Positions 1 to 55,620 are shown, numbered from the whole stretch's first letter. The stretch is DNA of 55,620 nucleotides, filler included, from Sluysia triapertura (GCA_046118255.1; 4 parts of 4 records of this genome joined end to end with filler, not necessarily neighbours in it); one strand, 5' to 3'. Numbers and translations are program-made. Notes: generated by a model from the sequence alone, not told the origin.

Positions 1-65
1 ATTTCTCATTCTTTTATTTTAATTCAAGTATCTTATAAGCTTATTTTATTATTACTATTCATCAT

Positions 66-2440
66 AATATCTTATTTATCATAATGGATAGAACCAAAAG
101 CATTGCTTAAGTCAAGGAATATAACATGGAGCTCAATCTTCCTAGCCTTTTTGTGATTTAGGAAAGTATTAATTCCTGCATGGAGTGCAATAGGAAGTTA
201 TGTTCCATGCAACATTAGAACATAGAAGCTCAGCTTGATGAGCACTGATAAGGTTGCCAGAATATATCCAGGAGAGAAGACTGTCGATAATTATCTTGGT
301 AAAAATTCAAGATGAGACCTCTTGTGCAAGGTGAAATTTATTAGGTTTTATTATAAGAAGGATAGTAAAGTTGTTCCAGACCCGTGGCATTTTTTGGATA
401 GAAATAATTTTATTAAAAAGGAGGCATAGAAATTTACCTGATTGATCAACGATTTTAATCTGATTTTGTTTGTACCTGGAGCAGAATTTTTACGGAATTT
501 CAAAGTAGCCCAGATTTCTTGTTCAGTGATTGGGTCGTTAGTGCCTATATCCATAGAGTAAGGTAGTGTACCAAGTTGTGATGGGTCAAAAGGAGGAACA
601 GTACCAGAACTGTAGTAATCGCAAATTTCAATAGTTGAAGGACGGGCATTAATTAATTAGAATGCCTTAGATTGATTTTATTGGAAGATTTTATCCAGGT
701 CATTTTTTATTTCCTTGTTTGGTTCAGTGTGAGATTTTTTAAACTGACACAGGATGTTGGGAAATTTTGGTGGATTACAGAATCGTAGAATTCCGAAAAC
801 ACTTCACCGACAGAAAGGTCATCCTTACTAATTTTATTGAAGGATGTGGATGTTTAGCTTAATAGAGTGTGCAATAATATCATTAAGTATTTCCCCTGTT
901 GGGAAAACATTAGTACATCTGGATTGCGCGTATATTGCAAGACAATGTCACAAATGAAGGGATCATAATCAGTAGGATTGGGAATGACTTTATTTATAAA
1001 ATCTTGTTTAGCTGGGTACACTGGTATGCGATCATAAATTTTTTAAGGAAGGGACACGTAACGTGAAGAAGAGTGTAATGGATCGATGATGCAGTAGAAG
1101 TTAGAATCTCTGTTGAAAATAAGAAGAATCCAATAATTCTCATTATTCAAAATCAATTAGAAATTTTCCCAACTTGAGAATTTCAATAGGGGGAAATTAT
1201 TGAGAAATTCTTGTTCATTATTGAACATTACGAAGTTGGCCGTGATGGAATCAATTACTACTGAGTTAGGGTCAGAGATATATGCATCAAAGAAAGTCAT
1301 GATCGCGTTCAGAGATAGTCAATCTGACCGGTGGATAGAATCAAGTTGGTGTAAAAGTCAAGTTAATGGCAGCAGCATGTGTCACCATGTGATTGGAAAC
1401 AGAAACCAGAATATCGAAAAGAAGGGAGAAGGAGCACTTAACAATGACTTGATTTCCTTTAAAATTGTTTCTTAAGTTGGTGATGCTTAAGGTTACTGCA
1501 ATCATTAGGATTAAGCTTTTGAGTAATCCCCCAGGAAGTAAACCGAACAGTGGTATGAGATGAGACCGTGCACAGGATCTGCATATCACCTTGCGGTATA
1601 AGGGGTAGGATGGTGACTTTTGTATCCTCATCGCGAATGTCACTCTTAAGGACGTTAGTGTGTTCAATGTTGGTCATAGTAAATTCTTCCCATGTCTTGA
1701 TTGCTCCACATGTGGTAGTAAACTGGTATTTAGTAGTAAAATGCCCACGGACTTCCTTGAAATCAGAGCGGTTCTTAATAGTAAGACCTTTCATACTGAA
1801 GTCAAGTAGTGAGCATTTAATTTATCCCTTAGGTGAGATAATGATGTGAGCATTATCATAAAACGTATTTCAAGAAGAAATGTATGTGGCACAGTCATCA
1901 AGATCAATACCATTTTCGACGGCTGAAGTAACAGAGGTTTCAGCAGGGACAATGTGAGGAAGTGTCGTGGAGACAGATTCATTGTGGAGACTAATAATTT
2001 CATAGGTCTCAGACGGTGCAGGAGAAATTGTTTGAGGCGGAATATTAGAAGGATCAACAATGGTAGCAATAGGAGGAATTTTCAGAGGTAGAAGCAGTTG
2101 GATCGTTGTCAGTGGACATCACAGGAGGTGTGCTGTTCAAGATCGATGGTTTAGCAGCAGTAGTTAATTTATTAGAATGGATTGGAAGGGTACTGATAGG
2201 TTGAGGTGGTTAGGGAAAGCTACCTCAGTGACGGTCGGAGTCTCAGAATGCACTTCAGCACTAGACATCGTAGGTGCATCGCCAATAGGATGGATAGGTT
2301 GAGATTCCAATGCATTCAGTTTTATGCAGAAGAATGTATCCCCATCAATGATAATTATCAGGTTATGGGTGGAGAAACCATTTGTTATGTATGCGGTGGT
2401 TGTGGATACCACCACTGAGCTATCAGCCCCGTTTAACAAT
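66..2440 (-). mobile_element. Decayed, 3'-truncated non-LTR retrotransposon of the restriction-like-endonuclease group (R2/NeSL/Utopia/Hero-like), N-terminal region plus start of RT
   Basis: Minus-strand translation across frameshifts gives RT motifs in the expected order: DPITEQEIWATLKFRKNSAPGTNKI (SAPGxDGI region, ~460-540), KIIIDSLLSWIYSGNLISAHQ, CCMEHNFLLHSM (~180-215) and LHVIFLDLSNAFGSIHY (~80-135). The CxEHxF and DLxNAFGS motifs are typical of RLE-clade RTs. A degenerate C2H2-like KCSF..F....VSNHMVTH lies near 1375-1440, with a Pro/Ser/Thr-rich region upstream. Many stops and frameshifts. Confidence 0.85.
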
Positions 2441-2909
2441 TTTATTCTATTATAGTCAATATTACTATCATAATATTACATAACACTTTAGGCCTTTAAC
2501 CCAACAATAGTAATTTATTTTATTCTTATACTACAAACTGCAGCACTCATATCTACTCCAATCTTTGACTAAACCCAACTTAGTCATCATTTAAATTATT
2601 GTTAATACCTTAAAAATTATGTATTACTATTTTAATAATAGCTTCAGTTAGAAATACATTAAGCTTCCATTGATAAAATTTTGATAACGCAAATAAAATC
2701 GCACGATTGATATGATTATTCATTAGTAATTCAGGGTCTATAAAAGCATTCATTCAATTATACTCAAATACTTTGATTATAAGTTTTATGTATATATCAC
2801 TTTTTGTTATTTGGTCCGATTTCATATTTTGGATAAACCTCAAAATCCGAATAAATTTTAAATGAATTAAAAATTTATTTTTAATTAAAAATTGATTATT
2901 ATTAGTTTC

Positions 2910-4817
2910 ATGCCAGTAGAAATTCCAAATTATATAAACAATGAAAGACTTGTTACTGCTGTTCGTCGAAATATAAAATCGTATCTAAGATCTTATTTTA
3001 TCACTTATCCGTTTCATATAAATGATTATTTTTATCATCGAAGTTTCAAACAAGATGCAGGTTTATTTGAAAATGTATTTTTCACTCCAACAATATATAT
3101 TTTAACACCTTTAGGCTATGCTGTTCTTTATGATGCTATTGATTCGTTTAAGACTTTATTGCAAATTGGTGCAAATCCAAATGTGTATTGTTTTGTAGTC
3201 GATTGTCCAGTTGATGATCCAAATAAACGGTGGAAAGTAAATATTTACAGAATTAATGAATTAAAAGCTTGTTGTCTTACGACTCCGAATACTAAAATAT
3301 TTAAGTTATTAATTGAAAGTGGTGTAAAATTCCAAGAAACTTTTGAATTGCACTTTAAAATGATCAATTTAGAAGAAACAAAAGAAACAGTAGAAATAGC
3401 TTATGGAATTTGGGAGTTAGCTTGGCTGTTTTGGTCAAAAATGAAACAACCAGATGTTTTATATACAACAACAAATAATTTACTTGATTGTGGAGCTGAT
3501 GCAACATGTTTGTTGGATAGAGTAAACATGTATGTACTTGTAAACAAAATTTTTCCAAATTGTGAAAATTTTGAAAATTCTAAATTTGCTATAAATTTAA
3601 TAAAATTATTAATGTACAATGGTTGCGATTTTGATAAAACAAAAATGATTGACTCTATTTACGATTGTGTTGCAATATTTTTTAAAAGTCCAACATTAAT
3701 TTTTACTGAAAAAAAAGAAATTATTCAATTTTACGAAACTCTGCAAGGTTTACTCAATTTATCATTAAAATTTCGTAGAATTATTTATAGCAAAGGTTTG
3801 TATTTTAAAAAATTTCCTCATGTGAACATGTACAAATTTAACTCATTAGAACTCGCAGCTTTAAAAGCTGTTCGTAAAACATTAGGTAGTACTTTATTTG
3901 CTAAAAAGTTATCTTCACTGCCTATTGATGAAAAAATTAAAGAAGTTATTCAAAGTTGCATACCAACGACTCAATATGCTAATCAAATACAAAATGAAAC
4001 TCAAAAACATAGTAAAGGTCAGAGTTTAAATAAAACTGAAAAAATTACTTTTAATAAATCTGAAAGTGCAAATATGCCAAGTTCAATATTATCAATCAAT
4101 AAACAAAAGTTAGATTCAGAGGTTTCAATAGATAAAAACGAAAAAATAGAAGATGCAGAAATTTCGAAAGATAGAAACGAAGAAATTAAACAAGAACCCA
4201 GTACGGAAATTTCAAAAGTTGAAAACGAAAATATAAACGACAAATCAACTGCAGAAATTTCGAAAGATCAAAACGAAGGAATAAAACAAGAGACCGATGT
4301 AGAAATCTCTGAAGATAAAAGAGCAAATACAAACGATTATTCACCTGTAAATCAAAGCGAAGAAATTAAGCAAGAACTTGGTTTAGATATTTCAAAAAGT
4401 AAAGAAAAAAACTTTAAAGGAGGATTAAAGGAATTAAGCGAAAATATTCAACAAAAAGCACGTACTGATGTTTCTAAAGATGAAGAAGATAATATCAAAA
4501 AAGAATCAATTATAGAAATTTCAAAAGACGAAAACAAGGATTCTCAACAAGTAACTGATACAGAAATGACAAGTAAAGGAAATGTAACAGAAGAACTTAT
4601 AGATGCGAGAAAAAATATCAAAAAAGAATCAATTACAGAAATTTCAAAAGATGCAAACAAGGATTTTCAACAAGTAACTAATACAGAAATGACAAGTAAA
4701 GGAAATGTTACAGAAGAACTTATAGATACGAGAGAAAATATTAAACAAGATGTTATTAAAAATGCAAATGAAAATATAAAAGCAGGTGGAATAAATTTCA
4801 AAAATGAAAACGAATAA
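2910..4817 (+). CDS. Ankyrin-repeat and SOCS-box (ASB-like) protein with long acidic/Lys-rich repetitive C-terminal tail
   Basis: Uninterrupted ORF, first ATG at 2910 (635 aa). Ankyrin motif TPLGYAVLYDAIDSFKTLLQIGANPN at ~3105-3182, plus degenerate repeats FKLLIESGV, LLDCGAD and LIKLLMYNGCDFD. SOCS-box-like SLELAALKAVRKTLG...LSSLPIDEKIKEVI at 3843-3950. A TTAG just upstream of the ATG could be a splice acceptor, so a 5' exon is possible. Confidence 0.8.
   Translation: MPVEIPNYINNERLVTAVRRNIKSYLRSYFITYPFHINDYFYHRSFKQDAGLFENVFFTPTIYILTPLGYAVLYDAIDSFKTLLQIGANPNVYCFVVDCPVDDPNKRWKVNIYRINELKACCLTTPNTKIFKLLIESGVKFQETFELHFKMINLEETKETVEIAYGIWELAWLFWSKMKQPDVLYTTTNNLLDCGADATCLLDRVNMYVLVNKIFPNCENFENSKFAINLIKLLMYNGCDFDKTKMIDSIYDCVAIFFKSPTLIFTEKKEIIQFYETLQGLLNLSLKFRRIIYSKGLYFKKFPHVNMYKFNSLELAALKAVRKTLGSTLFAKKLSSLPIDEKIKEVIQSCIPTTQYANQIQNETQKHSKGQSLNKTEKITFNKSESANMPSSILSINKQKLDSEVSIDKNEKIEDAEISKDRNEEIKQEPSTEISKVENENINDKSTAEISKDQNEGIKQETDVEISEDKRANTNDYSPVNQSEEIKQELGLDISKSKEKNFKGGLKELSENIQQKARTDVSKDEEDNIKKESIIEISKDENKDSQQVTDTEMTSKGNVTEELIDARKNIKKESITEISKDANKDFQQVTNTEMTSKGNVTEELIDTRENIKQDVIKNANENIKAGGINFKNENE
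4491..4736 (+). repeat. Coding tandem duplication, 2 x 123 bp (41 aa), inside the ASB-like tail
   Basis: NIKKESIIEISKDENKDSQQVTDTEMTSKGNVTEELIDARK vs NIKKESITEISKDANKDFQQVTNTEMTSKGNVTEELIDTRE; copies start at 4491 and 4614. Confidence 0.95.
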
Positions 4818-4916
4818 ATGAAAATATAGAGTAAAATAATCAAGTTAATATGCTATAAATAATATTTTAATATTGTTTAAATTACTGTTTTATTTGTGAT
4901 ACCTACGCTTTATAGT

Positions 4917-4923
4917 TATAAAT
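4917..4923 (+). promoter_or_regulatory. Candidate TATA box for the Cys-ladder gene
   Basis: TATAAAT about 50 bp upstream of ATG 4971; AATAAA at 5475 follows the stop. Weak evidence because the DNA is so AT-rich. Confidence 0.3.
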
Positions 4924-4970
4924 ATGTACCTACTCAATGTATTTATATATTTTACTTACAAGTTAATAAA

Positions 4971-5438
4971 ATGAAAATAGCAAACCAAATAAAGGTATAT
5001 TTGGAAATAATTTCAATAATTATTTTATTTTACATTGATAAAACTGAATCTGGATCTGCATGTACTTATGAATTACAATTAACATCAAAAATGTGCGATT
5101 CAAGAATAAAAAATATTAACTTTCGTTGCCGTGATTACTACAAAAAATTAGATACAGTTTGCAATCCATTCATGGAGAGTGATAGGAATAATTGCAATCA
5201 ATTACGACATCAAATCGATCGTTTGTGTTATAATGATGCGAACTCCAAATCATGTGCCAATGCTTACGAAAAAGCAAATCAATTATGTGCGCGAGTACAA
5301 AAAAGTTTAGATGAAAGATGCGGTAAAAAATATTCAGCAGTTGATCATTATTGTGGCAAAGCATATCAAAATTTTGGTAGAAGTTGCAACAAAATATATG
5401 AAAATCATAATCGTTACTGTTCAAATGATGAAGAATGA
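4971..5438 (+). CDS. Putative secreted 155-aa cysteine-ladder protein (12 Cys, 11-residue periodicity)
   Basis: ATG in AAAATGA context. Signal-peptide-like N-terminus MKIANQIKVYLEIISIIILFYIDKTES. Cys spacing 10,10,10,10,10,8,10,10,10,10,10. No stops; polyA signal at 5475. Confidence 0.85.
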   Translation: MKIANQIKVYLEIISIIILFYIDKTESGSACTYELQLTSKMCDSRIKNINFRCRDYYKKLDTVCNPFMESDRNNCNQLRHQIDRLCYNDANSKSCANAYEKANQLCARVQKSLDERCGKKYSAVDHYCGKAYQNFGRSCNKIYENHNRYCSNDEE

Positions 5439-7201
5439 AACATTTAATGTATTTGAATTCAAACGAACAATTTTAATAAAATTGAGTTGAAATAATATTT
5501 TAAATGACAAATTTTTTAAACAGCTTGAATGATTACTTTATTTAATGAAAGTATTATTTTCGAAGTATGTTTTTTTGTATGCTTGTTTTTTGTGCCAGAT
5601 ATATAAAATAGAATTTAATAATAGCGAATAATTCGTCCTGCATTAAATAATAGTATTTTATTCAGGACAATGTATAAAGTAAACAGATTATTACTGATAA
5701 TATTTTTTAAAATAGTTTCTTTATTTAAATATTTTCTATAAATATCTTAAAAGTTTGTTTAAGAACTTCATAAAATTGTAAAAATGTTGCACATATATTG
5801 TGGAAAATGATTTAAAAATAAAACCATTTTAAATAAAATTATATTGCACTTTAAAATATCTAAATATCTACGAACTTAAGTAGCATCTGTAGAAACACCT
5901 TTAAATAACAAGGCGGATGCAAATAAAGTATGAAAAAACCGCTTGAAAGTGAACAATAACAGACACAACAAATATTAACTAGCAAGACAGATATAAATAA
6001 AGTACATTGTGCAGTGGTTCAAAATCAAACTTACAATTTTGTTATATGAGTTCAAATAAACAATATAAATGACAAAGTAAACGTTTTACATATTTTCAAT
6101 CTTTAGCATACATCTTTCAATCAATTGCATCAAGTACAAAACTATTACACTCAATATAACTTCAGCTTCGAAATACATTAGAAACAACCTCGTCGTCATC
6201 TTATTCTTAAGACAAAATAATTTTTAGCAGAATTCGGTTACAGTATACGATTTACAACGTGTAATTATTTTAACTATTAATTTCCTAACCTACGTATATT
6301 GATTTGAGGGTCTAATCTTATTTTTATGTAAATGTTATTATTCGGTGATATAAGTTGCACAGAATGTTTATTCATGATGTTGAATTAATGTAATTTGAGT
6401 TTTTAACCCGGAGTTAACTTATTTCAATTAATTTACAAAGTGGCACTTCAATTTTTCGTGAAAATATCTTAAAGAAAATTTATACAAAGAATTAAGATAC
6501 ATTAGAAATAAGTTCTCAAAGCAATATATAATAATTTCTTAGTTTCATGTTTTAGTTAAAATTTTTCCCCTCATTAAATCGGGATAAGGAAGTTTTATTT
6601 AAAAATGATTTTACGAACTTAACATTAATAAACTTACTAATTTTCTGATAAAATTTTTTCGATACAATTTTTTTAAAAATGTTGAAAAATTTTGTAGCGC
6701 GATTCAACTTAACCAATCACACTCAATTAGATTTTTCTATTTTACCAGAAAATTCTGGAAAATTTTCTTTCGAAAATTTATGATTTAAAAGGGCTGTGAC
6801 GCAATCTTATGTTTATATTGTTGGGATTGTCCAGTTAGTGTATATAAAATAGGTTAAAAGGTAAGAGAATTTAAAATACATATAAGAAAAAGTGATATAA
6901 AATATCTGAAATATGATAATATATAGAGTTACATTTTTATTATCAGTATTAAAAATGAAAGGCTTTAATGAAAATTTAATGGCTACACATTTGTATTTAA
7001 ATATTTACAAATTTTATTAATATTAAGAGACATAATTTGTTGAATATTTATTTAAAACATTTATAAAAAAACAAAAATTTTTCTTTCATAGTTTCTTGAA
7101 CATGCTATTTTTTCTATTTCGAAGAGTTCTATAAATAAAATTATCAAATTATAAAAATCAAAGTCGATAATGATGACATATTTAAAAAAGATAATATTTA
7201 C

Positions 7202-7772
7202 TCTACGAAAGTCTTCATTGAAGAAACACAATGATCCAGATAATCTCTCTTTGAACTGATCATACAGTGAACAAGATGACTTTTCTTCATACTTTACATA
7301 GATCTGCATGAGCTCGTTCAATCCATGTGAGTATGGACAAAGATCTGCATATTTCGCACATTGACCTGATACTGTGGTTTGATACGGACAAGATTCAAGT
7401 TCGTACATGTAAAATTGTTAACTTGGTCATGAGATGATAAGAATCCAAAATTCGAATTAAGTATGTTTGGAGCATCATTATAATTGTTCATATCATTCTT
7501 TATAATATTTGTAAACAATTTAGATTCAATTTGATACCTTTCACGTTTATTTGTTTTCGAAGCGAATTCATCATAGAGATTTTTAGATAAAAATTTCTTT
7601 AAAATATTTTGTGAAATTGTGTTACGAGGTAACTTTTTATTATTCTGATTTTTAATAAATCATTGAACTTAGTTTCATCATAATCATTTGGCGTGAATTT
7701 AGTAGACATTTAAAAATTCGGATAATTGTTTAAATCTGGAAAACTGATACTTTTCATTGATTTTGAGAATGT
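7202..7772 (-). pseudogene. Frameshifted exon(s) encoding an Unkempt-type CCCH zinc finger
   Basis: YELESCPYQTTVSGQCAKYADLCPYSHGLNEL has C-x9-C-x6-C-x3-H spacing, as I recall for the third Unkempt finger (YKTGICIHETDSKGNCTKNGLHCAFAHGPHDL). Acceptor ttttatgtag ends at 7773 and donor GTAAAT starts at 7201. At least two frameshifts lie upstream of the finger. Confidence 0.6.
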
Positions 7773-9046
7773 CTACATAAAAAAGTAAATTTTTATTTAT
7801 CAATGAATTAGATAAACGCAAAAGTTTTATGATTTTCTAATATTAACTCTAAATAACTAATTATGGTAAAATTCTAATAAGTTTTTCTATAATAACTAAT
7901 CGAAAATTTTATAAACTTGATCTATATTGCATCAAAACATTTTTACTTGAAATATTGATAATTTTTTTACTTCCACGTTGAATCTATAAATTGTTACGTA
8001 CTTTTACTTGTACAGTAATTTTATCAGAATTTTCTGTTTTGTGCTTGCGTAATTGAATCACACTGAATACTGACGACAATGTAATTCGTTGACCAATAAT
8101 GTTTGTATCTGTTTTACTGCTACAAATTGATAGATTAAAATTTTTATAATTATACAACTGTCACATAGTGACAGATACTGTTGAGATAATTAAAACACAT
8201 CTAAGGTGACAGTTGGAGTGATTAAATAATCAGGATAAAAATGATAAAATGGCACAAAATTGATGACAACATATAATCCTTTGATACACTAAACATGTTA
8301 TATGAACTAATTAAAAATGAATATAAGAACATGTTCGTTATTCTTTTAATTGAACAACAATTTATTGAATCACTTCTTAGATACAAAATTATAAATATTC
8401 ATAAACGCCCTCAAGATCTACGTACTCAAGAACGTCACATCATAGTATGGTATCAAGGGAACTTTTCCCCAAATCCTCGTAGACATTACTCCCCCATAGT
8501 ATGAACAATTACAGAAAGATAAATGTAATTCGAATGTACAATTTCATTCCTTTTTGAATTTTGTAAAAAATAAATTTTATTTATTTGTTTAAAATACTAA
8601 AATTTTATATAATTTTATATATATAAAATTTTATATAAAAATTGCTTTAATAAACTTGATGCTAAAATTAACAGAGATTTATCGTTTTTATATTTATGAT
8701 TTAACCTTGTACTTTTTGAGCAACAAAAAATTTTTGATTACGTTTGAAAATTTAAAATAAATTTGAAACGAATGGACTGCAATATAGAGAAGTGAGTCTA
8801 AATTAAAAACGATGAATGTGTCAATAATGTCTATGAATGGAGAAAAAAAATCGTGAACTTATCGGGTCAGTTACAAGGTCTTAATTACCTTCATCCTCAG
8901 AGTATTATTCATCCATTTTAAAAATGTGCTTAATGATGCACATGTTATTTAAAATGTACAAGTGTATGAATGATAGACTAGTGATTTTAAGTTTGATGGA
9001 CAAAAGTAGTGAATCTTAACAAATGAGTCATCGTAGTACCAAATAC

Positions 9047-9122
9047 ATCATTTTGACTGAGTGGTCTAAGGCGTTAGACTAAGGTCATATTGCGGAGTGT
9101 TAGTTCACGCTTCAAGGTGACT
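9047..9122 (+). pseudogene. Degenerate tRNA-Leu(AAG)-like sequence
   Basis: TGACTGAGTGGTCTAAGGCGTTAGACTAAGG resembles the tRNA-Leu D-arm and anticodon (TGGCCGAGTGGTCTAAGGCGCTAGATTAAGG). Partial acceptor stem ATCATTT/AGGTGAC; T-arm and anticodon stem are damaged. Confidence 0.65.
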
Positions 9123-9273
9123 CGTATTATAGATTGTTAATGTAACGAGTTACACTCGATTTACAGTCATAGTAGTACTCAGTAGTAATTCATAATTACA
9201 TTTCAAATTATGTAAATGAAGTATCACTCAGGCAAAGACAGCTTCAAAAGTTTAGATTTTTAAATAAACATTA

Positions 9274-9805
9274 GTCATTTTGGTGATTGTGTTGGGTACC
9301 TTTTAAGAGAAAACGATACTTGTGAAAGTAAAGAAGTAGGTGTAGCGAGAATGATTTTTAGTATTTCTCGAGATGTGTATTATCTATTTGATGATGCAAT
9401 ATGTATTCATAATGATTTTAATATTAGAAATATTGTGCTAAAGACAATTGATTTTAAAAATAACAATTTTATTACTCTTGATTTTGAAAATCCATTGATA
9501 GATCTTAATAATTTGATTAACAGTTTGAGTAATTTTATAATTCTTAATGTTAACGTTTATAAAAATTTTAAACTTTTTAAAGTATCAGTAATTTTGTTAA
9601 TCATTTCCATATAATGATAATTTTTAATATTAATTTTTACAAAGATTGTGATGGTTTTAACGATGTCGATAATTTTTCTGACCAACTATGTATTGCAATG
9701 ATTTTCAAAGTAAATGCTCTTGTACATTTTAAAATCTATAGATTGCTGTGTATTTCTTTTAGTAAATATTTGTGGACTATCAGATCAGAAACACGGACAT
9801 CTTAA
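9274..9805 (+). pseudogene. Possible coding exon remnant(s) of unknown protein
   Basis: Open frame of ~100 codons (FGDCVGYLLRENDTCESKEVGVARMIFS...) ending at a GTATCAG donor, with a ~60-nt intron-like gap before a second short open frame. No recognisable domain. Confidence 0.3.
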
Positions 9806-10792
9806 TACGTTCAATTATGTTGGTATGGTGGTAAGATTTGAAAAACGTTTAATCTATTTTTGGTCCATATGTGATTTATGGGCAGTGTTATAAGCCCGTT
9901 TTTGTTATTTTATTTTATGTGATGTAAATTACAAAATTTATAAAGATCTTTATTTCGTGTTTAAAGAGCAAGTTAATAAAATTCATTTTCAAAGCACAAT
10001 AATAAAACTTTCGATAACAGATGTAAGATTAACTTAAACATAAATATTTCAAGTAACGTAATATCTAATTGTAAACAACCAAAATGGTACTCACTAAGGT
10101 TATCTAATTCTTGTTAATTTAAAAATATACAATCATGACAAATAGGTTAATGCTTAATGCCTTTAATGCGGCTTCAACAATAGATTGGATGATAAGGCCG
10201 CATGGTACATTGTCGATGTTAACGACAAAGTACTCCATCTCTGTCGAATTTACTTTGGCTAGAAATCTAATCACATTTGCCACAAGTATATAGTTTCATC
10301 TTTAACATTTTAATTTTTAAACACGAACAAAATTTTTTAAAATTGATCCAGAAAATTTTGGTAACTATTTTAAAAATTAATAATGAAATAAAACGACTTG
10401 AGGTAAGATGGTATCAAATAAAAATTTCTAGGAACCAAAACGAACAACAAAAATTTATAACAAATATAATAGAATTAAAGATTTTATTTAATATTACGTT
10501 TTCTTTTGTTGAAAAGATATAAGAATTTAGTGAAATTTACAGATTGTTGTGTGAAAGATTTAATGTTTTTCAAAGGAAAGAAGAGTATGGGAGAATTTGT
10601 ATGTTAGATTTTGTTCAAAAATTGAAATGATTAATAACATTTGAGAATTTTGACTGCTATTAAGTTATTTGACAATTTATTGTATTGTCACTTCATAAAT
10701 TTATTATAAATTTAATTGAAGATTGAATTTCATTCGGAATCTAATTGATGCATTTTGAATAATTGTAAATAATTTTCAGTCTTTAATTTTAG

Positions 10793-11188
10793 GCAGAAAA
10801 CAAATCTCAAAATAAAAATTTCAAAATATCACCCCAACTATCAGCAAATAGGCATATTACTTCATCAATTCCAGTACCATCAATGCAAGGAACAGCATAT
10901 GAAAATATGCATCAAGTTTCCATAGAATCAAGTATTACTCCTCAATCACATTACAATACTACTTTAGCAAATACACATCCTCAAGTTACAACACAAACAC
11001 ATGCACATGTTCAACAAAAACCACATGCACATTTATTACCGCAATGGAAAATACAGTTACAAGGACAACAACAATATGCACAGCAAATGTCATTAAATCC
11101 ATATTTATTGCAACAATTACAAAATCAATTAAAACAACCACAAAATCACTTAGTGTGCACCTGCCCACCAGAAGTGCACAAAGGTTAA
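10793..11188 (+). CDS. Gln/His/Pro-rich terminal exon of an unidentified, possibly pseudogenised gene
   Basis: Acceptor tttaattttag ends at 10792, followed by an open frame AENKSQ...QGQQQYAQQ...LQQLQNQLKQPQ. A small upstream exon (10543-10598, GTATGT donor) is phase-compatible, but the exon before it is not. Confidence 0.4.
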   Translation, partial: AENKSQNKNFKISPQLSANRHITSSIPVPSMQGTAYENMHQVSIESSITPQSHYNTTLANTHPQVTTQTHAHVQQKPHAHLLPQWKIQLQGQQQYAQQMSLNPYLLQQLQNQLKQPQNHLVCTCPPEVHKG

Positions 11189-11213
11189 ATTTTTATATAA
11201 TATAAATAAAATA

Positions 11214-11935
11214 CAGCGTGGCCAAAAGTAGATTTGCAGTTATCATGTAAATTATTTATTTGAAAATTCGACACTAGAACAGCGGAAAAATCGTTATACC
11301 TGTTAACATAAACGTAAACATAAACAATTTAATCTCTCAGATGCTCAAAATATCCCCCTTCAACATTGCAACATTCTTTAAATCTCTCCATGACACTCTG
11401 ACATAGTGCAGCATAAATTCCGTTCTTCATCAATTTCTGCGAATGCGAGATGAATGTTTTGGGTTTCCTCTCATAAACCGTGTTCTTAAAAAAGAAATCC
11501 ATAGGTGTCAGGTTAGGTGAACGTGGTAGCCATTCGATGCTGCCCTTCTTCCGAACCAGCGCTATGGAAAAACTTGGTTAATGTAGTCTCTTACTATAGA
11601 CGCATATGTGGTGGTACTCCATCCTGCTGAAAGAAAAGTTCGTCAAAGTTAAGTTTAGTTTAGTACTACTTAATGAAGCATGTCCAGGTAGTTCTATCAA
11701 TTTACAGTTACATTAAAAATGCGGACCCAACAACACCTTCTCTTGATAATGCACCCAACCTGTAATTCGAGGCTGGTATAGTCGTGTGGATTTCCTTGGA
11801 CTGTTCACAAATGCTATAGTCACTAACATTTCATTTTCTTCGGTCTCAGAGTTTGTTTCATCAAATTTATTCCTTAGACGATAAATTGTTTGTCGTGAAG
11901 GTGGAGAAATGTTAAAATTTCATCAAACTATCCAT
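11214..11935 (-). mobile_element. Internally deleted Tc1/mariner-superfamily transposon (DDxD, maT/DUF4817-type)
   Basis: Minus strand reads PPSRQTIYRLRNKFDET (HTH region), FFQQDGVPPH, VRDYINQVFP*RWFGR, IEWLPRSPNLTPMDFF, VYERKPKT and ECCNVEGGYFEHL. One terminus TA|CAGCGTGGCCAAAAGT at 11212-11229. Confidence 0.9.
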
Positions 11936-13339
11936 ACCAAGAACATCATTGCAACGCTTAATGCTTAAACTGAAATTAAAACCTTAACGACCAAGACTAA
12001 TACATAGTCTTTTAGAGGAGGACGCAGATGATACTTAATCAATTTACTGAAGAAGAACCTGACTCTTTGGATAAAATTATTTGGTCAGAGAGGCTATCAT
12101 TATATTATTTGTATGAAAATATTGAATTGATACACTAAGTTTTTCAAACGCGTCGATAGCATGATAGTTTTCAGTAGAGTAATGGCCTTGAGAAATTATT
12201 CTTACGATGACCAGAGAGCACATAACAGTTTCTTTTGAATTCCACTGGAGATTCTTTCTACACATTTGCTTCGCAAGAATTAGTCATAATGAACAAGTTA
12301 TTCTAAATGGTAATCAATAGTAAATATTCTTTTAGACGAGTGTAATTTTTTACATTATTTGTTTGCGTTATAATGTAAATTATAAGGGGATTCTTTTACT
12401 TCATCTATTAGCATAAATTATTTACTGCGACTTATAAATTCGTAGGAGTAGTACTAATGACTTCGTACATTTAAATAGTCTGTTTTGGTGATTGTTGTGG
12501 TAATTCAAACCTAAACTAATTATTACATAGATCCACACTTAAACCACTAAGACAAAATATTATCAATCTTACACTTATTGCAATTACCAATTGCACAAAA
12601 GCAAACTCTTAATTGCATTATGTACATCACAACAACTTTTATCTAGCTTTCTAATACAATTATTTCATACATGATACATTCAAACACTCATAATATCTCC
12701 GATACAATAAATTAAAACGAGAAATATCTAAATCAAGAATACCATCGATAAAATCAGATTTGAAGGTCCTACAATTTTGACGTGTCGACGTACATTTTGT
12801 TTAAAATATTGTTTAAATGAAATATATCAAGTTAGTGCCTGCTCTTTAAAATATCTATTATATCGAATTGATCATTTTATATCATATAGTACTTTGAAAG
12901 AATTACCAAAGAATTAACAATTTTAAATCTGTTGAAACACTAAATACTAATCCCCGATAGAATTATGCGTTAACTGTTCAAGTAGTTCGACTACAATTAA
13001 TCGCAAATGTTAATTTTTGTGATATAATAAATTTATTTAATTAATTTGTACCTTTAGAAATTGTAGTTAAAGCTTATGGATGGTATGTGATTGATGAAAT
13101 GTGATTGAGCCGAATGGGTTTTATTAAATTGTAACTAGTCTAATCTGTTTTATTAAAAATTTTTGATTACTTTTAAAATAACTTATAATGTATTTCATTT
13201 CCAAAGTATACTCATGAAAACCTTATTGGTGTAATTAAAATCACTTTTCAGTGTACCTTTTAGTAACGTTGCATGGACTATTTCACTTCGAATTATTGCT
13301 CTTTTAATTGAAAATAATTTTTTGTTCAACGCCTTTTTG

Positions 13340-14570
13340 TCTTAAAAATGATAAATACCACTTCCGATATACCATTTTCTGTTTGAAAATGGATTCATTT
13401 CTTTAATTCGATTAAACTTAAAGCCAGTAGAGATTCTACTCTTATTATTGGTGGTAAATAAATTCAATCATACCTTACATAATGGAGATAGATATTAATG
13501 CTAACAGTCCAATATTTTAAATTTATTTTCTTTAGGTACTATTATTATTATATCATTATATTATTATTATTATTATTATATTATTATATTACATCTTTTT
13601 TCGTTATATTCTATGGGTAATTCGTTGGTACATTCTAGGCTGTCATGTAATTTTACAGTTAATTGTTTATATTTTATGACTTCTCCATTGGCTTTCCGAA
13701 TACTCCATCTTTCAATGATAATATTGGTACCACAATGTCAGGCTTAGTAATCATCGTAGCTAATTGGAAATATCTATGCACACAATGTTTACTTTCATTA
13801 TAACTTCCAATTGCGAAATAACGATATAATACTTTATAGGACATTTATTCACTTCAATTATTAAATCACTATTTATCTTGATTTTTCCAGTTTGAATGCT
13901 TCCAAACAAGTATCTGTAGCCATTATTAATGGCAAGAATGGTGTTCTATTTTTTGATGGATATATTATATTGTGATGACCACAATATTGAAGTTTAACGA
14001 CCCTTTTAACTACGCATTTTTTGACATCTGTAGACGTTAATCCGCTTTCTTGATATATGTGAAATACGTAATTTCCTAAATTGAATAATCTCTCTCCACT
14101 AATGAGAAACTGCTTCCAATTTCCTGATGACTACAATCATATTCAGCTAATGTTTCAGTTGGTCTTAGGCCAAATAATATTAATATTCAGTAATCTCTGA
14201 AAATTTTGACTTATTTGATTTATTTCTTGTCGAAAGCTTATTTCTTGATTATCACTTTTATTTTGATCTATCTATCTTTATCCACTTCAATAAATATTAA
14301 CTACTAATTCATCTGCTTGGTACAAGTATTTTCTTGATGTGGAATTGCAAAATGCACCAATTTTGAGTTACTTAATTGACAGTTGTTATCAGAGTTAATA
14401 ATGATTATTATTCAATCTTCGTACTTTAATACTGCATTATGATGTAATTCTAATGTTTCTTACGTTATTTGTGACATTATTTTTAATCATTTCAGCTGAT
14501 TGTGTCTGTGTTGCATTATGAAATACTCTAAGATAGCGAAATATTCTAGAATTTATACGTTTCATAATGC
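13340..14570 (-). mobile_element. Decayed Ty3/Gypsy LTR retrotransposon gag-pol remnant
   Basis: One frame at 13870-14100 reads NLGNYVFHIYQESGLTSTDVKKC...KLQYCGHHNI (RT C-terminal KC/YLGH motifs), joined to PFLPLIMATD (RNase H start LPLxLxTD). Outer boundaries are approximate. Confidence 0.7.
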
Positions 14571-14599
14571 TTGGCATATTTATTTTGTTTATTGGTTTC

Positions 14600-15720
14600 A
14601 ATGACATTTTTATGAGGAATGCGTCAACTTTCTTTATTCTTCATCTTTTCGATTTTCGAAATTAAAATCAGTTTTATTCTTTGTTTTGTAGACATTATTA
14701 TTTTTCTGTATTACTTTTTCCACTGAAGTTTATTTTTGAGTTTTGATTTGTTATTTATTTTTGTCTTGCTTTTTATTATTTCATCTATTTGTTTTCCTAA
14801 TTTGTCTTGATCTTCTCATTTATTATCATTTTAATTTTGTTTTACATTTCTAACCTCACGAATTAAATCGTTTATTTCTTTTTCATTATTTTCGTTATTT
14901 TTGAGGTTCACCACATCCTAATTCATCATCTAAATTCACTTCAGATACTACATTATGGATTTCTTTTCATGATTTAGTTGCATTATATGGTGAATTTTTA
15001 ACGTTTTCTATTTGATTTTGGATTATTTGTTCAGTTTCTTCTTTATTATCATATTACTAATGATTCCGCGTTTCGGGTTTCTACTTCATTTTGATTCTCA
15101 TATGAACATTCCCTAAGTATTTCTTCTAAAATTTTCTCTATTTCGTTTCTTAATACCAATATTTCTTATATATTGTAAGATAACTGCAATATAAAATTTC
15201 ATCATCATCATCATCATCATCCAATTCTTGATCATTGAACAAGATCTTAATTTGTATACCGTTGTATGGATATTTCGTTCAATTACCTTTGCTTCTTGTG
15301 ATAGGTTTAATCTTATTTTTATTGTACGCTTTGGGCTTTTGTGTCTTCAATATAAGTTTTGCACATTTTTTACGTAATCCTCCAGATTCCTAACTTTATC
15401 TTTTTTATAATTTCTTTTGTGGTTTATTGAGTAACCCTTACTTTTGGTGTACTTAATTGATCATGTTCCTCTTCTTATCCTCTTCTTATTCATTTGACAA
15501 ACATTAAATTGCCTTTTATCATTTTCTTTTTCATTTTTTCACTTTTTTGAGACCTTGTACTATATTTGGCTTATAAAACTGTCTCCCTTTTCTATAATTT
15601 TTATAACAGTTTGGTCTTTATTTTCTTGAAATTTATTTACATAACCAGATAATTTGTGAAAATAATTGCTCTTGCGTTGAGGTGATTTTGTTCTATAAAA
15701 TAAATTTTGATTAGGATTTT
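14600..15720 (-). pseudogene. Decayed Lys/Glu/Asp-rich coding-like region, probably retroelement-derived
   Basis: Purine-rich minus strand with acidic runs (ELDDDDDDEI) broken by many stops; lies next to the Gypsy remnant. Confidence 0.3.
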
Positions 15721-16525
15721 TTATTATTAGTCAAAAAATATTGTTATCGTAACTTTATAGTGGATTCATTTAAAATTTTTTCAATATTAAAAGGTAACTT
15801 AACTTAAGATTGAATATTAGCATGTTTAACTTTAAATAAAATAACAGATTATATAAACAATTAAACGTCGGCTTACGACGTAAAAATAACTAACAAACTT
15901 TAGAATGAACTATGTTAAACAATTAAAAGTAACAATTGTTATATTAAATAATAAAAATGAATAACAAATTGTAATCATTATTAAAAATAATGAGAGTAGC
16001 CCATCTACTATAGAAAAGTGAGAATAAAACATTGATTCAGACTTCTTTTAAATCGCGATAGTACAGTGTTTCAAAACATAAGATCCAATAAGGAATCTTG
16101 TAATATTATGGGCTAAATTTTGATTAATCAGCTGGTTTCACAACCAGTACTATATATATTGTCTAAGTAGATCAATGCATAGGTAGGTAAAATTCAGAGA
16201 ATAAAGTGGTAAATTGAAATTATTTTCATGATCGTATAAAATGTAATTGAACCAAATGGTGACATGTTATTAGCTGCATAATAGGTAAATACATATATTT
16301 TGATGTAGTGTAATTTGCCAAATATATCAAAATATCAGGTACTGACTTCAATTCCCGTACAAAAGAGTAATTTATTTCTAGTGTTAAGGCAGTCGTGCGC
16401 AAACTTTGTAAATTGCGCCCCCTTTTCAACATATTTATTTTTGTCTTTAAGGACAACCAAATATTACATCATTTAATCGAGGTATTAATTAAAACCTTTA
16501 TGTTTGTTGATTTTTTATATTTAGT

Positions 16526-16625
16526 NNNNNNNNNNNNNNNNNNNNNNNNNNNNNNNNNNNNNNNNNNNNTTAATTAATTAANNNNNNNNNNNNNNNNNNN
16601 NNNNNNNNNNNNNNNNNNNNNNNNN
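16526..16625. other. Artificial assembly spacer
   Basis: 44 N + TTAATTAATTAA (stops in all six frames) + 44 N. Confidence 0.98.
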
Positions 16626-17154
16626 CATAATGTCATTACAATTCTTATTTACTTTAAAATTTAGAATATATCTAAATTTAAATTATATCTAAATTACTTT
16701 TATTTCTTCATGTAAATTACAGTTATTGTAAGATATTTTAATGAAATTTTATAAAATTTTAAGCTTGTTAATAATCATCTAAATTTAATTAATTATCTAA
16801 ATTTTCACAATAATTTAACTAATGTGAATGTTTAAGGCTTACTTTTAGCAAATATCATAGGAAAGTGTTCGCCTATAGTAAATGTCGCTACATGTTTTGT
16901 AGACATAATGTTAAACTAAAAAATTAAAATTAGAAATATTATCATTACTTAAAAGAATAAAATTTAAATTTTTATAGAATGTCCGAAATAAAAAATAATA
17001 GTCAGTGACTGTTATCCTTATTGTGATTATAATTATTGTATTATATTCATTATTATTTGCGGACTATTATTATTGTTATCACTCTTTTCATTGTATTCAT
17101 TATTGTGATTGTTATTTGTTAACTATAAAATTTACTAACTACCATTGTATCTAT

Positions 17155-17330
17155 TACTATAGAAATAATTACATACTGTATATAAAATTATTACACATTA
17201 AGTACCATTATAGAAATAATTACATAATGAAATTTATGTACATACAAAATTATTATGTTAAATCATTACTATAAGAAAATTTTTAATTACACTATGGAAT
17301 TATTATATTATTTAAATATATGAACTATAT
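17155..17330. repeat. Degenerate AT-rich tandem repeat (~51-bp period)
   Basis: TATAGAAATAATTACATA at ~17158 and ~17209, with further degenerate copies. Confidence 0.55.
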
Positions 17331-18834
17331 CGAATGATAGCGAGAAATTAATATAAAAGGAACAAAAAGTGGTGAAAATTATTACTAGTTGTAGTACTCG
17401 AAGTTAAGAAGAAGATCAATTGCAAGACAACCATATCTTTGAAGTTCATGGAACTGATTCGTTTTTCGAAGAAGGAATTTAATACTGGCGAACAATTGCT
17501 ATTATTGAAATAGGTGAGTAATTTGTCATTATTTTTTATTCGGACTTTAATACTGTCTAAATTGAATTTTATAAAATTTTATATTTGCTTTTTTGTTGTT
17601 TTATATAAATAAGCGTCACGTGTTATAAAGAAATAAATAATTTGTTGAGTTTATTTTAAATCTTGAATCGAGATTAGTATCACTAAAAGAAAGTTTCGTA
17701 AGATTGAATATTTTAAAGCGTTTCCATTCCCGAATATCGGAACGAGTATTGGAACTCTGACTCCTAGAAAGAACAAGTAAATATTAATTGAGTAGCAAAA
17801 CAGTAAAGAATATTAGCATAAAGAATATTGAGGAGTATCAATCCAGAGAAACATTTAAACATTAAAAATATTAAATTTTGTCGAATTAAGTTTTTAAATA
17901 TTTTGTAATTATAGTTGATTATAAATCCGACATTTCATTATAAATCTAACAATTTTATCAACATTAATACTAAATTAAACTATTAAAAGTCGAATAGTCC
18001 TGAGGGTATTTTAAAGTAGCACACCTTTGGAAATCTTACTTTTGCACAACGTGATAATTCTTCTTGAATTAATTCAATTTTCGGGCACATAACTTAACCT
18101 TAATTATTCTATGTGTGCAGCTGTTTCAAAATCATGCTTAACAATATATTACCTATATCGTTTTATTTTAAAATATTGTTTCTTTAAAAAAGACTTAAGA
18201 TAAAGGAAAATGTGTATTACCTAGCAATTAATTATAACATTATAAATGTATTTGGTATTTCTTAAATTTATCACTAGTTTAATTTGATAACTAACTGCAA
18301 AAGCATTTGAATTATTCTTCAGTACCGTTAAGGTATCTAGATCTTTAGTTAACATAATGTTAAAAACATATTTAGGAACTTTAAAATATCTAATATCGTT
18401 GTAGTGAACTCTAAATCTACACATCACAGCACAAACACATTTATTCACAAATCAACACTTCATACATAAATAAAATGCTAAACAAGTTTCTTGATACATT
18501 CAAAACATAAACACAGTTATAATTTATAATTACCATAAATTTATAGTTATTGTTATAATAATTACTTTCACAATAATAATTATTCTTATTACAATTTTCA
18601 CATGATCGTAATAATAATAACTATCAACATAATTATATTAAACTGCTAATTTTCTAATTGCTGTCATAATAACTATTGTTGTTGTCACACTTGCTTTCAT
18701 TTTTCGTTTTTTTCCTTTTTTCATGTATGTATGTTTATTTTATGCATGTTTTTACTGTTTCTTATAATCCATCATAACGTATAATTCATTAGACAATATA
18801 AAAATTTATCTGATATACATCGTTACAATACATA

Positions 18835-19960
18835 AATGAATCATCCATGATCAAAAATTCACTAGACCGACAAACTACAGAATCTCCAGAAGATTATAAA
18901 TCAAGTAATTGTGATAAGAACCAATGTATCAGTCGTTTCCGCATTTTATGAGAGTTCTACAAGACGAATATCGTTTTTTCTTGAAATTTATAACATGGTA
19001 ATTAGAAAACAAAATTTGATTGATGGCAATATTCTTAAATCTAGTGGTTCATTTTGGCATGTCAAAGAATTTCATGAAAATTTTTATAAAAACGAAATTT
19101 CAGACCTTCATTTCAAAGGATTAAATGTTTTAGTTTCAACACCACCTCATTTAGCTATTCCAGTTATAAAACATTTAACAATAAAATCTTGCAAGGATTG
19201 TTAATTAAATAATATTATTCTCTCATCGTACTCAACACAAAATTTAGGCCCAACGAATTCATGAAAATTTAAATTACTGAAATTAAAACAAATTTATTCA
19301 ATTTCGATTTGGAAATTATACCATGTTATAAATTTAATAATTGTACGAACGTCAAATTATGAATTAGAACAAAATTAGTTAAACTTAGAAAATTATTGCA
19401 AAATTAAAAAATTCTTTCAATTATTAAAAAACTAATAATGTTAATTAATAATGAGATACTGCTTTAAAACAAATCAATGTTAATAAATTTGTAAGTCATG
19501 ATTACAAAGTTATGTAGCTCTGAATGAAATTGACCAAATTATGAGTAACCATAAATCACTAAAAGTACTTCCTAAGAGAAGGTATAATGCATTTGAAAAT
19601 ACGAGAGTTCTGAGGTTGAAAATAAATAAAGAAAATGACCAAAAATTTGTCAAATAGTGACAATCGTAATATTGAATACATGCAGTTATCTTATGGTACT
19701 AACAATGCTAATACTGGAAAATCACTTGACTATTGTGAAAAAATTAACCGAAGAAGTATGCTCGGAATCATGAGTGAAGATTCAGATGGTGGTACAAATA
19801 TCACATATGATACAGTTTCTGGTGATTAAAATTTCGACATTGAACCTTATGAAAAATTAAGTTCAAATCATAATGCTAGACGACATCGCTCAAAATCGAC
19901 CATGAATAATAGTCATTTAAAATCGCGTAGTCTAAACACATTATTTTGCTGTCCAATAGC
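18835..19960 (+). pseudogene. Decayed coding-like region of unknown family
   Basis: Consecutive short same-strand ORFs (18911-19204, 19635-19829) with protein-like composition, interrupted by stops. Confidence 0.3.
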
Positions 19961-22489
19961 TATTATTTTCCTTATCATAATAGTAAACTTCTTACAGCAG
20001 TGTAAAGAAACATATTTTGTCAATAATTTATTACAAATCTGATAGTTCGAAGAACGAAAAAACAATGCGATCAAACAATAGTCTTTAACATTATAATATG
20101 AATAATTATGCTATTTTTATTGTTCTACATAATTAAATTATTGAGTAATAAAACACTGCAGTCACCATCGATAGAAATTTATCAGTAATTTATTTGATAA
20201 ATATTGTTTGGAAAATAGTGTACATAAATTCTTGAATCCAAAGATTTTAATAGCAAAGTTGGAGTGTATAATCAGTTTCTCTTATCTAAACGAACGCTAT
20301 TTTGTATTTTTTCATATCCAGCTTCGGGTGGTCAATTAATGTCAGACTAACAATAATTAATATATATACGACAATTATATGATAATAGTAAAACAATATA
20401 TCAATGGAAAGTTATTTTACTTCAATTGAAAAATTCTGTAATGTATAATATGGATACCTATACACAGAATACAATTTTTCATACGTTTGTATGTGTTGAT
20501 TTTATTTAGTTTCATGTTTAATATTAAATTTATTGTTATTTGTCCAGTTACATTGTCAAAATTAAATTTCTTAATTATACTAAAAGTTTCATAAAAATTA
20601 CGTTAATTTTAATGTTTCCTTTATTTGTCAAAAATAAATAAAAATACAATATTTTGATGTGTCCCTAAAATCGTTAATTAGATATGTATATATTTTAAAT
20701 CAAAAGCCTCAATAATGTCGCAGTTAAAGACAAAAACTACAAAAAATCATCTTAATTTATCATTTGTTATTTGATCACAAAGTTTCTTTAAATCTTGAAA
20801 ATAAAAATCTAAAAAAATGAATCAAAATCTAAATAAACAGTAACCAAATCTTTATTAGAAACGTGATTTAAAATATAAAATGTAGTAACTATTAATAACA
20901 ATATATGATATTACTAGTACCTTTTAAAATATTATTCAAAACATCGAGTCAATGCTTAAATTTTTCATATCTACATAAGATGATAAAGCATCTCTAATGT
21001 CATTTTCATTTAATTCATCGTCGCTTTTTTATGTTAACATTTTTTGAAGAATTATTCAAAACTTCATCAGAATCATCACTATACTCTGATCCATCTTCTT
21101 TAAAACTACAATCTATGCGAAAACATATTGCACTAAATTTTAGGTTCCATTCGAAAAATTGAAATATTAAATTTTTGAAGTTCAGTTATTATTTGGGGTA
21201 CTTATATTTTTGAATTTTATGGAATTTAAAATTTTTTTTGAAGTCTTATCCATTAGAAATTCTATAGTACCATTCGATAAAACAAGCAAAAAATATTTTA
21301 AATTTAATATTGAAATTAATTATTAATAGTGATATTTTTTCAAAAAAACCTTTTTAATAATAATTATTAAGAAAGTATTGAATATTTCTTGGCAATAAAA
21401 GCAATTAATTTTCATTAAAACCAAAATATAATTTAATTTTTCCATTGTGAAATTTCTGAATATTTCTTGGAAAAAATAATTACATTGCAAGGAAATTAAA
21501 TTTAATATTTAATTTTATTATAATATATAAGTTAATAGAGATAATATGATGAATAATTAAATGCAAATTTATAGTTTGTGTACAGATGTTTGAAAATTTA
21601 TATGAAAATTATGAAATTTTTTAATCATAACGTATTGGCTATATAATATAATAATAATTATTATTAATTATAATTAGAATATTTTGACAATTCACTTATA
21701 TTTCCAAATTTAAAATATCTCACGTTGATAATTGAATGGTTAATTAATGACAATAATATAAAATTTGTTTTATGCATCAATAGAAATTTTAGTATTATAA
21801 TAATACTTGTTATTGTGCTCATTAATAATGATTCATGATTAATAATAATCATAATAATGCCAAGTATCCATCATTATTTGTATTTATCAATGAATGATGT
21901 ATAAATATAAATAATTAAAATTAATTATTTTAAAACTATTTTAATTTAATTAAAAGAATCAAAAGATTATTTAATTAAAGTGAAAATTTTATTACAGTAA
22001 ACAATAATAATTTTTTTAATGCTGACATGGAATAACATTAAAGCAACAGTAAATATCCATAAAATTAGAAATGTATTAATAAAAAGTGAATATAAATTTT
22101 TAGTTTAAAAAGAGTGTTGATAGAACAAAGATAGTTATTATTTTAAAGAGAGATTGAGTAAATTAAAAACTTTCGACGTGTAAATACATAAAATATCGAC
22201 TTTTATGAGTATTTTATTAGTTTTACATTATGTGGCAATCAAAGCCTATTATTTTTTATAATTGGATGCATACGCTTCTGAAATTTTTAGTTCAATTTGT
22301 ATTTCAATATGTGAAGGCTCCATTAGATCCTCGGTTTATTTCTTCACGGAAGGCGAATCTTAATTGATATACCAAATGTGTTACTGTTTAGTAAGTTTAT
22401 TTCTAGCACTTGCTTAATAAACAAGAATTCCATTTCAAAAGTTATTCAAATCAAAATAAATATTATTTATTGCTAATTTGATGATGATG

Positions 22490-22490
<1 letters not shown>

Positions 22491-22536
<46 letters not shown>

Positions 22537-22556
22537 CATTATTATTATTATTATTA
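22491..22556. repeat. (ATT)n microsatellite
   Basis: About 22 near-perfect ATT units. Confidence 0.95.
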
Positions 22557-24002
22557 ATACTTATAATAATATTATGATTATTCTCTGGACAATATCAATT
22601 TCTATTTTTGGTAATTTATACATTTTTAACTTTCGAAGTTTTTAAAATAATTTCCATAGTTTTATTTTATACAAACCTAACATTTTGAATACCAAATTTA
22701 ATATAATCATTTTTTGTACTTTTTCAGACTTTTTTGCTAGTTTTTTTATTTGGATTCATAATTTTCTTATCTTTTAAAATTTCCATATATTTTGAACATT
22801 TATGCGAATTAGCTGCTTAATAATATTCACATGTTTACGTATTTGTTTATTGTATATTATTGTGCATTTTATTTGCTTATACCATTTATGCTTTTATAAC
22901 TTTTATAAAAATTAATTTTATAAACAAATAATTAATCATTTTAATATAATTATAAAATTTTGTAACATAACGATTTTAAACAAAATAATAAATTTACAAT
23001 TTACAATTAAATTTAAAAAACAAAATTAAAATTAAATTAAAAGTTGTAAAATCAAGTATACTTCAATATACTAGTACTTTCCATCATAATTAATATTGCA
23101 AAGACCTTTAAGGTCAAATGATTAAAAAGTATATAAATATAGCTTTATTTATGATTAAAAACACACATTACTATTATTTGAAACTTAATATTAATCTTCG
23201 CTTGATAGATTTTTCTTCGGACACAGGAAATCTACAAATTGATAATGCAGATAATTAAAAATTATATTATCCGAGGATAATTTTTGACAGATATTCCTTT
23301 AAAGTGATCGTAAGTTTAATAAAATTGTGTAACAAATTACACGTAAGTTCTTTCCGTAATTTTTTCAATCTTTTAAATTGATTGAATTTAAAATATATTT
23401 TTTAAATTATTAGAAAAGATAAATTATCAATTCAATTTGGTAACTTGGTAAAATTACTTAACATTGTTTCGACGTATGATTTTCACGTTTGTGTGAATAA
23501 CTTTTGAATGAGGAATGCTATGTTAAAACTGTAATTGTAAATGTATGTGTTTTAAAGAGACCTTTCAATGAAGAGAAGGGTTGACTGAGTTCATGCGAAG
23601 AAAGCCTCTATATTGAGCAAAGTCGAATTTTAATTAATTTTTAATTTAAAATGATGGAATTTTCATATTTAGAATGATGAAGAGATGATAAGTTGGGTGT
23701 GGAGTGATTGCTATGAAATAGGAGATTCCAAAAATGAGGTTGAATTTTTGTGAAATGGTTCGTTTGGGAATGAGAACCTTAAACATTTTCCATTAAAAAA
23801 TTGAGTTGAGGAATTAAAAATTAAATAAAATGTATTGTTAAGTATGTCAATAATAATAATAATAATTGTTATTTTAATGTAAGAAGTGATTTATGAAAAA
23901 CTAGATCTAGTAGAGTAGAAAAAAATGAACGTTGATTGTTTTTCTTGATAGGTCGCACCATGTAAGTGTCAAAGTCGTTTTAGTCATTTTAATCTTTAAA
24001 AT

Positions 24003-24159
24003 TGGTTTTGATGATATGTGGAAGAGTAATTCCTGATTGCGAATGTAGAAATGATTGGATGGCAAAAGGTATAAATTAGAATACTTAGAAATTTTTAGTC
24101 ACACGTAAAAAATTGAATTTATTCGATGCTGATTGCAAATACGAAGATCCATGCTATTG
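24003..24159 (+). pseudogene. Two small Cys-rich exons (EGF-like or LRRCT-like) separated by a 30-nt intron
   Basis: Splicing GT24069..AG24098 removes an in-frame TAG and yields ICGRVIPDCECRNDWMAKVTRKKLNLFDADCKYEDPCY; next donor GTAACT at 24160. Confidence 0.5.
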
Positions 24160-24227
24160 GTAACTTTTTATTTTATTTCATTTTGTTTTAAAATATTAAT
24201 ATTAATTAAAAATATTTTATTAGAATC

Positions 24228-24660
24228 ATTTGTAATTAATTTAATTGTTTAATTATTTTTCGGTACGACTTAATAAAGATTTGCATTAAGATTAATTTGT
24301 AATTAATTTAATTGTTTTTAATTATTTTTATTTGGTACAACTTAATAAAGATATGTAGTAAGATTAATTAGTAATTGATCTAATAATTTTTAGTGCCTAA
24401 TATTAATTTGTAATAACTTTGATTTGTAATCGAATCTAATCATTTTTATAGTGTAATATTAATTTGTGTTAATAATAATTTATAATCATATTGATTTGTA
24501 AGTGACCTAATAACTTTTAGTAGTGCCTAATATTAATTCGTAATAACGTTAAGTTGTAATTGTTTTAATCATTAATTTGTGATAATATTAACTTGTAATC
24601 GATTTAATCATTTTTAGTAGCATCTGATATTAATTTGTAATAATACGAATCTGTAATTGA
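24228..24660. repeat. Degenerate satellite built on ATTAATTTGTAAT
   Basis: Two near-identical ~67-bp copies from 24228, followed by diverged units sharing TAATATTAATTTGTAAT and AGTGCCTAATATTAATT. Confidence 0.85.
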
Positions 24661-26479
24661 TATTTTCTTTAATTAGTAAATTATTTTGTTGTTTTTAATT
24701 TGATTTAATTTTAGGAAGAATAATTATTGTTATTAGTAAGTAAAAAAATTGTTGATAATTGAAATTTGAATGTAGTGGGTACATAAACGATTGATTTATT
24801 TTTGTAGTTAATTAAATTAATATCTATTTAATTTAAATAATATTTTGAAAGACAACCCAACAGAAAAAATTTCAACACAACACTTGAGACAACGTTTACG
24901 AGATAAAAAGAAAATCCATGATGATAGTAACTTTTTTGTTTATTTTATAATTCAAAATAGCTTAACATTTTTATTTATTTTATAGTGTTATTTAATTAAA
25001 ATATAAATATAATTTGTTGAATAATTTTTATTTGATTTTAATAGATTTTTTAGAGAGACTCCTTGCCCGGATTATTTTGAATTGTCTTGAATTATATACT
25101 TAATTATTATTTTAAGTTTGAATTTTTAATAATTAACTTTTAGCTAGTGATTTTAATGGAATTGTGGGAGACTCCCTACCAAATTTATATTTTTATAGTT
25201 TTTTTGGTTATTACGTTAAAATAAAGATATTTGACAAGACAGAAATATAATTGTTATCGACTTTTAATTTTTGTAGATAATGGTATTTTAATTTTGCTTA
25301 TTGTTGCGTTACCTCTGGTTTCCTTTATAACATATTATTGCGTGCTTAATATCGATAATAAACAGATCTACTGTTGATTTTAAGATTTAATCATTTTTAC
25401 TTAATTTACTCATGTTCTTATATTTGATTTTTTTGTAGTTAATATAGTATTGATTTGTTGTTTTTAATTTGAAAAAATAAATAATTTTTGTGTTAATTTA
25501 ATTATTAAGTTCTTGTTAATAATTTTGATTTTAGGCGCAAAATCTTTAAAGCAGTAAGATTAGAATTAAGGTTATCATTAACTTATCAAGTTGTAGTAAC
25601 CGGACCCTGCCAAAAATATTTTGCCGTAGGTTAAGTGTTAGAAAAACCACAACATAAAAGATAACCTAACATTTTCATGATTGATAATATTAATCCAATA
25701 TAATTAACTGAAACAAATAATGAAAATAAGCATTTTTCAGTTTCATCTATGCAAGAATCAGGATATTATTTAAAAACAATTTAAATTCAGAGTTAATCTT
25801 AATTTGTATTTTCACGTTTCTTCATGTTAACTTATTGATATGTCATGAGTTGTGTAGAATATTGATGAAATTATATTCTTCTCAGATTTTATAATTACTA
25901 TGTAGGAAATAATAAAATGTTAATAAAATCATGAATTATTAATTAAGAAAGGTCAGTTTATAAAAATTAATTGTTATATCAATTTAGATATTTATTTTTA
26001 AAAAAATATTTTATAATTAATATTTAAAATTTGTTAAAGATATAAAAAACATAAGTATTTTTGCTTAATTTTAAAAGAGCCACTATGTGTTAATTAATAT
26101 AAATATCATTTTAATAAAAACTATTCAAGATATATATGTAACAAGAATTTCTTTTAATCAATCAAAATTCATGGTAAAAAACGCTTAAATCGTTTGAATA
26201 ATTTATGAATTGAATTTTATTTGAAATCGAACTAACAGTGCTTTAGGAAATAATTAAATCTATCAAAATGTAAGTTTAGCTTTAATGTTTAATTTTAATT
26301 ATTAATTAATTTTATTTATGTTTGTTATTTATATTCAGTTTAAACTTTATTATCATAATAGTATTATTATCATAATATCATTTTTTTACAATAAAGTAAA
26401 ACATTGAAGCACATAATTTTTAACTATCACAAAGAACTTTAAAAGTTATATTTTCAATTTGTGTAAGTTTGAATTTATA

Positions 26480-27110
26480 CTTCAAAATCTCGATTAGTAA
26501 TTCTATTTTTGCTAAACTATTAGTTATTCAACCATTCAAATATATCTTAAAACTTTTATTTAAGTCTGATATTTTATAACTTCTATCATTTTTAAAATTT
26601 TTATTAATTTTCAATTATTTACAATAAATTGAATTCAACAATAGATGTATCTATGTCCAACAATCATTTCATATCATTGTATCAAGTCAATTGTTTTTTA
26701 TATTTGGAATTTTAAAATAATTTGAATGTTTACGTCTGGTTCGAATAATTTTAAATTTAGAATATTTAAAAAATTTTGATTTAAACTTAAATGAAGAACT
26801 GAATTTTAGCAACTAATTCGATTTTTTAAGTTAACATTACAATTTATGATTTTTGAAAAAAAATATTTGAAAAAAGCATTTTCCATTTCTTAATCCACAT
26901 TTTCCATTTTTAGCAAGACCATATCACTTGTTTATTTGTAAATTTTCAACATTTTTTAAAATTGGCTAATAATTATCGCTAATAAATCATTGACTCAAAA
27001 AATATAATTGATCAAAGTAAAGATATAGACGAAAATATTTTTTAAAATCAAACAATAAAAAAGTTCAAAATATCTATTCGACATTCATATAACTAAATAC
27101 GAAAGTTGTA
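26480..27110. pseudogene. Leucine-rich-repeat-like relics
   Basis: Minus strand VLHLSLNQNFLNIL (26760-26799) and FSKNRIT; plus strand SIRHSYN*IRKL (~27073-27108). Such motifs can arise by chance in AT-rich DNA. Confidence 0.35.
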
Positions 27111-29809
27111 TTTTTTTCATATTTGACATTTCTTTATTCACCATTTCAACCTTGATACAAGAACCTGAACTAGATTATAATATTCAACTATTGCTTTATA
27201 CTTTTTTATACTTTTCTTTATACTGTTTAGGTGCCACCATTTCAAACAATTAACCAATCATCCATTATGTTAAGTATTCTTAGATCTTAAGTATTTAAAT
27301 TTTACTATTAAATTCTTCGACGTTTTCAAAGTTTCAAGTGGAATTTTGATTTCGACTTGACACAGCTTTCCGGATCAAGTTTTGAAGAAATTTGTAAATC
27401 GATTGTGTCTTTTCTTTTTTAACATTTTTAATTGTAAAGTATTATCGATTAAATGGAACACCAGATTTCTACCTAAAAGTTGTAAAATCACTGTAAAACG
27501 CTCAATTCGAATGAATCAAAAAATAATGAAGTTGGAGCTAATTGGACAAATTGTAAAATTGATCAAATACCAATTGTTTGGTCGTAATTATTGTTTTAAG
27601 TCGATATATTTGAACAAGATGAAATTAATTTTGAGGTTGTTTTCAATAAATAAATAAATAAGAAAAATTACAATGGGTGTATGTTATAATTTTAGTAAAT
27701 ACAAATGATAAAAATAGTAAATAATAAATACAATTTGCTTAAATTGAAAAAACACAATTAACAATAATAACGAAGGGAGACGACAAAAACAGAATAGTAA
27801 TATGATAAGAATAAATGTTTTACATTATTATAACAATATTAAATTTTTGATTGTAGTTGTTTGTAAATGTTAATGTAAGTATTATCGTTATTATTATGAT
27901 TGTGAAAATTTGTTGATTTTTAGTAACTGTGTTAGGTTGATAATTATCTTTTGGGATTGAATTCGCCGCATAGACATTGTCTTTTTAATACAAATGTTAT
28001 TTCTGTTGATTAATTCTGGATAATGATCGATCATAATAACTTGATCTCCTTGTAACTGATTATTTTATAGTTTATTAAGTATCTCGAAATGAAATGTATT
28101 TTCAAAGTTTTACCAAACACAAATCAATCTACCTTTTTTACGATATTATATTAACTTTTTATCAATATTCCATCTAATGTTTATAAATGTGCAACCATTC
28201 TTTTATGAATTTCAAATATAACATTCTCCCTGTGATACTTTCTTCACCAATATCGGAAAAACTACGCAATACAATTTTTTCAATTTCCACTGTATTGAAA
28301 TGTTAAAAAATTAAATTAATCTAAGTAAAAAAATAATTTATTTTCGTAATGGGTTCATATGTAATTTAAATATTACATAGAGGACAACTTAATAATATCA
28401 TTAAATTGTTAAAATTTATTCTTATTTTCTTTTTTTTATCTCATTAAGTAAGGTTCCTTTAGATTTGGGATCATTTGGAACTTAATTATCATTTGACAAT
28501 TGATTATCTTAGACTATTATCACAATGAATATAATGTTTCAGATCTTTCAGATAAATATAAAATTCGAATACGAATTTGATAAATTACAATAGATTAAGT
28601 GGGTTTGTATTTTTAACAATTTAATTCAATTAGAAAAAGGCTGTAAAAATTAATTAATCACAAATGTCAATTTTAAAACTTGATTTATAATAAAAATTAA
28701 AATAAATCTTAATATGAAAATTGGGAATATAAAATCAGTTAAAATATAAATACAATATAATAAATCATATTATAACATAATATTATAAAATATAATATTT
28801 TGAGATGATACTTTCCAAAACATTAAAATATGGTTTCAAAAGGAGCAGCCTAAACATTCTTAAATTCAGAAAGAAATAAATAAAACAAAGCACGGAGTGA
28901 AATTTGTTGCACTTAATTATTAATTAAAGAAGGCTATGGATTAAGCAGAAGCATTACAAGAATGACAAAAACAAACTAATATAAATCAATAAACTACTAA
29001 ATAAATTATAATGTGGCTTAAAACAAATGTTGTAGAAGAAAATTATATTGACTCTAATATAATAACTTGCACTAAATTATCCATATAATAGAAATTAATT
29101 ATAGGAAAAAATTAAATGTAAAATTATTAATAAAGAATGGAATTCGAAAAAGGATATATAAATTTTTGTGCTAATAAATATTGAGTTTCAAGGAGAGGGA
29201 TTTGAGACTAAATTTAACTACTAAGATTTGTATTTCTATTTCTACCAATGTAAATCAATTTAATAAAATAAAATTTTAAAAGTTCATAATTTTTACGACA
29301 ATTTGAATAATAGTAATACAATGACAAAATATTAAAATTTGAATAAAGTTAATAAAATAATATTTAAAAGAGATATAAACTTATATATTGCAAAATATAA
29401 TATTAAAATGTAATAAATGCAATAAATTTATTATTATATCATTGTAATACTTTTGGAAAAAATTTTCAAATTTTTATGGACTTTAAGCCATTCAACACTT
29501 AAGCAGTCAGGAAGATAGCAAAATTTTTGTGATTTTCCATTTTAAACAATGACCATTAGTAAATTATGTTCTTCTGAACATTTAACAAAGCAATTTATAA
29601 CAATTAAACAAAGATATTTTAAATACATTGTATGTGAGAATAGTTAAAATATGGCGAATTAACTAATTTAACCTCCTATTTAAAATGCCATCTTTTAAGA
29701 TAATTTATGATTTATGAAATATTTTTATAAATTTAAAACATTTTAATCTTACTTTAAATTTATAAATAATTTGAGCTGTTAAAAATAATTTTGTAGAATA
29801 TGGTAGACT

Positions 29810-29811
<2 letters not shown>

Positions 29812-29860
<49 letters not shown>

Positions 29861-29885
29861 TAAATTATTATTATTATTACTATTA
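29812..29885. repeat. (ATT)n microsatellite
   Basis: About 15 perfect ATT units plus a degenerate extension. Confidence 0.95.
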
Positions 29886-32800
29886 AAAGAAAATATCGAA
29901 TTTTAAATTATTTGGTTCATTTTTATATTTGAAGTACTTTATATATTATCACATGACATTATTAATATTCTTAGTCAATGAAACGTAATATAAATAATAA
30001 AAATTGATTTTTAAATATTGATATATGGTGTATATTGTTATTTGACATAAATTGGTAATTAATTTTGTTGTTAATATCAAAGAAACAATAACTTATTCTT
30101 TTGTTTGAATATAATTTAGATTTAATAAATCACTGTTAGAAAACTTTGTCTACGATAATGAAATAATTTTGAGCTATTAATAAAGATATATTTCATTATT
30201 TTAAATATTAAATATTAAGTATTATTAAAATACGATTTAAAATACAATTTTTAAAGTGAGTGCAGAAGCACTTAAAATAGCAACTACTGTAAGAAAAGTT
30301 GAAATTACGATAGTACTTTTTATTTAAATTGCAAAAGTTACATTTGGCGTATATAAGAATGGAGATTTCATTATTTATTTTTAATTTTAATATCAATAAT
30401 TAATCTCGATTATTAAAATTGAATAGTTACTAATTTATCAAGAAATCAAGTATGTTACGAATCATTTGCAAATTAAAAAGCATTAAAAAACAGAAAACAT
30501 ATGTAACCTATAAATCCTAAATGACGAACAAATTTCTAATACATTTTTTTACAAGTTATTTCGTTAAAACCAATGATATACTAACATAATACTTTGTTCT
30601 TCTGGCATATTATAATTAATCAATCTCAAATTTTTACTGCTTTATTGATTTTAATTACGTTATTGATTAAAATATAAAGTAAATACTTCGTGCAAGCTAT
30701 TTAGGTCAATTACTAAGAATTCACATTTATTATGTTTTAATATGGTTGAAATTTAAAAAAAAATTTAAAAAACGTTAAGTGATTTTATAAATAATCAATT
30801 TTAAGTATTATTAATTTAATTTAATTTAGTTAATCTGACGATACGGATTTGTAACTATATATATTTATATGCATATCTTTCACGCTTGATAAAAGTTTTA
30901 TAGTATGTATTAAAATATGCTAAATGAAATTATTAGTAAAACTTTTTAAATATAACTGAAACATAACTATTTAAGTTTTAAATTCCATTTTTAATTAAAT
31001 AAAAATATTAAAACAAAATTGATTTTTAAATTTAATTAATTAGTAATTGTTATTTACGAATTTATACTTTTTAGAAATAAAGTTATAACTATATAAGTTT
31101 TAAATTATAATAATTAAATATGATAAATGTGCATTTTCGATCTATTTAATTTTACTAACAAAAACTCAGCTGGGATGCTTAATATAGTTTTTAATGATAA
31201 TTTAAATAATATACAAGCTGACAATAACTGCCGTTTGACACATCGGAGAAATCTTGCTGATTTTCTCCTGGTATCAATTATAACGGTTTCAAATGTAAAA
31301 CATTAAATGAATGGATACTAAGTTATTTATAAAAATTATGAAGATGATTCATTTTTTAAATCGCTTTCTTTTGGTTCAGTGGGTAATAAATTGGAATAAA
31401 AAGTTTCCAAAAAATTGTAGTTAATGTTGCTTGTCAAATTTGAACCCAACTAATTATTACATTTCAAAGATTAATTTCTTCAAGATAGAGTATTGAAAGT
31501 GTGTTAAAAATGCATTTAACAAAGTATTATAAATTAGATGGTATAAATACATTAATATATTTTGATTAAATAATTAGCTTCAGATTGTAAAAATTTATTT
31601 CACATCCTACAACTTTTTGGATTATCGTAAAAGTAATGACGAATCAAGTTTTATTATTTTAATTATAATATCAAATAAGTAACTTTAAATTAATGTTGCA
31701 GTTGAGTTGAATCAAAGTAAAACGTTTAATTAAATCTAAAACATTTCAGTAAACTTAAAATAAAAGTACAACAAAAAATCTAAAAATATCTTAGTTATTT
31801 CAATTAAACAATGACTTAAAATAAACAATAAATGAAATAAATAAAAATGGAACAAGTCCAAACAATATTACGAATCAAAGGATAGCACAAGAATAATGAA
31901 ATGGAAATAAATTCAAGTCTACGAATAACTGACAAGTAAATGAATACGAATGTATATGTAAATTGGAGTATAAGGAAATAAATATTAAACTAGAAAACTA
32001 AGAAATTGATTTAATATAACAATAACACATAATCAAGTCAATCAACTATAGAATAATTGTTTTTGAATTGAACTAATATTTTATAATATAGTGTAAAAAG
32101 AGTAACTGAAATTGAAAATAAAAGTTATTTAAATTATAGTGGGATAATTACTACACGTACCACGACCAATCAAATGACCTTTTTTAGTTTTTACTTTAAA
32201 ATATATTATGAAATTGTATTGTGTTTTACCATTTTATAATTTTATACATAAACAAATAAATTTACATTATTAAAAATAATTATGTCATAATAAATATGAT
32301 GACCAGTGATGGTATGAATAGGTATACATCAAACCTTGGTACGTTTAGTGTTACAGGGTTATGCATTAATATAAAAGTTCAAAATATATTTAAAATTCAA
32401 ATTTAAAATAATCCAATAATATATTTAAAATATAATTTCGATTTGAAACAGCTAAAGAATCCTTCTATTGGGTTAAGCTGAGTGGAATATGATGGAAGGA
32501 ATTTGTAAGCTACGTTTTTCTCTTCTATGATGAAATTAACATTATCCATTATGTATTTCATAAATTTAAATACATTATACATTAAAAATTATTAATCATA
32601 CATATAGCTACAATTTTATCTGAAATGCGGCTATCTGCTATTTTGAAAATAATTATTAGTGTAACGCTCTTATCAAAATTGATTGAAAAGCCGTTTAAAA
32701 GTTTTTCTGTTGTAAGTTTTGCTTCAAAATAATTTTAATTTAGAGAGTTCGGCTTATAGTCCACGGCTTATAATATTCAGGAAGCTTGTGTGGAATCTTG

Positions 32801-33109
32801 ACAATTAATTTTAAACTTAATAAAGGGTCTATATGCTCGATATGTAATTATAAACTCTATGCAATTGATGTATGAAATTTGTGTAATCAAATTATTGCAT
32901 AATTTTTAATTTATTGTGAATAATTTTAAATATATTAATGTATAAATCTATAAGATGTGTATTTGCGTAATTATCTTATTAATAATTAAGTTTATTATCA
33001 AGCTTATTATAGAGCATTGTTTACTATTCGATTGTCAAACTGTTAACTTTATTCATAGTTACATCAAATAAATAAACAATAAACAATATTAATTGTTATA
33101 GAGTAATAT

Positions 33110-33186
33110 TAATAATAATATATTAATTTATATTGCGCTCATATCTACCGCGAAAGTACTCAAAAGCGCTTATGGTAAATCATTCA
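33110..33186 (-). mobile_element. 3' tail of an L2/CR1-group LINE or its partner SINE
   Basis: Minus strand TAAGCGCTTTTGAGTAC...ATGAGCGCAATATAAATTAATATATTATTATT resembles the L2-type 3' stem-loop (AAGCGCTTTGAG...AGCGCTATATAAAT) plus (ATT)n tail. It runs into the assembly gap. Confidence 0.65.
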
Positions 33187-33286
33187 NNNNNNNNNNNNNN
33201 NNNNNNNNNNNNNNNNNNNNNNNNNNNNNNTTAATTAATTAANNNNNNNNNNNNNNNNNNNNNNNNNNNNNNNNNNNNNNNNNNNN
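33187..33286. other. Artificial assembly spacer
   Basis: 44 N + TTAATTAATTAA + 44 N. Confidence 0.98.
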
Positions 33287-33429
33287 AGCATTTTCAGCTT
33301 GATGCATTCTATTATTACTTTATTAATTTTAAGATTTAGTATGTATATTTTGCTTCTAATTTGCATGCCTGTTGTTTATGACGATTGTAGGTTATTAATT
33401 TAGAACAATATATTGAATGTTTTGTAACT

Positions 33430-34435
33430 TAATGGCTACAAGAAGCGTAACATGGCACTCTATATTGGCGGTGCCAGTAAACTTCCTCACAATGTACTGC
33501 TAACAAATCTTCAAGTTGCACAGCATTTCTTGCACATGAAAAAAAGAAAGAATGATTCAAATAAAGACAAATACAGTCTGTGGAACAAAGCTTCCATTCC
33601 AATGATGCATTACCCATCTGTAATAAATGTGTGGAAGCAATGATTTCAAAAGGTTCAGAACTGTCTCGTTCTAAGTCAAGTTCAACGCGTCAGTCTAACT
33701 TTCTAGCCACTTTGGACTCATGGTTTGATATAGCTGCATGTAAGTGGTGTACGTCTTATGATAATTCTACAAAACAAGTAAACGTATCTTATCATTGTCC
33801 TAGAAATTTGAAAGTTCCACCAGATGAACCAGTTGTTTTTATATGATCAAAGAAACTTTCGCAAAATGTTTATTGCAAATATAGACTTCCAAGCAACAAC
33901 TACATTGCAGAAGCGTTTACAACGGAAAACTAAAGAAGAAACAGGATGTAAAATGTCAAGAAAATTTTCAGATGCTGAGAGTAACTCAAATCTTAGTAAA
34001 GAACAATCTAGTAATAGTTGTGCAGGTGATCAAAGTGTTGTAGAGGAAAGCGATGACGAGGTACTTCATGATAGTGATGATAAATCCGGTTGTAGTGATG
34101 ATGTAGCTGAAAGTCAGATGCTAATACCCCTTTCAAATTTTGCAAAAGAAGCAGACAGATATGGTATATCATAGAAATCTGCAGCATCTCTAGCAGTAGC
34201 AGTGCTTATCGATGTTGGCTTCATAACCAAGCAGAATCAAAGCTTTGTGATAGACAAGAATAAAGTACATCATGAGAGGTTGAAGTTAAGAAAGGGTTTG
34301 CAATGTGATATGCGACAGTCACCAAAAGCTATCACAAGTATTTACTTTGATGGTAGACGAGACACAACTTTGGTCAAAGTAAACAGAAATGGCAAGTGGT
34401 ATGGTGACACTGCTGTTGAAGATCATTATGAAGTA
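33430..34435 (+). mobile_element. Decayed, 3'-truncated Sola2-like DNA transposase gene
   Basis: Consecutive frames give WFDIAACK...CPRNLKVPPDE, FLYDQRNFRKMFIANID, ADRYGIS*KSAASLAVAVLIDVG...VIDKNKVHHER and SIYFDGRRDTT...EDHY, matching the YFDGRKDxT transposase family. Homology stops after the first catalytic Asp. The Sola2 label is recalled from memory. Confidence 0.8.
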
Positions 34436-36099
34436 GCTATCTGGTTGTGGTTTTGATTCATTGCCTCGTTTTGATTCAAAACAAGATTACTGTGATAACT
34501 TTTTGCTGTAACTATTTGTTAGAAAAAGACATACCTATATTCTGTGAGTAATTATCATTGCTTGACTGTTTATATTTGAAAACAATATTGATTTACGTTA
34601 GGTATGTCTCATTATTTGATAAGTCTGCTATGGTTGTCGTTACCATTAAAGCGAGTATTTTATAAATTAAAAATGGAGCACTTACATGTGCCCAGAAATA
34701 ATTTCTGTGATTTTCTTTTATTTTACATGCAAGCGCAAAGTTTTCCTGAGTTCCGTGACAAAGTTTTATTTTCAACTCACCCTAATATATATATATACGA
34801 AGAAAATTATTGGTCTTTACATTAATAGTTATAATTATAAATTGTTACTATATTAAGAAAATAAAATTCTTGATATAGAAAATATTAATTTGATTAGATT
34901 TTAAAGCTAGATTATCCTAACTTGAAAAATGACAGTAATTTAAATGCATTTTGAGATTAACTAAGACGACAACTTAAAGATAAAACTTACGAGTAAAATA
35001 AAGACAAAAGCTTTCGAAGGAGACACCAAATGTCGTTTGCCTGATTATTGGGAAACTGATTCTTTAGCCTTGTAGAAAATTACTGTGCACAAAAGGTTTT
35101 TAATTACTGTAAACCCAATCTCTCGAACTTGAATTTTAATTTTTTGTATTTGAATATGTTCCCCGATAATAATCCCAAGAATATTAGTATGGTTAATAAT
35201 TAAATTTTTTATCATTAATATGATATAATATTAATATTAATATTGGTAATATTAGTCAATCCAAATTACAGATTTATTATGTTTTTATTATTCTTGTAAA
35301 ACATTTATTATTTTATTAAGCTTTTTATTACTGTTTTATTATTATTATTTTAAAATAATATTATTAATAATTATTATTATTTACAATTACAATTATAAAC
35401 ATAATTTGTAATTTGGATTACCTGAGGTTTTAATTTAAAATAGTTTTGTGTTTAAATATGAATTTGTATATCAAATTTGAATATTTCATTTTTAATAAAA
35501 TTTAAAAAATTTAATTCATTGAATTTAAAACAAAATAACTTCGAAATAGAAAGGAATAAATGTGAGCATTCTCTGTAAATCGTTGAATAATTTAACATGA
35601 AATAGTCCGTTGTATGAAACCATTTTGAAATTATGTTCTTCAACTTCAATCCAGTTTGGTTGATCTATTGTAAAAGATATCTGCAAATAATGAAAAGATT
35701 ACTTTTAAATTTATATGAATACTGTACAAAGTGATCACTTCAGGAATCAAACTTTTTGTTATCCACATATATATGTTATTAAAATATTAACTCCTTAAGC
35801 GATTATTCCGATATTTTCAAGGGTTACAGTAAACAACAAAGATAAACAGTAATGACTACTTGTATTCTGTGTTGATAAAAAAGATCAATGTTTATATTTT
35901 AAGAAATTTCGAATTTACGTTTATTTACATATTTGTTACCATTGTCTTTTATATATAGGATTTTTCGATTTATAACAATTTTCGCATAAGTAACGTAAAC
36001 CTTGCAATCAATTAAGTAATATAAATATTTGAAAAATAAAAATACTGAATTAGTTAGTGGAGAAGATTATAAAACAACTATTAAAGAAATAAAATCAGC

Positions 36100-36320
36100 A
36101 TGTACATTAAAAATGTACAAGATCCTATTTTTGTAATTGATAATGCATCATTATCGAGAATTAAAAGATTATAATATTTCGAGACTTAATTTAAAATACT
36201 TGCTACCTTATTCTCCTTTATTTCTGTTTCGAAAATTAAAAAGGTTAATTTCTGATAAATTTGGAGAAATAACTCCAGAACATTCTAGTGTATTTTATAG
36301 GAAAATAAACCTGTAAGCAG
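36100..36320 (+). mobile_element. IS630/Tc1-type DDE transposase fragment
   Basis: DPIFVIDNAS and NLKYLLPYSPLF correspond to the conserved VMDNAxxH and YLPPYSPxLNPIE motifs. Confidence 0.65.
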
Positions 36321-36324
36321 AGAA

Positions 36325-36811
36325 ATAATCCCACTGTCGTGCCCAAATTATTAAACCAAATTATTTGGTTTTCTTAATAATTGCTACATTGGCCTTGGAA
36401 ACTCTCCAAACATAAATACCATACAAAATCTGTTGGAAATTGTCAAAAGGAGAGTTTCTACCCATAAACCAACCATCAGGACGGAACCAAAACAATGGTA
36501 TGGCATCACGATGACGAGATCAAAGACTTGTGCCACAAGCTAATCCTTGCATGCCTTTAAGGATTAGAAAATTTTTGGATAACAAAAGAGGGCAAAAAAA
36601 GTACTGATACAACAGTTTGATTTGTAGTAAATTGTGTAATCATTCTACATGAATAAAATTTCTGTATGTGTTTTTATCTATTATTATTTTGGATAAAGTA
36701 GTTATTTTCCAACATTTTACATGTATTTATACACTTTTGATTAATAGTTTCATAGTATCCTTGAATTTTATCACAAAAATGGTTTTTAGTCAAATAATTT
36801 GGCCGACACCG
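36325..36811 (+). mobile_element. 3' part of a Tc1-like transposon with one terminal inverted repeat
   Basis: HWP/GNSPNINTIQNLLEIVKRRVSTHKP corresponds to WPGNSPDLNPIENLW, with a C-terminal RGQKK-KY* end. Terminus ...AATTTGGCCGACACCG|TA at 36811-36813 (reverse complement TACGGTGTCGGCCAAA). Confidence 0.8.
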
Positions 36812-37695
36812 TAAAATAAAAAGTTTGTATTTGTTATTCTCTATTTTTTAAAATTTTTTTAAACTAATCCAATATTTTTATTTTTCAAATATTTATATTT
36901 ATTTAATTGATTGCAAAGTTTACGTTACTCATGCAAAATTTAAGTAATAGATCGAAAAACTATATACTTATATAGAATATAGGGTTTCACTTCAACTTTC
37001 TACATTTTTGCTTAAAATATGAAATTTTTATGTAGACAAAAGTAAGTTCAAGAAGTAAAAATGTTTCATTTAAGGATGATTTAAATATTTAATACAAATT
37101 TTGACTTTGACAAAAATTTAAAACTAAAAATTATTAAATTTTTAAATTATTTAAATTATTAAAATTTCAAAATTATTAAATGTAAACAAAAATAGTACGA
37201 AATGCATTTTAAATAAATATAAAAACTAGAAAGGTAGCAAAAAAAGAAAGTATTTCATTTAAAACTTCAATAGAAATACAAAATGAAGCTTTTTGGAATA
37301 ATATAATAATGACAAGAACTGTTTATATAAATACCATTTATAATTTATAAAATTCCACTCTTGATCGTCTAAGTACAATAAAACAGTGTAATGAACACCA
37401 AAGATATTAAAAAATTCATATTTTTGTGAATTTAATAAATATATTTTTGCTTTTTATTCTATAGATATTCAATTTAATTTTGTATACAGTATAGCTTGCA
37501 AAATTATTTAAATTGTTTTTAATGGAGATGCTTTCTGAAATATAAATAAAAATTACAAATAGATAATAGATTATTATAGATGATACAAATGAATGATATA
37601 TCGCAAAAATTACTTTATTTTTATCCATATTTATGTATACTTTCGTATCCATATAGAATTATCGTCATTGTTATTTTTTTATATTAAAAATTTAC

Positions 37696-39709
37696 CTGGT
37701 ATAGCCTCGTTTATGTTCATGAAGATGACCAACTAAAATACCACGTGGTTTCCATGCAGTCGGTTTCAGATAACCTTGGCCTTCAATCAAAATAGTATTA
37801 CTATGTTGATAGTACGAACCTTGATTTCCACTGACACTTCCAGTGACATTGGTCGCTTCTGTTAAATAATTTACATTAGAAGTACTAGAAATTCCGATAG
37901 AACTTGAATTAGGATTGAAGCTGCCAGATGTTATATTATCACTTAGACCAGAGTATGGAGTATTTGTATTGGTGGAGGTAGATATATGTCCGGTGTTATC
38001 AATAGATACCACTCCACGAATAACTGAACCGGATCCAATAATTGAAGTTGAACTATTGCCAAATCCAAGGGTACAACTACCATTTACAAGACTTCGAATA
38101 ATTGAATCACGAAATATGGTTTCACTGTTTGTATTTTCTTCCATTCTGCAGAAAAAATCCAATTATCTAATTAATCATGTAATGAGTTGTACTTTGTGGC
38201 TTTTGCTGGGGGATTTCATAATGTCGTGCCCTTGAGCATTAAAAAGCTATTGCAGGTGTTAATGTATAGAAAATTTCAAAAATTTGCACATAAAGAGTAA
38301 GTAAATAACAATTTTTCCCTTGCGATAACGCATGGGGAAAAGATGTATTGAACTTATCTTATATAATTCTCAGTAAAATGTTTATTAAAAAATCATATTT
38401 TACTACAATATGAATTCATTTAAAATGACAACTTTAAAAAAATGTTTCATTTCGAGGAAGAAAATTCGTAACATGATACTAAACGGTACTATATATTTTA
38501 CTGTATATTTCAAAAGAGATAACAATAACTTAACTCAATCATTTGTAAAATTTAAAATAATTTTTATAATGAGTAGTGGCTGCTTTAAGTTTTAAGTTTT
38601 ATTGTGTTTTGAAATATCCTATGAAATTAGGTTCTACCAAATGAAATCATAACATCATAAAGCGAAAATTATAAGGAATTAAAATATATTATTATGTATA
38701 ACCCATAAGTAAATATCAGTCATCGAAAGATTCAGTAAATAAAGGCGATTAAATATTTAGTTTTAATAAGAGAATATACATTCATGAAGTTCGAAGAAAA
38801 TTTGTGCTAGAAATAGCACATTAAAATCACATTTGTAGTCAAAATTGAGCTATACTAATAAGGAAATTGTAGAGATACGTAAGGCATTCAACATTTTTTG
38901 TTATGAAATCCTAACGCCATTAAAAAACTATTGAATACGAACAAAATAAATGTTGGGATACAATTTCAATCATGGCAACATGTAAAGAATTATATATCCT
39001 CAAGGATCATAGATTATAATTTCAAATTACTATTCCTTTTCTAAATTAACAAGGCAGATTCAAATTCAATAACAAAATCATAAAATCTATTTATTTTTAA
39101 AAGTTGATGGAAAATGTGTTCTGATTAATATTATTACTATTACTATTAATATTATTATTGTTGTTGTTAGAATACATTTATTTATCAATATTAGATCAAT
39201 AATTGCTATGCATCCCAAAATAAGGTTATTAAATAAACTATGGATTCTTGTGTATTACACCATGATATTGATTATAATTAATGATTAAAAAATATATTAA
39301 TGTTACAATACTTGGGAGTAACACTAAATAATTTTACCTTATATATTTTATTGGAAAACTAACGGATCCATAAACTGATCCATACCCAACGTAATTTCGT
39401 CTCCATCATCATCATCATCATCATCATTACCGTCACGAATTCTTGTTTTATTAACTGACACTAAAGTATCAATTGCAGTGTTTGACGAATTCTGCGACCG
39501 ATTATCAACAATTGTACTCAGTTTTTCATCACCAACAAGCACATTTGATGAATTTTGAAACATACATTCCCATGTACTGTTTTCTTGTACCATGGAAGAC
39601 AGTGTCCATCGACGTGTTCCATCACGTTGTTCAATAAACAGTGGATGTATGTCATAAGATGATACACCTTGACCACTATTTACGGTAGTTGCAGTACTTG
39701 GGCGGACAG
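37696..39709 (-). CDS. PIK3R4: Two internal exons of a VPS15/PIK3R4 homolog (linker region and start of WD40 domain): 39709-39364 and 38145-37696
   Basis: AWKPRGILVGHLHEHKR matches the VPS15 signature GWRPKGLLVAHLHEHK, and NSTWECMFQ matches the upstream EEWKSMFG motif (both recalled). Both exons are open with canonical sites (tttag|, |gttagt, ttctgcag|, |gtaaat) and are phase-compatible (CC|A = Pro). No flanking exons recognised. Confidence 0.8.
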
Positions 39710-40332
39710 CTAAATAAATTTCAAATTTTTTCTCAATATTACTTTACAATATCAAATAAAGCAAATTAATTTGAAAATTATGTATGATTAAATCTATTTA
39801 GATGACCATAAAATTTTAAAAAATTAATAATTTAAAAATGTGTATAATTCTGCATAGTTTTCATACTGATTTTGAAAATTATATCAAATATAATTATTTA
39901 ATTTAAAAATAATTGTTTAAATTACTTGAAATAGTTTTAGTAATAAACAAATAAAATAAGAAATAGAGCTTGAACAAAAATTTAAAAATAATAATTTTAA
40001 TCAATTAAATAAATATATAATTTTCAAAAATATGTGTGTAATTTATTTAAAACTATTTACAACGAATTATTTTAAACAAATTTGAAATAATTTTACATTA
40101 AAATATCAACAATTAAAGAAACTTCAAAACAGAAATTTTTGGTATGCAGCTTCATAAAAAATATCGAGGTTATTTAAATAAATACATTTATTTATTGAAT
40201 TTGCCATTTGCATTGTTTAGAGGACATTATAAGTCTCACATACTTTTTTCGAATTCTTTATTATATTTATTCGCAAATTTTCCATAATATCAAATTAAAT
40301 TAAAATTATTTATTTATAGATTATTTTATTAG

Positions 40333-40548
40333 CACTATTTCTACCACGACATTGTGTATACCTATTTCGACCAAAAAGTGTATATTTAGATCTAGGATGA
40401 GCTGAAGGAAAATTATACCACTAAATAAATTTTACAATTATTATACGAAAAGTCAAAACAAGAATTGAGAAAAAATGGTTAAACTTAGAAAATAATTTCA
40501 AATTAAAATGTTAAAATGTGTCTTTTGACACCTTTGGTAGAAATAGTG
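40333..40548. mobile_element. piggyBac-like MITE
   Basis: Perfect 14-bp terminal inverted repeat CACTATTTCTACCA / TGGTAGAAATAGTG, flanked by TTAG (left) and TTAA (right); 216 bp, non-coding. Confidence 0.75.
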
Positions 40549-41129
40549 TTAAAATAATGAACAGAAAAATAAATTTTAGCAGGGTTCATTTGAAGTGAAG
40601 GGCTTATAATGTGTAGTAGGTGTTCCTTTAACTAAACTTTCAGTAAATCTTGTTTAGACTGTTAGGTTCACAAAAAAGTAATAATATTAATATTAATAAT
40701 GATAATAATTTTTAATTAATAATAAATTTAAGTATTATAAAATAATAAATAAATTTAAAATAATAAATTAAAAAAGAATTAAAGTTTTAATAAATTAATA
40801 TTAAAATATTAATAATAAAAAAATATTCACTTACGAAATTAATTAAGTAGTAATATTAAGAATAATATTTTGTATAAACACAATTATCTCTGAAACTCAA
40901 TATGCATACATTATATAAGTAAAATTAAAGTAGAATCCAAAGTCAATTTAAATTAGCTCTGAACTACTATGAAAGTAAGTTTTTTTGCTAGTTTAGACTA
41001 TTTGTTTCAACAATTTTTATGCATGGTGTCATGTTGGAAGATTTATCGTAATTTTGGAAACATTAATCAACTCTGTGAAATAGTAGCAAATTTAAATATT
41101 CAGTAAGACGATGCCATTGAGAATCATAA

Positions 41130-41600
41130 ATTTTTTTAGACCGATTTAATGCTGGCAAAAATCATTTTCTTAAGTATTATTTATTGAATTAAATTTCTAA
41201 ACCTCAGTGTTAATAAACCTTTGTAAAGGAAAGTTAATTAGAATTCTGGAATTGAACATTCATAAATAAATATACACCTTCGGCTCAAGTAAATATAATA
41301 AAGTTAAAATTCATTGTTAACATTTATTTAATAACGAGAAATTTAAGGTTAAGACAGTAGAAAGTTAAATTTTATTAAGAATTATCTCTAATAGTTACAG
41401 ATAGATAGTATACTGTAACTACTAAACTGTAACCCTTTTAAAATGCGTAAACTTAATAGTTATGATGTTATAATTTTACTGTTAAAACTTCTACAGTCTT
41501 TGAAGTGTAAACCATTAAATTTTATTTCACAGAAATTATGTAAAATGCCTAATGTTGAAATATTAAAAGTATTATTGTGCAAAAATTACATAGTGGAGTA
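41130..41600 (+). pseudogene. Leucine-rich-repeat-like pseudogene remnant
   Basis: LDRFNAGKNHF (41136), IKFLNLSVNK (41188) and LCKMPNVEILKVLLCKNYI (~41536-41592) fit LxxLxLxxNxL on one strand. Confidence 0.45.
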
Positions 41601-44431
41601 GATTCAACTGTTCTTATTATATTAAATATTTTAAAAAATTTGGAAAAATATGTTAATCAGGGTGATAAAAAAACAGCTGCGACCAAATTAATTTTAAAGA
41701 AACCTTTTATTTATTTAAAAAGGTATTTCGCGAGTAGCTTTAATGGAAGCCATTTTTAGTACATTTAGAAAAACATCAATATATTTTTGTTAGATTTATG
41801 TGTTTTTTGTGTTATATAATCGATGTTCAATTCGATATTTATTTGTTTTCATGGGTCGAATAACCGCTCAAAATCCGTATTAACAGTTTTGTCAGGCATT
41901 AAGCCGGTTTCAAATTCATTAAAAATTAAAATTAAATTAAAAATAAAAAATTAAATTATAGGAACAACAAGAACAAATCAGCGCAGCATTCCAAAAGATT
42001 TTAACTCCAGCCTTCTCCTGCCACATTTTTCCGCAGAATCCGTTTAAATAAAGATGCTAAGATTGGTTTAAACTTGTAGTGAAGTTCTTGAATACTCACA
42101 GAACACGCAGCAGTGGAAGAATTTATGGATGACGAAGATTATTTAGTTGAACTATTACAAGTGATTTCAGAAATCTAAATATGTTTATATTTATCCATAC
42201 AAAATATTTGGTTTCCATAAAATTATCTACAGTTGCTATTAAATAAATAGTGTTTACAATTTTTTATTTCTTTTTGAGGTTAAGCAACTGTTTTCAAAAT
42301 GATTTTTAATTCTACTCTTGTTTTTATAAATAATCATATTTTAGATATGTTCTCTTTGCTGAATGATTTAATATTTTTTAAATATATAAGCAAATATTTG
42401 AAAAATAAAAAATTGAGTTTAGTGAAACTACATTAATAAAAAAATTAAAATTAAAATGTTAGTAAAATTTAATAACAAATAATGTATTTATACAAACATA
42501 TTCCATAAATTATTATTAATTTATAAACATAATTAATTATTTATTTAATAATCAAATTTTTAAATTATTATTAATTTGTTATAAGCATTAATTATTATAA
42601 ATTTCATTAAATAAATTTTAAAGACAATCATAAATATAATATATTTACTTTTAGCCAATCAAATTACGCTAAAATTTAAATATTGCTTAAAGAAAGATTA
42701 TTAAACGAACAATCCTTTTTTTATTTGTTGCCTCTGATAATTTATTATTTTTAATTTTTATTTATGTTTCATATGTTAAATAATTGTCTTATTTGAATTT
42801 ATAAATGATTACTTTTTATCGACAATTTTATTATTGAATAATTAAAACGAAATTATTTCAAAAGTAAGTCTTATAATATAATACTATTATAAATTTACAA
42901 TAATTAATACTACTAAATGTAAATTTTTCTAAATTTAGGATACTTTATTTTTAAAAAATGGATTAATTTTTTCATTTTGTAAATGTTTCAAAAAATAAAA
43001 TTTAATTTTATGAATATTATTTTAGTATTGAATAAATTCAAACCTTTTATTTTGATGTATTATTAAATAAGTGAAACTAAAAACCGTATTAAATTATGAA
43101 ATTTATTAATTTATATTCGTCATTTAAAAATAATATAAATTATTTTTATTTTATGTTAAAAAAATATTTACGTAATAACATTTGTTTATTATTTACATAA
43201 TTATTTGTCGTTTTATTACATTTCACCGTATCAAATTTTTTATGATACAATTTTGTAGTAAAAGTAAGAAAAATATTTATTATATTACATTTAAAAAATT
43301 TATCTAAATTACTGCTTATTAAAAGTATTATTAAAATATAATAAATAGTATTTAAATTTATATTATTAAAAACATATATATTTAAGTTAAGGAAATGTCA
43401 TAAATTATTCAGGAATGTTATTTATTTTTTGCTGAAAATTTTATTTTAAAATAGATGATTAAATAAATATTTAATATTAAACATAAATTAATTATAAAAA
43501 TAAAAATGAAAATATAATAAAATTTAAAAAATTTTATTTAAATTTAATAATGGTTCTTTAATAAAATTAATTACATTGAAATTTTAATAAAAATATCATG
43601 TTTTTTGGCATGACATTTTTAATATTATATTTATTAACTAAATTTTTTAATATAAATGTATTGTTTTTAAAATTTTTCTTTATGAAAATTAAAAATTATA
43701 CAAATATTTATTTTTAAAAAAATCAAAATTGCACAAATGATAAAATCAATAAATTAAATAATTCTAGAGATTATTGCGTTTTAAGTTAGTATTCAAAATA
43801 AAATTATTGTAATTATGCATTAAAATATAATCGATATTTTTTTTATTTAACTGAAACCTTTATAAAAAATGTTAAAATATAATATTCATTATTTCTTCTT
43901 AATGGATATAATAATATTTATATTTTACTGAATATAGAGAAGAATTGAGTGGTGGTATGTTGGTATTATAATAATTAATCAAATAAGTGCTAAATTATTT
44001 AAAATTGTTACAATTAAATATCATGACTTGGCATTTACAATTAAATGTTACGCATTCGAATAGAAATACCTTTACAAACACCATCAGGTATTTCAGGTAA
44101 AGAACATTTAGATGAATTTTATGATTATTTAAATATTGTTCTACGAAAAACTAAAAACTGAAAGTAAAACTGAAGATTAAAAAGTGTTTTTTTGTAAACA
44201 ATTATATTGAAATATATCAGAAATAGACATTGAGAACTAAGTAAAGACCTATGAAGTAAATTTGGAGGAAATTACACAGATGATGTAGATACATTTAGCA
44301 AAGTATATTATTTTAAAGTGTAAAAATTTTGTAATGAGAAATTATGGTTTAATTCGAAGATTATTCGATTACAAAGAATTAAACGATAAAATAAAGGAAC
44401 TGGATAAGTAAAAAACCAATGAAACAGAGAA

Positions 44432-44531
44432 NNNNNNNNNNNNNNNNNNNNNNNNNNNNNNNNNNNNNNNNNNNNTTAATTAATTAANNNNNNNNNNNNN
44501 NNNNNNNNNNNNNNNNNNNNNNNNNNNNNNN
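44432..44531. other. Artificial assembly spacer
   Basis: 44 N + TTAATTAATTAA + 44 N. Confidence 0.98.
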
Positions 44532-46119
44532 TTGATTTTATAGTAATTATCTAAATATATTTTTAAATATTCTATTTATTTATTGATAATTAGAAAATTT
44601 CTTAATTTTTTTAGTTATGATGTGCTCTGTGTGCTAAGGTATTCCAGATTTCAGGTGCCGATAATTTTAATTTTATACTTAAATTATTATTTTGTAATAT
44701 CAAATTGAGAAACTTGAAAACACAAATAAAAATAATATTGTGACAATTTTTCAAACGGAATTAAAAAAATATACATAATAAACCCGAAATATCTTCAGAT
44801 GTTCGGAAACTTCATTTATTAATTATAAATTGTCAAGACTTATTTTATAATCGCTGAGTTATGTTTTCTTAATATATCCTTACCCACCGAAACAAATTTA
44901 ACTTAAACTGTGCTAGTGTTATAATCATGTAGTATGGCTAAGAGTGGGATTTACAAGTGAAATAAATTGAAGTCTTACTATATGTAGATTGAGTATACAT
45001 TGATTATGTATCTGCTCAGTTTCTTTTATTCTTACTTAAGCAAAAGAATTTTAAATCTTGCAGTTTCGTTATGATGTATGACTTAAACTCAATGAGGACG
45101 TAGTTTTAAAATTACGACAAATTTATATCAAAATGGAGGGATTGAGTGGTGGCCAGCACCATTACGCAAAATTTGTAACACATCACATAAAATTTATTAG
45201 TTATGATAACTCAATATTATCTTGATTAGCTTAAAAGAATCTTAATAATTTAAATAATCAGTATATCAAGTATAATGCTGCTGTAATTTTCTCTTATAAT
45301 ATTAATAACTATTACCCCAAATTTAAGTTCCTGAAAATTAAATCAAACCTAAGACAGTAATGTACTATTAAATAAAGATCAAAATAGAATTTATTATTAT
45401 TAATATGAGTCTTCGCTAAATAAAACTAAAATGACAAAAATAATAATAGTGTTTATAATAATAACAAGGATGTTACAACCTCTTTAAAATAAAACAAACA
45501 GGAGTGACGCAACAAACAAATGAAATATTAATATCCAGGAAGCTTAAAATATTAATGTTGGATAACTATATTAACATAAAAACAAAATGTAAATGTTTTC
45601 TTTTTTCATGATTCTTATTTCAACAATGTTTGTAATGTTCAATCCATCACTTGTATCAGGTCTTCCTTGATTTTATAGTTCTGTATGTTTCTTACTCATC
45701 TCCTGATCTACAATTGGGCAATCCCAACAAAAATATGAAATTAAATTTCTATAAAACATCTTCAATTTCCCTAATTTTCTTTTATAACTCTTTCTCTTAC
45801 TCACTCTCACTTCTCCTTAACTCTATATCTAACTGTCCTTTAACTTATATTTTTCTATCATCTCCTTCCAACTCTCTTCTACGCAATGGATTCTCACATC
45901 AAGAGCAACAAGAAGAACAGGCATTAGTTCGATCGGATAAAAAATTTTCTCATCATCTATCGATGGTAATGATAATTCTAAGAACGCCGACAAAGGAAAC
46001 AGCAATTAGGTGAAAATTTATGAAATTCATAGATTTTACGTTTCAGGTTCGGAAAGTTAATTATGAAGTTATGAGGCAGGTGTTTTTATAGATCTTCCAC
46101 AAAATAATGTTAATAATAA

Positions 46120-48450
46120 AATGTTAACTCCAAATAGAATTTCAAAAGAAATCCAAGAAAACAGTGCTGAGAATTGTGCACAGATAAGGGTAACCTCACT
46201 TACTTTAATATCAAATTCTACCTATGATTAAGATATTGAATTGAAGTGTGAAAAACTTTTTAAAATCGAGAACTCCTTAAATAAAAATATTAATGAAATA
46301 GATGACCTTAAAAAAGCAAATATTATTTAAAGATTGTATTGTTTCTGAGGAAATGAAGAAGGATAAGTCAGAAAACCTATTAAGGAAGAGACTTATCAAT
46401 CTGAAGAAATATTGAAGGAAATGATGAAATGGTTAAAGAAAAACAAGATAAAGCAAGTATCATAGGAAAGCAGGAAATTGAAAATGTGAAATCTGTAGAT
46501 AAAATAAATTGGACAGGATATGAAATAGAAACGATAGAACTAAAATCTGAAGAACAAGATATTTGCATCGATAAAGATTTGTTGGTGTCCAAAAAAGAAT
46601 CTAGTAATACAGATATTAAAGAAATTGATTTCAAATAGGAAGCGTTTTCAACAATACATAAAACAGAAAAATTACCATTAAATGAAATAACTGCAAAACA
46701 AATGACAAAAGCGAACGAATATATTGTTCGCGATCATGTCGATAATATTTACACTGTAAAATTAGAAAACGCTGATCAAAATGATTTACAATTTAAAGTC
46801 ATTGAAAATACCAAAAATGAAGATTCTAAAATAGAAATGGAAAATATTTCTAATCTTACAAATGAATACAAAAGGAAATTAATTGTGGCAATAATAATAA
46901 TAATAATAATAAAATTTTTAAAAATTAATAATTTACTGCAACGTAGGAAGTCGCTGTTTTTCTGCGATATAAAATGACTACCAAATTTAGCAGTAATAAC
47001 TAATTGTGACATTATATTTTGGCAAACAAAATTTGATATGTATGAAGTTGTTACGAACAATGATAATACGACTTATATAAAATACATGAACAATTAAGTT
47101 TATAAAGTTGTTACGAAATATAAAGATTATATTTTCTATGTAAAGCGGGCTATGCATAATGTAGATATGAATGCAGATCACAAGTTCCTCGTTGAAGAGA
47201 CGATTAATAAACCTAACGTAAAAGCAATAGAGATAATGTTTCATGCAGCGAAGATAATTATTGAAGAAAAATCAGATTGTTCAAAAACCATTCGTTTTCT
47301 ATCAAACTCTTCACATTATTCTTTTATTGCAGGACGTAATCATTCATGCCTAACGTCAATCCCTGAACAAAGGAGCAATTTTCTCGATTCTCCGGAATTT
47401 GTTCTCCCATATTTTCACGTTTATAATAAATTAATCGTAGTGTTTTATTTTGGTGTGTTTCAATTAAACTTATTTGAATCCATAATATCTTTTATAATTG
47501 ATTATGATAATCTTTTTTTCGATAAAGTTAATTTAAATAAATTGTTGAATTAAAACAGTAATGTATAATAATTTTATTTATAGAGAAGCAATAATTATCA
47601 GGGTTTAGAGAAAATAATAGTTTTGATTTTGGAAGTGGTAATAATTATAATGTTGGTTCTAATGGTTACGAATAATTTTGATACGCACATCAACAATAGG
47701 AATGAGTCCTGTTAAGTTCAATAATAATAGCAACTATAAGGTTCAGACAAATGTAGAAATGGATGTAATATATAATCACTGTGGTAAGCAATAACACCAT
47801 GTTGGGAACTATAAAAGTTAAGATCAGGTACTTTCAACGAAAATCTCACTAAATGAAAGAGCACGATAAGGCGAATTCCACAAAAAAAGATAAGATTTAA
47901 TGAAGGTAAGAATAAGGGTAAGAGACAAATAGATTATAATTATAACAAAGCCTAAAATAATTACAAAAGCTCTGATGATGGGGAATGCGGATATTATGAT
48001 TATGAAGGGGAGCATGAACGATGAATGAAATCAGATGGCAAGGATGATGATGAAAATAAAGATGATATAAATGAAAAAAGTAGAAGTATTTGCAAATTAC
48101 ATGACTGTTTCGTTAGATATCTAAAAAGGAAACAAGAATTAAAGAACCAATAGATTGAGGATGAAGAGACTAAACGAAAAATAGATAACAATGAAACAAT
48201 ATTAGAACCAAACGAAGACAGTGAAATGAACTTAAAGACAACTTAAACAATACGGAATCATTAACAAATGGAAACACTAAAGTAGACTCAAGTACTAGTG
48301 AAAAAAATAATTCGAATATTAGTTAATAATTAAATCTAGAAATCGAAAGCGAACCGGATCCAATAATTGCATCTATCAATGAAGAAGAGAATTTATGTAC
48401 ACCAGAGTTAACTACAAACAAAGAAGTTAAGTTATTTCTCTCGGATTTAA
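46120..48450 (+). mobile_element. Decayed Glu/Lys-rich ORF fragments with a relic gag CCHC zinc knuckle (probable retroelement)
   Basis: 47771-47812 reads Y-NH-C-GKQ*-H-HVGN-Y, exact CX2CX4HX4C spacing with both outer Cys codons as TAT. Flanking acidic ORF pieces (46429-46638, 46702-46977) may belong to more than one element. Confidence 0.45.
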
Positions 48451-48470
48451 ATTCCTAGACTTCAATAAAT

Positions 48471-48548
48471 GGAATGACCGCGAATCGAACACGAGACCTC
48501 TCTCTTCACAGCTGTGCAGTTCGACGTTCTGACCACTGACAATCTAAC
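48471..48548 (-). pseudogene. tRNA-derived pseudogene or SINE head
   Basis: Minus strand: A-box-like TCAGTGGTCAGAACG, then AGGTC and a foldable T-arm TCGTG-TTCGATT-CGCGG. The anticodon arm is disrupted and the 5' acceptor strand is missing. Confidence 0.6.
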
Positions 48549-51309
48549 AATAGTCGATTATACTATCATTATTCTAAATGGAATTTTAGGTTTTTACCTC
48601 AACAAAACCATGGCTTAATAGGTGTAAAAAACATTGAGAATAATTTTAAAAATTTGTACATTTTGGATTTAAGCCTTCACAATATTAAAGCTAAATTAAG
48701 TAGTTGTATTAAGTGTTAATAATAACTATATCTATTAATAATCTACTTGATTTTATATGTGCTGTTTGCATGTATCTGATTATGCATATATAAATACTGA
48801 TTTTTGATCTTTGAATATTGAACATTATTTATATATAAATATTGATTTTTTGTATTTTCTAGAATTTATATTTGGATTTATTTATAACACTTAAGAAATT
48901 TTATTTTGTAAATTATTTAACATTTTCATTTAACATTCTATTGAAAATTATTAAATTAATATTTCATTTATACTTTGCTTAAATCAGTAAATTAATTAAT
49001 TATTTAATTTTATCAAGGTCAGTTCCGGAATAGTATGTAAGATAATGATTTTTAACATAAATACACACTAACCGTTTTCAATTTTCAAAAATTTAAGTTT
49101 GAGAAAAACATAGATTCGAAGAACTTATTTCTTTTCAAATAATTTGTTTAAATAACCGTTAGTTTATTATTTTAAGATTTGTACCCAGATACAGCGCAAT
49201 ACTTGACCTAAATTTGAATTTTGTAATTAATTGCGGAAATTTTTAATTGTTCCTTCGTAAATTCAATATTAAATTAATCAATTAAAGCAACTTTTTTGAT
49301 TTAATTTTTGCAATTTTATAAGTTAATTTTATTATCTGATAATTATATCTTTATTGTAATAACCTCATTATACATTTTTGGGACTCAAAAAACTTTTGTT
49401 TTTTAAATTTAAAATACCTAAAGTTAATATTTTATATTCCGCCGAATTTTATCGGCTTCGTAAAATATCTTATTTTTGAATCCTTTTAACGGATTCATCG
49501 TAAAATTCATTGCCATTAATTACGCAAATAATTTAGTAGATCCTTCACAAGAACATTTAATTTTTACATTTGACCTCTTATACTTAATTGCTTCTAAAAA
49601 ATCCAACGGCTAGCCTTAACCGGTAAGTGTAGTACATTGGTGAACTCACCATATTATTTATATTCTATTAATAGAATATGAAAATAAAACCTCAGCATAA
49701 GTATAAATTTGACGCAAGAAAAATATTAAGAAAAATCGCATATCTTTAAGAAAAGACCTAAGAAACCAACAAAAGAAACCAATAACAATTTAGTAACTCC
49801 AAATCAAGATCAAAAATTCCATAGATTATCTAGCGATAAAATTGATTTTGATAAAGAAGTTTAATTTAAGCACTGTTATCCAATAAGGTTGACAATTTCG
49901 ACGATTATATAAACTACTAACTAAAATAAAGTACTATAGGATTACACTAATTAAAATTAAAACTGTTGCGACCTTTAATTTAAATTAATAACAATAACTC
50001 AGTAACAAAATTAATTTAGTTTGAAATCGGGGTAAATTCAATAATCCTAAGATTAAATACAATTATTACAATGAGTTATTCTTTAACAGTAATACAAATC
50101 AATTTGTTACGTCTTTAGTAATTCCTTATTACTACCTAATTTAATTCAATATAGTGTTAAATTTAACACTTGATAAATCAAAAATAAAAGATTAAAAATC
50201 GAATATATTCAATGTAATGTAAATGTCTTAATTAAACAATTATGGCAAAACTACTCTGGGCAATGATAGAATAACCAAAATAGGGTTTAATAATTAACAC
50301 AGTTAATATAATAAAACAATGGTGACCCAGAAAAAATAAAACTATTCTTAAAAATCAAAAGGTTAGCTTCTCCAAAAATAAATAATTGTTATCTTTTTAA
50401 TCAAACAAAAAGGGTAACTTTCGCAAAAGGCATTTTTAACTTTAATTAAACAAAAAATTTTCAGCCCAATATTTTATCTTTAAATTTTAAAAATTAATAA
50501 TAAATAAAATAATCTAACCCCTGTGGATTGTAGTTGGTTCTGATTTTCTTAAATTGCTTATTATTAATTGTGTTATAAAATACATTTTGTTCTCTCTCGT
50601 CATCCAATAATTCTTGAGTTTTATAATAAAACACTTTCATACAAATCATTAGACCGACAATAAAACAGTTTTAAAATTACATGGTATGACATGTGATATT
50701 TTATTATGTACTGTGGTGTCTCAGTCATTCATAAATTCACACTAAGTTCACCTACAAATACAAATAATACAACATTACTAAAATGTCTAACCGGTTTATA
50801 GCATTTAAAATAGAAGTATAAAGGTTTACGAATTGTACCACCATTAATTTTCTGACATCGACCCTCCCTCCCGATATGGACCTGCTAACTCCGCCTTTTG
50901 TAATTATTTAAATAAAATATTGTCCATTTTCTTTTTTAAATTTTTTGTATTATGTACAGTTTTTCCATTTCTTTATTTTTCTACCATCACCTGTTTTATT
51001 CTTTTTTCAAAAAATATCTTTCATGCATCGTCAAGTTATGAAAATAAAATGAGTGATATTGATGTTTTTTTGGAAATTCTCATATATCAGAATTAATACA
51101 GCAATATGATAAAATAAAGAATCATGTATTTAAAATTGTTGAATTCGTATTAACATTAAAAGAGATGCACAATAAAGAATTTCTAAGATTTTTAACAGAA
51201 TTAATCAGATTGATAGTCATCTAATTCTTTGTTGTTTAAGTAATACCACTTTTTAGATATTTATTATAAAAACGATTTTATTTAGTTTATTATTGGAAAT
51301 ATCACAATA

Positions 51310-51860
51310 GCGTTATGGAACTTTTGCATATCGAGAAAGAGTTGATATTTAAAATTGTTATGGACACCAAATGAATATTTTTGCACTTGAAGTTTTTCTA
51401 GTCCAGTTTATAATACGATAAACGAAAGATTTGGATGATAACAACCATGAATATCATCCTATTCAAATCACACCGCAAGCCAAGATATTTGGACTCAGTC
51501 ATATTGGATTTATTCCTCAATGTCAATATAGTATTACATATGATCAACAAACGATTGATCAATTAACTTTACTGTCGACTGTTTTAACAGATCCACAAAC
51601 ACGTGCTAGGCGACATACAGGAACATTAGCATTTATGAAATTGATGGCAGTTTCAGTGGACATGGCTTTAAATATGAGTATAAATCGTGATAATAGTACT
51701 CATTACTTGAAAGCAGAACGAAATAGAGCTCGATTGTCATTGTTAACTAGTCGTAAAAGAGAATTTGATGACAATCCGACTCAAGTTAAAAATAAGTTAA
51801 CATTTTTAGTTAAAAGATCATTGTCGCGGTAGACAAAAATCTCACTCAACAAACTTATGT
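51310..51860 (+). pseudogene. STAG: Fragment of cohesin subunit SA/STAG (Scc3 family), STAG domain
   Basis: QCQYSITYDQQTIDQLTLLSTVLTDPQTRARRHTGTLAFMKLMAVSVDMALNMSINRDN...AERN..RLSLLTSRKREFDDN aligns with the recalled STAG motif [43 protein letters not shown]. In-frame stops on both sides, conserved positions substituted, VHRYRD motif lost. Confidence 0.88.
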
Positions 51861-52164
51861 AAGAATTAATACTTGAAAAATTGCTTTTTTGTCTAAACAA
51901 GGTTAATTTATAGTAGTTTTAATCGTCCTTGAACGAATTTGGACAAACAAATTTTATTAAAATTTAATTTTTTACATTAAATTTAAATTTCAGTTTTTTC
52001 TTTAAAATTTTATTTTAAAATTTACAATATGTAATTTTTTACTAAAAAAACACATACTTTAAAAAGAATATTAGACTTAATTAGCAATATTATCCAAAAC
52101 ACAATATTAAGAAATCAATAATTAATTGTCTAATATGCATTGTATATGTAATCAAAAAATCATT

Positions 52165-52768
52165 AAATATCAACAAACACAACACATAAAGTTATGATAA
52201 GAGAACTAAAGAGGCTCTTGATAACGTTCATGCAAATTAAATTTGTTAATCGAATTACTGTAAAATGTTCATTATTATCAGAATTATGAAAATCATTATT
52301 TTCTTTATCAGCTGTATCAGATTCATATTCCTTGATTTTCCACTTTTCTTCTAATTAACTCTACATATTGTTTAACGGATAATCCTTTTTTTCTTCATCA
52401 TCACACTCTGAATTTGTAATAATAAATTGAGCATATTGAATAGAGAAAATGAATATCTGAATCATTTCTTCAAAAATGAGAATCTGACAGTTATCTGCTA
52501 GAGAATTGTTTTTCGCTGAAGTCGGCGAATCTGCGATATTTGGCATTACAAATTTAGCTAAATTAGAACCCGATATTTGAATTACTGGTTCATGCCGACT
52601 AACACGATACATATGCTGCAAAATATAAATGAATGTTGCTAAATGACACTCGAACGTTTCATTTGTTAATTTATTATTTGTTAATTGAGCACTACTGGTT
52701 GAACATCTACCAACAAGATTCAGAGCAGATTTTAAAATATAGATAATTTTTATACATGATCGAACATA
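52165..52768 (-). pseudogene. Exon-like fragment of an unidentified helical protein
   Basis: About 200 codons in one frame with only two close stops (~52355-52363): ...ECHLATFIYILQHMYRVSRHEPVIQISGSNLAKF...EEKWKIKEYESD...VIRLTNLICMNVIKSL. Confidence 0.5.
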
Positions 52769-54690
52769 TTATCATATAGTCTGGTTTGATCAAAATTAGG
52801 GTTTTTGTAAACTAAAATTGTAACTTGAGTTTTAAACTTATTTTCTAACACTTATAATAATAACCGGAGGCTACTGTTCGCTCGTCTCTGTTGGAAGAGA
52901 TGGAAGTGCAGTATTGGCATATGATTTTAGGATTCGAGTTCCCGTACTCTTGTCTAGCTAGTAACTAAAACGAAGTAGTTTAAAATTTTTACTCATACCA
53001 ATCAAAATATACAAAAACTTTTATTCGAATTGTTAACTGAATAGTTATATAATACTAAATTCTAATATAATACTAATAACATAAAACTAATAGTTTTATA
53101 ATACTAAAAATTTATAATATTGACAAGCAATAGGAATAGAATATCAAACACAGATCAAAGTTAATAAAATACTATAAAAAGGTTTAATGTTAGATAAAAC
53201 GGTTTTAAAGTTTAATAAATAATATAGTTATAAATATCACACGTAATCGAAATGTTTTTTAAATTTAGAAAATTTTAACAATGTTATAATTATTCAAATA
53301 TTATCCCAATAGAATACGTTAAAATCAAAATTGTTACAAAGAAAATAATCAAATTATACCTTACAATCAGCATCATAATATTGTCTAATAACTTTACCTC
53401 TGTGCAAACTGTCAAATGTATTTCACGATCTTCTTCACAACCAAATATTGATGTATCAGATGTTTCTTCACAATCGAATACCAAATATTAATATCCTTCT
53501 GCACAATCGAATAAATATTATTATTCGATTATTGTACCGTCTCTTTATATACACTTTTTTAAGTAATAATTACCGTCTTTTTTGTGATAAAATAATAAAC
53601 TTTATTTTATTTATTCTTTTTTCTTATTCTAATTTTTTTTTCTATTATATACATTAATAATAAGCTTTATTATCCTGTTAATAAAATAATAAACTTTTAT
53701 ATACATTAATTCTTATTTCTCCCATAAAATAATAGACTTTAATATCCTTTAATAATAAACTTGATAACAATAGACTTCTGTTATTACTTTTTATTGTAAT
53801 TAATAGAATAGGTCCTATTTCAAATTATTCTAATTCTCTATTACAATTCACTGGACCATTAATAATATATTGTTTTCTGAATTGAATTCAACTATTTTCC
53901 TTGTCACTAATCTTTTACGTATTAAGTTTTAATTTTTTATAACTTGGTTTTTTTAATTTTTATGTTTGTAATTTAATTTTGCTTAAATTAAATTAATTTT
54001 TGTGATAACATTTGACTAAACATTTCAATAAAATACACTCTAAATATAATATTTCTAAAAATACTACAAATCAATAATTTAGTTAATAATTTAGTAAAAT
54101 GACATTATTATAGAAATTATTAATATTACAAAAAATTAATAATTAAATATAATTAATGAAAATAAATAAAATTAATTCCTATAAAATTAAAAAATAAAAT
54201 TAATTTTAAATTAAAAAAGTGTTTTATTAAAATACCATTGAAGGTCATCCAAGTATCTCTATAAAGCTACACTATTTTTGCATTGCATTTGTGCACTCTC
54301 AATTTTTTCACATTTGCAAGTCTAATATAATTCCAAGATTTAAAGTTTGGATTGTTCACAAGGATTTTTTCAGTTGCATTTTCAAGATTTTCATTTGGAT
54401 TATTCACAAGGATTTTCTTTTGTTTTACTACGAAAGGATTCTTCTAATTACGCTTAGTTATCTCATACTTATTCTTTAGTTTAATTTCTGTAAGACACTT
54501 CTATTTTAATCCAGATCGTAACATTTACTTAAAATATATTTAACTTTATTCACTCTTTTTAATTAATAGTTGAAAAATTTTATAAAATACATTTAAAAGG
54601 AATATAAATTAATCTAACAATATTATTATTTGTAATTATTGTTATAATCATAATTTGGTCTATTTTTTAATATCCTTATTTTTAAAGTAT

Positions 54691-54772
54691 ATTACATTAT
54701 TATAGGATATTACATTATTATAGGATATTACGTTATTATAGGATATTTTAGTATATTACATTATTATAGGAT
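54691..54772. repeat. 18-bp minisatellite, 4 copies
   Basis: ATTACATTATTATAGGAT at 54691, 54709, 54727 (one mismatch) and 54755. Confidence 0.92.
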
Positions 54773-55620
54773 ATGTCGTTTTTAGTTACGGTTATAAAAA
54801 TACAATAAAACTCACTAAAGAGATTAATAATTGTAAGGTGCCGTTTTTATAATACGGTCGTAAAATATTATGCAACATATCATTTATTTTTATTTTTACA
54901 ATATCATCCATACGACTTTATTAATTCATAAAGAGAATTAGTTGCTTAGAAAACTTTACTTGGTTATAAAATATTGAAAAGAAAGACGATTTATAACAGC
55001 GTTTTTTCTATACTGTAGTAAACTCCTACGTGAATTTTTATTTATTAAATTCTAATTAGTTATTTTGCATAAAATAGTTAACATTTAAAATCATTATTTA
55101 CCTACTATTACTACTTCTTTTGTTTGCTACTTACAACTTAGCCCTTAAGTGAGTAAGACTAAAATTGTAATGAACTCACCACATAAATTAAAAAATCAAC
55201 AAATAACACAAAGTTCTTGCAATAGTAAATTCTAAAATTTTGTATGTAATTTCATTTCTCAAGAAAATTAACTTTATTTTTAAGGCATAGTTAATATTCA
55301 AACATGACTTAAAATCGGTATAATAAAAGAAATAAATTCTGATCAGTTGGAATATGTAGTGGTCAACACTCACAACTTAAAATTTATCAAAACATTATAC
55401 TTAACATACACAGCTCAAAATTTCACCAAAACATAATTTCTAAAGCAATCACACTTCATATCATCGAGCTTCACCAACTCACTCATCATAAACAACACTC
55501 GACATTTATAACATCTCATCAATTCATATATCAACAATTCGATTAACACTCTCAACCATCCACTTCACAACATACTCCGATAATTAATCTCGAATAATCC
55601 ACAACATTCACTCAAAAGCT

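Follow-up and report, generated by a model that had tools for sequence, protein, structure and literature searches.

A putatively secreted twelve-cysteine ladder protein as a candidate for a new family of disulfide-stapled helical hairpins

One open frame in the 55,620-nucleotide stretch of Sluysia triapertura DNA analysed here (the window) encodes a protein in which six cysteines follow each other at intervals of exactly 11 residues, a short linker intervenes, and six more cysteines follow at the same interval. The locus raises three questions: whether the pattern belongs to a real gene, what such a chain would fold into, and whether anything like it has been described. The reading that we favour, with a probability of about 0.7, is that an intact intronless gene encodes a secreted hendecad hairpin closed by six nested disulfides, which acts as an extracellular scaffold or coat and belongs to a lineage-restricted family.

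Translation of positions 4971–5438 of the window (plus strand) gave 155 codons without a stop, followed by TGA, and the assigned start is the first ATG within a longer stop-to-stop frame (Table 1). At the base composition of this region (25% GC, with A 0.43 and T 0.32), the probability of 155 stop-free codons by chance is ∼1e-7, and that of 12 given positions all being Cys codons is ∼2e-21. The cysteines are residues 31, 42, 53, 64, 75, 86, 95, 106, 117, 128, 139 and 150, with none besides, giving five steps of 11 residues, one of 9 (C-YNDANSKS-C) and five more of 11; the preliminary description had reported two sets of six cysteines 11 apart, joined by a C-x8-C linker, and this spacing is exact. 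The stretch was found in a single public run and in no RNA run; this run is not on record as RNA and is probably the source of the assembly. Its contigs match positions 5007–5840 with zero differences. The cysteine pattern recurs in register in ∼10 other genes of the same genome and is thus not a product of chance, and the ladder gene is real and intact. No 33-bp tandem repeat is left inside the gene at the DNA level, from which it follows that the hendecad units are old.

Table 1. Features of the ladder gene in the window (nucleotide positions from its first letter) and contigs that carry other members of the family
Feature	Position or contig	Strand	Basis or remark
Ladder protein precursor CDS, single exon, complete	4971..5438	+	ORF in 25% GC DNA; run contigs agree
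Signal-peptide-like N-terminus, residues 1-27 (MKIANQIK basic, core 11-22 hydrophobic, DKTES polar)	4971..5051	+	Hydropathy; paralogues alike
Arm 1, Cys1-Cys6, residues 31-86, five exact hendecads, predicted helix 1	5061..5228	+	Sequence; AF2 model
Linker YNDANSKS, Cys6 to Cys7, predicted turn	5229..5252	+	Mature residues 59-65 non-helical in AF2
Arm 2, Cys7-Cys12, residues 95-150, five exact hendecads, predicted helix 2	5253..5420	+	Sequence; AF2 model
C-terminal tail SNDEE, short, acidic	5421..5435	+	Translation
AATAAA hexamer, 37 nt past the stop, possible polyadenylation signal	5475..5480	+	Hexamer common in AT-rich DNA
TATAAA hexamer, 49 nt 5' of the ATG, possible TATA box	4917..4922	+	Hexamer common in AT-rich DNA
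Intact paralogues	C65463, C190207, C29765, C118273, C73733, C183531, C193068, C203717
Two-exon paralogues (L012, L005)	C259292, C261853
Decayed copies, same subtype as the window gene	C205526, C209719, C92832		In-frame TAA stops

The N-terminus has the appearance of a signal peptide, as had been proposed: residues 11–22 are the sole hydrophobic stretch of the protein (12-residue Kyte-Doolittle mean of 2.65, against −0.15 or less elsewhere), and a similar segment is present in all paralogues. In the ladder protein a Glu lies inside this hydrophobic region. The predicted mature chain (128 aa, residues ∼28–155; ∼15 kDa) is basic, with a pI of 8.6, and has no N-glycosylation sequon. In mature numbering the cysteines occupy positions 4, 15, 26, 37, 48 and 59 of the first arm and 68, 79, 90, 101, 112 and 123 of the second. 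Each mirror pair, first with last and so inwards, sums to 127, so that all six pairs can be in register together in an antiparallel hairpin. The two arms are 21% identical when aligned in register.

To find relatives, we queried the assembly (619 Mb in 263,945 contigs, with the ladder gene on contig C201819) first with the ladder protein and next with a profile of six members. Long open frames are sparse, which marks the genome as eukaryotic. The family comprises ∼11 genes and three decayed copies in the same genome. The paralogues are only 14–25% identical to the ladder protein, with their cysteines aligned in register; the profile scores the window gene, itself part of the profile, at E = 5e-49, and members outside the profile at 8e-16 to 7e-7. 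The full 6+6 cysteine pattern around a linker of 5–10 residues, preceded by a signal-like start, is found in the window protein and in L006, L011, L010, L012 and L005, and reduced versions of the ladder in L025, L019, L027, L030, L026 and P0002, the last from outside this genome (below). All full-length members have a hydrophobic N-terminal segment (12-residue hydropathy of 2.2–3.6) and no second such segment. The two-exon members L012 and L005 have a canonical GT...AG intron (∼66 and ∼96 nt, respectively) between C7 and C8, and its removal, with the exons examined singly, leaves exactly 10 residues between these cysteines. The decayed copies are the nearest relatives of the ladder gene in the genome, matching its 3' half and flank at 76–86% nucleotide identity; with these three pseudogene remnants, the family shows a birth-and-death pattern.

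Some members carry additions to the ladder. L006 (C65463, 583–2004, minus strand) is 474 aa long and continues after its 12-Cys ladder with ∼300 residues rich in Pro, Thr and Lys; this tail is mucin-like, with runs such as TTTTKKP, and is missing from the close paralogues on C190207 and C29765. Another paralogue has a Lys/Pro-rich tail. In the subfamily formed by L010 (C118273) and L019 (C73733) there is a conserved C-terminal motif, C-E-x-x-L-D-P-Y-x-W, and extra cysteines occur as C-D-C after C3 (L010), C-E-C at C1 (L019) and C-N-x-A-C after C8 (both). In each of these proteins, a simple hairpin would leave the two extra cysteines unopposed, which counts among the exceptions to the nested pairing considered below.

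The repeat unit itself was characterized from 87 C-x10 units taken from the family, whose consensus is C-D-[RK]-x-Y-x-[KR]-[LI]-D-x-x. Position a is Cys in 100% of units, position e is hydrophobic in 78% (Tyr in 39/87) and position h in 85% (Leu or Ile in 52/87), and the window gene retains all 12 cysteines together with this a/e/h core. Positions c, d, f, g, j and k have low information (0.5–0.75 bits), and the exposed positions are 52–77% polar, with no amphipathic hydrophobic outer face. On these sequence statistics, a, e and h make up the core of an 11/3 (hendecad) coiled coil. With its 11-residue core periodicity and modelled helices of 53 and 58 residues (below), the ladder protein falls into the hendecad coiled coils, a structural class and not a homologous family. 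Asp is the commonest residue at position b, directly after the Cys (30/87), and at position i, directly after the Leu or Ile of h (36/87). These two positions flank one side of the core and form an acidic seam along the predicted helix interface, which could be a stripe for binding cations or a partner.

The assembly is mixed, and any stretch taken from it needs a check of its origin. Searched for COX1, it yielded three vertebrate-type copies (L036–L038, on C219470, C200653 and C192378) with ∼46% GC and one very divergent copy (L039) on the 23% GC contig C243991. The vertebrate-type copies are host contamination or nuclear mitochondrial copies, and may be teleost-like, given their resemblance to fish barcode translations. 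Set against the vertebrate protein, the copy on C243991 has AAA at conserved Asn (6/13), ATA at Ile/Val and TGA for Trp, which is the codon use of the flatworm/echinoderm mitochondrial code. All family loci have 24–28% GC (28% for the window) and match this AT-rich component, which speaks for a flatworm origin of the ladder gene; we read the assembly as that of a parasitic flatworm with AT-rich DNA, to which DNA of its vertebrate host has been added. An arthropod origin was rejected, as members of the R&R cuticle family and of the insect odorant-receptor family were not found in the genome, in searches run without a positive control.

Outside this genome, relatives are few. A phmmer search of 1.84 billion representative proteins returned two matches at E = 6.5e-5, of which one, a Gly/Cys repeat protein, was dismissed as unrelated. 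The other, P0002, is a 141-aa protein from the Logan assembly of run SRR33002330; it sits on a contig of 39% GC, which indicates a different organism. P0002 is 28% identical to the paralogue on C183531 (E = 2e-18) and has the same reduced cysteine pattern; it is a true, if distant, homologue. Word-indexed homologue searches with the ladder protein, the six-member alignment and P0002 gave nothing new; the alignment search missed P0002, a row of its own query, so blanks in these searches are weak evidence.

No confident match to a described family was obtained with Pfam, the PDB, the ESM Atlas or the 1.84 billion proteins, in keeping with the statement in the preliminary description that the family was not recognized. 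Pfam gave nothing above threshold for the ladder protein, and its CHCH-type models had no match at E ≤ 1 in the ladder protein and seven relatives. The profile search of the PDB returned chance-level rows only (E ≥ 0.2, influenza HA2 helices), and feature searches of the ESM Atlas with the ladder protein and L010 yielded no usable match. Literature searches on CX10C hairpins, hendecad proteins with cysteines, ladders of disulfides or cysteines, and secreted Cys-rich families of monogeneans turned up no such protein. The Colipase-like model PF15083, the one Pfam family to come near its threshold, reached E = 2e-5 over residues 87–151, and we take this to be noise from the cysteine spacing: the score of 25.1 bits is below the curated cut-off of 27, the paralogues score 11–12 bits or not at all, and the predicted model is all-helical, whereas colipase, like the ladder protein Cys-rich and secreted, is built of beta-rich disulfide fingers.

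Searches by DNA or residue pattern were hampered by satellites. Tandem satellites of 33 bp are abundant on C2565, C190, C16134, C26339, C29649, C34006, C37563 and C59753; when translated they mimic an 11-residue cysteine ladder, and they swamp pattern searches for the family. The pattern TGY-N30 repeated five times had 422 matches in the genome and 244 in the reversed control, and because of the satellites this census is unusable as a count. In public metagenome contigs, a pattern that also specified the Asp and a hydrophobic position yielded no family member among 80 of at least 120 matching loci; in these 80, all ladder-like stretches were near-identical 33-bp tandem repeats.

We used AF2 to predict the fold. 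A single-sequence run produced a poor all-helical model (pLDDT 46), which was superseded by modelling of the mature 128 aa as a single chain with a 12-row paralogue alignment. The five models of this run have pLDDT values of 90–92.7, the best (pLDDT 92.7, pTM 0.72) having helices at mature residues 6–58 and 66–123 and its sole break at 59–65, the C6–C7 linker. These models strongly support the predicted long two-helix hairpin with a turn at that linker, and thus the long antiparallel two-helix rod that had been proposed from the cysteine spacing. Structural searches, also suggested there, returned long antiparallel coiled-coil hairpins only, among them the receptor domain of colicins E2 and E3, the p85 iSH2 region, SMC arms, PspA, IpaB and FliJ; the highest Z is 10.3 and the highest Atlas TM 0.70. 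The ten best structural rows have Z of 9–10 over 101–126 aligned residues; since Z values near 10 are common for long helices and identity is 2–12%, these scores reflect a generic architecture and lie below the level that is specific for helical proteins. The matches thus confirm the predicted hairpin shape and identify no relative.

AF2 does not model oxidation; further evidence for how the cysteines pair comes from the reduced members of the family. Written as arm 1 / linker / arm 2, the numbers of residues between successive cysteines are 10,10,10,10,10 / 8 / 10,10,10,10,10 in the window protein, 9,10,10,10,10 / 10 / 10,10,10,10,10 in L006 and L011, 10,21,10 / 7 / 10,21,10 in L026, 10,10,21 / 7 / 21,10,10,11 in P0002 and L027, and 10,10,19 / 6 / 21,10,10,9 in L030; the C1–C2 gap is 10 residues in the window protein against the family's usual 9. 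L026 lacks C1, C4, C9 and C12, which are two mirror pairs, an outcome with a chance of 15/495 = 0.03 for four random losses. L027, P0002 and L030 lack C5 and C8, where any loss of two cysteines would be a mirror pair with a chance of 1/11, and the loss in these three genes may be a single ancestral event. Other losses are unpaired: L025 has lost C9 alone, its codon TCC being a single base away from TGC; L019 has lost C6 alone, with AGT in place of TGT, again a single-base difference; and in the group of L027, P0002 and L030 C1 is gone and C12 is kept, leaving an odd number of cysteines. There are thus about three mirrored loss events against three unpaired ones.

The mirror losses and the palindromic gaps are consistent with nested pairing of the type C(i)–C(13−i), whereas sequential (C1–C2 and so on) or parallel (Ci–Ci+6) pairing would predict none of the loss patterns. 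The spacing argues in the same direction: the C6–C7 gap varies between 5, 6, 7, 8 and 10 residues while the within-arm gaps are fixed at 10, which is what a laddered hairpin tolerates. The one internal deviation in L030 (19 instead of 21) falls at a missing rung. Both the family comparison and the model favour the predicted nested connectivity running from C6–C7 to C1–C12. Of the nested disulfides put forward in the preliminary description, the rungs C5–C8, C4–C9 and C1–C12 gain from mirrored losses; the unpaired losses in L025, L019 and the L027/P0002/L030 group run against the nested rule.

The linker also bears on whether the ladder closes within one chain or between chains. Its variable length (5, 6, 7, 8 or 10 residues) and its Gly/Asn/Ser/Pro-rich composition are tolerable in a turn; in a continuous helix that pairs with a second chain, they would shift the cysteine stripes onto differing faces across paralogues. 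The model has a confident turn and packed arms (pTM 0.72), although only a single chain was supplied, and canonical members have an even count of 12 cysteines. For these reasons we consider it unlikely that the ladder cysteines are mainly intermolecular and join antiparallel dimers or polymers into a cross-linked material with a structural role, for example in eggshells, adhesives, sclerites or a cyst matrix. Such a material would nevertheless account for several observations: an antiparallel homodimer gives the same mirror-pair covariation as a hairpin, the odd cysteine counts of several paralogues are typical of intermolecular links, one paralogue has a mucin-like tail and another a Lys/Pro-rich one, and conserved Tyr, which serves flatworm sclerotized materials, is abundant in the units.

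On the single-chain hairpin reading, the N-terminal signal peptide would bring the precursor into the secretory pathway by import into the ER. Cys (a), Tyr or another hydrophobic residue (e) and Leu or Ile (h) would form one stripe along each helix of ∼55 residues, and the two helices would fold back at the C6–C7 linker into an antiparallel, nearly straight coiled-coil hairpin, a rod of ∼8 nm (55 residues × 1.5 Å). In the oxidizing ER the cysteines of arm 1 would pair in nested fashion with those of arm 2, giving a six-rung alpha-helical cystine ladder. The core is kept across the ∼11 paralogues, and c, d, f, g, j and k, the positions that would be exposed, vary freely. A very stable, protease-resistant extracellular rod of this kind might serve the parasite as a scaffold for binding or coating, on its surface or where it meets the host. 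This role is speculative and argued by analogy; an extracellular scaffold or coat fits best because of the conserved core, the free exposed positions, the birth-and-death pattern, the basic pI and the mucin-like tail of L006.

The same fold might instead serve a toxin, an antimicrobial or a membrane-active effector and not an inert scaffold or coat. Short Cys-stabilized alpha-hairpins of scorpions and plants are toxins or antimicrobials, and the ladder protein, being small, secreted, basic (pI 8.6), disulfide-rich and fast-diverging, has the usual hallmarks of effector and defence peptides; at 128 residues, however, it is far above the known alpha-hairpin toxins in size, its exposed positions are polar as described above, without an amphipathic hydrophobic outer face, and Pfam, the 1.84 billion proteins and the PDB gave no similarity to a toxin family, so that we regard such an activity as improbable. 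That the family is real and the window copy a silent or decaying one, an unexpressed recent duplicate without current function, would suit its nearest relatives (C205526, C209719 and C92832, fragments with in-frame TAA at 76–86% nucleotide identity) and its unusual C1–C2 gap of 10, yet is very improbable for an intact frame of 155 codons (chance ∼1e-7) that retains all 12 cysteines and the a/e/h core and has AATAAA 3' of its stop.

How far the proposed secreted hairpin departs from known systems can be judged by comparison with its closest counterparts. CHCH or twin CX9C proteins (Cox17, Mia40 substrates, CHCHD4, and COA6 with CX9C-CX10C) share the helix-turn-helix, the nested antiparallel interhelical disulfides and the cysteines placed on one helix face at a spacing of about three helical turns. 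They have two disulfides, nine intervening residues and arms of ∼15 residues, where the ladder protein would have six disulfides, ten residues and arms of ∼55; they also lack a signal peptide and are oxidized by Mia40 in the mitochondrial intermembrane space, whereas the signal-like segment of the ladder protein points to the ER. The ladder protein differs from this class in its gaps of 10 and not 9, its 6+6 and not 2+2 cysteines, and its N-terminal signal-like segment. Plant alpha-hairpinins, vicilin-buried peptides, the scorpion kappa-hefutoxin type and the small Tim twin CX3C proteins are likewise helical hairpins with nested disulfides, and those of plants and venoms are secreted, as predicted here. 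These CX3C hairpins have two rungs in 25–50 residues and no repeat periodicity, in contrast to the five-unit hendecad array in each arm of the ladder protein. The window protein lacks any CX3C, and the lone CxxxC of L010 and of L019 involves an extra cysteine outside the ladder.

Hendecad coiled coils of the tetrabrachion type share the 11-residue periodicity, and the a/e/h positions of the ladder fall within their classical a/d/e/h core; this periodicity implies nearly straight or slightly right-handed helix pairs. The known hendecads are parallel oligomers or amphipathic lipid-binding helices without core cysteines, whereas in the ladder protein position a is always Cys and the partner helix would be antiparallel and part of the same chain. 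The cystine ladder of the theta-defensins has parallel disulfide rungs across two antiparallel segments and extreme stability, as would be the case here, with three rungs between beta-strands of an 18-residue cyclic peptide in place of six between alpha-helices of a protein of ∼120 residues. The colicin E2/E3 receptor-binding domain, PI3K p85 iSH2, SMC arms, PspA and IpaB have the same overall shape as the model; all except those of the colicins are parts of larger proteins, cytoplasmic or bacterial, and we know of no disulfide ladder in any of these hairpins. To our knowledge, disulfide-stabilized helical hairpins have been known only in short, two-rung form (CHCH, CX3C and alpha-hairpinins).

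Set against these systems, nested disulfides that lock a helix-turn-helix, the hendecad register and a beta-structured cystine ladder are all known already; what is new are the six predicted rungs, the arms of ∼55 residues in exact hendecad register and a lineage-specific multigene family whose products are probably targeted to the ER. We rate the ladder protein as a new protein family and a new form of the disulfide-stabilized helical hairpin. For the larger claim, that it is the first natural alpha-helical cystine ladder, a new secreted family restricted to a flatworm lineage and a hyperstable, surface-variable scaffold between host and parasite, we would put the odds slightly better than even. 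If true, a natural six-rung hairpin of ∼8 nm would show the reach of the disulfide-stapling principle and would offer protein designers a rigid, probably protease- and heat-resistant rod whose exposed positions accept almost any residue. For parasitology it would be a lineage-specific, diversifying secreted family in a little-studied flatworm, of a kind that often supplies excretory/secretory antigens or components of the surface coat. That the family was missed by Pfam, by PDB sequence searches and by searches of 1.84 billion proteins speaks for the value of pattern-based reading of raw genomes.

Several features of the surrounding DNA were recorded. Upstream, a distance of 153 nt separates the ladder ATG from the end of a 641-codon open frame (2892–4817, plus strand). 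Ankyrin matches near residues 72–98 of this frame are weak and sub-threshold, and repeats rich in Glu, Lys and Ser (ISKD.NKD ... TSKGNVTEELID) make up its C-terminal third. Since part of this repeat region lies next to the 3' half of the ladder gene in the degenerate copy on C92832, a joint duplication of the two genes is probable. The pyrimidine-rich sequence TTTTACTTACAAG (4949–4962, plus strand), with AG at its end, lies 8 nt before the ATG and is like a 3' splice acceptor; together with the short gap to the upstream frame on the same strand, it could mark a 5'-UTR intron or a spliced-leader trans-splice site, spliced-leader trans-splicing being used by flatworms.

Two open frames on the minus strand had no Pfam match at E ≤ 0.01; by eye, that at 354–656 resembles an N-terminal fragment of a non-LTR reverse transcriptase, and that at 11332–11577, with the motif ...PRSPNLTPMDFF..., the C-terminus of a transposase of the Tc1/mariner type. 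An open frame at 7064–7417 (minus strand) matches the UNK-like CCCH zinc finger PF25427 with E = 1.9e-5 and 24.9 bits, against a cut-off of 31.1, and is probably an exon of a neighbouring gene. Just downstream of the ladder gene, at 5764–6068, contig depth, summed over the source run, goes up from ∼15–20 to 200–500, with many loose ends and joints; this segment is a dispersed repeat.
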